Source: Bacteroidota bacterium
GTDB taxonomy: Bacteria; Bacteroidota; Ignavibacteria; Kapaibacteriales; Kapaibacteriaceae
NCBI GenBank assembly: GCA_041170435.1
Contig: JBEAYU010000030.1
Span: forward strand, 1,769 to 65,768
Length of the DNA: 64,000 nucleotides
Direction: 5' to 3'
This document shows positions 1-64,000 of the stretch, piece by piece (positions within the stretch are counted from its first letter, which is position 1; every line of letters begins with the position of its first letter). The position numbers were made by a program, and so were the translations under genes. The notes beneath the pieces are model-generated. The model was not told the origin of the DNA. It saw only the letters and a program-made list of their open reading frames with translations, and did no database searches.

Positions 1-3
1 GAC

Positions 4-603
4 GTGGAATCATTGTCGAAGTCCGAGCTCTTCGATATGCGCCGCCGCATCGGATATGTCTTTCAGGGGGCTGCCCTTTTCGATTCGTTGACGGTGTTCG
101 AAAACGTCATCATCAGTCTCGTTGAACACGGCGTGACAGATACGGCACACATTGATGCAGAGGCACGACGCGTGCTGAGTGCCGTGGGACTGCTACCACC
201 GGTCAACGGCAATGGCAGTGCCGACTACGAGCGTGAGTTCGCCAACCTCGCCGCTAAAAAGCCCAGCGACCTCTCCGGTGGTATGCGAAAGCGTGTTGGT
301 GTGGCGCGCGCGCTGGTGGGGCAACCCGAGTACATCTTCTATGATGAACCGACAACCGGCTTGGACCCTGTCACGTCGCAGCAGATCGACGATCTGCTGC
401 ATGATCTGGCAGGAAAGTACCACGTAACCTCTGTGGTGATCACTCACGATATGTTCAGCGTTTATAACGTCGCTGACCACGTGATCATGCTCCATGACGG
501 AGTTGTGCGATTCACCGGCTCCGTGGCCGAGCTTCAGGCCTCGACGGATCCGATCGTTGTGGAGTTCCTTGCACGCTTTGTTCCTGCCGGATCGTCGGTG
601 TAA
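4..603 (+). CDS. mlaF: ABC transporter ATP-binding protein, MlaF/Mkl family (5' part lies outside the window)
   Basis: IGYVFQGAALFDSLTVFENV Q-loop, LSGGMRKRVGVARAL signature, FYDEPTTGLDP Walker B, VITHD H-loop. No Walker A, so N-terminally truncated by the window edge. Confidence 0.85.
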   Translation: MESLSKSELFDMRRRIGYVFQGAALFDSLTVFENVIISLVEHGVTDTAHIDAEARRVLSAVGLLPPVNGNGSADYEREFANLAAKKPSDLSGGMRKRVGVARALVGQPEYIFYDEPTTGLDPVTSQQIDDLLHDLAGKYHVTSVVITHDMFSVYNVADHVIMLHDGVVRFTGSVAELQASTDPIVVEFLARFVPAGSSV

Positions 604-634
604 CTATCACTCCCGATTGCGTGTTCTGGAAACC

Positions 635-3600
635 ATGCTCTCACCACAGCATCCATATCGCCCTCTGACATTGGCCCGAGTTTACTTTGCGGCAGTTCTC
701 CTGTTATGCATACTGGTAGCTCCGTCCGTTCTGACTGCTCAGATCACCATGACGGGCGTTGCCATTCCCGGCGTCGGGTCGTTCATCGACGTGTCTTCGT
801 TTCCTCGCGTCACGGTACGTTTTCGTGCCACGCGCAATGGGCAGCCGGTGACCCTGACGGACAGAGATGTCTATATGCAGGAGAGCAACCGATTCATGCG
901 GATCTCGGAGATTACCCCGGACGGTACCGGTATCTGGCGTGTCGTGTTCACGGCCTCGACCTTCAGTCCGCGTATCAATGTCTTTCCGACCCTCGCCGAA
1001 GGTGGTGCAACGCTCTACGCTGTCAACAACGGAGAGGTTGGCGTTTTTCCCTTGACCTGGTCTGTGAACCCCAACCGCGGCGGAAACGTCTTCATATGCG
1101 ATAGTTCGTTTCGACGACTTCCGCTGTTTCTTGACCTTGGCGATGTCGCCGTCGGTAGCGAGTCGCTCACAAAGCTCAACATTCGAACTTTTGCCGCCAC
1201 GCGCGATGCCAACGGAAACGAGCGGCGGTTGTTCATCGACTCCATCCTAACGACCAGCGGTGATTTCTCGATCGTCTGGAAGCGCACCTATGGCTCAAAG
1301 CCACCGCCGGTCGAGGTGGACGTTGGTACGGACTACCGCTTCGATCTGATCTTCCGACCGAGCAAGCCCGGCCCGGTCAGCGACGTGCTGACGGTGGTCT
1401 ATGAAGGTGGCCAACGTCACTCTCTCATGCTGTTTGCCAACACGCCAACCTATCAGCCATCGACGCTGCTACAGTTGATCAGCCCCAATGGTGGGGAGCG
1501 TATCGCCCCCTGCCAGCGCCTGCCTATCACGTGGAAAGGGGCGATCCAGGGTTTCTCCACGTACGTCGAGTACTCGCTCAACAACGGTCGTTCTTGGAGA
1601 TTCATCGATTCGACGTTGGACTCATCAGTTGTTTGGGATGTTCCGCGCGAGTACACCGACAGTCTGCGAATCCGTGTGTACCAGAAGCAGGGAGCTTCGG
1701 ACGCGCGTTGGCTGGCCGGCGAACGTTCTCAGGCCACAAACCTTGCATTCTCGAGCGACGGACGATACATCAGCACTGCCTATCAGAATGGTGCCGTTCT
1801 TGAGTGGGACATCAGAACATCTCAGATCGTGAACAAGTATCTGGTGGAGGGCACCACCATTCCGGGTGTCAAGATCACGGCGCTCAGTTACGCGGGCTCA
1901 ACGCGAGATCTGCTTGCGGTGGTGAACAGACCGGCTCCGGCACGTGACCAGATCGTGCGCTTGACCACGGGCAGGGAGAGTCCAACAGCCAGCGTCGATG
2001 CCGACATTCCGGAGGTGACGGAGGTCTGCGCCAATGCTGCAGGAAACACGGTGTATGTGGCCGGCCCTCTGACGGCCAGCGTGCGTGTTCATGATGGTGC
2101 GTCGCTTGCCCTGCGTTCGGGCATTGCATTGGATGCCCCCATCTCGGCGGTTCGCTTTGCCGACAGTTTGATCAATGTGTCGCTCATCAGCGGTGACGTC
2201 ATCCGTGTTTCGCCGGAGACTGGTACTGTGGATGCACGTTATCCAACGACGTTGTTGCGCATGGGTGCACCGTTGATGCAGACGCTCACCGTTTCTCGCT
2301 CGAATGGTCTCATTGCCCTTGCCGGCGTTGCCGATGCAGGGTCGGGTACTTCACCCCAGGAACAGCGGACGTTTCTCTATGACACGCGCACCTCGGCGCT
2401 GATCCGAGTGATCTACCGAGAGGGCTTGAACCTTGTTGGTGTGACGATCAATCCGAGTGAGACCTTCGTTACCCTCGGTGCTCAGGGTCAGCCGCAGATT
2501 CAGCAGTACGATGTGCAACTACGTCGCATGCTGGGAGGCATTCCCGGAATGCCCGGACACAATCTCTTGATGAACGACATCGAGTACGGTCCCGACGGAT
2601 CGACCCTCGCATCGTGCTCGAATGACCTCCAGCAGAATCTTCTTCTTCGGCGCATCATCAATCCTGAGACGGACGTTAGCGACGGGGTGCTGGCGATCAT
2701 GCCCCCAGACATGTCAACACCTACGATATCGTTCGGAGATCAACTCATCGGATCACAGATCGATACGCTCATCACCGGTGAGATCTGCAATCGCGGTGCG
2801 GTGTCGGCCATCTTCAATACTGGCGGGCTTCAGGACTCGCTTTGGGTAACGATGCCCGATGCGTTCCGTGCCGACACGGTAGCGCCGGGCGAGTGCATTC
2901 CGTTGCGATTCCGTGCAGTACCCCGCGATACGGGTCTTCTGACCGACACCTTTGAATTGAGGGCGTGCGACCGCACGATTCGTGTTCCGCTGCGCATTCG
3001 TTCGGTGGACCGAGACCTGACGACCTTTGGTGACCTGACAACGTTCGGCGATGTCTGCTTGGGAGATACCGCGGGCCGCACCTTTGTGGTCATTCGCAAT
3101 AATGATCCTGTGCCTGTAGTGATCGACGGCATGTTCATGCGAAAGGGAACAGCCTCGCAATTCCGTATCCGAGGCTTCACGCCCGGTGTGCGGCTTGCAT
3201 CGGGCGCGACCATCCAGATCGAGGTTCTCTTTCTGCCACGGCGGCGAGGTAACGATACCGATGAGGTCGTGATCGCTTATGCCGGCCAGAACGTGCTGTA
3301 CCGTTCGATCCGTGTAACGGGCCGTGGAGCTGGCGACGAGATCTCCGTTTCCCATCCGATCCTGGCCTTCATCCCAGAGCGTCTACGACGCAGTATGGTT
3401 CTTCGAAACCGTTCAGCCTCGCCGGCCACTCTCTCTGAGGTAACGCTCACGGCAGATGCTCCGTTCACGACGGATCTTGTTGTTCCGACGGTCATTCCGC
3501 CGGGTGATTCATTGGTGTTCACCGTCACACATGATGGTCGCCCCATCAGTGGTAATGACTTCTTGACCTTCCGCTTTACGCCGTGTGCAGTCAACGCGCA

Positions 3601-4309
3601 GGTTCGGCTGATGGCATATTCCGGTACGGCTGTCGTGCGTCCGCAAAGTGTAAAGGTGGATCCGCGGCAGATCGTCCGCATTCCGATCCTCACGTCTGTG
3701 ACGGAGAACGTCCGATACGATGGCATTCGCCCCCTTGAGGCGATCGTTGACATGGATGAATATCACTTCCTAGCGCAGAGCATCGAAGTGCAAGGGGGCT
3801 CGGGAGAGATCCTTTCGCAAGACGTCGGTAATGGCCGACGTCGCATTCGCATCAAGGTAGAGCGATCATTCAATCGACAGGACACGGCCATCTGGCTTGT
3901 CGGTCCGGCCGGAATTGGTCAGCAGGACTCATCGACCATGTTTGTCGATACGACGTCTGCAGGTTTCAGTCAGGTTGTTTCGACCACCTATGGGTCGGCT
4001 CTTCTGAGAATCGCCAATCCCGACCCGTCACGGCATTTCCGGTTCCCAACCGGCCCTATCATTGGCGGCATTGTTCCGAATCCATCGTCCGATCGCGTCT
4101 CGATCGGTATCACGTCAGACCGCGATGAATCGGCTCGTCTTCGCATCATCGACGCTCAGGGCATCGTGGTTGCGGATGTCGATCTCTTCGTGCCAACTGG
4201 CAAGGTCGACCACAGCATCGATCTTCTAAGCCTCCGCAGCGGAGCCTACCGCGTGGTCCTCGATGCCAACGGACGTGTTTCATCGGCAGCCTTGATGGTG
4301 ATTCGATGA
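635..4309 (+). CDS. T9SS-secreted protein: signal peptide, WD40 beta-propeller, several Ig-like (choice-of-anchor D/ASH-type) domains, C-terminal sorting domain
   Basis: ATG at 635 preferred over 494, which overlaps the upstream gene. Hydrophobic signal ending VLTA-Q; WD40-like motifs (LAFSSDGRYI..WDI, IEYGPDGSTLASCS); Ig-like repeats (FGDQLIG..ICNRG, FGDVCLG..IRNND); CTD IVPNPSS..LRSGAYRVVL..LMVIR. Confidence 0.8.
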   Translation: MLSPQHPYRPLTLARVYFAAVLLLCILVAPSVLTAQITMTGVAIPGVGSFIDVSSFPRVTVRFRATRNGQPVTLTDRDVYMQESNRFMRISEITPDGTGIWRVVFTASTFSPRINVFPTLAEGGATLYAVNNGEVGVFPLTWSVNPNRGGNVFICDSSFRRLPLFLDLGDVAVGSESLTKLNIRTFAATRDANGNERRLFIDSILTTSGDFSIVWKRTYGSKPPPVEVDVGTDYRFDLIFRPSKPGPVSDVLTVVYEGGQRHSLMLFANTPTYQPSTLLQLISPNGGERIAPCQRLPITWKGAIQGFSTYVEYSLNNGRSWRFIDSTLDSSVVWDVPREYTDSLRIRVYQKQGASDARWLAGERSQATNLAFSSDGRYISTAYQNGAVLEWDIRTSQIVNKYLVEGTTIPGVKITALSYAGSTRDLLAVVNRPAPARDQIVRLTTGRESPTASVDADIPEVTEVCANAAGNTVYVAGPLTASVRVHDGASLALRSGIALDAPISAVRFADSLINVSLISGDVIRVSPETGTVDARYPTTLLRMGAPLMQTLTVSRSNGLIALAGVADAGSGTSPQEQRTFLYDTRTSALIRVIYREGLNLVGVTINPSETFVTLGAQGQPQIQQYDVQLRRMLGGIPGMPGHNLLMNDIEYGPDGSTLASCSNDLQQNLLLRRIINPETDVSDGVLAIMPPDMSTPTISFGDQLIGSQIDTLITGEICNRGAVSAIFNTGGLQDSLWVTMPDAFRADTVAPGECIPLRFRAVPRDTGLLTDTFELRACDRTIRVPLRIRSVDRDLTTFGDLTTFGDVCLGDTAGRTFVVIRNNDPVPVVIDGMFMRKGTASQFRIRGFTPGVRLASGATIQIEVLFLPRRRGNDTDEVVIAYAGQNVLYRSIRVTGRGAGDEISVSHPILAFIPERLRRSMVLRNRSASPATLSEVTLTADAPFTTDLVVPTVIPPGDSLVFTVTHDGRPISGNDFLTFRFTPCAVNAQVRLMAYSGTAVVRPQSVKVDPRQIVRIPILTSVTENVRYDGIRPLEAIVDMDEYHFLAQSIEVQGGSGEILSQDVGNGRRRIRIKVERSFNRQDTAIWLVGPAGIGQQDSSTMFVDTTSAGFSQVVSTTYGSALLRIANPDPSRHFRFPTGPIIGGIVPNPSSDRVSIGITSDRDESARLRIIDAQGIVVADVDLFVPTGKVDHSIDLLSLRSGAYRVVLDANGRVSSAALMVIR

Positions 4310-6201
4310 GGGCTGGAATGCTTGCTTTGGCCGTCATGATGGTTGGCCTGCAGAACGTACATGGACAGACTGATTCTGGCCTAACGCGATTCGGTGTGCA
4401 GGCTGATGTGTCGGTGGGATACAACATTCACATCTCCGACTTCCGCCGAATCGACCCGCGTTTCCCCTCATGTTGCGCCACCTTCACTATCGGTAGCGGT
4501 ATTGGGCCGTCGGTTGGTGCGTCGATAACGTACGATCTTGGCACAACCCTCGCTAATGAGCCCATCCGCATTGGTACTCGGGTGTCTTGGATGGATCTGT
4601 CGGCGTCGTTTGTCGAGGACGAGTTCATTTCATACGTCATCCGCGGATCAACCTTTTCCGAGGGGATCTCGCGCCATACCGTCACGGCCTCGTATGGCGT
4701 CATGGGCATTGAGCCGTTTGTTAGCGCGCGCCCCCTGACATCCCTGCCTCTTCGGGTTCGGCTCGGGGGCATGATCGGTGTGCCACTTGGTCCGGCCTTT
4801 TCACAGCAAGAAGAACTCGTCGAGCCAACAAATGCGGGAGTGACCTTCGACGATGGATCGCGAACCCGGAATGTGTTCAGTGGCGACCTGCCGGATGCAT
4901 CGACTCAGGTCTTTGCAACCATTGCAGCATCGTGGCCGCTTATGTTTCAATCCGGACTCGAGATCTCTCCGGAGATCGGCTATCAGTTTGGGCTGACGAA
5001 TATGACCTCGTCGTTACAGTGGTCGGCATCATCGCTGCGTCTGGGCGCATCGGTTCGCTATGCTATTCCAAAACCACCACTACCGCCACCACCGCCACCA
5101 CCACCACCGCCAGTGGTAGAGCCACGCGTGCCGACGTTGTCATCGCGCATAGTCTTTGCCACGGAGGCTGACACTCTGGTGGTTCCGATGATCAGGCGAA
5201 TGGTGGTCAAGACCGCGTATGATGCGCCGTCGGTGCTCTTTTTCGAGGCAAACTCAACCACACCTCTTGTCGGAGAGACTGAACGCGACCGATTGCAACA
5301 GCGCACCATTGAGGCCGTGCGTGAAGCTATGGCTTCCAATGCCTCGTTGCGTGTCACGATCGTCGGTTCCGCCGCGGCGGATGAGCCGGCAGTGCTTGCA
5401 CGAGAAAGGTTCCTGTGGGCCATTCGGCAGCTTGGAGTTGACGCCGCGAGGATCGCCGTTCGAACCGAGAATCCGGCCATGCCGGGAGACTCTGTTCTTC
5501 TCGATGAGCACAGAAGCGTGACGTTCCTGTTGAATGATCGCCCGGCGGTGCTTGCCGCAACTGAGTCGTACCAAAGTGAAACGCTCGTGCCCGGTCGCGT
5601 CGAGTTCGCCCACGTGATGACATGCGATACGACGTGCCAGCAAAGCGTCGTTGGTGATCTCGACGGAACCCCGCTACTTCTGAGCGGCTCGGGGCCCACA
5701 TATTCGGTGACGCTGGATACGGCGATGATCGGTCATGGAAGTGGTCGACTGAGGATCAGCTCTTCCGTCAACGTCGGCGCCTTTCTCGTTGAGGATCGCC
5801 AGGAGCGCATCCTCAAAGCGGGATACTATGACAGCACGGTAACACTGCGGCGTGTGGTCGATTCGTTCGTCACCGGAGCATCATTGGCTCGGATTCTTTG
5901 CTACTTCGACTTCAACAGCTCGGCACTGCTTAATGTAAATGAGCGCGAGTTAGACGTTGTGCGAGCTGCGCTTCGGACCGGTTCCGAGGTCACGCTTGTA
6001 GCCTCCACAGATAACATTGGCACAGTCGAATCGAACAAGGGTCTTGCCCGCAAGCGCGCTGAAGCCGTGGCTGAACTTCTGGGTGCGGATGCTTCACGCA
6101 TACGCTTCGAGACGATCGTCACACAGGACGAGGTCAATCGCACACCGATGGGACGTGTTGGTAACCGCTGCGTGCGTGCCATTATCAAGGAGCGGCGATA
6201 A
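4306..6201 (+). CDS. OmpA-family outer membrane protein: N-terminal beta-barrel, polyproline linker, two OmpA-like domains
   Basis: Signal peptide VHG-Q; alternating beta-strands ending LRLGASVRY; ten consecutive Pro; OmpA-like motifs (LFFEANS.., YFDFNSS..STDNIG..NKGLARKRAEAV..NRCV); ATGA overlap with the upstream gene. Confidence 0.8.
   Translation: MRAGMLALAVMMVGLQNVHGQTDSGLTRFGVQADVSVGYNIHISDFRRIDPRFPSCCATFTIGSGIGPSVGASITYDLGTTLANEPIRIGTRVSWMDLSASFVEDEFISYVIRGSTFSEGISRHTVTASYGVMGIEPFVSARPLTSLPLRVRLGGMIGVPLGPAFSQQEELVEPTNAGVTFDDGSRTRNVFSGDLPDASTQVFATIAASWPLMFQSGLEISPEIGYQFGLTNMTSSLQWSASSLRLGASVRYAIPKPPLPPPPPPPPPPVVEPRVPTLSSRIVFATEADTLVVPMIRRMVVKTAYDAPSVLFFEANSTTPLVGETERDRLQQRTIEAVREAMASNASLRVTIVGSAAADEPAVLARERFLWAIRQLGVDAARIAVRTENPAMPGDSVLLDEHRSVTFLLNDRPAVLAATESYQSETLVPGRVEFAHVMTCDTTCQQSVVGDLDGTPLLLSGSGPTYSVTLDTAMIGHGSGRLRISSSVNVGAFLVEDRQERILKAGYYDSTVTLRRVVDSFVTGASLARILCYFDFNSSALLNVNERELDVVRAALRTGSEVTLVASTDNIGTVESNKGLARKRAEAVAELLGADASRIRFETIVTQDEVNRTPMGRVGNRCVRAIIKERR
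5068..5112 (+). repeat. (CCA/CCG)n trinucleotide tract encoding a polyproline linker
   Basis: ccaaaaccaccactaccgccaccaccgccaccaccaccaccgcca; ten consecutive Pro codons at 5083-5112. Confidence 0.85.
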
Positions 6202-7361
6202 TGTTGTCGCGTGCTGACTTCATCCTTCGCGAAGACGTGATCTTTCTCAATCATGGATCGTTTGGCGCATGCCCCCGGGTGATCCTCGACGAGCAACGCC
6301 GGTGGATCGAGCAGCTTGAGCAACAACCGGTCCTGTACTTCCGCGACTTGATGCATCACATGCGCGTGGCGCGCCAGTCCTTGGCCGAGTACCTTGGTTC
6401 CGATCTTGAGGGACTTGCCTACGTCTCGAACTCGACCTACGGTGTGAATGTTGCGGCGCGTGCATTCGGTTCGATGTTGAAGCCCGGTGATGAGATCATC
6501 ACGACGGATCATGAGTATGGAGCCTGTGATCGTGCATGGAGGCAGTATGCGATCGATAAGGGGGCTGTGTGGCGTCGTATCTCCATACCGATGCCAGCGC
6601 CATGCATCGATGATCTTCTTGAACTGATCTGGTCCGGCGTCACCGAGCGGACACGGTTGATCTTCATTAGTCATATCACCAGCCCCACAGGCATTCGGAT
6701 GCCTGTTGAGCAATTGTGCGAACGTGCACGCCAGGCAGGTATCATTACCGTAATCGATGGATCTCATGTGCCGGGCCACATCGCGCTCAACCTTTCAGAG
6801 CTGGGCGCTGATTTCTATACGGGGAACTGTCATAAGTGGATGTGCACGCCCAAGGGGTCGGCCTTCATGTGGGCTTCCGAACAATTCCGAGAGCACATTG
6901 ACCCGCTCGTGGTCAGCTGGGGTGCAGACATTCCGACGGTGGGAGACGGCCGGTTCATCGATGAAAACGAGTTTCTCGGTACGCGCGATCATAGCCCATT
7001 TCTCTGCGTGCCGTTTGCGTTGGACTGGATGCGGCGCTCGCAATGGGAGGACGTCCAGCGTAGGTGTCGGACGTTGACCGGTGCAACGGAGTCCGAGCTG
7101 ACCACCATTCGTGGAATCACCTCAATACGAGAGGAAGGAGCAGATCCCATGCTACAGCTTGGGACCGTACTCCTTCCGGCAAACGTTGATGTTATGGCGA
7201 TGAAGAACTGGCTCTATGACCAGTGCTTCATCGAGGTCGTGGTTCATGAATGGCTGGCTCGGCCGATCCTAAGGTTCAGCGTTCACGCCCACACATCAGA
7301 GGCAGACCTCCGGGTACTTGTCGAATCAGTTCGACAATACCTGGGAACCGTCACTTCGTGA
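6201..7361 (+). CDS. Class V PLP-dependent aminotransferase (isopenicillin N epimerase / C-S lyase-like)
   Basis: FLNHGSFGACP, TTDHEYGA, SHITSPTG, IDGSHVPG, GNCHKWMCTPKG (PLP lysine); TAATG coupling to the upstream gene. Confidence 0.85.
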   Translation: MLSRADFILREDVIFLNHGSFGACPRVILDEQRRWIEQLEQQPVLYFRDLMHHMRVARQSLAEYLGSDLEGLAYVSNSTYGVNVAARAFGSMLKPGDEIITTDHEYGACDRAWRQYAIDKGAVWRRISIPMPAPCIDDLLELIWSGVTERTRLIFISHITSPTGIRMPVEQLCERARQAGIITVIDGSHVPGHIALNLSELGADFYTGNCHKWMCTPKGSAFMWASEQFREHIDPLVVSWGADIPTVGDGRFIDENEFLGTRDHSPFLCVPFALDWMRRSQWEDVQRRCRTLTGATESELTTIRGITSIREEGADPMLQLGTVLLPANVDVMAMKNWLYDQCFIEVVVHEWLARPILRFSVHAHTSEADLRVLVESVRQYLGTVTS

Positions 7362-7557
7362 TGTTCTTCTCGGCTCGGATGTGGCCGATGAATGCATCCA
7401 TAAAGCTGAGCGAGTCCGGCAGATTGAGACTCATGACGCCCCCTCCCTGAACTTCGATGTCGACATAGATCTCGGCCGTATTGAAGCTGCAGTTGACGCG
7501 GGCATTGAGAATGTCCGCATAAGGGATGCTGTGCTCGCCGAAGTGCAGAATAGTCAT
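7351..7557 (-). CDS. Small hypothetical protein (68 aa)
   Basis: Follows upp on the same strand, with AAAGGA 7 nt upstream of the ATG; fills the gap exactly; protein-like composition. Confidence 0.6.
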   Translation of the reverse strand: MTILHFGEHSIPYADILNARVNCSFNTAEIYVDIEVQGGGVMSLNLPDSLSFMDAFIGHIRAEKNITK

Positions 7558-7584
7558 GGGAAGGTCCTTTCGGAAAAAAGATGA

Positions 7585-8205
7585 TTATGACGTTCCGAAG
7601 AGGCGATCACCGGCATCGCCCAAACCCGGAACAATGTAGCCAAGTGAGTTAAGTTCACGGTCTTTCGCGGCACAGAAGAGTGCCACGTCGGGATGCTCCG
7701 ACTCGATCGTGGCGATCCCCTCAGGAGAGGCGATCAGGCAGGCAGCCATCAGACGTTGATGAGGCATGGGGCGAAGCATCGAAAATGTGGCGCTCATGCT
7801 CCCGCCAGTGGCCAACATTGGGTCGAGCACAATGAACGTTGTCGCCGGATCCGAGGGAGGCAGGTTTCTGTAGTACTCGTGCGGTTCGAGTGTCTCCTCG
7901 TTACGCTTCAGGCCGATGAAGCCCACCGATGCCTGCGGACACAACGCGATGAATGGATCAAGGATCCCCATGCCAGCGCGCAAGATGGGCACCAACACGA
8001 CGTGTCCGTCGATGACGTTGCAGGAGGTCGTCTCCAGAGGTGTGGCAACGTCGATCGTCCGCGCAGGTAGCGCATTCAGTGTTGCCGATGCCAGGTGCAA
8101 TCCGATTCTATGAACGGCCGTGCGAAAGACATCGATGGGAGCGTCCTTTGCTCGAATCGTTGCCAAGTCTGTGGACAGGGCCGTACCAGAGAGGATGACG
8201 GCCAT
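7585..8205 (-). CDS. upp: Uracil phosphoribosyltransferase
   Basis: VPILRAGMG, RNEETLEP, LDPMLATGGS (PRPP loop), YIVPGLGDAGDRLFGT. Confidence 0.97.
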   Translation of the reverse strand: MAVILSGTALSTDLATIRAKDAPIDVFRTAVHRIGLHLASATLNALPARTIDVATPLETTSCNVIDGHVVLVPILRAGMGILDPFIALCPQASVGFIGLKRNEETLEPHEYYRNLPPSDPATTFIVLDPMLATGGSMSATFSMLRPMPHQRLMAACLIASPEGIATIESEHPDVALFCAAKDRELNSLGYIVPGLGDAGDRLFGTS

Positions 8206-8207
8206 GA

Positions 8208-9815
8208 TCAGAAGTTCGGATAGAACAGGATCGTCAGACGCGGGATCGAATAGATCGTTGTGATATCGGCCAGATCCTGAGAATAGCGGTTCGTGGCCTG
8301 ATCGTAGTAGACAAGCGTTCCGGAATCGGGCGCAAGCGGATCGGGCTGGGTCATGGATTGGTTATACCACGGTTTACTCTTGTCCTCTTCGTCGACAAAC
8401 TCCGTACGTACGACCTGCTTGAGATCCTGACCGAGCATGAAGTTGAATCGAACGTTAAACATGGGGTAGAACGTCCCGAACGAGGTCGGAATGGCCACTC
8501 CCGCGCCGATACCCCCAACGATGCCGAGTTTGGAGATTGTCTGCACACCGTCGTCAGTGTAGGCATATGCCATTCCGATCTGAGGGATGAAGTTGACCTT
8601 GTTATAGGGATTGAGCGCATAGAGCATCGTGGCCTCTGCAATATGCGTAGTGATGATTGGCAAGTTATAGAGCCTTTGTTTGCTGTCGTTTCGGGTGTTG
8701 ACGTAGGTGGCCTCTAGCATTAGCCGATCAGAGGCCTGAAATGCCACGGTGCCTCCAAAACTCAGAATTGACGGATACGAGAATGATGCTGTGGAGTCAA
8801 GATCACTTCTCCACGTCGGCCCACTCGCGAGGTCACGTTTGTAAAGTTGCCGATAGATCCGGCGCTCGGTGATCGTGTTCGAGCCTGCGCTTATGCCAAT
8901 GCCGAACAGACGTGGCTTGACCAGGCGAGCCCAAGAGGCAGAGTCAACCTGGTAGTTCTCATAGGCAACATCGTAGTCAGAGTCGACGTCGTATGCATCC
9001 GGATCTGGAGCTGTTGGCTGTGCGATGGCTCCAAGCGTGATGAACATGAAGGTCATTGCCAGAGCAAAGAAGCGCCGTGCCGTGGACGTGGTGGTTTGAA
9101 GGACATCCGATAGTGTCATTCCGGTGATCTCCGAGAATTTTTCTGCAACCAGTTGTACGTAGGTCGGCTCATTGCGCTTGCCGCGATGGGGAACTGGTGT
9201 CATGTATGGTGAATCGGTTTCGAGCATGAATCGGTCACGTGGCACACGATGAAGTACCTCATGTAGTGTGAAGCGCGCAAAGGTAATGTTGCCGGTGAAC
9301 GAGACGTGGAAACCGAGCTCAATGGCCCGATCAAGTACCTCCACGCTGCTCGAAAAACAATGCAAAACACCGCGGAGCGTACCGTCCTGCTCCTCCTCGA
9401 GGATCTGGAGAACGTCCTCGTCGGCATCCCGATTGTGGACGATCACCGGCAGCGACCGCGACTTTGCGATCTTCAACTGCTCACGAAAGTACGACTTCTG
9501 GGTCTCAGGAGCGCAGAAGTCGTAGTAGTAGTCGAGGCCGATCTCACCAATGGCGACGACCTTGTCTTCATGACTCTGCTGCATGACCAGGTCGAGGTCG
9601 TGATGATCGACCTCGCCGGCATGATGGGGGTGGATACCAACACCACGAAACAGGCGCGAGTGTGCGTCGACTACGCTTTTGAGATGTGGACGAGTTGACG
9701 GTTTGATGTCGGGAACAATGATCGTCTCAACCCCGGCTGCGAATGCCCGTTCAAGCATCTGATCTCGGTCGCCCTCAAACATCTCGGTGTCGATGTGGGC
9801 ATGGGTGTCGATCAT
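8208..9815 (-). CDS. tatD: TatD-family nuclease fused in frame to an internal signal peptide and an outer-membrane beta-barrel-like domain
   Basis: Residues 1-~250: MIDTHAH, GIHPH, AIGEIGLDY, IVHNRDA, GVLHCFS, LETDSPY, RGKRNEP. Residues 247-265: RR + hydrophobic core + AIA-Q. Residues 266-535: amphipathic beta-strands ending in Phe. Confidence 0.85.
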   Translation of the reverse strand: MIDTHAHIDTEMFEGDRDQMLERAFAAGVETIIVPDIKPSTRPHLKSVVDAHSRLFRGVGIHPHHAGEVDHHDLDLVMQQSHEDKVVAIGEIGLDYYYDFCAPETQKSYFREQLKIAKSRSLPVIVHNRDADEDVLQILEEEQDGTLRGVLHCFSSSVEVLDRAIELGFHVSFTGNITFARFTLHEVLHRVPRDRFMLETDSPYMTPVPHRGKRNEPTYVQLVAEKFSEITGMTLSDVLQTTTSTARRFFALAMTFMFITLGAIAQPTAPDPDAYDVDSDYDVAYENYQVDSASWARLVKPRLFGIGISAGSNTITERRIYRQLYKRDLASGPTWRSDLDSTASFSYPSILSFGGTVAFQASDRLMLEATYVNTRNDSKQRLYNLPIITTHIAEATMLYALNPYNKVNFIPQIGMAYAYTDDGVQTISKLGIVGGIGAGVAIPTSFGTFYPMFNVRFNFMLGQDLKQVVRTEFVDEEDKSKPWYNQSMTQPDPLAPDSGTLVYYDQATNRYSQDLADITTIYSIPRLTILFYPNF

Positions 9816-9818
9816 CGA

Positions 9819-10294
9819 TCAGGCGCCGAGTTCGGCGAGCTTCGCGCTGACGGCTTCGACGTGTCCGCTGACCTTGACCTTTTCGAAGGCAGCAGCGATC
9901 TTGCCCGTGGGGTTGATGATGTACGTGGTTCGCTCCACACCCATGTACGTGCGGCCATACATGGATTTCTGCTTCCATGTATCATAGGCTTCGCAGATCG
10001 CATGATCCTCATCCGACACAAGGGTGAAGTTGAGGTCATACTTGGCCTTGAACCGGTCATGTGACGCTGGACTGTCGGGGCTTACGCCCACAACCGTGAC
10101 TCCGCGCTTGGTAAGGTCCGACATCGCATCACGAAAGTCACAGGCCTCGGCCGTGCAGCCCGACGTGTCGTCCTTGGGATAGAAGTACAACACCACCCAC
10201 GATCCCTTGTGAGATGCCAGCGAGAATGCTCCCCCTGAGTCGGTTTTTGCCTTGATCGCCGGTGCCTTGGTTCCATTCTGAAGTGCCATATTGA

Positions 10295-10298
<4 letters not shown>
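9819..10298 (-). CDS. bcp: Thioredoxin-dependent thiol peroxidase (BCP/PrxQ)
   Basis: VVLYFYPKDDTSGCTAEACDFRD, GVSPD, ERTTYII. Confidence 0.95.
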
Positions 10299-12025
<1,727 letters not shown>

Positions 12026-12062
12026 GTGGTGTTGATACGAAAAACTCAATCTGCTAAAACCA

Positions 12063-14993
12063 ATGGCCATGCCCAAACCTCGAGCCCGAAACGTTGTCCA
12101 CCTCCTCATTGTAGGGCTCTTTCTTGCCGGATGGCAAGGACTGTACTCGCAGGGTGTTCGCTACGAAACGGTCACCGTTGACGGGTTTCCTTTGGAGATC
12201 GTGTCTGGAAAAGTTCACGTGCGAATGGTCTCCAAGAGGACAGTCGAGGAGGTCAACGCCATTCTGCCGGAAGGTTTTCGGGTTGACCATCATTTCCTCC
12301 CACCGGAGAGAACTGAGCACTTTTTGTCGCAAAGCGTGACTCGTCCACCCTCGGAGCCTGCCCGATCCCGTGCTCTTCACGTACAGCGTTCGGCTTTGCG
12401 CGATGCCGAGGACCGTCTAACGCGCACCTTCACGATCGCCTTCGAGGGGAGGCCGTCGGTGTCGGCTGCCATCGCCTATCTCTTGAAGACCCTCCCCGGC
12501 GAGGTCGAGATCGCCGAACCGTGGACGATCGACCGTATTCAAGGTCAATCAAATGACTCACTCAGGCCACTGCAAGACTACCTGCAAACCATCGGATTCG
12601 ATCAGGCATGGGAAGTTTTCAAGGGGGCTGATACGATTATCATTGGCATCAGCGATGACTGGATCGATCAGCGGCACGAGGACCTGAGTGGGAACATTGC
12701 GGCGAATGCCGGCGAGATTCCCGGAAACGGAAGGGACGACGATGCAAATGGCTATGTGGATGACTACCGAGGTCACTGTTTCGCGTGGCCGGAACGTGCC
12801 AACAACACAACCTTTAGCGGAAGCTTCAATCACGGTACGCGAGTTGCGGGACTTGCCGCGGCATCAACGAACAACGGCAAGGGCATCGCCTCGGCGGGGA
12901 TGTCTTCGCGATTCTTCCCGATGGCAGTGGCGGGCCTCCAGGGTGGTGGGATCATGTACGGATATCAGTCGCTCATCTATGCCGCAGAACGTGGTTTTGA
13001 TGTGGTGAATACCTCGTGGGGAACTGTCAAACCTGCCTCGGCAATCGACCAGTCGGTAATCGATTTCTGTCTGGCAAAGAATGTACTTGTGGTCGCATCC
13101 GGGGGCAATCACGGCGAGGGCTTAGGAGGCACTGCCTTCAACCGGCGGAACTACCCGTCGGCCTATGATGGCGTGCTTGGAGTCGGAGAGACCACGCCAG
13201 ACGACTTCGTTGTTGGGTCAAGCGGTCTTGGTGGCAACGCCGATCTGATGGCTCCGGGCAATCTGGCATTGACGACCGAGATGGAGGTGAGTGGCGGCAA
13301 TGAGTTTCGATCCGAATACACCTCAAGCGGCACCACCGGCACATCCTTTGCCTCTCCGATCGTAGCAGGGGCTGCGGCTGTTGTGCGTGCTCGATGGCCG
13401 CAGTTGACGGCGCGTCAGGTTGCTGCACACTTGCGCGCTACGGCAGTTGACATCTCGTCGTTGAACCCGTCGTTCATGGACGTGGTGGCTCCCAGACTGA
13501 ACCTTTTCAAGGCGGTGACCGAGGAGCCCCTTTCCCGACCTTCGATGCGCATCTCCGCTGTTCGCCAGAGCGTGGCCGGGAATGGCTCGACGAGCCGATT
13601 TCGCGTTGGTGACACGCTGTTGCTGCAGTTCGAGGTTACCAATGACCTTGGCCCAGCCACGGCTGAGCTCGAGCCGCGCATCGTCTCTGCCAACGGCTGG
13701 GCACTGCGAGGTCTACGTGAGCGTGATGCTCTTGGGCAGATCGCCACGGGCGCATCGGTGAGCTCGAAGCCCTTTCCTTTCGTGATCGATGCCATTGGCT
13801 CGTCAGCGTGTGTTGTGAGGGTCGAGATCCTTGGTGACACCTATCAGGATCATGCATTCCATTACATCAATCTGCCGAGTGCGATCACGCGCTTTGAGAA
13901 CGAGGCTATCATGTACTCGATGTCTGACGATGGTATGGTTGGCTACACGTCGATCGACGCGACGCGGCAAGGGGCGGGTTTTGCCCGCAAGCCTGCAACG
14001 CAGCTATTGTCACCCAGTGGACTGTTTGTGGTCGACGATGGAGCTCGCAGCGTTACCGGATATAAGAACGATCCACCTCTTGCATCGGACTTCGTGGCCA
14101 CCAAGCCCTTTGGAATGCAGCCACAGCCCAACACGTGTCGGATGATCGATTCGGCATCGTCGGCTCCTCTTGATGTAGAGGTCACGCAGACGTGCCTATT
14201 GCCGCGCCCCAACCTGCCAGCCACGATCTGGAACGTCACCATCACTCCACGTTCAGCAACCCTTCCGAGCGTTGCCGCGGGGTATGTTCTCGATTGGGAT
14301 GTTAGTCCCGGGGGACGCAACGACATCGTGACACCCGACCAGTTGGCGATACCCTCAGGCATGCAGGATCTGAATGTGGCAGCACAGCGCGTCACGTTGT
14401 GGGAGGGTGTGAGTGCTGGTGCGGTAAGCCACATCTGCGTGGCCGTGGTCAGCAACGACCCCGATGACCGCGCACAGTCAGCTGGGCTACCGCTGGCGTC
14501 GATCATCGACGATAATGACGGATTCACGCACCGGGATCGCGTGGCCTTGCTGTCTGCCGGCATATCACGCACCCCGACATTCGATCGAACTGATGTGTTC
14601 GTCTTGGCCGGAATGCGCCGCACGAAGCCCCTTGAGATCGGTCAATCATGGACGTTCTCGGTCATCATCACCGTAGGCGCCGATTCGGCAAGTGCTCAGG
14701 CTCTTATGCGGGAGGTCATTCCGACCGTTTCCGTTGCGGGCGAACGTGAATCAGCATCAGCTTTACTGCAGGTTGATCCCAATCCTGTTACGGACATTGC
14801 CACAGTTCGTGGCACGGTCGGCCCGTGTCGGTGTAGCGTGATCGACATGCTAGGTCGAGTTCGGATGTCATGGCAACACGCCGGCGTCGGCGATATTGCG
14901 TTCGATGCTTCGCAGCTGGAGAAGGGGGCCTACACGCTCCGCATCGATGATGAGATCACCGGACCTGTTCAATTCTTGAGATTCATTCGATGA
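12063..14993 (+). CDS. S8 (subtilisin-like) serine peptidase with T9SS C-terminal domain
   Basis: Triad motifs IGISD, HGTRVAG, GTSFASP; oxyanion ASGGN; NGRDDDANGYVDD loop; CTD DPNPVT..LEKGAYTLRI..LRFIR. Confidence 0.9.
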   Translation: MAMPKPRARNVVHLLIVGLFLAGWQGLYSQGVRYETVTVDGFPLEIVSGKVHVRMVSKRTVEEVNAILPEGFRVDHHFLPPERTEHFLSQSVTRPPSEPARSRALHVQRSALRDAEDRLTRTFTIAFEGRPSVSAAIAYLLKTLPGEVEIAEPWTIDRIQGQSNDSLRPLQDYLQTIGFDQAWEVFKGADTIIIGISDDWIDQRHEDLSGNIAANAGEIPGNGRDDDANGYVDDYRGHCFAWPERANNTTFSGSFNHGTRVAGLAAASTNNGKGIASAGMSSRFFPMAVAGLQGGGIMYGYQSLIYAAERGFDVVNTSWGTVKPASAIDQSVIDFCLAKNVLVVASGGNHGEGLGGTAFNRRNYPSAYDGVLGVGETTPDDFVVGSSGLGGNADLMAPGNLALTTEMEVSGGNEFRSEYTSSGTTGTSFASPIVAGAAAVVRARWPQLTARQVAAHLRATAVDISSLNPSFMDVVAPRLNLFKAVTEEPLSRPSMRISAVRQSVAGNGSTSRFRVGDTLLLQFEVTNDLGPATAELEPRIVSANGWALRGLRERDALGQIATGASVSSKPFPFVIDAIGSSACVVRVEILGDTYQDHAFHYINLPSAITRFENEAIMYSMSDDGMVGYTSIDATRQGAGFARKPATQLLSPSGLFVVDDGARSVTGYKNDPPLASDFVATKPFGMQPQPNTCRMIDSASSAPLDVEVTQTCLLPRPNLPATIWNVTITPRSATLPSVAAGYVLDWDVSPGGRNDIVTPDQLAIPSGMQDLNVAAQRVTLWEGVSAGAVSHICVAVVSNDPDDRAQSAGLPLASIIDDNDGFTHRDRVALLSAGISRTPTFDRTDVFVLAGMRRTKPLEIGQSWTFSVIITVGADSASAQALMREVIPTVSVAGERESASALLQVDPNPVTDIATVRGTVGPCRCSVIDMLGRVRMSWQHAGVGDIAFDASQLEKGAYTLRIDDEITGPVQFLRFIR

Positions 14994-17818
14994 TCGTACG
15001 GATGCTCTTGACCACTCTCTGGGTGCTGACATCTGCCATTGCGTGGGCACAGTTTGAGATTCTTCCGGCCGAGCTGCCGCATCGGCCAGATCCCGTTCTG
15101 CGCGGTATGCTCAAGGTTCGCCTGTCGGCCGAATACGCGTCGAGAGCACGAGAGATCCTTGCCGAACTGGGGCTGACGTTGGTGCAGCCAATTCTGCCGT
15201 ACGGTCAGTCGCTCGCCGCTCAAGATCGATTCGGCATCGTCAACGGCAGGCAGCGCCAGATGGATCACAACGAGGCACGCGTCATCGAAGAACGTCTTCT
15301 TCGATCCTTCGTGGTGCGTTATGACCGGTCTGATATCCCGCCGGAGCAAATCATTGCTCGCCTACGCGTTGGGTGCGGCCCCATCGAGTGTGCCGCCCCC
15401 TGGTGTGTGTTGGAGTTGTGCGGTGAACCAAATGATCCCGATCGGCTGCGGCAAGAACTGCTGAAAACCATCCAGGCATATGCCGCGTGGGATGTGGAGT
15501 CCGGAAGCGATTCCGTGGTGATCGGTATCAGCGACAGCGGTCTGCGAATGGATCACGAAGACCTTGTTGATGCGCTCTATTCCCGAGCCGGCGAGATCCC
15601 CGATAACGGTATCGATGACGATGACAATGGATACATCGATGATCATCGGGGCTACAACTTTTCATGGAAGGAAGACTCTACGCGGCCCGGTGACGCGTTC
15701 AACCCAGCCAACGGCCACGGTACGAGTGTTGCCGGTACGTGCGCCGCTACGGCAAACAACGGGAAGGGAATCGCCGGCGTCGGCGGCAAGTGTCGGATGT
15801 TCCCGCTGCGCACTATGCCCAAGGGCACAACGGGCATCGTGTTTGGGTATGAATCGATCATGTATGCGGCCGTCAATGCCTTCGATGTTGTCAACTGCTC
15901 ATGGGGCGGACAGTCCCCGAGCTGCATCGATCAGGATGTGGTCTCCTATGCCATTGCCCGTGGAACAGCCGTCGTGGCGGCAGCAGGGAACCACTATTCG
16001 GCAAGCCCCTTCTATCCGGCCAGTTACCGAGGCGTGCTCGGAGTGGGTGTCGTTGATGCCTCCGACAACGTCATTGCCATGACGGGAAGGGGCCCAACGG
16101 TGGACGTCATGGCGCCGGGACATTCGAGCTGGAGCACGTCCAACGACGGGTCGTATTCGACCTTCTGCTGCACATCCGGATCGGCTCCCATCGCTTCGGC
16201 CCTTGTGGCTCTGGTCAGATCCCGATATCCCTCCATCGGCCCCCTTCAAGCGTGCGCAATGGTGCGCGATGCCGTCGATGAAGCCCCCTGGAGAGACATC
16301 CCGGCCGAGATCGACGCACTGCAACTGCCACGCGGACGCGTCAACGCCCTGAAAGCCGTTACGGCTCATCCCGATACGTTGGTCTCGATCGAGGTCGACA
16401 CCCTCGAGCTTGTTGCCAAGAGCGGATCACAGCGATGGACGGTTGGCGATACACTTCGGGCCAGGGTAGGGCTCATCAACAGACTTGGACCGTGGACCAT
16501 GAAGATCATCGGCGTTGACGGTATCAGCGGTGCCGGCCGTTCTTCACTACAGTCAACCTCCGATGCGGGCCAGATCACGCAGCAGGCCATCGCCACCGGA
16601 GAACGATTCTCCATGCCACCACAGGACTTCGTCGTGGTCGGCGAGACCGATACCGCTGCCTATATCCATATGCGTCTTCTGGGAACTGATCAAACGGGTC
16701 AGTCCATCAACCGGCGATATAGTTACGCCGTTACGCCGTCACCGGCCTTCACAACGTTGGCCAATCGAAACGTCCGCGTCAGCATCGGTGATCGCGGACG
16801 AATCGGCAATACCGACATCGAGCGTGGCCAGGGAGAGGGATTTCGCTACCGCGAGTTCTGTGGCCAGCTCTATGAGGGGGGCCTCATGATTCACGCCAAC
16901 GGCCGTGTGGTGGATGCCGTGCGCGCCGGCCGGCGCAGCAACGATCACTTCCGCCCCCTGCGGCGGTTTTCCGGAGCCCATGCCATTTCGGGGACGTTCA
17001 GCGATGCCGATGCGCCCGACTCAATGCGCATCGGCGTGGAGGTTGAATTGGCTGTCGATCTTGATTCTCTCAATGATGTGATGCGTCTTGACCTGACGAT
17101 CACCAACCGCAGTGACACCACTCTGCATGACCTGGCCGTTGCGTGGTTCTATGATTGGGATCTAGGGCGTCAGCCGGCACGAAATGTCACGGAGAAGGAT
17201 CGACTTTTCCAGTACGTATCATCGGTGGATCAGGACCAGCCAATGGTCGCCCTTTACAATCAGAGTGTTTTCAGCGATGCCACGCCTCTGCTGGCTGGGA
17301 TCGACAACACGACCACCTACGGGGGATTCACGACGGAGAAGAAATTCTCGATACTGCTTGACCCGGATTCATTCGACTACACGGACACCAACGATGTGGC
17401 AACGGTGACGGGAATGCGCTTTCGCGTGCCCGTTCCTGCCGGCCACCGCCGATCGTTCCGACAGGTGATCGTGATCGACACCTCTCGTAAGGGACTTGCC
17501 GATCAGTTGGAGAACGAAACATGGGTCTGGGGGACACCTCCAACAGACACACTTTTTGCGGCAGATTCAGATCCCGTCTTCCCTAATCCCGCGTCGAGTA
17601 TTGTCTACGTGCCGGTTGATGCGAGCACAGGCTCGCCGATCACGTTCTCGGTGTTTGATGTATCTGGTCGACAGGTACACGTTGATGTTCTGCGAATGAT
17701 CCCACCGAATAGGTACGTCCATCCGATTGAGGTCGGCACACTGAGTTCCGGCACCTACTGCATCCGTGCAGTCGCTCCGGAATGGACGCATACCTGGCCC
17801 CTTGTGATCGTGCGGTAG
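14990..17818 (+). CDS. S8 serine peptidase with T9SS C-terminal domain (tandem paralog)
   Basis: IGISDSG, HGTSVAG, AAAGN, CCTSGSAP, NGIDDDDNGYIDD; CTD VFPNPAS..LSSGTYCIR..LVIVR; ATGA overlap with the first S8 gene. Confidence 0.88.
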   Translation: MIVRMLLTTLWVLTSAIAWAQFEILPAELPHRPDPVLRGMLKVRLSAEYASRAREILAELGLTLVQPILPYGQSLAAQDRFGIVNGRQRQMDHNEARVIEERLLRSFVVRYDRSDIPPEQIIARLRVGCGPIECAAPWCVLELCGEPNDPDRLRQELLKTIQAYAAWDVESGSDSVVIGISDSGLRMDHEDLVDALYSRAGEIPDNGIDDDDNGYIDDHRGYNFSWKEDSTRPGDAFNPANGHGTSVAGTCAATANNGKGIAGVGGKCRMFPLRTMPKGTTGIVFGYESIMYAAVNAFDVVNCSWGGQSPSCIDQDVVSYAIARGTAVVAAAGNHYSASPFYPASYRGVLGVGVVDASDNVIAMTGRGPTVDVMAPGHSSWSTSNDGSYSTFCCTSGSAPIASALVALVRSRYPSIGPLQACAMVRDAVDEAPWRDIPAEIDALQLPRGRVNALKAVTAHPDTLVSIEVDTLELVAKSGSQRWTVGDTLRARVGLINRLGPWTMKIIGVDGISGAGRSSLQSTSDAGQITQQAIATGERFSMPPQDFVVVGETDTAAYIHMRLLGTDQTGQSINRRYSYAVTPSPAFTTLANRNVRVSIGDRGRIGNTDIERGQGEGFRYREFCGQLYEGGLMIHANGRVVDAVRAGRRSNDHFRPLRRFSGAHAISGTFSDADAPDSMRIGVEVELAVDLDSLNDVMRLDLTITNRSDTTLHDLAVAWFYDWDLGRQPARNVTEKDRLFQYVSSVDQDQPMVALYNQSVFSDATPLLAGIDNTTTYGGFTTEKKFSILLDPDSFDYTDTNDVATVTGMRFRVPVPAGHRRSFRQVIVIDTSRKGLADQLENETWVWGTPPTDTLFAADSDPVFPNPASSIVYVPVDASTGSPITFSVFDVSGRQVHVDVLRMIPPNRYVHPIEVGTLSSGTYCIRAVAPEWTHTWPLVIVR

Positions 17819-17864
17819 GTGTCCCGCCACGGTAGTTGTTGATGTCAGGGGGCCCTCGTTGCCG

Positions 17865-17872
17865 TATTTTTG
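17865..17872 (+). promoter_or_regulatory. Bacteroidetes-type -7 promoter element (TATTTTTG)
   Basis: Matches TAnnTTTG; 5 nt upstream of ATG 17878. Confidence 0.6.
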
Positions 17873-17877
17873 GGGCC

Positions 17878-18645
17878 ATGAGCATCATTCTCACCAATAC
17901 CGCCGATGGAATCGGTACGATCACCCTGAATCGTCCCGAGAAGCGGAATGCTCTGAGCACAGAGCTCATCGCCGGGCTGCATGATGCGATTCGGGCGATG
18001 CAGGCCGACGATGCCGTCAGGGTGGTCGTCCTGCGAGGGCAGGGGGCTGCGTTCTGCGCCGGAGCTGATCTGGCATATCTCCAGCGGATCTCAGAGCTTT
18101 CGCCCCTTGACAATGTCGATGACTCCACGTCGCTGAAGAACATGCTTCAGGCCATCGTGGAATGTCCGAAGCCCGTCATTGCCATGGTCCACGGCCCCGC
18201 GATCGCCGGAGGGTGTGGTCTTGCAAGTGTCTGCGATGTGGTCATTGCCGCTCGAAACGCAGCTGTCTTCGGCTACTCAGAGGTCAAGATCGGCTTTGTG
18301 CCGGCCATCGTTCTGGTGTATCTCGTGCGGAAGATCGGGGACACGCGCGCGCGGCGTCTTCTTCTGACGGCAGAGAATATCGGCGCCGAAGAAGCGTGTC
18401 AGCTTGGAATGGTCAGCTATGTTGTCGACGATGACGCATTGGAGCACGAGACCATGCGTATCGCGGCCAAGATGGCTCGCAATAGTTCCTCGGCAATGGC
18501 CATGACCAAGTCGATGCTCAATGCTGTACATGGCATGTCTCTTGATGCTGGTTTGCACTATGCCACGGTCATGAATGCAATGGCACGTCAGACTGAAGAT
18601 TTTCGTAAGGGCATCGCAACTTTTCTCTCGCCAAACAAGGATTGA
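17878..18645 (+). CDS. Enoyl-CoA hydratase/isomerase (methylglutaconyl-CoA hydratase-like)
   Basis: ITLNRPEKRNAL, FCAGADL, PKPVIAMVHGPAIAGGCGL, YSEVKIGFVPA. Start refined to ATG 17878. Confidence 0.9.
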   Translation: MSIILTNTADGIGTITLNRPEKRNALSTELIAGLHDAIRAMQADDAVRVVVLRGQGAAFCAGADLAYLQRISELSPLDNVDDSTSLKNMLQAIVECPKPVIAMVHGPAIAGGCGLASVCDVVIAARNAAVFGYSEVKIGFVPAIVLVYLVRKIGDTRARRLLLTAENIGAEEACQLGMVSYVVDDDALEHETMRIAAKMARNSSSAMAMTKSMLNAVHGMSLDAGLHYATVMNAMARQTEDFRKGIATFLSPNKD

Positions 18646-18652
18646 TAGACTT

Positions 18653-19561
18653 ATGAAAACCCAACTGCGATTGACGATCTTGTCATTCCTCGCCATCGTT
18701 TGTGGCTTCACCGCTAATGTGTCTGCCCAGCAGGCCATTCTCAATATCGAAGGGTTCGTGCGCGATTCGGTCAGCGGAGATCCCGTCGGTTGTAAGCTTC
18801 ACATACACTACCCATCGGGCAAGCGTGTGAGCATCTCGTCGAACTCCAAGGATGGCTCGTATCTCCAGACACTCTCTGAGGCTGGGCCGCACAGAGTCGT
18901 GGCTGCGGGGTTCAATGTGTACCGCAAAGAGTTCATCGTGGACATTCCGAAGACGGAAAAGTTCATGGTTATCAAGCAGGACTTCACCGTCCGTGCGTTT
19001 GTCGAGGGACGCGTATTGAGTTCGACCATGTCGGCCTTTGATCGAAATGCCGCTACGCTCACTGAGTCGGGACGCAGTGCACTGGCCGATCTGGCTGACG
19101 TTATGAAGGCCAATCAGCATCTGAACGTCGTCGTGCGGGTCATGGCCGACGAGGATCAGCTAGCCCCCTTGCTGGCTCAACAAATGGCCGACCACAAGAA
19201 GCGCCACGATGCGTGGGCGAAGGCCGTGAAAAAGGTCAAGAAGGGGCAGCCCCTTCCCGAGGAGCCACAGATTCCGGCGCCGCCGACCGATCCAAACGCG
19301 GCCCTCATTGAGTCGCGGTTTGAGACCATTCGGCAGGCGCTCAAGGACGTCAAACTTGGTGATGTGCGAGTGGCGTTTGAGTCCAAGGCCATCGCGTCCT
19401 TAGCACCCGTTGTTGAGACAGTGGTCGAGACACCAGCGGTCAAGGGGAAGAAGACCAAGAAGGCCGCCACTGCGCCAGCTCCTGTCAAGGTCAAGTCCAC
19501 TGCATCTACAGAGCCGAACCTGGTTGTCACCATCGGCAAGATCAAGAGCATGTTCGACTAA
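18653..19561 (+). CDS. Exported hypothetical protein: carboxypeptidase-regulatory-like N-domain and a degenerate OmpA-like domain with Lys/Pro-rich inserts
   Basis: Signal peptide VSA-Q; IEGFVRDSVSGDPV; FDRNAATLTESGRSALADLADVMKAN. Start refined to ATG 18653. Confidence 0.65.
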   Translation: MKTQLRLTILSFLAIVCGFTANVSAQQAILNIEGFVRDSVSGDPVGCKLHIHYPSGKRVSISSNSKDGSYLQTLSEAGPHRVVAAGFNVYRKEFIVDIPKTEKFMVIKQDFTVRAFVEGRVLSSTMSAFDRNAATLTESGRSALADLADVMKANQHLNVVVRVMADEDQLAPLLAQQMADHKKRHDAWAKAVKKVKKGQPLPEEPQIPAPPTDPNAALIESRFETIRQALKDVKLGDVRVAFESKAIASLAPVVETVVETPAVKGKKTKKAATAPAPVKVKSTASTEPNLVVTIGKIKSMFD

Positions 19562-19691
19562 CGTCCGTGTGCATAATCTCGGCCCCTGACCGCAGAATTG
19601 ACGCAGTATATTTCACTCGATTCGACGAAACAGAATTGACGTCGATTCGTCATGAACCGGAACCCTCATCGTTCCGAAGGACAACCAAGCA

Positions 19692-22220
<2,529 letters not shown>

Positions 22221-22292
22221 CGTTCGGCACTGCGCCGGGCTTCCGTTCTTAGCAATCGCATCTCGTTTCACTTCTTGATCACCGATGTCTGC

Positions 22293-23054
22293 ATGCCGAC
22301 GATTGCTGATGAATTGCTTCGCTACCTTCACCAGCAACGACAGCTGCTCGGTTCGACGGTGTACGTCGACAACGTCGACCCATCATCAGTGGTCGTCCAT
22401 GCGCCCGAACCCGATGCTGGTGTTGTCGTTCCCAGCGACGTCGACGGCACGGTCGAGTCTGTACCCATACCTTCAACGGATTCGATCATGAGTGCGACCA
22501 CGCTTGAGGCGTTTCATGCCGATATCAACGGATGCATGAAGTGTCCGCTCGGGGCCACCCGAACCAGTTTCGTCTTCGGCTCGGGTAATCCTGACGCCGA
22601 TATCATGGTCATTGGCGAGGCGCCCGGTGCGGATGAGGATGCTCAGGGGTTGCCGTTTGTTGGTCGGGCCGGTCAGCTGCTGACGAAGATCCTTGAATCG
22701 ATCGAACTCAGGCGCGATGACGTGTACATCTGTAACATTCTCAAGTGCCGTCCGCCAAACAACCGCAAGCCCCTAGTCGGCGAGACCGATTCCTGTGAGC
22801 CCTATCTGTGGAAGCAGATCGAGCTCATTCGACCGAAGTTCATCCTTTGCCTCGGCCTTACGGCCGCCCACACACTGCTAAAGTCCACCGAGACAATGTC
22901 ATCCCTGCGAGGTACCCTCCACGACTATCAGGGTATCAAGACGCTGGTGACGTACCACCCTGCGGCTCTGCTGCGTAATCCCGAGTGGAAGAAGCTTGTG
23001 TGGGAAGACGTCAAGTATCTCCGTTCACTCTACCTGGAAGCCCAACGATCATGA
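22293..23054 (+). CDS. Family-4 uracil-DNA glycosylase (Fe-S)
   Basis: [48 protein letters not shown]. Start uncertain (22275 or 22293). Confidence 0.92.
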
Positions 23055-24082
23055 ACATTGCCGTCCTGCTTGGTGGAATCAGCACAGAGCGCAACATCTC
23101 TCTGCTCAGTGGTCGTTCGGCCGTCTTTGCTCTGCGTGAGCTCGGCCATCAGGTCAAAGCGATCGATCCGATGCGCGGTGGTGGCCAGCCCCTTACAGAT
23201 CAGGAACTCCACGACGCATCGCCGCGTGAGGTGACACTTGGAGAGCTGGATTCGTTTGATTCTCGCATGCTCCTTGAGTGCGCAACGTCGGCACATTTGG
23301 AGGGTGTTGATGTTGTCTTCAATCTGCTGCATGGGCGGTATGGTGAAGACGGATACATGCAGTCGCTGCTTGATCTTCGAGGTATCCCATACACCGGCAG
23401 CACCATGCTGGCCAGTGCCACGGCGATGGATAAGGGGCTGTCCAAGCTCCTGTTTCAATCAGCCGGAATACCGACGGCGCCATGGGTGAATGTGACGCAT
23501 GACCAGTTTGATGATGATGGTTTGTTCGAGAGCGTGATGCGCGAGATACCGGGACGGCTCGTGGTCAAGCCCAATGATCAAGGGTCGACCGTTGGCATGA
23601 CGATTCTTGATGAGCCCGACGTGGACTCACTCGAGGCGGCCGTCCGGCTGGCGGGGGCTTTTACATCGTCTGTGATGATCGAGGCCTACGTGCCGGGACG
23701 TGAGCTTACCGTTGCCGTTCTGGGCAGTGAAGCGCTTCCGGTGATCGAGATCGTGCCGAAGCAGGGCTTTTATGACTTTGAGAACAAGTACGTCAAGGGT
23801 AACACCGAATATCATTGTCCGGCCGACATCTCAGATGTGATCGACGAGCATGTTCGAAACCTTGCCGTTGCCGCCCACAGCATCATCGGCTGTCGCGCCT
23901 ATAGTCGCGTGGACTTCCGCCTCACTCCCGAGGGGATGCCGTTCTGCCTTGAGGTCAATACCATTCCGGGATTCACTGCCACCAGTCTGGTTCCAATGGC
24001 AGCAAAGCAGGCCGGAATCGAGTTCCCCGAGCTGTGCATGGAGATCATCCGCCTGTCCGGTGCCGATCGATCGACCGTCTGA
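23051..24082 (+). CDS. ddl: D-alanine--D-alanine ligase
   Basis: [58 protein letters not shown]. Start ATG 23051 overlaps the UDG stop. Confidence 0.96.
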   Translation: MNIAVLLGGISTERNISLLSGRSAVFALRELGHQVKAIDPMRGGGQPLTDQELHDASPREVTLGELDSFDSRMLLECATSAHLEGVDVVFNLLHGRYGEDGYMQSLLDLRGIPYTGSTMLASATAMDKGLSKLLFQSAGIPTAPWVNVTHDQFDDDGLFESVMREIPGRLVVKPNDQGSTVGMTILDEPDVDSLEAAVRLAGAFTSSVMIEAYVPGRELTVAVLGSEALPVIEIVPKQGFYDFENKYVKGNTEYHCPADISDVIDEHVRNLAVAAHSIIGCRAYSRVDFRLTPEGMPFCLEVNTIPGFTATSLVPMAAKQAGIEFPELCMEIIRLSGADRSTV

Positions 24083-24121
24083 GCTCGGTTGCGGTGGACC
24101 GTCAATCGACGGCCTCGATTC

Positions 24122-24129
24122 TATATTTG
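24122..24129 (+). promoter_or_regulatory. -7 promoter element (TATATTTG)
   Basis: Matches TAnnTTTG; 4 nt upstream of GTG 24134. Confidence 0.6.
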
Positions 24130-24133
24130 CGCC

Positions 24134-25132
24134 GTGAAAAACATCATGCTGTCGGGCATCGGCAATGCCCTTGTCGACCTCGAGTACCGCGTTACCGAGG
24201 ATGAACTTGCCACTTTCGGCGTCCAAAAGGGCGCTATGACCCTTACCGATGCGGACCGGCAGCGAGAGATCATCGCGCAGCTGGGTCAGCGCGATGTTCA
24301 CCGATGCAGTGGCGGCTCCGCCGCTAATTCCATCATTGCCTTCGCGCAGTTTGGAGGAAAGGGGGCGTACTGTTCTGTTCTCGGAGGCGATCACTACGGC
24401 GACTTCTACGCTTCCGAGTTCCGGGAGCTTGGCATCGAACTTTCGGCCGCGTCGATCAAGGGCGAGACCACCGGTACGTGCCTGGTGATGATCACGCCGG
24501 ATAGCGAGCGTACGCTCAACACGACGCTTGCTGTCAACGCTGCGTTCGATCGCACACACATCCGAGAGGACGTCATCCGCTCCAGTGAATGGATATACAT
24601 CGAGGGATACAAGCTCACAGACGACAATGGAGCTGAGGCGGTCGATCTGGCCCTGTTCCACGCCCGCAAGCATGGTACATCGGTGGCGGTCAGCTGCTCC
24701 GATGGCTTCATTGTGGATGTGTTTGGCGACCGATTGCGGTCCGTCCTAGCGCATGCCGACCTCGTATTCTGCAACGAGCGCGAAGCCACGGCCCTTGCCG
24801 GTGCTGAGGATGGCGATGAAGCATTTGCCGCACTCTCGTCTCGATTTCGGAACGTCGTTGTCACCAAGGGTGCTGAAGGTTCTCGTGTGCTCTGGAACGG
24901 CACCACGGCCAGCGCTGCGGCATATGCCGTAACACCGGTCGATGCCACCGGCGCCGGAGACATGTATGCCGGTGCGTTCCTCTACGGTGTGCTGCATCGA
25001 TACCATCCGGAGTATGCTGCGCGACTTGCATCCTATGCCTCGGCACAGGTTGTTGCGCAGTACGGTGCTCGACTAAAGGCGAGCCACATCGAAGTACGAG
25101 ACACCATTTTATCGAGTGCCCAAACGTTGTGA
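24134..25132 (+). CDS. PfkB-family carbohydrate/nucleoside kinase (adenosine kinase-like)
   Basis: GIGNALVD, SGGSAANS, FCNEREA, VDATGAGDMYAGAFLYG. Start refined to GTG 24134. Confidence 0.9.
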   Translation: MKNIMLSGIGNALVDLEYRVTEDELATFGVQKGAMTLTDADRQREIIAQLGQRDVHRCSGGSAANSIIAFAQFGGKGAYCSVLGGDHYGDFYASEFRELGIELSAASIKGETTGTCLVMITPDSERTLNTTLAVNAAFDRTHIREDVIRSSEWIYIEGYKLTDDNGAEAVDLALFHARKHGTSVAVSCSDGFIVDVFGDRLRSVLAHADLVFCNEREATALAGAEDGDEAFAALSSRFRNVVVTKGAEGSRVLWNGTTASAAAYAVTPVDATGAGDMYAGAFLYGVLHRYHPEYAARLASYASAQVVAQYGARLKASHIEVRDTILSSAQTL

Positions 25133-26487
25133 CCCTGGGATCGACCATACGTGGTGTACGTATCCTGGCCTCACTGATCGGGGTCATGCTCCCAGTTGCG
25201 GTCTTTGCGCAGTCGGGGATGGACTTCGATGAGTTCAAGCGCCGAGCTGATCCGTACTTCGCCGAAGAGCTCCTTGCTGATGTACGAAATGCGATGCCAC
25301 TCGGCGCCAGCTACCGGATCTGGGGGTGGGACGTTGGCGACTTCAGCGGGGATGGCGTCTATGATCTTGCCGTTTCCCTGCACGTGAGCGGTTCGCGCAA
25401 GCGAGAGTGTCTCGTGTACATGTTCGTCGACGTCGAAGGGTACCTTGTGAACATTTCCAAGATGCCCTTCCCGTTTGTCGATCTACCGCTTGAGGTAGGT
25501 GTTGTCATTCGGGATACATCGTGCTACGTGACGGTAAAGCGTAAGTCGGAAGATTGGTCCATTCTCGGATATCGCTTTCGGGAGGGGGCTGTGGTCCTCG
25601 TTGATCAGTTCGTAACCGACCGAATCGAGTCGATGGGACACGAAACGTATCGCTCATTCCAGTCGCTGGCTACGCGTGAGCGATTCCTTCGGAAGGACGA
25701 TGAGGCTGCCTACGAGAGCGAGTTCATCACCATCCCCTGCTATGGCCGTGCTCGACAGGTCTTTGCTGGCTTTGTCTCTGAGGCATCTGTTCAGGACATT
25801 GATCACGTCACCGATGGGTCATACTGGTGGACGGGTGACGACGACGTGTCCTTCCTGGCGAGGATGGTCTATGACGATGATTATCTGTACCTCAGGGTTC
25901 ACGTGCGTGACTCAAACGTGGTCACCGGGTGGTGCGACACCTGCGTTGCGGATCATGTTGAACTGCATCTCGACGTGACACCTGCTCCAGAGGTGGGGCT
26001 CTCGAGATACGTCAGCATTGTGAATCGCACGGACGTAGCCGTACGACACTCGGCTGACACCGGCCTGTACACCATTTTGGTGCGGCTGGGCGACTTTGGT
26101 GATCGACTGCCACGGGTGGTGGTGCGCACGACGGATGATCTTGATCCCACGCAGAATCAGTCCCGGCGGCTCATTCGTGCCGTTGCCGCCCGGTCAAAGG
26201 ACGGCTACGTGGTCAAGCTCCGCGTCCCGTTTGTTCTGTTAGGCTACCAGAAGGCGCCTATCGACGAGCGTAAGCCCACGGAGTTCGGTTGCACGGTGGC
26301 TGTCCACGATGTGGATAACGAGTTTCGGGCCGAGGAGTACACAGTTATCGCCACGAGCCCCCTGAAAGAGCTTGATCCATCGACCTACGGGGTCATTCGA
26401 TTCGTTCCCGACGGTGTCTGGTACGGCGAGTCCAGCAACATCTACGGCGAAGCCGTGTTGAATACCCTTCGTGAATTGGGCTTTTAG
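25129..26487 (+). CDS. Exported hypothetical protein with an FG-GAP-like motif and a CBM9/DOMON-like C-terminal domain
   Basis: Signal peptide VFA-Q; GDFSGDGVYDLAV; YDDDYLYLRVHVRD..DHVELHLD..GYVVKLRVPF..VAVHDVD pattern. Confidence 0.6.
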   Translation: MTLGSTIRGVRILASLIGVMLPVAVFAQSGMDFDEFKRRADPYFAEELLADVRNAMPLGASYRIWGWDVGDFSGDGVYDLAVSLHVSGSRKRECLVYMFVDVEGYLVNISKMPFPFVDLPLEVGVVIRDTSCYVTVKRKSEDWSILGYRFREGAVVLVDQFVTDRIESMGHETYRSFQSLATRERFLRKDDEAAYESEFITIPCYGRARQVFAGFVSEASVQDIDHVTDGSYWWTGDDDVSFLARMVYDDDYLYLRVHVRDSNVVTGWCDTCVADHVELHLDVTPAPEVGLSRYVSIVNRTDVAVRHSADTGLYTILVRLGDFGDRLPRVVVRTTDDLDPTQNQSRRLIRAVAARSKDGYVVKLRVPFVLLGYQKAPIDERKPTEFGCTVAVHDVDNEFRAEEYTVIATSPLKELDPSTYGVIRFVPDGVWYGESSNIYGEAVLNTLRELGF

Positions 26488-26499
26488 CGTGGGCCGACC

Positions 26500-26507
26500 T
26501 ATTTTTG
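26500..26507 (+). promoter_or_regulatory. -7 promoter element of the atp operon (TATTTTTG)
   Basis: TAnnTTTG match about 20 nt upstream of the first atp-operon gene. Confidence 0.55.
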
Positions 26508-26526
26508 CGCGGCATTTTTTACGGAC

Positions 26527-26778
26527 GTGATGAGCATGTCATCGTCAAAATCGCCGATGCAACAACTTGCACCATACTTGGTCCTGGGCAGCCAGCTTGC
26601 GGGTACGGTGTTGGGGGGTGCGGCGGTTGGATGGTGGATCGACTCGCGTTTGGCGTCGGAGCCGATCGGCATTGTCTCCGGTGTGGTGCTGGGATCGATT
26701 CTTGGACTTACGCAGTTCCTCCGCATGGTCAGTAAGCTGACGCATGAAGAGGGGGCTGGAACGACACAGGAAAGGTAG
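26527..26778 (+). CDS. AtpZ/AtpI-family small membrane protein
   Basis: Two TM helices; LGSQLAGTVLGGAAVGWWID..P.GIVSGVVLG; position at the head of the atp operon. Confidence 0.8.
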   Translation: MMSMSSSKSPMQQLAPYLVLGSQLAGTVLGGAAVGWWIDSRLASEPIGIVSGVVLGSILGLTQFLRMVSKLTHEEGAGTTQER

Positions 26779-27172
26779 AGAACGAGGGGTGGATCCGAAG
26801 GGGCCATTGGTTGCAATCATCACCGCACTGGGCATCAGTGTTGCCAACTCGTCTGTTGGCTACATTGTCTCAAAGCGGGCTCAGTCCAAGGAGTTGAATA
26901 CCTTCATGGGTATCGTCTTTGGAAGCCTCGCCATTCGTGGCATCGTGGTGGTGACTCTGGCCTATCTCTGTTTAGGCGTGATTCAGATGCACCAAGTGTC
27001 GTTTGCCCTGACGTTCTCGATCTCCGCTTTTGCCGGTTTGATGGTGGAGGTGTTTTTTTTTCACTTCTCTATGGAGCGCACAAAGCAGCTGCAGCTGGTG
27101 AACGCAAAACGCCCCTTTAAAAAAAAAGGGTATGAGCCGCTGATAGCAGTCCTTTCCTTGGCGCATGTCTGA
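26744..27172 (+). CDS. ATP synthase protein I-like membrane protein (true start may be GTG 26789)
   Basis: Three hydrophobic segments; lies between the atpZ-like gene and atpB. Confidence 0.65.
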   Translation: MKRGLERHRKGRERGVDPKGPLVAIITALGISVANSSVGYIVSKRAQSKELNTFMGIVFGSLAIRGIVVVTLAYLCLGVIQMHQVSFALTFSISAFAGLMVEVFFFHFSMERTKQLQLVNAKRPFKKKGYEPLIAVLSLAHV

Positions 27173-27192
27173 CAACGAGAACGATCGCGACT

Positions 27193-28302
27193 ATGAATAA
27201 CGAACACGGACAACAGCACGATTCAACACAGCCGTCGGCAGACAGTCTTCATGCCGTGGCCGGAGCCCATAATGCCGGACATGCCGCAGAGCAGTCGGAC
27301 GGGAAGTTCACGTTCAATAAGCTGCTGGATCAGCTTGGTGATCACCACGAGTTGAACATTTTCTTCGGTCACTACGAGATCCTGCCGGTGATTCTCATGG
27401 ACCACGACAACTCTTTCCATACGTATGGAAACGTGCATGCCATGGAAGAGAGTGGTCAGTTCACGATGCATCACCCTGGTCACGGCCATCACATCGTGCG
27501 GACGCATACGGCGCATACGGAGAAGGAGACCTGTCCGATCCCGAACGCGTCGCCATCACTTGACCTGTCGATCACGAACTTCGTCGCATACCAGTGGATC
27601 GCCATGATCCTCGTAACGACTCTGTTTGCCATTGCACGTTCGCGGTATCGCAAGTCACCGATGTCTGCCCCTCGCGGCATTCAGAACGTTCTCGAATCGT
27701 TGGTTCTTTATGTCCGCAATGAGATTGTTCAGCCAAATGTTGGAACCGAGAAGCGGGCTCAGCGACTGATGCCGTTCATGATGTCGCTGTTCTTTTTCAT
27801 TCTTACGCTCAATCTCATCTCCCTGCTTCCCGGTGCGCACGCTGCGACGGGGGCGCTGCCGGTGACCATGGCGTTGGCTACGTGCACGTTGATCGTGGTG
27901 AACTACATCGCCTTCAAGGATGCGGGAGTGAAGGCGTGGTTTGCCCACCTTCTTGGTGGTGCTCCGGTGTATATCGCTCCGATCATGGTGCCGATCGAAC
28001 TTGTCGGCATCATCACCAAGCCATTCGCTCTCATGATCCGTTTGTTTGCGAACATGACGGCTGGACACATCGTTCTCATGTCGTTGGTTGGACTGATCTT
28101 CTTCTTTGCCCAAGAAATGGGTCAGGCCGTTGGCTGGGGCGTGGCTCCGATCAGTGTCCTGTTCTCGGTCTTCATTTACCTACTTGAACTGCTAGTTGCA
28201 TTCCTTCAAGCGTACATCTTCACCATGCTTTCGGCTGTGTTTGTAGGTCTTGCCTTGGGCGATCACGCCCACGATGACCACCATCACGCTGAAGCGCACT
28301 GA
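27193..28302 (+). CDS. atpB: F0 ATP synthase subunit a, with His-rich N-terminal, internal and C-terminal segments
   Basis: PRGIQNVLE, PIELVGIITKPFALMIRLFANMTAGH, LELLVAFLQAYIFTMLS. Confidence 0.96.
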   Translation: MNNEHGQQHDSTQPSADSLHAVAGAHNAGHAAEQSDGKFTFNKLLDQLGDHHELNIFFGHYEILPVILMDHDNSFHTYGNVHAMEESGQFTMHHPGHGHHIVRTHTAHTEKETCPIPNASPSLDLSITNFVAYQWIAMILVTTLFAIARSRYRKSPMSAPRGIQNVLESLVLYVRNEIVQPNVGTEKRAQRLMPFMMSLFFFILTLNLISLLPGAHAATGALPVTMALATCTLIVVNYIAFKDAGVKAWFAHLLGGAPVYIAPIMVPIELVGIITKPFALMIRLFANMTAGHIVLMSLVGLIFFFAQEMGQAVGWGVAPISVLFSVFIYLLELLVAFLQAYIFTMLSAVFVGLALGDHAHDDHHHAEAH

Positions 28303-28371
28303 TCCACACGTCAACAAGTCGAACAGCATTAACAACACATTTCATTCATCTTCACTTTGGAAGGAAATCTC

Positions 28372-28605
28372 ATGAGTCCAGTCGCATTTGCCTGGTTGTC
28401 AGCCGGTCTCGGTCTCGGCATCACGGTCTTCGGCGTCGGCACGGGTATCGGCCGCCTTGCAGCAGCCGCTCTCGAAGCCAGCAGCCGCCAGCCTGAAAAC
28501 GCCGGTGATATCCGCACGACGATGATCATCGGCGCCGCTCTTATCGAAGGCGTTGCCCTTCTTGCCGGCGTCGTCTGTATTCTCCTGGCCGTCAAGAACC
28601 CATAA
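28372..28605 (+). CDS. atpE: F0 ATP synthase subunit c
   Basis: GxGxGxG helix, RQPE loop, AALIEG (ion-binding Glu); AAGGA upstream of ATG 28372. Confidence 0.97.
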   Translation: MSPVAFAWLSAGLGLGITVFGVGTGIGRLAAAALEASSRQPENAGDIRTTMIIGAALIEGVALLAGVVCILLAVKNP

Positions 28606-28720
28606 TCCTGACACCACCCTCGACCCCGCACGCCGGGGTCGGTCGTCAGGTGCGACCTCAAACCCGCTCCTGACGACCGAATGACGACACCAACCCAGAA
28701 CCCAAAACCCATAACCTGAC
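28606..28720 (+). other. Structured atpE-atpF intergenic element (two hairpins, flanked by a direct repeat)
   Basis: Stems CGACCCCG 28621-28628 / CGGGGTCG 28634-28641 and TCGGTCGTCAGG 28639-28650 / CCTGACGACCGA 28669-28680; AACCCATAA(T)CCTGACA at 28597-28613 and 28706-28721. Confidence 0.7.
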
Positions 28721-29215
28721 ATGCCAGCATTTCTATCCTTCGACCCCGGTCTGGTGATCTGGACCTTGATCAACTTCAGCATCTTCGCCCTGATCATCGG
28801 AAAGTTCGGCTGGAAGCCGATGCGCGATGCCATTACTTCACGCGAAGAGTCCATTCGCGAGGCGATTGCCGGCGCGGAGCGCGCCAATAAGGAGGCGCAG
28901 GATCTGATCCGTGAGAACCAGGAGCGTCTGGCCAAGGCACAGCGCGAGACGATGGACATCGTCAAGGAAGGTCGTGTTCAGGCAGAGAACATCATCCGTC
29001 GCGCCACGGAAGAGGCTGAGCACGTCAAGCAGCAAAAGCTCGCCGAGGCACAGCGTGAGATCGATCGTCAGAAGGACGATGCCATTCAGGTGTTGCGCTC
29101 GGAAGTGGCCTCATTGGTTGTGGGTGCAACGGAGAAGCTCATTGGTCGCTCGCTCGACGGTGAGGATCACAAGCGCATCGTTGACAGTTACGTAAACGAA
29201 CTCTCGAAGAACTGA
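28721..29215 (+). CDS. atpF: F0 ATP synthase subunit b
   Basis: DPGLVIWTLINF TM segment, KFGWKP, long coiled coil. Confidence 0.96.
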   Translation: MPAFLSFDPGLVIWTLINFSIFALIIGKFGWKPMRDAITSREESIREAIAGAERANKEAQDLIRENQERLAKAQRETMDIVKEGRVQAENIIRRATEEAEHVKQQKLAEAQREIDRQKDDAIQVLRSEVASLVVGATEKLIGRSLDGEDHKRIVDSYVNELSKN

Positions 29216-29220
29216 TCACC

Positions 29221-29760
29221 ATGTCCAGTCTCAAGATCGCACGCCGATATGCCAAGTCACTGATCGCTACAGCGGTGGCATCGGGAACCGTCGACACTGT
29301 ATCGGCAGATATGGCTCTGATCCATTCAACCGTTGATGCATCCAAGGAGTTGCAGGCCATGATGCGCAGTCCGGTCATCACGCACGACCTCAAGAAACGC
29401 ATCATCGACGATCTGTTCTCGGACAAGGTCAGCCCCCTGACGCTTTCTTTCCTGCACCTCGTGATTGAGAAGGGGCGGGGCGACATTTGGCGAGATGTGG
29501 CGAGCGAGGTCAGTGCGCAGGTCGATTCGATTCGCAATGTCCAGCGCGTAGAGGTTACTTCCGCCGCTGAGCTCTCGTCGGATGAGCGCTCGCGAATTGA
29601 AGGTGCGCTCTCGAAGTCGCTTGGCCGTTCCATAGCAGCCACCTACTCCGTCGATTCATCGATCATCGGCGGGGCCGTGATCCGCATCGGTGATCAGGTG
29701 CATGATGGGTCACTTCGACATCAACTCGCCGTGCTCGGCAAGAAGCTGACGCAGGCCTAA
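29221..29760 (+). CDS. atpH: F1 ATP synthase subunit delta
   Basis: IARRYAKSL, VDSSIIGGAVIRIGDQVHDGSL. Confidence 0.96.
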   Translation: MSSLKIARRYAKSLIATAVASGTVDTVSADMALIHSTVDASKELQAMMRSPVITHDLKKRIIDDLFSDKVSPLTLSFLHLVIEKGRGDIWRDVASEVSAQVDSIRNVQRVEVTSAAELSSDERSRIEGALSKSLGRSIAATYSVDSSIIGGAVIRIGDQVHDGSLRHQLAVLGKKLTQA

Positions 29761-29803
29761 CTCATACCCAACACAACGACACAAACCCTAAGGAATTACG
29801 CAA

Positions 29804-31354
29804 ATGGCTGATGTTCGTCCAGACGAGATCTCCTCGATCCTGCGCAAGCAACTCACAGGATTTGAAAAGGAGACGGATATCTACGAAGTGGGCACCGTGC
29901 TCCAAGTTGGTGACGGTGTTGCACGCATCTACGGTCTTACCAACGTGATGGCCTCGGAACTCGTCGAGTTTCCTAACGGCGTGGTCGGCATGGTGCTGAA
30001 CCTTGAAGAGGACAACGTCGGAGCGGTGTTGTTTGGAGATGACTCGCTTGTGAAGGAAGGCGACCAGGTTCGTCGTACGGGTCGGATCGCTTCCGTACCG
30101 GTCGGTGATGCTCTGGCGGGGCGCGTGGTCGATCCGCTCGGCCGTCCGATCGACGGAAAGGGTCCCATCAAGGAGTCGGCCATATACCCGATCGAGCGTA
30201 AGGCTCTTGGTGTGATCGATCGCCAGGGTGTGCATGAGCCCCTTCAAACGGGCATCAAGGCGATCGACTCGTTGATTCCAATTGGTCGTGGCCAGCGCGA
30301 GCTGATCATTGGTGACCGTCAAACGGGCAAGACAACAGTCGCACTCGATGCGATCATCAGTCAGGCCTATACGCACACGAAGGAAGCGCAAGAGCAAGGC
30401 ATCAAGCCCGTGTACTGCGTGTACGTGGCGATCGGCCAAAAGGGTTCCACGGTAGCGAACGTGGTGGCAACGCTTGAGAAGTACGGCGCCATGGGATACA
30501 CGACGGTTGTCGCGGCATCTGCTTCCGATCCGGCACCACTTCAGTTCATCGCCCCCTACTCGGGCTGTTCGATGGGTGAATACTATCGCGACAACGGACG
30601 CCATGCCCTGGTGGTCTATGATGACCTTTCCAAGCAGGCTGCGGCGTACCGTCAGGTGTCTCTGCTTCTACGCCGTCCACCGGGACGTGAGGCCTATCCG
30701 GGTGACGTGTTTTACCTCCATAGTCGCCTCCTGGAGCGCGCTGCAAAGCTCAGCGATGCCCTCGGCGCCGGTTCGCTGACGGCACTGCCCGTGATCGAAA
30801 CACAGGCCGGTGACGTGTCAGCATACATTCCAACGAACGTGATCTCGATCACGGACGGACAGATCTACCTCGAGCCAAGCCTGTTCAACGCCGGTGTTCG
30901 TCCGGCCCTGAACGTTGGTATCTCTGTGTCGCGCGTGGGCGGAAATGCTCAGATCAAGGCCATGAAGAAGGTGGCTGGTCCACTCAAGCTCGATCTTGCC
31001 CAGTACCGCGCCCTTGAAGCCTTCGCTCGCTTTGGTTCGGACCTCGACAAGACCACGCAGCAGCAGCTGCGTCGTGGTGCACGACTTCTCGAAGTGATGA
31101 AGCAACCGCAGTATTCGCCGGTTGCCGTCGAAGATCAGATCATCGCCATTTATGCTGCATCGCAAGGCTTCGCAGACGAATTGCCGGTGGAAAGCATCAA
31201 GAGGTATGAGACCGAACTGATCGACTTTGTGCATGCCAACCACGCTGACATTGTCGAAGGTCTTCGTGTCGAAAAGGCCCTCACGGATTCGATCGTTGAA
31301 AAGTTGAAGACAGCGCTGACGACCTTCACGCAGCGGTTCGCCGCTACAGTGTAA
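29804..31354 (+). CDS. atpA: F1 ATP synthase subunit alpha
   Basis: [43 protein letters not shown]. Confidence 0.98.
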
Positions 31355-31366
31355 GGCAGGGCTTGC

Positions 31367-32329
31367 ATGATCGTTCTCACTGGCGGTGCCGGCTTCATTG
31401 GAAGCTGCTTTCTCGGGACGCTGAACGCTGCCGGTCGAGACGATGTGTTGATTGTGGACTCACTGGGTAACGGCCAGAAATGGAAGAACCTGGTAGGCAA
31501 GACGTACATTGACATTGTCAGCAAAGAGAACTTCCGCACCATGATGAGCACGGGCGAGTTCAGCATTGAACTCGACGCAGTGATTCATCTTGGAGCATGC
31601 AGTTCGACGACGGAGACGAATGCGGACTATCTCTACGACAACAACTACCAATACAGTGTAGAGGTCGCAGAGTTCGCTGCCACACATGAGGCCCGGTTCA
31701 TCTACGCCAGTTCGGCCGCCACCTATGGTGATGGTTCAAGGGGCTACTCAGATGTGACCACTGACCTGCGACCACTGAACATGTACGGATACTCCAAGCA
31801 TCTGTTCGATCAGTGGGTACGTGGTAACGACATGCAGCACAGCTGTGTCGGTCTCAAGTTCTTCAACGTCTTCGGTCCAAACGAATACCACAAAGGATCG
31901 ATGGCGAGTCTGGTCTCGAAATCTGTCCAACAGATTCGTCAACGGGGCTATGTGGAGCTGTTCAAGAGTACCGATGCGACCTTTGCAGATGGAGGTCAGA
32001 TGCGTGACTTCATCTACGTGAAGGATGTCTGCCACGTCATGCTCCAACTGATGCAGCGTCCGGACGTGAATGGCATCTTTAACCTCGGTACCGGCATTGC
32101 CAGATCATGGAACGATCTCATGGCGGCGACCTTCGCGGCAATGGGATTACCGGTCGACATCCGGTACATCGACATGCCTCCGGAGCTCGCGCGACAGTAT
32201 CAGAACTACACGCAGGCCGATATGTCGACATTTCATGCCAGCCTGCCGGGCGTCGCCTTCGAATCCCTGGAAGACTCCGTTGCTGACTATGTGAACGGCT
32301 ATCTCACTCGTGAGTGGCCATACCTTTGA
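31367..32329 (+). CDS. rfaD: ADP-L-glycero-D-manno-heptose 6-epimerase
   Basis: MIVLTGGAGFIGS, HLGACSSTTE, YASSAATYG, PLNMYGYSKHLFD, FNVFGPNEYHKGSMAS, RDFIYVKD, YQNYTQAD. Confidence 0.92.
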   Translation: MIVLTGGAGFIGSCFLGTLNAAGRDDVLIVDSLGNGQKWKNLVGKTYIDIVSKENFRTMMSTGEFSIELDAVIHLGACSSTTETNADYLYDNNYQYSVEVAEFAATHEARFIYASSAATYGDGSRGYSDVTTDLRPLNMYGYSKHLFDQWVRGNDMQHSCVGLKFFNVFGPNEYHKGSMASLVSKSVQQIRQRGYVELFKSTDATFADGGQMRDFIYVKDVCHVMLQLMQRPDVNGIFNLGTGIARSWNDLMAATFAAMGLPVDIRYIDMPPELARQYQNYTQADMSTFHASLPGVAFESLEDSVADYVNGYLTREWPYL

Positions 32330-32360
32330 ACACTGAAGACACCTACTCGAAGAACCAACA

Positions 32361-33242
32361 ATGGCAACACTTCGCGAAACACGGGACCGGATCGTATCGG
32401 TTCGCAATACATCGAAGATCACACAGGCGATGAGCATGGTGGCCACGGCCAAGTTGCGCCGCGCGCAGGACGCCATCACGGCTGCCCGCCCCTTTGCCAA
32501 TCAGGTTCAGAAGATTCTGGGTAACCTCTCTTCTGCCGATTCCGATTTCGTGCATCCGTTCTTTGAGACACGCAAGGACGTCAACAACATCGCAATCATC
32601 GCCATTACTGCCGATCGGGGCCTCTGCGGCGCCTTCAATGCAAACGTCCTTCGCAGTCTGAGCACTCGCATCGCCGAGCTACGGGCGATCCATCCAAAGG
32701 CAACCATCCACATCATCCCTGTGGGTAAGCGAGCCGTCGGCGCTGTGCGCAAGGGCAAGGATTCAATCCTTCGCGAGTTCTCCGATGTGTTCTTCAAACT
32801 CGACTATTCGACGGCCGTAGAGATCGCCGATCTTGTCGCGGACGGATTCCTTGGCATGCAGATCGACCACGTCGAGATCCTGGGCAATCAGTTCGTCAAT
32901 GTCATGCGTCAGGTTGTCCGAACCACTCAACTTCTTCCGATCCCGGCCTCTACCAGCGACACGACGAAGTCGGCCAGCACCGACTATATCTACGAGCCTT
33001 CTCGCGGCGAGATCCTCGACACACTTCTTCCCATGTACGTCAAGCTGCAGGTTTGGACGGCGCTTCTTGACTCAAACGCAGCCGAACATGCCGCGCGGCG
33101 TATGGCCATGGAGAATGCCACGACCAACGCCCGCGATCTGATGCGCACACTCCAGCTACTGTACAACCGTGAGCGCCAAGCCGCCATCACCAAGGAGATG
33201 CTGGAAATCGTGGGTGGCGCTGAAGCACTCGCCAGCGCCTAA
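32361..33242 (+). CDS. atpG: F1 ATP synthase subunit gamma
   Basis: KITQAMSMVATAKL, DRGLCGAFN, AMENATTNA, YNRERQAAITKEMLEIVGGA. Confidence 0.97.
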   Translation: MATLRETRDRIVSVRNTSKITQAMSMVATAKLRRAQDAITAARPFANQVQKILGNLSSADSDFVHPFFETRKDVNNIAIIAITADRGLCGAFNANVLRSLSTRIAELRAIHPKATIHIIPVGKRAVGAVRKGKDSILREFSDVFFKLDYSTAVEIADLVADGFLGMQIDHVEILGNQFVNVMRQVVRTTQLLPIPASTSDTTKSASTDYIYEPSRGEILDTLLPMYVKLQVWTALLDSNAAEHAARRMAMENATTNARDLMRTLQLLYNRERQAAITKEMLEIVGGAEALASA

Positions 33243-33256
33243 TCGGGAGAAGCCCC

Positions 33257-33772
33257 GTGACAGAGGTGCGGCGACCGGTGTTCAGCGTTAGGGGAGTTGC
33301 CCTCACCATTGCTGCGATGGCCTTGCTAACCCTTCTGGTGGGACCCTACTTGGGCGATGCGAATCCATACGCTTCCTCGTTCAATGCCCGGATCGAACTT
33401 TATCGCGAAAAGCTCGACTCCTTGAACCGCATCCGCGGGTGGCGCGATCGCATCTATATGCGACACGTGGCCAACCTCGAGATCCCCGAGTACATCGTCA
33501 GCAAGCTTCGTCCAAACGACATCCTACTGCTGCCACCGATGGAATACGGCAATCAGTTCATGGCCACCAAGGCCTATTGGACCGATCCTCGGATCTTTAC
33601 ATGGATGGTGGGTTTTCAACCGATCGTTGCATGGCGTGATACCGCCCGGCGGAGGGAGGCCAATGCCTTTGTGGTTCTCGAAGCAAACACGATCTGGATC
33701 ACGCGCCCCGGCGGAGGTACGAACATCGACTCATTGCTTTCCGTCTATGAGAAGCTGGGAGGGGGCAAGTGA
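33257..33772 (+). CDS. Hypothetical membrane-anchored protein
   Basis: N-terminal TM segment; begins 14 nt after atpG; GTGA overlap with the next gene. Confidence 0.65.
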   Translation: MTEVRRPVFSVRGVALTIAAMALLTLLVGPYLGDANPYASSFNARIELYREKLDSLNRIRGWRDRIYMRHVANLEIPEYIVSKLRPNDILLLPPMEYGNQFMATKAYWTDPRIFTWMVGFQPIVAWRDTARRREANAFVVLEANTIWITRPGGGTNIDSLLSVYEKLGGGK

Positions 33773-35145
33773 GAGGCGAAGCGATAATGCTGATCATGAT
33801 GCTGCTGATGCAATGGAGCATTGGAATCGGAGTGGTCGGAGCGATCGGATACCGACTTGAGAGATCGACATTGTTACCCCTTGGTATGCTTCTGGGAATG
33901 TTCCTGCACACCATGGCGATGTTTGTCGCCCAGCTTCTTGGGATTCCATTGTCCGAGCAAACGATGATCGTCACCGGTGGTGTTGCAGTTCTCCTGCCGC
34001 TGCTGCGGTATCGAACGATTCGAGAATGTCTTGGCGGTTTGCTTTCTGCACCTCGGCTGCGACCCACTCTTTACGACGTCGTGTTCTTGGGGTTCATCGG
34101 ATACATCGCCTACATGGTTGTATGGGCCAGCTGGTACTGGCCCGTGACCCCGTTCGATGCGATGGCCGGCATCGATCTCGTGGCGCGATATGCAGCTACG
34201 GACGGCATGATCGCCAACCAGGTGTTCACTGATCCATCGCTTCGAGGTCAGCTGTCAAATCAACCCTTCTATGCCCCCTTCGCCATGCTCATGCAGGTGA
34301 TGATGAAGCTCATTGGCTACCCCTACACGCAGATCTGGGTGAGCGTCGTGGCGATCTGTTTCTGGTGGTTCACGTGGTCGAGTCTGCGCCGCATCGTTCA
34401 TCCTTTCATTGCCGGGGTGTTGCTGACGCTGTTGGTGCTCACGCCGGAGATGCTTGGCTACTCCTACATCCTACAGACAGACTTTGCCAATGCAGCGTTC
34501 TTCACAATGGGATGCTTGCTGCTTCTTCGCTCCATTGAGGAAAGTTCAGCACCGGGTCTGGCAGTTTCGGCCATCGCCTTTGCCGGTGCATGCTGGTCTC
34601 GCACGGAAACACCACTGCTTGTGGTGCTTGTCGTTGCCGTCTGCATTCGACGAATGCTCGAGGACTTTGGAGCTCTCAGGGGGCTTGCCGGTTCCCTCGG
34701 AATTGTTGCCGGTTCAAGCATTGCCTTTGCACTCTGGAACATCGTGTTCTTCAATTGGTATCTGCCGGTCCGCCCGTCCACCGATGAGCAGTTACGCGGA
34801 TTTGATCTAGGTCGGTTTGGTGACGTTGCCATTTCAAGTTGGACCTCCGTGATCTCCAACACGGAGCTATGGGGTTGGCTGGTGTGGCTCTTTCTGGTCA
34901 TCGTGGTTCTCGATGCGATCATCAACCGCCGTCTGACGCAGCCGTTGCTTCTTTCGATGATTGGCGTCACCATCATCGGACTTTTCTTTGTTGGCACCAT
35001 TTTCAGCGCTGCCATCGTTGAACAGACGCTTCGCCGGGGAATGTTCAAGATCATCCCTCTTATGATTGTTGCGATTGCCGGCTCCGGCTTGGTAAGTTCG
35101 GCATCGTCTGCACTGTACTCATGGGAGGCAGGACGTAGGTCCTGA
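33769..35145 (+). CDS. Polytopic membrane protein, possible GT-C-fold glycosyltransferase
   Basis: About 12 hydrophobic segments; first large loop WPVTPFDAMAGIDL resembles the acidic loop of GT-C enzymes (inference). Confidence 0.55.
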   Translation: MRGEAIMLIMMLLMQWSIGIGVVGAIGYRLERSTLLPLGMLLGMFLHTMAMFVAQLLGIPLSEQTMIVTGGVAVLLPLLRYRTIRECLGGLLSAPRLRPTLYDVVFLGFIGYIAYMVVWASWYWPVTPFDAMAGIDLVARYAATDGMIANQVFTDPSLRGQLSNQPFYAPFAMLMQVMMKLIGYPYTQIWVSVVAICFWWFTWSSLRRIVHPFIAGVLLTLLVLTPEMLGYSYILQTDFANAAFFTMGCLLLLRSIEESSAPGLAVSAIAFAGACWSRTETPLLVVLVVAVCIRRMLEDFGALRGLAGSLGIVAGSSIAFALWNIVFFNWYLPVRPSTDEQLRGFDLGRFGDVAISSWTSVISNTELWGWLVWLFLVIVVLDAIINRRLTQPLLLSMIGVTIIGLFFVGTIFSAAIVEQTLRRGMFKIIPLMIVAIAGSGLVSSASSALYSWEAGRRS

Positions 35146-35152
35146 TTTCAGT

Positions 35153-35995
35153 ATGCCAAAGCTCGCTCTCATCTTACTCGCCGGATTGGGTACGTTTCTC
35201 GTTCTCGTCACGGGCAGTGCTCTGATCTCGCGTGTCTTTGTGCGTCGATCGATCCGACGTTTGGTTCGCACGATTTCCAATCAGCGACTTCCGCGGTTTT
35301 CTCGTGAACTCGTCGTTGGTCTGCCGGCTCCGGTGCAGCGGTATCTCACAAACGTTGTGCGTGAGGGCCAGGAAAATCTCCGCTACGCGATCCTAACACA
35401 GAGTGCGCGCTTCCGACACCGTCCGGGTAGCCCTTGGTTCACAGTCAAGGCCACAGAGACGATCTCAGGCATGGAGCCGGGATTCGTCTGGGATGCCGTT
35501 CTGCGACACAATGCAGTGTGGTGGCGAACCGCTAAGCTCAGCTACGTTCAAGGCGAGGGTCACGGCCACATCAAGCTCTATGGGGCCATGACGCTACAGG
35601 AGTATGGCGGGAAGGAAACGGACACCTCAATGCTGTTTCGATTTCTGAGCGAACTGGTCTGGATACCGACGGCATTTCTGCCAACAAAGACGCTACGATG
35701 GGAGGCGATCGATGATCGCACGGCACGTGCCGTGATCAGCGTTGGAGCCACGAGGGTGAATGCCACGTTCCACTTCAACGAGGCCGATGAGATCGAGAGG
35801 ATCGTTACTGCTGACAAGTACCGTGATCACAAGAGCGGATTCGAGCAGGCCCGATTCACCATGCATTGTCGTAGCTACAAGGTCATCGACGGCGTGAAGA
35901 TTCCCACCGAGGTAGAGTTTGTCTGGAATCTCGAATCAGGGGATTTCGACTACGGGCATTTTACCATTACGGACGCGGCCTACTACTTCAGTTGA
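35153..35995 (+). CDS. Conserved hypothetical membrane-anchored protein (DUF6544-like)
   Basis: LPAPVQRYL, PGFVWDA, RFLSELVWIP, WEAIDDRTARA, GVKIPTEVE..W. Confidence 0.7.
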   Translation: MPKLALILLAGLGTFLVLVTGSALISRVFVRRSIRRLVRTISNQRLPRFSRELVVGLPAPVQRYLTNVVREGQENLRYAILTQSARFRHRPGSPWFTVKATETISGMEPGFVWDAVLRHNAVWWRTAKLSYVQGEGHGHIKLYGAMTLQEYGGKETDTSMLFRFLSELVWIPTAFLPTKTLRWEAIDDRTARAVISVGATRVNATFHFNEADEIERIVTADKYRDHKSGFEQARFTMHCRSYKVIDGVKIPTEVEFVWNLESGDFDYGHFTITDAAYYFS

Positions 35996-36954
35996 GCACG
36001 TCGCAGACGTCGTGCTTCGAAGTATGCAGCTGGGACTGCCATGAGCTTGGCCAGGGTGCCGATCGAAGCTCGCCCTTGAAACACGTTGTAGTCCATCTTC
36101 TCCACAGCGCGTAAGATCTTCTGGTAGTTGCGACTCATCAGAAGTACTGTGACCATGCTACCGGGCTCCAGCATGGCGATTCCGGTATCGGCGCGCTGAT
36201 ACAGAACATCGGCCCGATGAATATACTCGGCGATGAGAGCCCGAACGTTCGGGGTGAATCGACCGTCGAGAATGTCGACTTCCGATACTCCAAAGGCTGA
36301 CATGTCCTGCTGGGCCAGGTAGATTCGCCCCCTGACGGCATCTTCGCGGACGTCGCGGATGATGTTGGTCAGCTGCATGGCAATTCCAAGATCGACGGCG
36401 TAGTCAAGCGCGTCAGGGGAGCGGTAGCCAAAGATCTCGGATGTCATCAGTCCGACCACTGAAGCCACTTTGTAGCAGTACACCTTCAATTCGTCATACG
36501 TGGCAAAGCGCGTGATGGTGGTATCCATGAGCACGCCTTCAATGAGCTCCTCTGGCAGATGCGAAGGGATGCGGTACTTCTGCAGCGTATCCTCCCATGC
36601 GATCAGCACAGCTGCGCGGTCCTGCTGAGCAGGGTCAGCAGCGCCATGACCGCCTTGGCGATCACCGGAGTACACTGAACCGACCTCGTTGCGCCACTGC
36701 TCGACCAACCGGACGGCATCCTCACGTGTCACGTCACCCCGTTCCATCGCCACATCGACAATGTCGTCGACATATCGACAGAAAGCATAGACAGCATAGC
36801 AGGCATTACGCCTATCTGCGGGGATGAAGTGCGAGGCCGCATAGAAAGTCTTTGCATGCGTCTTTGTCACCCGCCTGCACGCCTCGTATGCTGCTGCCGT
36901 TGATCCGTCTTGCATCACTGCCCGTAGAACATTTCCTAGCTTTGAGTTCACCAT
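35983..36954 (-). CDS. crtB: Phytoene/squalene synthase family protein
   Basis: KTFY, YAVYAFCRYVDDIVD, YCYKVASVVG, LGIAMQLTNIIRDVREDA..GRIYL. Start uncertain (36954 or the downstream MQDG). Confidence 0.88.
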   Translation of the reverse strand: MVNSKLGNVLRAVMQDGSTAAAYEACRRVTKTHAKTFYAASHFIPADRRNACYAVYAFCRYVDDIVDVAMERGDVTREDAVRLVEQWRNEVGSVYSGDRQGGHGAADPAQQDRAAVLIAWEDTLQKYRIPSHLPEELIEGVLMDTTITRFATYDELKVYCYKVASVVGLMTSEIFGYRSPDALDYAVDLGIAMQLTNIIRDVREDAVRGRIYLAQQDMSAFGVSEVDILDGRFTPNVRALIAEYIHRADVLYQRADTGIAMLEPGSMVTVLLMSRNYQKILRAVEKMDYNVFQGRASIGTLAKLMAVPAAYFEARRLRRAQLK

Positions 36955-36974
36955 TTTCCGGTCGAAACAACCCC

Positions 36975-38324
36975 ATGAAGATACGCACCCTCTATCGCTG
37001 TTCCAGTTGTGGACATTCCACTCCAAAATGGGTGGGACGCTGTCCGGGATGCGGCGCATGGGAAAGCATGATCGAGGAACTCGACGAGACGTCGGGTCCA
37101 GGTAAGAAGCGTATCAAGGCTGTTGCCGCCGGTTCGGCCACGCGGCTTGGCTCTGTCGACGTTGAACGCGTCAGACGTTTGTCGACGGGAATGCAGGAGC
37201 TTGACCGAGTACTTGGTGGAGGCATTGTGCCGGGCAGCATGGTGCTGGTAGGGGGCGACCCCGGCATGGGCAAGAGCACATTGATGCTTCAGCTAGCATC
37301 GTACGTTGGACGCCTTGCTGATGAACGGCCATGCTTGTACGTGACAGGTGAGGAGAGTCTGCATCAGATCAAGCAGAGGGCGGAGCGACTCGGCATCAAC
37401 GCAGCCGGAATCATTGTCGCTTCGGAGACCAATGTAGAGCGTATCGCCCAGCTGATTGCCTCCGAGCAGCCCTTGCTTGTGATCGTCGATTCAGTTCAGA
37501 CAGTTACGACCGAGGCACTCGAATCATCCGCCGGCAGTGTGGCCCAGGTTCGCGAATGCACGTCGTTGATGACGCGCGTGGCCAAGGAGCGGGGCGTGCC
37601 GATGTTCATCATCGGCCATGTCACAAAGGATGGAATGATCGCCGGACCAAAGGTCCTCGAGCATATCGTCGATGCTGTGCTGCAGTTCGAGGGAGATGGA
37701 ACCTATTCCTACCGTGTGCTGCGAGCGCTCAAGAACCGTTATGGTTCGACCAATGAGATCGGTGTGTTCGATATGACTTCGGCTGGCCTGCGTGAGGTAT
37801 CCAATCCGAGCGAGGTACTGCTTTCGCAGCGTAGCGTGAATGAGTCTGGCACGGCCATCGTTGCCGTGATGGAGGGAACACGTCCACTCCTGATCGAGGT
37901 ACAGGCCCTTGTTTCTCCATCGGGCTATAGCTTACCGCAGCGCGTGTGCACCGGTTATGATAACCGCAGACTTCAGATGATCCTTGCTGTGTTAGAAAAG
38001 CGCGGCGGAGTTCAGGTCCGTCAGTCAGACGTGTTTGTGAACGTGGCCGGCGGCATTGCCGTCCAGGATCCCGCGGTGGACCTCGGCATTGCCATGGCCA
38101 TTGCCAGCAGCGTGACCGATCAACCTCTTCCCTCGGGTGTGGTGTTCGTCGGCGAGCTTGGACTCACCGGCGAGGTGCGGCGTGTCTCGCACTTGGACCA
38201 GCGAGTGTCGGAATCAACTCGCTTGGGATTGGAACGCATCTATGCTCCGTCTCGTGGCAGCTCCCCAGGCTCGGTCGTCCACGTCGAGCGACTCTCCGAT
38301 GCCCTGCGCATGGTGTTCGGGTAG
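36975..38324 (+). CDS. radA: DNA repair protein RadA/Sms
   Basis: CSSCG..WVGRCPGC zinc finger, GGDPGMGKST, IVDSVQT, KNRYG motif, Lon-like C-domain. Start refined to ATG 36975. Confidence 0.96.
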   Translation: MKIRTLYRCSSCGHSTPKWVGRCPGCGAWESMIEELDETSGPGKKRIKAVAAGSATRLGSVDVERVRRLSTGMQELDRVLGGGIVPGSMVLVGGDPGMGKSTLMLQLASYVGRLADERPCLYVTGEESLHQIKQRAERLGINAAGIIVASETNVERIAQLIASEQPLLVIVDSVQTVTTEALESSAGSVAQVRECTSLMTRVAKERGVPMFIIGHVTKDGMIAGPKVLEHIVDAVLQFEGDGTYSYRVLRALKNRYGSTNEIGVFDMTSAGLREVSNPSEVLLSQRSVNESGTAIVAVMEGTRPLLIEVQALVSPSGYSLPQRVCTGYDNRRLQMILAVLEKRGGVQVRQSDVFVNVAGGIAVQDPAVDLGIAMAIASSVTDQPLPSGVVFVGELGLTGEVRRVSHLDQRVSESTRLGLERIYAPSRGSSPGSVVHVERLSDALRMVFG

Positions 38325-38377
38325 GGGGCTCACCAACGGTCGACTCAGATACTGAGGGTGCCGCGGAGTTCGATTCG

Positions 38378-39160
38378 TCATAGACGAACGCCGAGAAAGA
38401 GACGGCCACCGATCTCATAGGCTTTGCTTACTGTGCGGCCAGCGCCATCGTCGAAAATCGTCGATGCCCCCGTCAGTGCAAAGGCCTGGAGCGCGGTCAC
38501 CGTTTCAACTCCAAGAATCCTGTAGGTGAAGGTGTATCCTGTCATCACGCCTACGTCAACCATTGGTGATGTAAATCGCTCAGTTCTGAAGCGAGACAAA
38601 ACCCTGCTCTTGCCTGAGTCCAGCAGCTCAACATCTGGTCCACTTATGAACGTCGCGTTGTGCGGCTCGATGATGCGATAGAGAGCCAGGAGCTCAGCAG
38701 ACGAAATGAACGAAACTCGAGCGAATGGTATCACCGAGAACGATGAAGCCTCTAGACCAATCCCGAAGGTGATCATTTGTGATCGATCGTCATGTGCTGC
38801 CGTGGTATTCGTGATTGACCTGCCGATCTCACCAGTGGTAGGATTGATTGTAGGTAGGGTGTCTGACACCAACGTCCAACGAGCATTCGAGGAAGAGCTT
38901 CCGAGTCCGAGCAGTCCAATGAACTGCGTCGATTCAGAAATGGGAATACGAAAGTAGACCTCGCCGCCGATGACTCCGGAGGAGCCACTTTCACTGTGAA
39001 ATCGTCGTGGGCTACCGGAGCTCGAATCTCTACAATTGCTGCAGTCGATGTTCATGGACATGGACGACAAGCCTCCGGCAACACCGATGGATATAGACAC
39101 TTGAGCCGTGCAGAAGCAGGCAGATACCACGGCCATTACGAGGCATACGAAGTGTTTCAT
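38378..39160 (-). CDS. Outer-membrane beta-barrel protein, hypothetical
   Basis: Signal peptide MKHF..CTA-Q; alternating strands; C-terminal YEIGGRLFLGVRL. Start refined to ATG 39160. Confidence 0.7.
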   Translation of the reverse strand: MKHFVCLVMAVVSACFCTAQVSISIGVAGGLSSMSMNIDCSNCRDSSSGSPRRFHSESGSSGVIGGEVYFRIPISESTQFIGLLGLGSSSSNARWTLVSDTLPTINPTTGEIGRSITNTTAAHDDRSQMITFGIGLEASSFSVIPFARVSFISSAELLALYRIIEPHNATFISGPDVELLDSGKSRVLSRFRTERFTSPMVDVGVMTGYTFTYRILGVETVTALQAFALTGASTIFDDGAGRTVSKAYEIGGRLFLGVRL

Positions 39161-39197
39161 AGAATCACCTTGATGGTACAAATCAGCGCCGACGAGT

Positions 39198-39237
39198 GAA
39201 AATAAATGTGGCCGTTGATCTATCAACCAACGGCCAC
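39198..39237 (-). terminator. Intrinsic terminator downstream of katG
   Basis: GTGGCCGTTG 39208-39217 / CAACGGCCAC 39228-39237 stem, followed on the minus strand by ATTTATTTTC. Confidence 0.75.
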
Positions 39238-39264
39238 CAATAAATCGCAGAGTAGGAACTGACT

Positions 39265-41576
<2,312 letters not shown>

Positions 41577-41650
41577 TATCTTTCTCGAAAATTGGCCCCT
41601 TTTGCACGCGTCAGAACGGCAAAGATCGCAGGAAGGTTCCGGGTTTCGAT

Positions 41651-42583
41651 CTACCGCTTTACCCGATCCTGCTGTTCGTCGAGCGACTGCATGGCGATCA
41701 TTTCGCGGAGCGTCTTGTTCATTCCCTCGGCTGATCCGTCGAGGAAGATCACATTGCCTTTGCTCTCGGCGGCGAAGCTCTTGATCGACTCGGTCCACAT
41801 GCTGAAGAGCAGGAACGAAGCGTCAAGGTTTGCCTGCTTCATTTCTGTTGCGGCCTCGCTCATACCGCGTGCAACTTCCCGGCGGAAGAGGGCTATGCCC
41901 TGACCGCGCAGCTGTGCGGCGATCTTCTCGGCTTCGGCGGCGATCTTGATGGCATTTCCTTCAGCTTCCGCGGCCTTTGTTTTGGTTATCAGAAGGGCCT
42001 GACCTTCGTTTTCGGCGGCAGCCTTCAGGTTTGATGACGCGACCACCTGTGCCATGGACTTCGTGATGGCGTCATCAAAGGTGATGTCGTTCAGCTGAAG
42101 ATCGAGTAGGTGATAACCCCAGGTTTCCAGGACGTGGTCAATGCTCTCTTTGACGGATTCAACAATCTCCTTGCGAAGCGACAGGATCTCGGCTTGGCGT
42201 TTTGTGGCCACAAAGCCCCGGATCGAGCCCTCGATGGTGCGGATGAGCGCCGTCATGAAGTCGCGCTCATCAACGAACTTAAATGCCACGTTCTTAACGG
42301 TCTCCTCGTTACTGTCGAGAACCGAGTACAGCAACATTGCCTTGAAGTACACATTCGCCTGATCCTGCGTGATAGCCTGAAAATCGAGCTCAATGCTTCG
42401 ATTCTGGATCGAGATCACTCGGTGTACCCTCTCGAGCAGTGGAATCCGGATGTTCAGTCCGGGCCCTAGTATCCTGCGGTACTTTCCGAAGATCGTTAAC
42501 ACGGCTACGGTACCTTGACGCACCGTGACGAATGTGAAGTAAAGGACAACGACGACGATGGATATGAGAATGATCTGATTCAT
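41651..42583 (-). CDS. SPFH/band-7 domain membrane protein
   Basis: N-terminal TM, FGKYRRILGPGLNIRIP, TQDQANV, AEAEG coiled coil. Confidence 0.9.
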   Translation of the reverse strand: MNQIILISIVVVVLYFTFVTVRQGTVAVLTIFGKYRRILGPGLNIRIPLLERVHRVISIQNRSIELDFQAITQDQANVYFKAMLLYSVLDSNEETVKNVAFKFVDERDFMTALIRTIEGSIRGFVATKRQAEILSLRKEIVESVKESIDHVLETWGYHLLDLQLNDITFDDAITKSMAQVVASSNLKAAAENEGQALLITKTKAAEAEGNAIKIAAEAEKIAAQLRGQGIALFRREVARGMSEAATEMKQANLDASFLLFSMWTESIKSFAAESKGNVIFLDGSAEGMNKTLREMIAMQSLDEQQDRVKR

Positions 42584-42697
42584 GGTAAACCGGCTACGTT
42601 TGATGGAGTAAGAAGGGTCAGGACGCCAACTTACCGACGCCGTGCCCGGTTCGCAACGTATTTTGCAACGTTCTCACCGTTACGGATCCAGCCGAGC

Positions 42698-43804
42698 ATG
42701 TTCGAGAAAGAACTCGACAGAGTCAAACATTCATTGCGGCAGCGGCTCGACAGTGCCCAGCCATACACGTCGTTGCAGTCGATCATTGACCGAAGTGACA
42801 TCCACGCGTCGGTCCGTGCGTTCCTGCAAGCAGAGGCGCGTTGGTGGATTCACGAGGAGCGAGCGATCCGTGCCTCCAATGCACGGTTCGATGTTTCCGT
42901 CGAACCCCTTCGCAGTGCACTGAGTGAGGTCGACGAGATGCTCTACAATTGTGCTCGGTACGACCACGAGGAGCTCCTTTCGACGATCGATGCGGCCGTC
43001 AAGACGCGACTCAACTTCTTGTGTCGGCCGCGCACGACGTTGAAATGGTTCGTCTTTCGAGGCGAGCCCACGAAGCCCCTTTACGAGATCCTCCTTCGTC
43101 TCGACTATTTGACCGATCACGCATATCTCCTTCAGGGCATCCGGCAGTGGGCCATGAGCCGCGGCGCGGAGTCATCGGCAAACGAGATCCTGAGCGTCGT
43201 CGAGTTTGAACGGATCATCGAGCGCATCGACAATGAGGCGATCCTTGATCTTAGTGAAGAAGAATTCGTCAAGCTTCTCGACGGGCTCTATGCCTTCTTT
43301 GCTGAGGCCGATCCGGAGTTGCCACCCGAGAGTGTGCCAACTGAGGCAGTGATCATCTTTCTTGATGATAAGGGGGCGATACCCCTTTCGCTGGAGCTTG
43401 AGCGGATGCTGTACCGTCACGAACTGCGGACTCTGACGCGAGCCAAGCTCATTGAGGTGATCAAGGGAGTGATCGCCGGCATCGATGCACAATCGCCGAG
43501 CTCGCAGCAGGATGTCGCGCCGGTGGCAGGGGGCGATAGCGCTCCCACGTCAGACGATATGCTCCGGCTCCGAACGCGTGTTTTTGAAACATCGATCGAT
43601 CCGGATCAACGCGGTAAGATCCTGCGTAAGGTGTTCCGGGGCGACTCCGAAGAGTACGAATCGGTGGTACGGCGCCTTCTCGGATGCTCCGAATGGCGGC
43701 AGGCGGCAGGAATGCTCGATCGGTACTACGCCAAAAATGGCATCGATCCAGATGCGTCGACGGCGATGGAGTTCGCCCAGGCGCTCCATAGGAGTTATGC
43801 ATGA
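42698..43804 (+). CDS. Hypothetical cytoplasmic all-alpha protein
   Basis: Long ORF with typical codon usage; ATGA overlap with obgE. Start refined to ATG 42698. Confidence 0.7.
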   Translation: MFEKELDRVKHSLRQRLDSAQPYTSLQSIIDRSDIHASVRAFLQAEARWWIHEERAIRASNARFDVSVEPLRSALSEVDEMLYNCARYDHEELLSTIDAAVKTRLNFLCRPRTTLKWFVFRGEPTKPLYEILLRLDYLTDHAYLLQGIRQWAMSRGAESSANEILSVVEFERIIERIDNEAILDLSEEEFVKLLDGLYAFFAEADPELPPESVPTEAVIIFLDDKGAIPLSLELERMLYRHELRTLTRAKLIEVIKGVIAGIDAQSPSSQQDVAPVAGGDSAPTSDDMLRLRTRVFETSIDPDQRGKILRKVFRGDSEEYESVVRRLLGCSEWRQAAGMLDRYYAKNGIDPDASTAMEFAQALHRSYA

Positions 43805-44832
43805 GTTTTATCGATACCGCAGTCATCTTCGTCAAAGCAGGCGATGGTGGTGCGGGACACATCTCGTTTCGGCGGGAGAAGTACGTTCCCAAAGGCGGTC
43901 CAGATGGTGGAAACGGTGGTGATGGCGGTTCGGTGATCATCGAAGCCGATCAACACCTGGGGACGCTTCTAGATTTCACCTATAAGCGGAAATACACGGC
44001 TCAGAACGGCGATCGTGGTGGCAAGAGCAATTGCACGGGAAAGAGTGGCAGTGACGTTGTCATCCGGGTGCCTGTCGGCACCGTCGTACGTCAGCGCGAA
44101 ACTGGCGAGGCGCTGGCCGACATGACATCACACGGCCAGCGTTCTGTCATTGCACAGGGTGGTATGGGCGGTAGGGGCAATTCCGAGTTTGTTACCTCGG
44201 TCAATCAGGCCCCTCGCTATGCCGATCCCGGCACACCCGGAGAAGAGTGCTATCTCGAACTCGAGTTGAAGCTCCTGGCAGACGTCGGGCTCGTGGGGTT
44301 CCCAAATGCTGGAAAGAGCACTCTGATTTCGCGGATATCGGCGGCCAAGCCGAAGATCGCCGACTACCCCTTCACAACACTTGTGCCGAACCTCGGTGTC
44401 GTCCGGGCCGGCGAGGGTAGGAATTTCACCGTGGCCGACATTCCGGGGCTGATCGAAGGTGCTCATGAAGGAAAGGGGCTCGGCATCCAGTTCCTGCGCC
44501 ACATCGAACGCACAGCGGTCCTGTTGTTTCTCGTCGATATCCAATCACCGAACCCGGCAGCGGACCTGGACGTGCTACGCCGCGAACTTGGATCGTACTC
44601 GCCTCATTTGCTTGAGAAACCGTGGATGGTTTGTCTTTCCAAGGCCGACGTCCTGTCAGAGGACGAGCTTCAAGAGGTTGCCGGCGGCGATTTCGCCATC
44701 CCTGTCAGGGCCCGCATCATTTCTGCAGTCTCAGGTCTTGGACTGGCTGAACTCATTGAAGAGCTTTGGGGATACGTCAAAAAGCATAGGATGAATCCGA
44801 ACAGTCAAGAAACTGGCACGTTACTTGATTAG
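43801..44832 (+). CDS. obgE: GTPase ObgE/CgtA
   Basis: FRREKYVPKGGPDGGNGG, GFPNAGKST, YPFTT, DIPGLIEGA. Confidence 0.97.
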   Translation: MSFIDTAVIFVKAGDGGAGHISFRREKYVPKGGPDGGNGGDGGSVIIEADQHLGTLLDFTYKRKYTAQNGDRGGKSNCTGKSGSDVVIRVPVGTVVRQRETGEALADMTSHGQRSVIAQGGMGGRGNSEFVTSVNQAPRYADPGTPGEECYLELELKLLADVGLVGFPNAGKSTLISRISAAKPKIADYPFTTLVPNLGVVRAGEGRNFTVADIPGLIEGAHEGKGLGIQFLRHIERTAVLLFLVDIQSPNPAADLDVLRRELGSYSPHLLEKPWMVCLSKADVLSEDELQEVAGGDFAIPVRARIISAVSGLGLAELIEELWGYVKKHRMNPNSQETGTLLD

Positions 44833-44918
44833 GGTTTTTTGGCGAAAACAGTGTTTTTCGTCGTCGAGGTATTGCGGCTACGTCATGCGTTTTGTTTGGC
44901 GGAACCACCTCGCGGTGA

Positions 44919-44926
44919 TATTTTCG
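44919..44926 (+). promoter_or_regulatory. Candidate -7 promoter element (TATTTTCG) for the large T9SS gene
   Basis: TAnnTTCG variant about 150 nt upstream of ATG 45074. Confidence 0.45.
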
Positions 44927-45073
44927 CAACCGGGGCTGAGCGCATGAGCGAACCGCACCGGGATTCAAAGTGTTTGAACGGCTCGATTTCGAGTCGGCAT
45001 CAAACGCCGTGTCGTTTCAGAAAAGATGAAAAGAATGAAGAACAATAAATCAACGTTTCATTTGGAGGATCGT

Positions 45074-48000
45074 ATGAATCGATTCGATTCCACGTTCTCG
45101 TCCACACAACGGAGTACACCATCGTGGTTGCGCTTCGCGGTGTTGGCGGTTCTGGTCACTGTTGGTTTGACGTCATTTGCACATGCGCAGACGACGATCA
45201 ACCGCGCTTCACCAGCTGGCAATGTCAATCAGGCATGCGAAGGCCAGCAGATCGTGTATAACACGGAGAACTTCGGTACGAGTGGTCAGACGTACACGTG
45301 GACGGTTGTCGGAGGTTTCGTCGTGCAAGGCGCCGGGACGCCCTCGGTGACTGTGCAGTGGCAGAACGTTGGCAATCAGACGCTGACGATCTCACGCAAC
45401 AGTTTTGGTACTGTCACCACGGCCACAATCAACGTTGCTGTGAGCCGCACACCAACCCCGGCCATTGCTGGTTCCAACGTTGTATGTATCAATGCTGAGC
45501 GGACCTACACCACGCTTGGCGTCGCAGGCAGCAACTACACATGGAATGTTAGCCCCTCCAGCATGTGCGCTGTGATTGGCGGAGTGCCCCTTGGTGTTGC
45601 CTCTGGTTCAAACCAAGTGAACCTTCGCTGGATCAATACCGGCACGGCGACTGTGTCGGTCACGGAAACCGCCGTTGGAGGAGTTTGTAGCGCAACGACG
45701 ACCGCGTCGGTGATTGTCAACCCGATTCCGGCACCGAATCCTCAGTCATCTACCGGTTACGGTAGTCCAACGACTCGCCGTCCGGGCATCGTAGCTGCTG
45801 GAACGGTTCACACATACTCCGTGGCAGCAACGCCAGGAAATGTCTTCCTGTGGACCATCACTGGTGGCACGATCACGTCCGGCACAGCTTCGAGTTCGAC
45901 GATCACGGTTAACTGGCCAGCTGCTGGCACTGGTGTTGTGCGCTGCCGTGAAACTGTTCCAGGTTCTGACTGCAGCACGGAGCGTATTGACACTGTGCTG
46001 ATTCGTCCGGTTCCTCAGCCAAACATCACTTCGGGCGGCAATCCGATCGTATCATCTCCGTGTAGCGGTTCGATTCAGACGTATTCGACGGCCAGCGTCG
46101 CTGGGAACACGTATAATTGGACTGTCGGTGGCGGTGGATCTATTTTGAGTGGTCAAGGCACGCCGACGGTTACGGTTCTCTGGTCGGGTACCACGTGGCC
46201 GAATGTCATCACGTCATCGATCTCGGTCACGGAATCAATTGCTGACGCGTTGCCGCTGGGACAAATTGGAACGACCGCGAATCAACAAACAATCTCTGTT
46301 GCCATCAAGCCAAATCCTTTGGCAACGACGATCACGGGTAGCGCATCCGTATGTGCAACGAACCTGAGCAACACCCCTCCAACGGTCAACAACGCCACGT
46401 ACACATGTACGGTGCCGGCCAATACCGGAACCGGCTTCACCGGTTCGGGCACGCTAACGCCAACATGGTCCGTCACGGGAGGAACAATCGTCTCAGGGCA
46501 GGGTACCGCAACTATCACGGTGCAGTGGAACAATACGGGCACAACGCCTGTCACTGGAACGGTCACGTGTGTTCACACATCATCCTTCAACTGTACGTCC
46601 ACCAGTACATTCAGTGTGACGGTCAATCCACTCACGACTCCATCTGTGAGTGGTCCTGCAACCCTCTGTGTCAATTCGAACGCTGAGTACTCAGTCGCAG
46701 CTGCCACAGACAATGTGTTCACATGGGCGATTTCTCCAAATGGCATCATCACGTCAGGACAGGGCACTAACATCCTGCGCGTGCGCTGGCTGGGATCTGG
46801 AACAGGAACTGTTTCCTGCACACAGATTAGTCCAATATTCGGTTGCCCAGTCACGAACACTCGGACGATCACGATTAATCCACTTCCAACCGCCAGCCTA
46901 ACGGTATCAGGCAAAACTTCATTCTGCGAAGGTGGAGACATCACGATCTGTGCACCACTTGGTTTTAATCGGTATGTATGGAGCACGGGAGAAACGTCAC
47001 GTTGTATCGTGGCGCGCGTCAGTGGTCCGTACTGGTGTCTCGTGACAAACGGCAACGGTTGCACAGCATCGTCTGATACGGTTCGTCTCAACGTCACGGC
47101 CGCTCCAGCCCCAACTGTCGCTATCAGCGGCCCAACGAACTTCTGCGAAGGCGGCAGTGTGGTGCTAACCGCACCAGCGGGCTTTGGCTCGTACGTGTGG
47201 ACGAGTGACGATGCGGCATTCAGAGCAACCACTCCGTCAATCACTGTGACTAAGGGTGGTCTGTACCGTGTGAGCGTTGTCAATCCTGCGACAGGCTGCT
47301 CCGGAATGTCTGCCGAGACGGAAGTTGTCGTAAATCCAACTCCAAAGCCAACTCTCGCCGTGACAGGCAACGCAAACTTCTGTGCCGGTGACAGTGTGGT
47401 CGTTACAGCGCCATCTGGTTACCTGTCGTATGCATGGGTTTCTTCTTCGGGCAACTCCTACGGCACGTCCAACCGTATTGTCCTGAGGTCAACTGACACC
47501 GTGCGCTGTGTCGTCGTCGATGTCAACGGCTGTACAGGTTCGTCGGATCCGGTAGGTGTAAAGACTCCACCTCTGGTGAAGCCAGTTGTCATCAGTAACG
47601 GACCAACGACATTCTGTACTGGCAGTGCAGTCACTCTTACGGCCGAAGACGGTTTCACCACATATCTGTGGTCAAACGGTTCAACAAGCCGTGAGATCAA
47701 GATCACTGAGTCTGGAGAGTACTTCGTGACGGTTCTGGACAAGGCGACACAGTGCCCGGTATCTTCCGCCATTGTGAAGGTCGATGTCAATGACCCACCA
47801 GTCAAGCCGATTGTGTCTCGTGTTGGTGATGTTCTGACGGCTGCCTCGTCGTCCAACGTTGAAGCGTGGGCATGGAATTATAATGGTACCCGCATTCAGA
47901 ATGCGATGTCGAGCTCTTACACAGTAACGAGCCCAGGCACGTATTCCGCAGTAGCGATACGCAAGAATTGTGAGTCGACGTCAGAAGACTTTGAGATCGT

Positions 48001-48286
48001 CTTCACCGGAGTTCACGAAGATGTCGTTGCGGGTGCAGCGAACTTTACCGTGTTCCCGAACCCGACAAATGGTCGCGTGAGCATCTCAACCGGTCTCGCT
48101 CTGAACGGCGATGTTCGCATCAACATCACCAATGCAGTTGGCGTCTCGGTCATGTCGGTCAGCGAAGTTGCTTCAGGTGCGGGCTTCACGTCGAGCTTCG
48201 ACATGACGTCGCTCCCAGCTGGTCTTTACAACGTGGTGATCACGAACGGTAGCGAGCGCTGGGTAGTCAGCCTGATTCGTCAGTAA
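45074..48286 (+). CDS. Large T9SS-secreted Thr/Ser/Gly/Val-rich tandem Ig/PKD-like repeat protein (adhesin or surface-layer candidate)
   Basis: GGAGGA SD before ATG 45074; signal AHA-Q; six W-T-V-x-GG..SGQGT..V-x-W repeats, then four FCxG..LTAP.GF..Y.WS repeats; CTD VFPNPT..LPAGLYNVVI..LIRQ. Confidence 0.85.
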   Translation: MNRFDSTFSSTQRSTPSWLRFAVLAVLVTVGLTSFAHAQTTINRASPAGNVNQACEGQQIVYNTENFGTSGQTYTWTVVGGFVVQGAGTPSVTVQWQNVGNQTLTISRNSFGTVTTATINVAVSRTPTPAIAGSNVVCINAERTYTTLGVAGSNYTWNVSPSSMCAVIGGVPLGVASGSNQVNLRWINTGTATVSVTETAVGGVCSATTTASVIVNPIPAPNPQSSTGYGSPTTRRPGIVAAGTVHTYSVAATPGNVFLWTITGGTITSGTASSSTITVNWPAAGTGVVRCRETVPGSDCSTERIDTVLIRPVPQPNITSGGNPIVSSPCSGSIQTYSTASVAGNTYNWTVGGGGSILSGQGTPTVTVLWSGTTWPNVITSSISVTESIADALPLGQIGTTANQQTISVAIKPNPLATTITGSASVCATNLSNTPPTVNNATYTCTVPANTGTGFTGSGTLTPTWSVTGGTIVSGQGTATITVQWNNTGTTPVTGTVTCVHTSSFNCTSTSTFSVTVNPLTTPSVSGPATLCVNSNAEYSVAAATDNVFTWAISPNGIITSGQGTNILRVRWLGSGTGTVSCTQISPIFGCPVTNTRTITINPLPTASLTVSGKTSFCEGGDITICAPLGFNRYVWSTGETSRCIVARVSGPYWCLVTNGNGCTASSDTVRLNVTAAPAPTVAISGPTNFCEGGSVVLTAPAGFGSYVWTSDDAAFRATTPSITVTKGGLYRVSVVNPATGCSGMSAETEVVVNPTPKPTLAVTGNANFCAGDSVVVTAPSGYLSYAWVSSSGNSYGTSNRIVLRSTDTVRCVVVDVNGCTGSSDPVGVKTPPLVKPVVISNGPTTFCTGSAVTLTAEDGFTTYLWSNGSTSREIKITESGEYFVTVLDKATQCPVSSAIVKVDVNDPPVKPIVSRVGDVLTAASSSNVEAWAWNYNGTRIQNAMSSSYTVTSPGTYSAVAIRKNCESTSEDFEIVFTGVHEDVVAGAANFTVFPNPTNGRVSISTGLALNGDVRINITNAVGVSVMSVSEVASGAGFTSSFDMTSLPAGLYNVVITNGSERWVVSLIRQ

Positions 48287-48311
48287 GCTGAATCAAGTCT
48301 CGAAATTCTAT

Positions 48312-48350
48312 CGGCGGGGATGTGCACAGGCACATCCCCGCCGTTGTTTT
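48312..48350 (+). terminator. Intrinsic terminator
   Basis: Perfect 14-bp stem CGGCGGGGATGTGC 48312-48325 / GCACATCCCCGCCG 48330-48343, followed by TTGTTTT. Confidence 0.9.
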
Positions 48351-48459
48351 ATATGGTCTACACCCTGAAGTTTGGTCATTAGTTTTGGGGAAACGAATGT
48401 ATCGCTCGCTGCGTCATAGCAGGTCGATCAGTTACTCGTCACTCCACGTTCCAGTGAGA

Positions 48460-50742
48460 ATGAACACATTCTTCTCGTCTCTGTTCGCATTGTTGTTCTC
48501 AGCGATCTGTGTTTCGGCACAGTGGCGAGAAGTGCCACTGCCGTCCCCGTACAATGAAGGATACTATCTGGATGTGTTCTTCCTACCTGATAACCCAAGT
48601 CTTGGTTGGGTGTGTTCAATGCAGGGTCATGTCATACGTACTGTGGATGCGGGCAGGACGTGGCGTGGTACAATGATTCCAGGTGCTAATCTTGAGTACA
48701 TACAGTTCCTCAATCAGCGGATTGGTTACGCATCGGGACCTTCAGGTGTCTATCGAAGTGTGGATGGGGGGGCGACGTGGTCTGACATCACGCCGCCGTT
48801 TGTCGTTCCAGAGAAGGGTTGGGGGAGTTTCTGGATCAGTGAGCGAGAAGGGATCTACTTCGTAGGTGGATGTGCCACTGGCCTTCAGTTCTTTTATAGG
48901 ACAACCGATTCGGGACAATCATGGTCTGTCTCATCGACGAATGAGCCCAACAGCGGTCTCTCCGATGGAATCATCTCAGAGAATGGAACAGGGTACGCGG
49001 TTAGCAGTGGTGTCTTGTGGGGTACCAACGATTTTGGAGTAAACTGGTTTCGTATCAATTCTACCGGTTCGAAGAGGTGGACAGAAGAGATCGCCGTTTT
49101 TGGCAATTCGATCCTTTTGCCAACATCCGGCACTGACTGTAATGGACAGACTCGTGGCGTAGGATCGCTACGTTTTAGCACAGACGGCGGCCGCACATGG
49201 CGTGAGTTTCAAACACGAGCCAACATGTTTGGCACCTTTCTCAACAGTCCGTCCAGAGGCTGGGGGGTGGGCGATGAACGAGCTGTCTTTGAGACGACCA
49301 ACTTTGGACAGTCTTGGACGCGGAGAAACTGCGGGATTCGTGGCAACATTGATGATATCTGGTTCATCAACGACACCTTGGGTTGGGCGGTCGGTGAAGG
49401 CATCTACGTAAGCCGGCTCGGTGCGAGTGAATCGCGTATCACGATCAGCCCCAATGTTGATACAGCATTTATCTGTGCCGGTGATTCATTACTCTTAGAA
49501 ACCGTGGGCCCATTTGCGCCCTATACGTGGAATGACGGTGTCGTGGCACCGTCACGGATCGTGACGCGACCCGGAAAGTATTCCGTTCAAGCATACGACT
49601 CATTGACATGTGAGAACGTCTCTGACACGATCACCATCAGATTGCGGAGCAACTTCGAGCCCAAGATCGTGGCCTCGAAAAAAGCGATCTGCCAGGGTGA
49701 CAGCATGACATTGTCTGTTGACGGTCCGGTCGTATCATGGCTTTGGTCATCGGGCGATTCAACATCGTCAGTACGCATTGGAAGCGCGGGTCGTGTCACA
49801 TGCACGACGATTGACACGGCCGGTTGCCGCCGGCAGGCTTCATTTGACGTGATCGTCAACGCGTTGCCACAACCGGTCATCATACCCAACAGGAAAACAA
49901 CGATCTGCCGCGATGAGCAAATTGTCCTTGCGGCTGATCGCAGATATTCATCGTACCGTTGGAACACTGGTGAGACTACGAGTACAATCACGACATCCTC
50001 AGCAGGTGATTACGTGGTCGAGGTCATCGATTCGAATGGTTGCGTGGGACGCTCCGAGCCGATTATCGTGACCGTGCTGAATATCAGAAATCAGGCGCAG
50101 TTCATCTTCTCGACCTCAGATCCGGAATACACAATTGAGGATCATGACGTCGGTAGTCTGCGATGCCGCCAGATCCGCGTCTTCAACAGATCCGACAGCT
50201 CTGATCTGATCATGGCGACGGCTCAATTCCAAGGCAACGTCTTCTTCTCCGTCCCTCAGGGTCAATTCCCGCTTGTGATCCCTCCGTCCGGGTTTGGTGA
50301 TCTTACCATCTGCGCTTCTGCGTATGAAGTTGGGCCGATCAGTGACACCCTTCTCTATGTTGACACGTGTTCGGTGATCCGAGTGCCTGTTCGTTCAACC
50401 GGCTTGCCGATAGAAATCAGTGGACTATCTCGGTGCGACCTACCTGTCGAGTCGTCCATCATTCGAGCCGGGACGTCATGGAGGCTGCGAGCCCCTTTCC
50501 CAACGCCGGCAGATGATCGAATCATGCTCGTGGTGAAGAAGGCAGGGACTGATACAAGGGTAGTAACGGTTTCTGTGGTTGACGTAACGGGGATCCAACA
50601 CCTCGGGCCATTCGGTGTCGAAGTTGGCTCTGAGGCCGAGCACCTGATCTGCCTGTCGACCCTTAGCGTGGGCCCGTACATGGTCACTCTAAGCGTCAAC
50701 GGACAGCCCCTTGCAAGCTACCCTATCGTCGTTAGCCGGTAG
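48460..50742 (+). CDS. T9SS-secreted protein: YCF48/BNR-like beta-propeller, Ig-like repeats, C-terminal sorting domain
   Basis: Signal VSA-Q; Asp-box repeats (TVDAGRTW, SVDGGATW, TTDSGQSW, STDGGRTW); ICxGD..Y.WN repeats; PFPTPA..LSVGPYMV..IVVSR. Start refined to ATG 48460. Confidence 0.8.
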   Translation: MNTFFSSLFALLFSAICVSAQWREVPLPSPYNEGYYLDVFFLPDNPSLGWVCSMQGHVIRTVDAGRTWRGTMIPGANLEYIQFLNQRIGYASGPSGVYRSVDGGATWSDITPPFVVPEKGWGSFWISEREGIYFVGGCATGLQFFYRTTDSGQSWSVSSTNEPNSGLSDGIISENGTGYAVSSGVLWGTNDFGVNWFRINSTGSKRWTEEIAVFGNSILLPTSGTDCNGQTRGVGSLRFSTDGGRTWREFQTRANMFGTFLNSPSRGWGVGDERAVFETTNFGQSWTRRNCGIRGNIDDIWFINDTLGWAVGEGIYVSRLGASESRITISPNVDTAFICAGDSLLLETVGPFAPYTWNDGVVAPSRIVTRPGKYSVQAYDSLTCENVSDTITIRLRSNFEPKIVASKKAICQGDSMTLSVDGPVVSWLWSSGDSTSSVRIGSAGRVTCTTIDTAGCRRQASFDVIVNALPQPVIIPNRKTTICRDEQIVLAADRRYSSYRWNTGETTSTITTSSAGDYVVEVIDSNGCVGRSEPIIVTVLNIRNQAQFIFSTSDPEYTIEDHDVGSLRCRQIRVFNRSDSSDLIMATAQFQGNVFFSVPQGQFPLVIPPSGFGDLTICASAYEVGPISDTLLYVDTCSVIRVPVRSTGLPIEISGLSRCDLPVESSIIRAGTSWRLRAPFPTPADDRIMLVVKKAGTDTRVVTVSVVDVTGIQHLGPFGVEVGSEAEHLICLSTLSVGPYMVTLSVNGQPLASYPIVVSR

Positions 50743-50786
50743 TGGCAGGGGGCGAGCGACCCATCGAAACTTCGTAGTTTGCACGT

Positions 50787-51179
50787 ATGGCTACGATCGT
50801 TTCACTCGATCCGCGCGTAACGCGCATGGAGATCGATCAGGATCCGGGATCTGCTCCGGAACCCAAAGCAGAGCTCGATCAGTTTCCCACCTTTGAGGTG
50901 TTCCACCAGGAACGCACCGGCGCGCATCACGTGCACGTTGGATCGGTCCACGCACCGAATGCCGACCTAGCACTTCTGTTGGCAAAGGAGCAGTACGGTC
51001 GGCGAGGACAGACCGTGAATCTCTGGGTGGTCAACACACGCGATGTGGTGACGATGTCGGCCGATGATGCTGACGTCTTCGCAACGACGCCGGAAAAGAA
51101 CTATCGCGATGTGGGAGCATATATGGTTCGAAACAAGGTTGAGGCCTTCAAGAAGCAACAGGGAGATAAACAGGCATGA
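50787..51179 (+). CDS. paaB: Phenylacetyl-CoA epoxidase subunit B
   Basis: FEVF..HVHVGSVHAPNADLALLLAKEQYGRR..NLWVV. Confidence 0.88.
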   Translation: MATIVSLDPRVTRMEIDQDPGSAPEPKAELDQFPTFEVFHQERTGAHHVHVGSVHAPNADLALLLAKEQYGRRGQTVNLWVVNTRDVVTMSADDADVFATTPEKNYRDVGAYMVRNKVEAFKKQQGDKQA

Positions 51180-51931
51180 ATCGTGATGCAGCAACAGACC
51201 TTCTGACGCGCATGGCCGATGACGTGCTGATCCTTGCGCATCGCCACTCAGAGTGGACGGGACTCGGTCCGGTGTTGGAGGAGGATATTGCGTTCTCTTC
51301 GGTAGCCCAAGACAAGCTCGGACATGCCCAAGCACTCTACGCCATCATGCATGAGCACTTTGGTGCGCCCGAGCCCGATGCGATGGCCTTTGGACGGGGC
51401 GAGGCCGACATGCGCTGTTGCCACTTCGTCGAATTGCCCAATGGTGAATACGATTTCTCGCTTGTCAGACACCTGCTTTTCGATGCCGCCGAGTACGTTC
51501 GCTGGAGTGCTCTTCGTGAGAGCTCCTTCGAGCCCCTTGCCAAACTGGCCCATAAGATCCACGGTGAGTTGAAGTACCATCTCTACCACGCCCAAACATG
51601 GATCGTTCAACTCGGTGCTCATGGTTCGGAGGAGTCGAAGGCTCGCATGCAGTCAGCCCTGAACGAAGCTTGGCCTTACGCGCTTGGCCTCTTCGAGGCA
51701 CGTCCGGGGGATACAGGTCTGATCAGCGATGGATTCTTCCCGGGCGAGGAAGCTTTGCGCGAACAATGGGAGGTTCTCCTCCTTGGTATTCTTACCAAGG
51801 CGGGCCTTGCCATGCCCGATGAGCAGGCAGCCGTTCTTGGTGGCCGTGATGGATACCACTCCGAGTATCTCAATCCATTGCTCGTAGAGATGACCGAGGT
51901 CTATAGAATTGATCCATCGGCTCAGTGGTAG
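51176..51931 (+). CDS. paaC: Phenylacetyl-CoA epoxidase subunit C
   Basis: ADDVLILAHRHSEWTG.GPVLEEDIA, ELPNG, ELKYH, GGRDGYHSE. Confidence 0.92.
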   Translation: MNRDAATDLLTRMADDVLILAHRHSEWTGLGPVLEEDIAFSSVAQDKLGHAQALYAIMHEHFGAPEPDAMAFGRGEADMRCCHFVELPNGEYDFSLVRHLLFDAAEYVRWSALRESSFEPLAKLAHKIHGELKYHLYHAQTWIVQLGAHGSEESKARMQSALNEAWPYALGLFEARPGDTGLISDGFFPGEEALREQWEVLLLGILTKAGLAMPDEQAAVLGGRDGYHSEYLNPLLVEMTEVYRIDPSAQW

Positions 51932-51932
51932 A

Positions 51933-52415
51933 ATGACGCAGCAAGACGTACTGGATGCCCTTCAGACGGTGCATGACCCGGAGATTCCGACCATCTCGGT
52001 CGTGGACATGGGAATCATCACGGACGTCGTCGTGGAGGATGATGATCACGTTACGGTGACCATGACACCGACGTTCGTCGGATGCCCTGCTATCGACGTC
52101 ATGCGCTCCGACGTCGAGGCCGCCGTCCGCCGTCTTGGCGTTCAAAACGTTGACGTGTCGGTGACGTTCGATGTGCCGTGGACGACCAATCGATTGACTG
52201 AGAGGGGGCGAGCCGCACTGCTTGAGCACGGACTGGCACCGCCAGAACAGTTCGATACCTTGACGCTGGAACTTGAAGTTCTAAACAATGTCGCCTGTCC
52301 GTATTGCGGTTCACGCAAGACGACGTTGAAGAGCCCGTTCGGTCCAACCCTGTGTCGGTCGTTGCACTACTGTAATGAGTGCCGTCAGGCATTCGAGGGA
52401 TTTAAGCCCGTTTAG
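51933..52415 (+). CDS. paaD: Phenylacetyl-CoA epoxidase subunit D (PaaD/PaaJ)
   Basis: DPEIPTISVVDMGII, TPTFVGCPA, CPYCGS..SPFGPTLCRSLHYCNECRQAFE. Start refined to ATG 51933. Confidence 0.92.
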   Translation: MTQQDVLDALQTVHDPEIPTISVVDMGIITDVVVEDDDHVTVTMTPTFVGCPAIDVMRSDVEAAVRRLGVQNVDVSVTFDVPWTTNRLTERGRAALLEHGLAPPEQFDTLTLELEVLNNVACPYCGSRKTTLKSPFGPTLCRSLHYCNECRQAFEGFKPV

Positions 52416-54526
52416 AATCGCAACTGTATTTGCGCCGTGAATTGGCGCCCCACAAGGCCCGGGATATTCAATGGATCGAGAACATCCAGTCCATTGAGCA
52501 TACCAACGCCGAAGGTGCCATGCATTCCGGCAACGTCTGTGGTGTATGACATAGCTACGTTCAGCACCGTGTATCCGGCTACATACTCATCGTCGCGATC
52601 AGGTACCTTACGGGGTGGGTCACTAATGACGATGCCGTTTTTGTCGAGAGCTTCCACCCCAAACCGTCCGACGAACTGCAATCGAGCGTTGACGGAGAAC
52701 GCAGCAGATGGGTCGTCGTACTGAAGGCGGAGCACACCGCTATGCCTAGATCGTCCCCACAGTCCACCATATGCTTCATGAGTCAGCAGGCCATCGACGG
52801 TGCCTGCTTGCCCCTTGACAATTGCCTCGACAACCTGTCGGTCCCGCGCGTCAAGAAGCTGATAACCCGCAAGCATCGAAAACGTGCCTACTCTATCGTG
52901 CGCATAGGCAAGGTTGAGATTGGATTCGATCCCCCGAGTGAATGCACGCGCCACATTCCTGTACGAATACACATCACGTCCGCCAACGGACCTGACAAAG
53001 TAGAACTCGATAAGATTTGACAGTTCGTTATGGAATGCACGAATCTCTGCGTTGTAAATGATCGAGGATTCCGACGTCAACCGCCTGTGGCCGTCCTCAT
53101 AGCGCACTCCAACGTCGTAGGTCAGACTGCGCTCCGGTTGTAGGTCGACGCCAAGACGTGATGCACCGAGCAGGTCATAGCCCGCACCTGAGAGTCTATT
53201 CGAAAACGTCACGAATAGCTGCCGAAAGTCGGGAGCTTTAAATCCTGTTCCGATCCCTGCCGAGGCACGGAAATGCTCTCCTGGCTTTAGCAGGAATGAG
53301 AAGCGTGGACTCAGGGCAGTTCCGAAGACGTTGTTGTCGTCGATGCGAGCACTGAGGACATATGAAATGTAGTCCGTGGGAAGACCTTCCCATTGGGCAA
53401 AGGCAACACTGGTTTGGTATGATGGATCGGCACCGGTCGAATCCCTATATCGCGTGCCGGAAATGTCGTCGTAGATGAACTCCCCTCCGATCGTCATACG
53501 ATTCTTTGACCCGACCATCAGATCGTATTGAGCATAGGATCGCAGAATTCTCCGTTGCAGGTCGTCAATGTCCGTTCCTGATCCTTGCACCGTATCGAAG
53601 TCGTAGCGTTCGTTGTAGAGTGATCCAAACGATGTGACATTCAGACGGGACCGACCCGACTTATACTCTGCGTTCACGGATGCTGAACCGTCCCACTGGG
53701 TGACGCTTCCGGAGTTCTCAGCGATCTGTCCGGCGACACTTTCGATGAACGAACCATTCGTTTCTGAGCCGAATGCTCGTACCCATGAGCGCACTGTCCA
53801 TGCTCGCGCTGGCCGCCATAGCAGGTTACTCTGCAGTGTCGCGTCGGTGAAACCGGCAATAGGTACCTGAGTTCCTCGACCAGTCAGTGTGAAGGGGCTC
53901 TGATTCTTGAGATTGGCAAACCCTGAGACCTCGAGATCATCTGCCCCCCAGCCGATCTCCACGCGTCCTTCTCCCGTACCACGCGTTTGTTGCTGAAGAA
54001 GAACGTTTCCGTGCAAACTGTCGGCTGGACGCTTTGTGATGATGTTGATCACTCCAGCCAATGCGTCACTGCCGTACATGCTGCTCATTGGCCCCTTGAC
54101 GATTTCCACGCGGTCCACGTTGCCGATCGATAGGCGTGAAAGGTCCAGTACGCCGGCGACGCGGCCGATGACCGGCTGGCCATCGATGAGGATGAGTGTG
54201 TGGTCGGGACCTAAACCGTTCATCTGAATCCCCGATCGGATCGCCCCGCTCACGGCCATCCCAGTTTGTTCTCGCAGAACGTCGGCCATCGTGGCGAGGC
54301 CCGAATTGGCCATGCGGCGCGAATCGATGATCTCAACGCGGACAGGCGAATCCTTTGCGCGCAACTCATTACGCGTCCCGGTGACAACGACCTGTCGTGA
54401 CTGATAACTCTTGATGCTGTCTGTTTGTAGACTGGCTCTTGAGGAGTCGAGCTCAAAGGGGGCGATCGGTCGTGCCCCGGCTTGCATGAATGCTATGAGG
54501 AAGAACGTGACAATGGCGATATGCAT
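52412..54526 (-). CDS. TonB-dependent outer membrane receptor
   Basis: TonB-box-like QVVVTGTR, plug LILIDGQP..RVEIVKGPMSSMYGSDALAGVINIITK, GFKAP, LQPE, C-terminal Phe. Confidence 0.92.
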   Translation of the reverse strand: MHIAIVTFFLIAFMQAGARPIAPFELDSSRASLQTDSIKSYQSRQVVVTGTRNELRAKDSPVRVEIIDSRRMANSGLATMADVLREQTGMAVSGAIRSGIQMNGLGPDHTLILIDGQPVIGRVAGVLDLSRLSIGNVDRVEIVKGPMSSMYGSDALAGVINIITKRPADSLHGNVLLQQQTRGTGEGRVEIGWGADDLEVSGFANLKNQSPFTLTGRGTQVPIAGFTDATLQSNLLWRPARAWTVRSWVRAFGSETNGSFIESVAGQIAENSGSVTQWDGSASVNAEYKSGRSRLNVTSFGSLYNERYDFDTVQGSGTDIDDLQRRILRSYAQYDLMVGSKNRMTIGGEFIYDDISGTRYRDSTGADPSYQTSVAFAQWEGLPTDYISYVLSARIDDNNVFGTALSPRFSFLLKPGEHFRASAGIGTGFKAPDFRQLFVTFSNRLSGAGYDLLGASRLGVDLQPERSLTYDVGVRYEDGHRRLTSESSIIYNAEIRAFHNELSNLIEFYFVRSVGGRDVYSYRNVARAFTRGIESNLNLAYAHDRVGTFSMLAGYQLLDARDRQVVEAIVKGQAGTVDGLLTHEAYGGLWGRSRHSGVLRLQYDDPSAAFSVNARLQFVGRFGVEALDKNGIVISDPPRKVPDRDDEYVAGYTVLNVAMSYTTDVAGMHGTFGVGMLNGLDVLDPLNIPGLVGRQFTAQIQLRF

Positions 54527-54530
54527 CGCA

Positions 54531-54538
54531 CAAAGTTA
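54531..54538 (-). promoter_or_regulatory. -7 promoter element (TAACTTTG)
   Basis: TAnnTTTG match 4 nt upstream of ATG 54526. Confidence 0.6.
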
Positions 54539-54553
54539 CGGTCCAACGGGAAG

Positions 54554-57500
54554 CTACGGCATCCACATGACTGGCGATGCCGTCTGCCCCACAGGTGTGC
54601 GAATCAGAAGGTAGTAGCCCCCTGAACTCATCTCAGACATGTCGATCATGTCTGCAAGAGAACGTTTCTCGCCCGGATGGAGGACCAAAGACGTGTGATA
54701 CACCGTGCCTCCTTCGAGCGTCGCAAGTCGGATCTCATACTCTCCGGGCATCTCGGCCTGGATGTCAACGTCGATCGCATGATCACGAGGCCGCAGTCGC
54801 AGGCCGACCTTCGGGACCGTGTATGTTTTGACCAGACGGCGCATGATGCCGCAACCATTGACGAAGAGCACGCCCGGCACGACCGTTGAGCTTGGACACT
54901 TTGATGATTCCCACTCAACATTTTCCCAGGTAAGATCGGCATTCAAGACCTGACCGGCGAGGACAACGCCTCGAACGGACGTGATGCGTTGACGCGTGCT
55001 GATGACATCGACGTTTTCGATTCGCAGGTGTGACAGACGTTGGCTCCCGCGAACACTCACTCGGAGCTCGCCGCGATCGGTACTCATTGGGAAGAAGGCG
55101 CTGGCATCGTGTACGAGGGTCGCACGCATCTCATCGATATGCAGCGGCAACATGTGCGGCGGAACATCAAGGATGATAGGAATACCGACACTGTCCTGTC
55201 CAGCTTCGGCTGAGACGGTGCCAGCAGACAAAGCTAGGGTCACGGTGTCTCGCACTGTGATCCGGAAGTACTGTGTCTCTGTACATCCAAGACCATCAAC
55301 GCCGGTTACAGCATACGTGATGGTCGAATCAGCAATGATGGTCTGTGCAGCAGCGGTGCTATCGGTCAGCCCCACAGCTGGACTCCAACGATAATGCCAC
55401 GCTCCGCTGGCTTGCATACGGACGGCACTTCCTCGGCACACCAGTGTGTCGCCGGTCAGACGCAAACGAAGTCTGGACACATACACCGTCACCGTATCGA
55501 AGCTTTCGCACTCACCGATCCGCGCTCGCAGAACGTAGGAGGTCGTCACGGTTGGCGTGGCAACAGGTGCGAGCGCCGTGGGATCGCTGAGGCCGTCAGC
55601 CGGTGTCCACGAAAACTCGTCTCCGAAGCCGGAGGCTAGGAGACGCTTACCGACTCCAGTGCAGATAGAAAGGTCGGCGCCTGCATTGATGTTTGGTGTC
55701 GGGGTCACCGCTACACGAATGGTATCACGCACTGTGCAACCGGATGCATTGGTAGCCTCAACGGTGTAGGTTGTTGAGACACGGGGTGAGGCTGTGACGG
55801 CTGTGCCGGAGTCAACGTCGAGACCGGTTGATGGATACCATCGCACTCGAGCATCGCCAGCATCTACTGTGAGCCGCGCCGCGCCCCCTGCACAAATGCG
55901 AACACCAGGTTGCACCGTCAGCACTGGCAATGGCAATGGGGCAATATCGAGCTCATCAGAGGCCGTGCACATGCCACTACTGACATTCAGGCGAACGCGA
56001 CTGCCGCCGAGAGGCAGAACGAGCCGTGTGGTGGAGGATAGATGATCTAGCACGCCGGGACCGTCCCATGTGAAACTCGTACCTGCCGTGGCCGTCAGAA
56101 TGACCGTGTCACCAGCGCATGCCTGCGTTGGTCCCTGGATGCGGACGACAAATGAGTCCAGAACCGTTACGCGAACGCTGTCGAAGATCGTACAGTCGCC
56201 GACATCAATGGCGACGGTGTAGGTGGTCGTCTTTCTTGGCGCTGCCGTCGGAGCATCCGAGGTTGCATCGCTCAGCCCGTCGGATGGACTCCATCGGTAT
56301 GATCTGCCACCTTGCGCACGAAGCTGAACCGACGCGCCATTGCAGATCGTCGCGTTCGAGCTGACGGTGATGGTTGGAACCCGCACGAGCACGGTTGCGG
56401 TGTCGGCGCATCCCGATGGACCTGTTCCGATGACACTCAGGAGTGTTGTGGTACGAACGCGAACCGTCGGAGTGGCCGATGCTGCATCGCTGACGATCGA
56501 TGGGGGAAACCACTGGTATCTTTCGGCCCCGGATGCCCGAAGCTGAAAGGGGCTGTCCGGACACGCAATAACCACGGAATCAACGACGATGTTCGGAGTG
56601 GGAAGAACCTCAATGGTGGATGTGACGGTGTCGTTGCCATAGACACTCCCAACAATCAGGCGAACCCGATACGTACCCGCTTTGGGATAGCGAATCTTTG
56701 ACGGATTCCGTTCAGAGGATATCGTTGGGAAAGCCCCCTCGAAGAGCCAACTCCATGAGGTAATGGTTCCTGAGCTTTTATCCGTGAATGAAGTGCTGGA
56801 CCCTTCACAGATGTTGGGCTTGCTGGTGAAGTTTGCCACGGGAAGCACACACCCGGAGCTACGGTCCTCTGCTTCGAACAGTAGCGGCGTAGGGATGTTG
56901 GGCAGACCGGTGCGCACTGAACCAGTCAGGATGACGGCCTCACGCCGATACCCAACGTCGTCAGATGCCGCATTAGGCCGATCGATCACGTCCAATCTGC
57001 GCGTTCCAGGAATTCCCACGTAGATCCGTCCGTCAGGACCGAGTTGAAGAGGTACCCACGATGATGTCTGTGAAAGGTCGGCGATCAAGGCCTTCGAATC
57101 CGCGATCTCCGATGGCGTGCGCTTGTCGAGACTGAACTGATACACATAGGTGCTGTTGCCGGCGTCAGCATTTGTGACGCTCACGTACACACGACGTCCA
57201 TCGGGAGAGAATGCAGCTCCGAAGTGCTCACCGACATCACTCGGGCCAAAAAGACTCATGCCACCGGAGATGTGCCCGGTCTGACCATCGAAGTCGAATA
57301 CCTGCGAATTGCCAGATGCAGAGGTTAGGAGAAGTCGCCGATTGTCCGGAGAAACCTGAAGATTGCCGGCGCCCTTGACGTCGAGCTGCGGAGTTCCAAC
57401 GGCCGAGACAACAGGGGTTGACTCCAGATAGTCACTGTTGAGGCGGAGGCTATAGAAGTGACGGGAGACGCGACTGCGCACGATGATCCACCAGCTACTT

Positions 57501-58072
57501 CCCCGACAGTCGAGCGTAGCCGTCAAATGCTCGGTGATATCCCCAAGCACGAACTCGTTCTTCGTCGTAACATCCCCAAGGCCATCGCCGGCTCGCATGT
57601 CGATGATGCTGTAATAGAGGCACAGACAACGAACCGAGGCATCGACAGCTGAGGTAGGTGCAGAGTTGAACAGATAGTAAACTCCGGGACGACCAGGTGC
57701 CGGGACGACGAGTGCTCCCTGACTCGTTGTAGGGTCCCCATTAAGTCCCGTTCCATTGGGCATTACCTCATGAAATCGGTTCCAGACGGTCACCCCGTCC
57801 GTGTAGAAAAGCAATTCGCCTGTGGTGGGATCGGAGATCACTGCCGATGACCGACCCGCGATCATTCGGGAATCATCAAGTGGCCGAGCTTCGCCGTTCG
57901 TGAACGACAAACCCGCGTACTGTCCGAAATACCAGTTTGATGAGATCTTCGGCTGCGCACCAGAGCTTATAGTGCCGAATAGTATGCACAGAGACAAACA
58001 CGTCATCGACAGAACAAACCATCGATGGCGACCCTTTCCCCCCAAGAAATATGGTCGCGGATTCACGTGCAC
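54554..58072 (-). CDS. T9SS-type secreted protein: beta-propeller, PKD domain, Ig-like repeats, divergent C-terminal sorting domain
   Basis: Signal SGA-Q; NWYFG..LLFYTDGVTVWN..LQLGPDGRIY..GLPN propeller; PKD FTDKSSG..WSWLFEG..GTYRVRL; repeats IC.G..L.A.G...Y.WSP..GL; MSSGGYYLLI. Confidence 0.8.
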   Translation of the reverse strand: MHVNPRPYFLGGKGRHRWFVLSMTCLSLCILFGTISSGAQPKISSNWYFGQYAGLSFTNGEARPLDDSRMIAGRSSAVISDPTTGELLFYTDGVTVWNRFHEVMPNGTGLNGDPTTSQGALVVPAPGRPGVYYLFNSAPTSAVDASVRCLCLYYSIIDMRAGDGLGDVTTKNEFVLGDITEHLTATLDCRGSSWWIIVRSRVSRHFYSLRLNSDYLESTPVVSAVGTPQLDVKGAGNLQVSPDNRRLLLTSASGNSQVFDFDGQTGHISGGMSLFGPSDVGEHFGAAFSPDGRRVYVSVTNADAGNSTYVYQFSLDKRTPSEIADSKALIADLSQTSSWVPLQLGPDGRIYVGIPGTRRLDVIDRPNAASDDVGYRREAVILTGSVRTGLPNIPTPLLFEAEDRSSGCVLPVANFTSKPNICEGSSTSFTDKSSGTITSWSWLFEGAFPTISSERNPSKIRYPKAGTYRVRLIVGSVYGNDTVTSTIEVLPTPNIVVDSVVIACPDSPFQLRASGAERYQWFPPSIVSDAASATPTVRVRTTTLLSVIGTGPSGCADTATVLVRVPTITVSSNATICNGASVQLRAQGGRSYRWSPSDGLSDATSDAPTAAPRKTTTYTVAIDVGDCTIFDSVRVTVLDSFVVRIQGPTQACAGDTVILTATAGTSFTWDGPGVLDHLSSTTRLVLPLGGSRVRLNVSSGMCTASDELDIAPLPLPVLTVQPGVRICAGGAARLTVDAGDARVRWYPSTGLDVDSGTAVTASPRVSTTYTVEATNASGCTVRDTIRVAVTPTPNINAGADLSICTGVGKRLLASGFGDEFSWTPADGLSDPTALAPVATPTVTTSYVLRARIGECESFDTVTVYVSRLRLRLTGDTLVCRGSAVRMQASGAWHYRWSPAVGLTDSTAAAQTIIADSTITYAVTGVDGLGCTETQYFRITVRDTVTLALSAGTVSAEAGQDSVGIPIILDVPPHMLPLHIDEMRATLVHDASAFFPMSTDRGELRVSVRGSQRLSHLRIENVDVISTRQRITSVRGVVLAGQVLNADLTWENVEWESSKCPSSTVVPGVLFVNGCGIMRRLVKTYTVPKVGLRLRPRDHAIDVDIQAEMPGEYEIRLATLEGGTVYHTSLVLHPGEKRSLADMIDMSEMSSGGYYLLIRTPVGQTASPVMWMP

Positions 58073-58193
58073 ATTGGCTCGGTAAAATAACCAACTTCTT
58101 GTCTCTCGGTGCCGACGATGTTACCGGATTTTAACCGGCCTCTGAGCGGCATGCCCGTAACTTCGCAGTTGAAAATTCACCTATGGGATTCGC

Positions 58194-58895
58194 ATGGAAA
58201 AGAAGATCCTGATCGTGGACGACGAGCAAGACATCCTCGATCTGATCTCTTACAACCTGTCCAAGGAAGGATACCGTGTTCAGACGGCTACGGACGGGAT
58301 GAAGGGGCTGGATGTGGCCAAGAACATGCGGCCGGATCTGGTGATTCTCGACGTCATGATGCCTGGTATGGATGGTTTTGAGGTCTGCCGTATGCTTCGA
58401 CAGGATAGAGCATTTGCCGAGACCGCCATCATGTTCCTCACGGCCAAGTCCACTGAGATCGACCAGATCCTGGGCCTTGAGCTCGGAGCCGATGACTACC
58501 TGCAGAAGCCCATCTCGCCCCGGGTGCTCCTTGCACGGGTCAAGAGCATCCTCCGTCGCGGAGGCGATGGAGGACGGGGTGAGACCATTGTTGCACCAGA
58601 GATCCTTCGTCTTGGCAACCTGGAGGTCAACCGTCAGAACTACACCGTCCGCGTTGACGGCAAAGAGACCTTCTTTCCGAAGAAGGAGTTTGAGTTGCTG
58701 GCATTCCTTGCGGCCAACCGCGGTAAGGTCTTCTCACGTGAGGCGCTCCTTCGCCGTATCTGGGGCGAGAGCGTGTTCGTGATCGATAGAACGGTAGATG
58801 TGCATGTGAGCAAGATCCGCGAAAAGCTGGGTCCTTACGGCGCTTGGATCGAAACGGTCAAGGGCGTCGGCTACCGTTTCACCGAGCAGGTCTAA
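58194..58895 (+). CDS. OmpR/PhoB-family response regulator (PhoP-like)
   Basis: ILIVDDE, LDVMMP, FLTAK, LGADDY, KEFELL, RTVDVHV, TVKGVGY. Confidence 0.93.
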   Translation: MEKKILIVDDEQDILDLISYNLSKEGYRVQTATDGMKGLDVAKNMRPDLVILDVMMPGMDGFEVCRMLRQDRAFAETAIMFLTAKSTEIDQILGLELGADDYLQKPISPRVLLARVKSILRRGGDGGRGETIVAPEILRLGNLEVNRQNYTVRVDGKETFFPKKEFELLAFLAANRGKVFSREALLRRIWGESVFVIDRTVDVHVSKIREKLGPYGAWIETVKGVGYRFTEQV

Positions 58896-58905
58896 CTTTG
58901 CCGTC

Positions 58906-59880
58906 ATGAACGGCGAAACTGAGTTCCCAACCGCTGCGGTACTCTTGTGCTTGACAGGATTCCTGGCAGGGTCTCTTGTTGTGGCCATCCTGATGCGCAA
59001 CCGACTGCGGCGGACAGTTCGTGAACCCCTCGAAATCATCGAGTCAGTTACGACCTCGATCACACAAGGGGCTGTGAGTGCTCGTATCTCGCTGCCGGAT
59101 AGTGCCGACCCCTCGGTTGCACAGACAGCAACGGCTGTGAATCGCCTGGCTGACAGGGCAGCGCACGACATTGAAGAGATGCGCCGTCTCGAACGCGTAC
59201 GTTCCGAGTTCATCGCCAACGTGTCACACGAGCTGCGAACGCCAATCTTCAGCGTGCAAGGGTATCTGGAGACGCTGCTTGATGGAGCAATGGATGACCC
59301 GGCAGTAGCGATACCGTTTCTGGAAAAGGCTTATCACAACGCGATGCGTCTGAACGTTCTTCTGAACGACCTTATCGACATCTCCCGGATTGAAAGCGGA
59401 GAACTGAAGTTCTCGTTCCGATATTTTGACATCGTGGATCTCATCACCGAACTGGTGCACACCTCAGAGATCCGAGCACGTCAGGCCAACGTTACGGTTA
59501 CCTATTCGCACGATGATGCCCGTTCGGTGTATGGTGACAAGGAACGGCTCTCGCAGGTGTTGACGAACCTGCTCGATAATGCCATCAAGTACAATGTTGA
59601 TGGTGGTAGCGTGAATGTGGTGACGCGAGGAGCCGACTCCGGAGTGCGTATAGAGATCGCCGATACAGGCATCGGCATCCCGGAGCAGCACCTCTCACGC
59701 ATCTTTGAACGATTCTACCGCGTTGACAAAGACCGCTCACGCGCAGTCGGTGGCACTGGTCTTGGACTGGCCATCGTGAAACACATTCTCGAAGCACACG
59801 ATGCACACATTGACGTATCATCGAAGGCTGGCCACGGCACGCAGATCGGTTTCACGCTTCGCTCAGGAGAATCCGTTTAA
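58906..59880 (+). CDS. Sensor histidine kinase (PhoR-like: one TM, HAMP, HisKA, HATPase)
   Basis: FIANVSHELRTP, NLLDNAIKY, DTGIGIP, RIFERFYRVDKDRSR..GGTGLGLAIVKH. Confidence 0.92.
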   Translation: MNGETEFPTAAVLLCLTGFLAGSLVVAILMRNRLRRTVREPLEIIESVTTSITQGAVSARISLPDSADPSVAQTATAVNRLADRAAHDIEEMRRLERVRSEFIANVSHELRTPIFSVQGYLETLLDGAMDDPAVAIPFLEKAYHNAMRLNVLLNDLIDISRIESGELKFSFRYFDIVDLITELVHTSEIRARQANVTVTYSHDDARSVYGDKERLSQVLTNLLDNAIKYNVDGGSVNVVTRGADSGVRIEIADTGIGIPEQHLSRIFERFYRVDKDRSRAVGGTGLGLAIVKHILEAHDAHIDVSSKAGHGTQIGFTLRSGESV

Positions 59881-59903
59881 GCGCACGTCACGCGCTAAGG
59901 GGC

Positions 59904-62750
59904 TTACCGAACGACCATGACTGGCAGACTCGAGATCTTCGATCCAGATCGAATCGAAAGCACATACCGTCCTGAGGCCAGAGCCCCTATGTCCACGATG
60001 AGCGTCGATCCTTGCTGATACCAAGGAGCTCTGCAACGCATGCCGGTCAGATCCGTTAGCCATGCGTCATCAACCATCAGGTCAGCGGTGAGGGTGACGT
60101 TGCAATGGGATGATGCCGGAAAGGGGAAGACCGAGAGACCGTGACTCGTCTGTTGCTCCGACACCGAGGTGGTGAGAAGATTGATATCGTCCATATAGAA
60201 CCCATCGGACTGCCGTGAGGCATTACTGCGGAAGCGAAGGCGCAAATGAGTTGTATCTCGTCCAATCGGCAGTATCGCGCGAGCCATTCTCCATGCATCA
60301 TCACCCTTGGTGGTGTCGGACCACCGAGCATCCTTAGATGCGTTCCACCATTCCAAGACATCGTATGGGCCATCAACGCCCCGCGTTGACGCTTCCAGAA
60401 ACATCGTGTCGGTGGCATCGACGAATGCTGCCACGTGGAATTCCATAACCAGAGATGCTTCCGGAATCATCGGGCCTGGAACAATTGGCATCAACTGCAA
60501 CGTGTCGCGCCTGTTGGGTTGATACGGTCCGGCAGGAGCGTGCGTGTACGATGCCGGCCAAGAGCGATAGAAGTTCGTTGTGGTACCCCATGCCCCCTGA
60601 ATCTTTCGATAGCGAGGCTCTTGGGTGAAGTTCTCGTAACGATAGCCAGCATCTCCCGTGAAGACCCAGAGCGAATCACTCTTTGGGCTCTCGTTGCCAT
60701 CCGCATCAACGACGCTGGCCTGCACTCGATACCATCCACGGGCATCAGGAGTGATGTCACGCGTGATCACGGTGCCGGAGTCATCGACTGTCAGTGCACT
60801 TTGTTGGTCGAAGTCCGTCGCCGTGAGGACGAGCTTCGAGAGATTCACCAAGGGCGTCACACCGTCGAGTCGCCTGTTGGGCAGTCCAATGGTGCAGCTG
60901 ATCGGCTGGGATGAGGAACCAACCGCGGTGATGAGCTTCGGAACACCCGGTTCGCGCGAACCACCGGCCCAAGCCGATGCCATCTGCGGGGCGCTGGTGT
61001 CTGCGCCAGCAATAGCAACCAACGTGTAGTCATACTTTCGATGCTTGGTCAGTCCGCGGTCACGATATGTTCTTGCGTCCGAGCCTAGACGTGCGATCGG
61101 TTGTCCATCACGTATGATCGCATACGCGATATCAGCCGAGGCAAGGGGCTGGCCGAACGCACGTGTGGTGACGGCATCCCAGGCAAGATCGATCTCGGTC
61201 GGCGCATTGGGAAGTGTCGTTGCAGTGAAGCGTTGCGATGATGAGGGCGCACGTGTATTGACCACCGCCGTATAAACGTCATTGTCGGCCCGGTTGGTTG
61301 TTGTGTTACGCATGTCCACCCACGACGGGTAGACGATACCGTTGCGGAAGTCGCAGCCCGAGTAGTCGCCGGCGAACGTGTTGCCGGAGAACGGGTTGTT
61401 ACGCAGGTCGCTATTGCCATCGCCGGCGCGCCGGTCTGTCCACGTCGTTCCGCCATCGGTCGAGAGGCTCACGTATGTGCGCACCAACACGTTGGCAGAG
61501 TCATCGCGAGAGTCGGCATACATCACGGCAACGTCGCCAGAGGTAGGATCAAGGGCAATCCACGACCAGAACTGGTCGTTGGTCGTATCGGAGTGCACGA
61601 TACGTGCCTCAGACCAGGTCGTGCCATTGTCGGTCGATCTGGACACATACACATTGGGATAGTTGTCTGCTGCCCAACTCAGGTACAACCAGCCATTGCG
61701 CATCCCACCAGTATTGTCAATCGTCAGCGTCGGATAGCACTCGGCGCGCACCACGCCTTTGACGCGGGAATTGGATTGACCGCCAATGGTGCTCTTGACG
61801 CCGAACGGCTTGTATCGGTGGATCACTCGTGGGGTCGTCCACGTTCTTCCGCCATCGCTCGAGCGCGCATAGCGGATCGATGACTCGGTGCCGGAGTTCC
61901 AGACGACGTGCACTTGTCCATCCGGACCGGTGCGTGCCAGTGGGAAGCTCTGACCAAATGTCGTGTCCTCACTTGTCTTTGGAAATCGGTCACTTACTGC
62001 AACGGGGGTGGTCCACGTCGCCCCCTCATCTGTGCTCTTGCTGATCATGATCTGCGTCGACGAGTCGCGATTGATGACGCGCTTCCACGGAATGTAGAGG
62101 GTGCCGCGGTGTGGGGAGCTGGTGGCCGTGTCAACGTGGACATAGTACTTGTCTTCGAAAGCCGAGTCGGCCGTCTGCACACCGGTGTGAATGATCACAG
62201 CGGTGTGTTTCATTGACCAGGTCTTGCCGGCATCCGTCGTTGAGCTGATAAAGATGCCATTCTCGCCGAACTGCGCATTTCCGGTTCTGCGAAAACCACC
62301 ATAGCAGAGATAGCCCTTGCCCTTGTGATCGAAGCACACTGAGGGATCATTGGTCGAAGCCCAACCCGGGCGGGCAGTGCCGAGGGTAACGTTGTTCCAC
62401 GTCGCTCCGGCATCCGTCGAGTAATAGGCCCACGTTGACGAACTTCCACGGTAGTCCACGGCTGAGCCGATCATGAGCTTTGGATTCAAGGGGCTGATGG
62501 CGATTGAAGATTCGTTCTGTGTTGGCAACTGGTCGTTCTCGGCCGTAACGATCATGTTCACGTTCGTGAACAGCGTCGGTAGAGGGGTCTCCTCAACGAA
62601 CGGGAGCTTGAGTATCTCTGGCTCCGACGTCATCACAGGCGTTGGGTGTGCCCGTTCCATATGCCGGAGGTGAATGTTGTCTTGTGCCGGGAGCAGATGT
62701 GAGCTCAGCACGGCAGCTATGGCGTACACGGCAAGATTCATACATTTCAT
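59904..62750 (-). CDS. T9SS-secreted BNR/Asp-box (sialidase-like) beta-propeller protein with FN3-like and C-terminal sorting domains
   Basis: Signal LPA-Q; Asp boxes STDAGATW, TTDAGKTW, STDEGATW, SSDGGRTW, STDNGTTW, STDGGTTW; FAGDY; VFPFPAS..LASGRYVL..VMVVR. Start refined to ATG 62750. Confidence 0.82.
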   Translation of the reverse strand: MKCMNLAVYAIAAVLSSHLLPAQDNIHLRHMERAHPTPVMTSEPEILKLPFVEETPLPTLFTNVNMIVTAENDQLPTQNESSIAISPLNPKLMIGSAVDYRGSSSTWAYYSTDAGATWNNVTLGTARPGWASTNDPSVCFDHKGKGYLCYGGFRRTGNAQFGENGIFISSTTDAGKTWSMKHTAVIIHTGVQTADSAFEDKYYVHVDTATSSPHRGTLYIPWKRVINRDSSTQIMISKSTDEGATWTTPVAVSDRFPKTSEDTTFGQSFPLARTGPDGQVHVVWNSGTESSIRYARSSDGGRTWTTPRVIHRYKPFGVKSTIGGQSNSRVKGVVRAECYPTLTIDNTGGMRNGWLYLSWAADNYPNVYVSRSTDNGTTWSEARIVHSDTTNDQFWSWIALDPTSGDVAVMYADSRDDSANVLVRTYVSLSTDGGTTWTDRRAGDGNSDLRNNPFSGNTFAGDYSGCDFRNGIVYPSWVDMRNTTTNRADNDVYTAVVNTRAPSSSQRFTATTLPNAPTEIDLAWDAVTTRAFGQPLASADIAYAIIRDGQPIARLGSDARTYRDRGLTKHRKYDYTLVAIAGADTSAPQMASAWAGGSREPGVPKLITAVGSSSQPISCTIGLPNRRLDGVTPLVNLSKLVLTATDFDQQSALTVDDSGTVITRDITPDARGWYRVQASVVDADGNESPKSDSLWVFTGDAGYRYENFTQEPRYRKIQGAWGTTTNFYRSWPASYTHAPAGPYQPNRRDTLQLMPIVPGPMIPEASLVMEFHVAAFVDATDTMFLEASTRGVDGPYDVLEWWNASKDARWSDTTKGDDAWRMARAILPIGRDTTHLRLRFRSNASRQSDGFYMDDINLLTTSVSEQQTSHGLSVFPFPASSHCNVTLTADLMVDDAWLTDLTGMRCRAPWYQQGSTLIVDIGALASGRYVLSIRSGSKISSLPVMVVR

Positions 62751-62800
62751 GGGCCGAATGTACGCATTCCACGGCATCGTAAGCGGATGGCGTTACACCA

Positions 62801-62840
62801 ACAAAAAACACCCGTACCGGTGGTGATGCGGTACGGGTGT
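62801..62840 (-). terminator. Intrinsic terminator downstream of dnaK
   Basis: Perfect 12-bp stem ACACCCGTACCG 62808-62819 / CGGTACGGGTGT 62829-62840, followed on the minus strand by a T-run. Confidence 0.88.
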
Positions 62841-62887
62841 CCGTGGTGATAGACGCATCGTCCGCAATGGGCCGATGCTATGGTTGC

Positions 62888-64000
62888 TTACTTCTCGTCG
62901 ACGATCGTATAGTCCGCGTCTTCGACCTTGTTTCCGTCACCTTCCGGAGCCGGTCCATCCTGCGAAGGGGGCTGCTGCGATGCCGTGGCCGATGCTTGCT
63001 CATACATCTTCGTGGAGGCTTCACTCCAGAGCTGATTCAGAGCGTCAATGGCCGGACGGATGTCAGAGGCGTTGTTCTTCGAGGCGTCAACAAGGCGATC
63101 CTTGGCCTTGGTGATACGATCTTTCGTGTCTGCATCAAGCTTCTCGTCGAACTCCTTCAGTTGCTTTTCCGTGCTGTACACCAGCTGGTCGGCCTGATTG
63201 CGGAGTTCGATCTCTTCCTTGCGCTTCTTGTCTTCGGCGGCATGGTCCTGAGCATCGCGCTTCATCTTTTCGACCTCGGACTTGTCGAGTCCGGATGATC
63301 CGGTGATGCGGATGTTCTGTTCCTTGTTCGTTGCCTTATCCTTGGCAGTCACACTCAAGATGCCGTTGGCATCAATGTCGAAGGTGACCTCGACCTGAGG
63401 GATGCCGCGCGGGGCCGGTGGGATCCCATCGAGGTGGAACTTGCCGAGCGTCTTGTTATCGGCCGCCATCGAACGCTCACCTTGAAGGATGTGGATCTCA
63501 ACCGACGGCTGATTGTCCGACGCGGTGGAGAACGTCTCCGTCTTGCGGTGAGGGATCGTAGTGTTGGCCGGGATCATCGGCGTCATCACTCCACCCATCG
63601 TCTCGATGCCGAGCGAAAGGGGCGTCACATCCAGCAGAAGCACGTCCTTGACGTCGCCCGAGAGCACACCGCCCTGGATTGCAGCGCCTACGGCCACGAC
63701 TTCGTCGGGATTGACACCTTTCGATGGCTCTTTGCCGAAGAAGTTCTTGACCAGCTCTTGGATCTTCGGGATGCGTGTCGAGCCCCCGACAAGGATGACC
63801 TCATCGATCTGGGACGGCGTGAGCTTTGCATCGCGAAGAGCCCCTTCGCATGGCTTGAGAGAGCGGTCAAACAGATCCGAGCAAAGCTGCTCGAAGCGAG
63901 CGCGGGTGATATTCACGTTCAGGTGCTTCGGACCATCCGCCGTGGCCGTGATGAACGGCAGGTTCACGTCGGTCTGCAACATCTGTGAGAGTTCGATCTT
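62888..64000 (-). CDS. dnaK: Chaperone DnaK (3' portion; gene starts outside the window)
   Basis: [68 protein letters not shown]. Confidence 0.98.

Follow-up and report, generated by a model that had tools for sequence, protein, structure and literature searches.

Can a single bacterial reading frame encode both a cytoplasmic nuclease and an outer-membrane protein, and if so, how would the two parts reach their compartments? The question is raised by one open reading frame in the window, i.e., the whole 64,000-nucleotide stretch of DNA that we analysed, which comes from a Bacteroidota bacterium of the order Kapaibacteriales (the genome is a draft of 93 contigs). An earlier note on this DNA described a TatD nuclease that continues past its usual end into an export signal and an outer-membrane beta-barrel. 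The coordinates given for it were right: Met233 lies at nt 9119-9117 and R247-Q266 at nt 9077-9018, after which 270 aa follow, ending in ILFYPNF. The 535-aa frame on the minus strand (8208-9815) has no internal stops. Its parts and its neighbours are listed below.

8208-9815, minus strand: the whole open reading frame, 535 aa with the stop TGA at 8208-8210, comprising TatD, a putative internal signal and a predicted outer-membrane barrel
9066-9815, minus strand: TatD/YcfH-type metal-dependent hydrolase domain, residues 1-250 (from PF01026, TIGR00010 and the full-length model)
9066-9119, minus strand: residues 233-250, the last TatD helix (235-249 in the model), which would also be the charged n-region (R247, R248)
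9117-9119, minus strand: ATG of Met233, a candidate internal start that opens residues 233-250 (from Met counts at fused junctions)
9021-9065, minus strand: residues 251-265, ALAMTFMFITLGAIA, the putative hydrophobic core and c-region (from the sequence)
between nt 9021 and 9020, minus strand: predicted signal peptidase I (SPase I) cut after A265 (from sequence and conservation)
8910-9020, minus strand: residues 266-302, N-terminal tail of the putative mature barrel protein (from sequence and model)
8211-8909, minus strand: residues 303-535, predicted outer-membrane beta-barrel of 8 strands, in which the extracellular loops L1 and L4 are long
8211-8237, minus strand: C-terminal LTILFYPNF, the last strand with its terminal aromatic residue, a candidate BAM beta-signal
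9819-10298, minus strand: upstream neighbour, an AhpC/TSA (Bcp-type) peroxiredoxin whose stop is 1 nt ahead of the TatD ATG
7585-8205, minus strand: downstream neighbour, uracil phosphoribosyltransferase, with its ATG 2 nt past the stop of the fusion
10295-12109, minus strand: dnaX (DNA polymerase III tau/gamma), the first gene of the same closely packed string

The TatD domain is complete, as had been claimed from the letters alone. Pfam PF01026 (TatD_DNase) covers residues 2-250 and nearly the whole profile (1-252 of 253; E 2.2e-76, 257.1 bits against a cut-off of 27), and NCBIfam TIGR00010, whose cut-off is 206, reaches 245.7 bits. Models of E. coli equivalogs stay below their cut-offs (178 vs 438, 153 vs 395 and 141 vs 481). 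In the full-length AF2 model, residues 1-250 form an alpha/beta barrel with its last helix at 235-249. The protein starts with MIDTHAHIDTEMFEGD, without a hydrophobic segment or signal. H5, H7, E91, H127, H152 and D201, which we take to be the metal-binding His-x-His, Glu, His, His and Asp of TatD structures, are unchanged in 18 of 18 fused sequences. The TatD/YcfH hydrolase is complete and apparently active.

The frame indeed runs on where TatD normally stops, since unfused TatDs end 0-14 residues past the equivalent of Phe250 (85 distinct tails). It had also been claimed that TatD could only be made as the fusion. This did not hold for the genome as a whole: a second, shorter TatD-family gene (218 aa) is present, and the cell is therefore not restricted to the fused form. 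In databases, the fused proteins are annotated merely as 'TatD family hydrolase'.

Behind the TatD domain we observed the elements of a signal peptide, namely R247-R248, a 15-residue core and A263-I-A265|Q266. The reading of this junction as Sec/SPase I-like with Gln at +1 is borne out by its conservation. A (-3,-1)|Gln site is found in 76 of 79 distinct junctions, with Ala at -1 in 71 of them and Ser in 5; the last K/R precedes the cleavage site by a median of 17 residues, a spacing like that of signal peptides; and A265, Q266 and P267 are unchanged in all 18 sequences. The proposal that the last TatD helix doubles as the signal has to be narrowed, however: helix 235-249 gives the charged n-region, but the core (251-265) is additional sequence absent from unfused TatDs. 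Gln at +1 had been ascribed to most other exported proteins in the window. Genome-wide, it is enriched 2.8-fold at this position and occurs in 228 of 649 signal-like ORFs, as counted with a crude home-made predictor.

Two bona fide OMP_b-brl proteins of the genome have signals ending in A|Q. Additionally, the genome encodes a glutaminyl cyclase, two S26 signal peptidases and four Omp85 proteins (BamA-like). For Ignavibacterium album, a high Q-rule value of 77% is given in PMC5837995.

Other devices were considered and rejected. A Tat signal does not fit, as the RR of the window is not conserved and relatives carry KR, RS, RT, KN, KK, RQ or AS at the same positions. Autotransporter or type V secretion was discarded too: there is no N-terminal passenger signal, and the barrel is one of 8 strands where 12 or more would be expected. 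Nor did we find signs of a programmed frameshift that would end TatD, the first stop in the other two frames lying 5-108 codons past Phe250 with no conserved pattern across 30 genomes. A literature search returned nothing on a TatD with an internal signal peptide, and nothing, by title or abstract, on a fusion of TatD to an outer-membrane beta-barrel.

We consider it likely that this is a conserved two-compartment gene, which gives a Sec-exported, SPase I-cut barrel and a TatD left on the cytoplasmic side. The whole chain would be translated from the first ATG, with TatD folding in the cytoplasm. Once emerged, the hydrophobic segment, which is preceded by basic residues and followed by an acidic stretch, would engage Sec in the N-in/C-out orientation. 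The barrel part would then be threaded to the periplasm and cut by signal peptidase I after Ala265; its new N-terminal Gln would be cyclised by the glutaminyl cyclase of the genome, and the barrel of about 270 aa would be inserted in the outer membrane by BAM. The remaining TatD of about 265 aa would stay attached to the inner face of the inner membrane, its C-terminal signal segment serving as the anchor, unless a signal-peptide or site-2 protease frees it later. There is probably a second route as well: a start at the conserved in-frame Met (Met233) would yield an ordinary barrel precursor, the n-region of which is the end of TatD, and internal initiation of this kind would permit more barrel than TatD to be made.

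In this way two cell compartments probably draw proteins from one and the same reading frame. We infer two mature products from one ORF, the polyprotein logic being drawn from the sequence. In the boldest version, every TatD would be born with a tail that is at the same time the signal peptide for an outer-membrane protein, SPase I would act as a polyprotein processor, TatD would be tail-anchored and made 1:1 with the barrel, and the internal Met would add a barrel-only isoform. We put this version forward tentatively, with a little more doubt than belief.

Met233 had been named as an alternative in-frame start, and comparison gives this support. Of 79 fused junctions, 73 have an in-frame Met 3-20 residues ahead of the hydrophobic core, compared with 13 of 85 and 20 of 63 in two sets of unfused TatDs and 2 of 9 in TatD-radical-SAM fusions. 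Since Met is commoner at fused than at unfused TatD ends, internal initiation could plausibly give a second product. The candidate start codon is ATG in 28 of 30 genomes; the remaining two have GTG or TTG. Where Met is missing at -17 or -9, it is often found at -15, -12, -10 or -3; in 6 of the 79 junctions (P0036, P0037 and P0043 included) the whole range from -20 to -3 is without one. A FastTree phylogeny of 78 fused proteins divides them into two large clades, with Met at -17 and at -9, respectively, and shows 10 position-class changes. Part of the Met excess may be inheritance. The lineage is mostly without Shine-Dalgarno sites.

The same observations speak for a rival explanation, a nested in-frame gene, according to which the barrel is made mainly from the internal start at Met233 with an ordinary N-terminal signal, while the read-through chain is minor or degraded and TatD is effectively soluble. 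The excess of Met at fused junctions, its substitute positions and the predominance of ATG all favour it, and a start at the -9 Met yields a textbook n-region, M-T-T-x-T-A-K-K-L-F. However, the catalytic residues of TatD are conserved; TatD must therefore be translated, without a possible stop before the barrel, and with no stop possible there, the full-length chain arises whenever TatD is made. Moreover, P0036, P0037 and P0043 are without the Met, and the Met pattern is one of few independent origins. We regard a nested gene of this kind as unlikely.

Cleavage itself might also be questioned. The 15-17-residue hydrophobic segment could be an uncleaved anchor instead, that is, the permanent signal-anchor of a bitopic protein whose barrel stays covalently tied to TatD as an envelope-spanning tether. 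Consistent with such a tether, the segment is helical at 252-262 in the full-length AF2 model, and in the genus of the window the stretch between it and the first strand is about 37 residues long. In distant relatives, however, just about 10-20 residues link the cut site and the first strand, and for this reason an uncut protein could not span the periplasm. Furthermore, the invariant small-x-small|Gln motif would be purposeless if left uncut, and Gln at +1 is a hallmark of cut SPase I substrates in the lineage, as described in PMC5837995. We therefore hold a permanently tethered barrel to be very unlikely. As for the arrangement of the two domains, the full-length AF2 model (pTM 0.47) is not confident about their mutual orientation and is silent on contact.

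The prediction of an outer-membrane beta-barrel for the C-terminal part was upheld by the AF2 model, in which residues 303-535 form a closed barrel of 8 antiparallel strands. According to this model, the C-terminal part is an OmpA-like outer-membrane barrel. The preceding residues, 266-302, begin with Gln-Pro, are acidic and Tyr-rich and contain a predicted helix at 278-299; the acidic, D/E/Y-rich character of this tail was seen in all relatives examined. In the numbering of the domain, P260, R261 and P268 are invariant in the aligned relatives. The protein in the window ends in ...LFYPNF; among 27 aligned relatives, 25 have F or W at the C-terminus and the other two L or M. A few relatives have a short extra tail beyond the terminal aromatic residue, which is unusual for BAM substrates. 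That the domain is instead a soluble or inner-membrane-associated periplasmic barrel of the lipocalin/YceI kind, and not an outer-membrane protein, seems to us extremely improbable.

Profile searches gave few matches for the barrel. The barrel part of the window has none in Pfam or NCBIfam, and PF13505 (OMP_b-brl) matches 7 of 27 relatives, just one of them above the cut-off (30.5 vs 28.7 bits). Aligned with hhalign against two outer-membrane proteins of the same genome, the family profile gave no match (probability below 1%), and against PDB sequences it gave one chance match (E 0.52). A feature search of the ESM Atlas returned top clusters at 0.96 (18% PF13505; DUF3575; one unnamed), which we treat as leads, not evidence. 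The suggestion that the fusion couples a nuclease to an outer-membrane pore found no support: 8-stranded barrels of the OmpA-like kind are narrow, and cleavage would part the two halves.

With the C-terminal part alone as a query, we obtained matches in 37 of 41 related genomes, and in 36 of these 37 the barrel part lies in an uninterrupted frame of 454-646 aa. Long TatD proteins of this kind were what the earlier note had proposed to look for. The copy in G015 (219 aa) is cut off by the contig end, and in G021 an additional copy, split in two, lies where a contig begins. The single-sequence query gave no match in G019, G025, G031 and G040 of the 41 genomes; G025 was later matched with the profile. 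In a profile search of the phylum, 26 of 401 genomes matched, including 22 of 22 sampled members of the order Kapaibacteriales, 2 of 2 of another family and one marginal case. Genomes of the order and of the further family carry a single copy each, with frame lengths of 480-674 aa.

A locus search with full-length alignments returned mostly ordinary TatDs and four fused metagenome-assembled genomes (labelled Ignavibacteria, Ignavibacteriae, Candidatus Kapaibacterium and Bacteroidetes). Searching 1.84 billion representatives with the barrel gave 24 matches; of the 22 inspected, 21 were fused forms or pieces thereof, and no free-standing barrel gene was found among them. The 534-aa P0026 counts as a fused form by its length and the range of its match; P0047, a repeat protein of 2767 aa, is unrelated. 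An origin of the fusion from an adjacent outer-membrane protein gene was considered and rejected, the genes downstream of TatD being unrelated in two relatives with a plain TatD.

RNA-library data consisted of contigs from two metatranscriptome runs, each with about one tenth of the sampled words, and transcript starts are not readable from them. One of the contigs ends at 9124, 5 nt upstream of Met233; contig ends carry no meaning, and neither do the stretches of the gene without coverage. An assembly error, a recent stop loss or a decaying gene can practically be dismissed, as dozens of genomes, each assembled independently, show the same uninterrupted frame with identities of 27-93%, a 201-nt RNA-library contig spans 8924-9124 across the junction with one substitution (A251G) and no indels or stops, and both halves are evidently constrained. 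The fusion is real and old, and it is conserved across an order.

Bacterial cleavable signal peptides are viewed as N-terminal devices. If the two-compartment reading is true, the locus would be an order-wide natural case of a cleavable signal behind a folded 250-aa cytoplasmic enzyme, feeding a BAM substrate, and would offer a system in which to study how Sec is engaged late and internally, how signal peptidase gains access and what becomes of the anchor that is left over. One bacterial ORF would serve two compartments, with a consequence for annotation, where names are given after the first domain. The membrane would be the site of a TatD-type nuclease, and this may be relevant to the cellular role of the universal TatD family. 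Additionally, the overlap of the last TatD helix with the n-region, together with the conserved in-frame Met, would make the junction a clean case in which to test internal initiation and the dual use of coding sequence.

How does this protein compare with known systems? Its N-terminal 250 residues match the TatD/YcfH/YabD hydrolases (PF01026, TIGR00010) end to end, with the metal-binding His, Glu and Asp kept. Unlike ordinary TatDs with their short tails, it adds 285 residues, which would make up the export signal and the barrel. In sister families, a radical-SAM domain, presumably TIGR04038, follows this TatD orthologue from the same C-terminal point onwards. That domain is a cytoplasmic CxxxCxxC enzyme, and no hydrophobic segment lies at the joint.

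The OmpA transmembrane domain, the OprF N-domain, NspA, OmpW and PagL share 10-15% identity with the barrel of the window. In contrast to these 8-stranded barrels, its signal is internal, behind a 250-aa enzyme; only a translation start at Met233 would make it N-terminal.

The FbcH cytochrome b-c1 precursor of Bradyrhizobium japonicum reportedly gives two mature proteins from one ORF by means of an internal signal sequence (work of Thony-Meyer and colleagues, about 1991). Both would be bacterial single ORFs divided at an internal signal, which for the TatD-barrel protein is read from sequence. The FbcH products are both reported to be in or on the inner membrane and to belong to one complex, whereas TatD and the barrel would occupy two compartments and have no known functional tie.

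In the Bacillus subtilis anti-sigma factor RsiV, signal peptidase cuts behind an internal membrane segment, and a site-2 protease then cuts the segment, according to PMC5014341. The likeness lies in an N-terminal cytoplasmic domain with one membrane segment, cut just outside the membrane; RsiV differs in being lysozyme-regulated, in its signalling role and in that the released domain is not a membrane protein. Finally, in hepatitis C virus the core protein ends in the signal peptide of the downstream protein E1, signal peptidase separates the two, and core remains membrane-anchored by that peptide until signal-peptide peptidase releases it, as stated in PMC5402940. That system is a viral polyprotein of the eukaryotic ER, whereas the TatD-barrel protein would use bacterial Sec and SPase I to feed BAM.

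The protein considered here is encoded by a single frame:

8208-9815, minus strand: fusion ORF, 535 residues, no internal stops

The N-terminal half belongs to the TatD/YcfH family. Residues 2-250 match Pfam TatD_DNase over 252 of 253 model positions (E 2.2e-76), and the protein passes the NCBIfam YchF/TatD subfamily model (245.7 bits, cut-off 206). Since unfused TatD controls end 0-14 residues past the position of Phe250 (85 distinct tails), the fusion frame continues beyond the usual TatD end. The positions assigned in the earlier note proved correct (Met233 at nt 9119-9117, R247 to Q266 at nt 9077-9018), as did its description of the stretch after the junction: 270 residues terminating in ILFYPNF.

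The fusion is real and conserved, not an artefact. With the C-terminal part alone as query, we observed matches in 37 of 41 related genomes, and the long TatD frames that the earlier note proposed to look for in relatives are there: 36 of the 37 matches lie within an uninterrupted frame of 454-646 aa, and the copy in G015 (219 aa) is cut by a contig end. Among the 41, this single-sequence query hit nothing in G019 (97% complete and of the same genus), G025, G031 or G040. A profile of A2, our alignment of 27 C-terminal domains, matched 26 of 401 genomes sampled across the phylum, including every one of the 22 genomes sampled from the window's order (G025 now among them) and both from one other family in the class. 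Each genome of these two groups has one copy, whose frame is 480-674 aa long. A search of 5.8 billion proteins returned 44 relatives of 515-564 aa, every one with PF01026 and named at source only as TatD family hydrolase/deoxyribonuclease; they come from Candidatus Kapabacteria and Ignavibacteria MAGs, and one carries the label Bradyrhizobiaceae. Named fusion-bearing genome records are Ignavibacteria, Ignavibacteriae, Candidatus Kapaibacterium and 'Bacteroidetes bacterium' MAGs. Additionally, the junction is intact in a 201-nt contig from a freshwater metatranscriptome library, which spans 8924-9124 with no indels and one substitution, A251G, a residue present in many relatives. Besides an intact fusion, G021 has a second copy of the barrel part in two frames at a contig start (G021:C49:66-871), which may be a frameshifted duplicate or come from another strain binned with it.

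The C-terminal 269-270 residues match no family in Pfam or NCBIfam. Structure prediction nevertheless bears out the barrel suspected there: AlphaFold2 with A2 yielded a confident model (mean pLDDT 90.0, pTM 0.74) in which a helix at mature-part residues 13-34 precedes a closed beta-barrel.

Comparison of the barrel model with other proteins (score first, then the remaining values)
NspA: 17.5; 2.4; 147 / 155
OprF N-terminal barrel: 17.4; 2.0; 130 / 135
OmpA transmembrane domain: 17.1; 2.2; 132 / 137
OmpW: 17.1; 3.4; 162 / 183
PagL: 15.5; 2.2; 127 / 146

Soluble YceI-like barrels score just ~9. As read from the alignment, the pattern agrees with classical outer-membrane barrel topology: three short conserved connections (..Q-ASDR.., ..NPYNK.., ..IPTS-FG..) sit at the expected periplasmic turn positions, and all four large indel regions fall in alternate outward loops. 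Of 27 relatives, 25 end in Phe or Trp. Sequence models back the barrel identity more weakly than structure does; OMP_b-brl (Pfam PF13505) is matched by 7 of 27 relatives, one of them over the cut-off, and the window's copy is unmatched. The modelled half shares fold and topology with OmpA-like 8-stranded barrels; its own sequence is not assignable to a Pfam family. In four distant fused proteins (L127, L128, P0054, P0060) the chain runs 4-11 residues beyond the barrel's terminal aromatic, an uncommon arrangement for a BAM substrate. In nearly all relatives the predicted mature barrel opens with 10-60 residues that are strongly acidic and rich in Tyr (8910-9020, minus strand, in the window), with runs such as EEEYYDDDE, the sequence itself not being conserved; this stretch may fix which way the internal signal is oriented, or it may act in the periplasm.

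Between the halves, the proposed signal-type junction was borne out by the relatives. Across 18 aligned full-length proteins, F250, L252, A265, Q266 and P267 do not vary, and a small-x-small/Gln site (slash, predicted cut) occurs in 76 of 79 distinct junctions, with Ala (71) or Ser (5) at -1; Pro stands at +2 in 53 of the 79. The three junctions lacking it are those of P0051, L016 and L017, the last reading HPA/QQ. From the last Lys/Arg to the site there are 12-22 residues (median 17, 79 junctions), a span that fits a cleavable signal peptide and not a long membrane anchor. Passages of PMC5837995 describe a 'Q-rule', by which Gln stands right behind the cut in Bacteroidota signal peptidase I substrates, and give a Q-value of 77% for Ignavibacterium album. 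In the window's genome, by a crude, home-made signal-peptide heuristic, a (-3,-1) site followed by Gln is present in 228 of 649 signal-like ORFs, Gln at +1 being 2.8-fold enriched (11.1% vs 4.0%). The signals of two bona fide OMP_b-brl proteins there end in ..TQA/QV and ..SYA/QD, and the genome encodes a glutaminyl cyclase (PF05096, E 3.3e-94), two S26 signal peptidases and four Omp85/BamA-family proteins. A conserved cleavage-type motif, chiefly Gln at +1, makes sense only if the site is cut. Moreover, just ~10-20 residues separate the site from the first strand in many relatives, so that an uncut chain would be unable to reach the outer membrane.

According to the earlier note, TatD's last helix doubles as the signal peptide. 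In the full-length model (pTM 0.47, no defined TatD-barrel contact) this helix spans 235-249, and a separate low-confidence helix covers 252-262. Thus, the last helix would serve as the signal's n-region but not as its hydrophobic core, which lies outside it.

No free-standing barrel gene emerged from the 22 inspected of 24 HMMER matches in 1.84 billion representative proteins: 21 proved to be fusions 465-543 aa long or pieces of such fusions. By length and match range, P0026 is a 534-aa fused form. Some fragments start within TatD, and the rest are C-terminal pieces or start at or just past the junction; those starting at or after it have no signal peptide of their own, as is typical of contig ends. 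The 2767-aa P0047 is unrelated; a Gly-rich stretch (query residues 151-176) matched it in 18 separate places, probably reflecting a compositional repeat rather than homology. The sole A2-profile match outside the class was marginal (L129, G293:C12, E 3.4e-4), a free-standing OmpA-like protein of 416 aa. It combines its own signal peptide (..GYS/QS) with an OmpA-like barrel, a stretch resembling a coiled coil and a C-terminal domain, and may be a distant cousin of the fused barrel.

A barrel-only product might also arise from an internal start. With junctions aligned on TatD's conserved Asn-Glu-Pro motif and positions counted back from Phe250, Met occurs at -20 to -3 in 73 of 79 fused junctions and is absent in six. 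Its position is -17 in 49 junctions, Met233 being the window's example, -9 in 18, and -15, -12, -10 or -3 in smaller groups; these counts are inflated by kinship, because the tree holds two main clades. An in-frame ATG falls in this range in 28 of 30 genomes with DNA, and the other two have GTG (-5) or TTG (-20) instead. Among controls, Met is found there in 13 of 85 distinct unfused tails, 20 of 63 unfused TatDs from diverse phyla and 2 of 9 TatD-radical-SAM fusions; four of the five unfused tails with Met at -9 resemble truncated fused forms. On a FastTree tree of 78 fused proteins, the Met position class changes 10 times and the presence of any Met just 3 times, lineages losing one Met usually retaining another close by. 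The pattern appears to favour selection for an in-frame start codon.

The surroundings of the fusion and a further TatD-family gene are as follows:

7585-12109, minus strand: gene string of dnaX, AhpC/TSA (Bcp-type) peroxiredoxin, the fusion and uracil phosphoribosyltransferase (upp)
L014:1013-1669 (contig C11 of the window's genome, G000), plus strand: second, shorter TatD-family gene, 218 aa (PF01026 E 7.3e-38, profile 49-253)

The fusion lies just 1-2 nt from its neighbours, with gaps or overlaps of 1-4 nt in the whole string, and this tight arrangement marks the fused copy as the housekeeping TatD. E. coli TatD is linked to the repair of peroxide-induced DNA damage; the adjacent peroxiredoxin may or may not be meaningful. 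The end of the 218-aa gene overlaps the next ORF. The TatD orthologue is unfused in G054 and G100, from sister families of the class. In G069, G044 and G049 (L035, L037, L039) a CxxxCxxC radical-SAM domain follows it from the same point, and there are nine further such fusions (L053, L057, L074, L085, L097, L103, L110, L114, L115). They occur in sister families and other phyla, and the partner (~200 aa) is attached through a short GIG linker that contains no hydrophobic segment. Fusions seem to arise repeatedly at the C-terminus of TatD.

The analysis shows the architecture, how widely it is conserved, the fold and the motif statistics; the route from gene to products is inferred. On the best reading, the fusion is a gene serving two compartments, with signal peptidase I processing its product. 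The full chain would be translated from the first ATG, since no stop codon ends the TatD part, and TatD would fold in the cytoplasm. The hydrophobic segment, with Arg/Lys before it and the acidic Asp/Glu/Tyr-rich stretch after it, would insert through Sec N-in/C-out, so that the barrel part crosses. Signal peptidase I would cut after Ala265, Gln266 would be cyclised and BAM would insert the barrel into the outer membrane. Residues 251-265 would stay on TatD and anchor its tail, unless they are taken off by a site-2 protease or a signal-peptide protease, and initiation at Met233 would supply an additional barrel-only precursor. We consider cleavage into two products probable; given cleavage, the chances that the internal start is also used are about even. 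The suggestion that a nuclease is coupled to a pore finds no support, because the predicted 8-stranded fold is narrow and cleavage would part the halves.

Viral polyproteins follow a similar processing logic, as reportedly does the FbcH cytochrome b-c1 precursor. We found no description of the TatD-barrel fusion in open-access full texts or bioRxiv. In RsiV (PMC5014341), signal peptidase cuts first and RasP second, which by analogy would parallel the last two proposed steps. The hepatitis C virus (HCV) core protein (PMC5402940) retains the E1 signal peptide until signal-peptide peptidase acts, a possible counterpart of the proposed TatD tail anchor. The proposed processing of the fusion would be a fresh variant on a known processing type.
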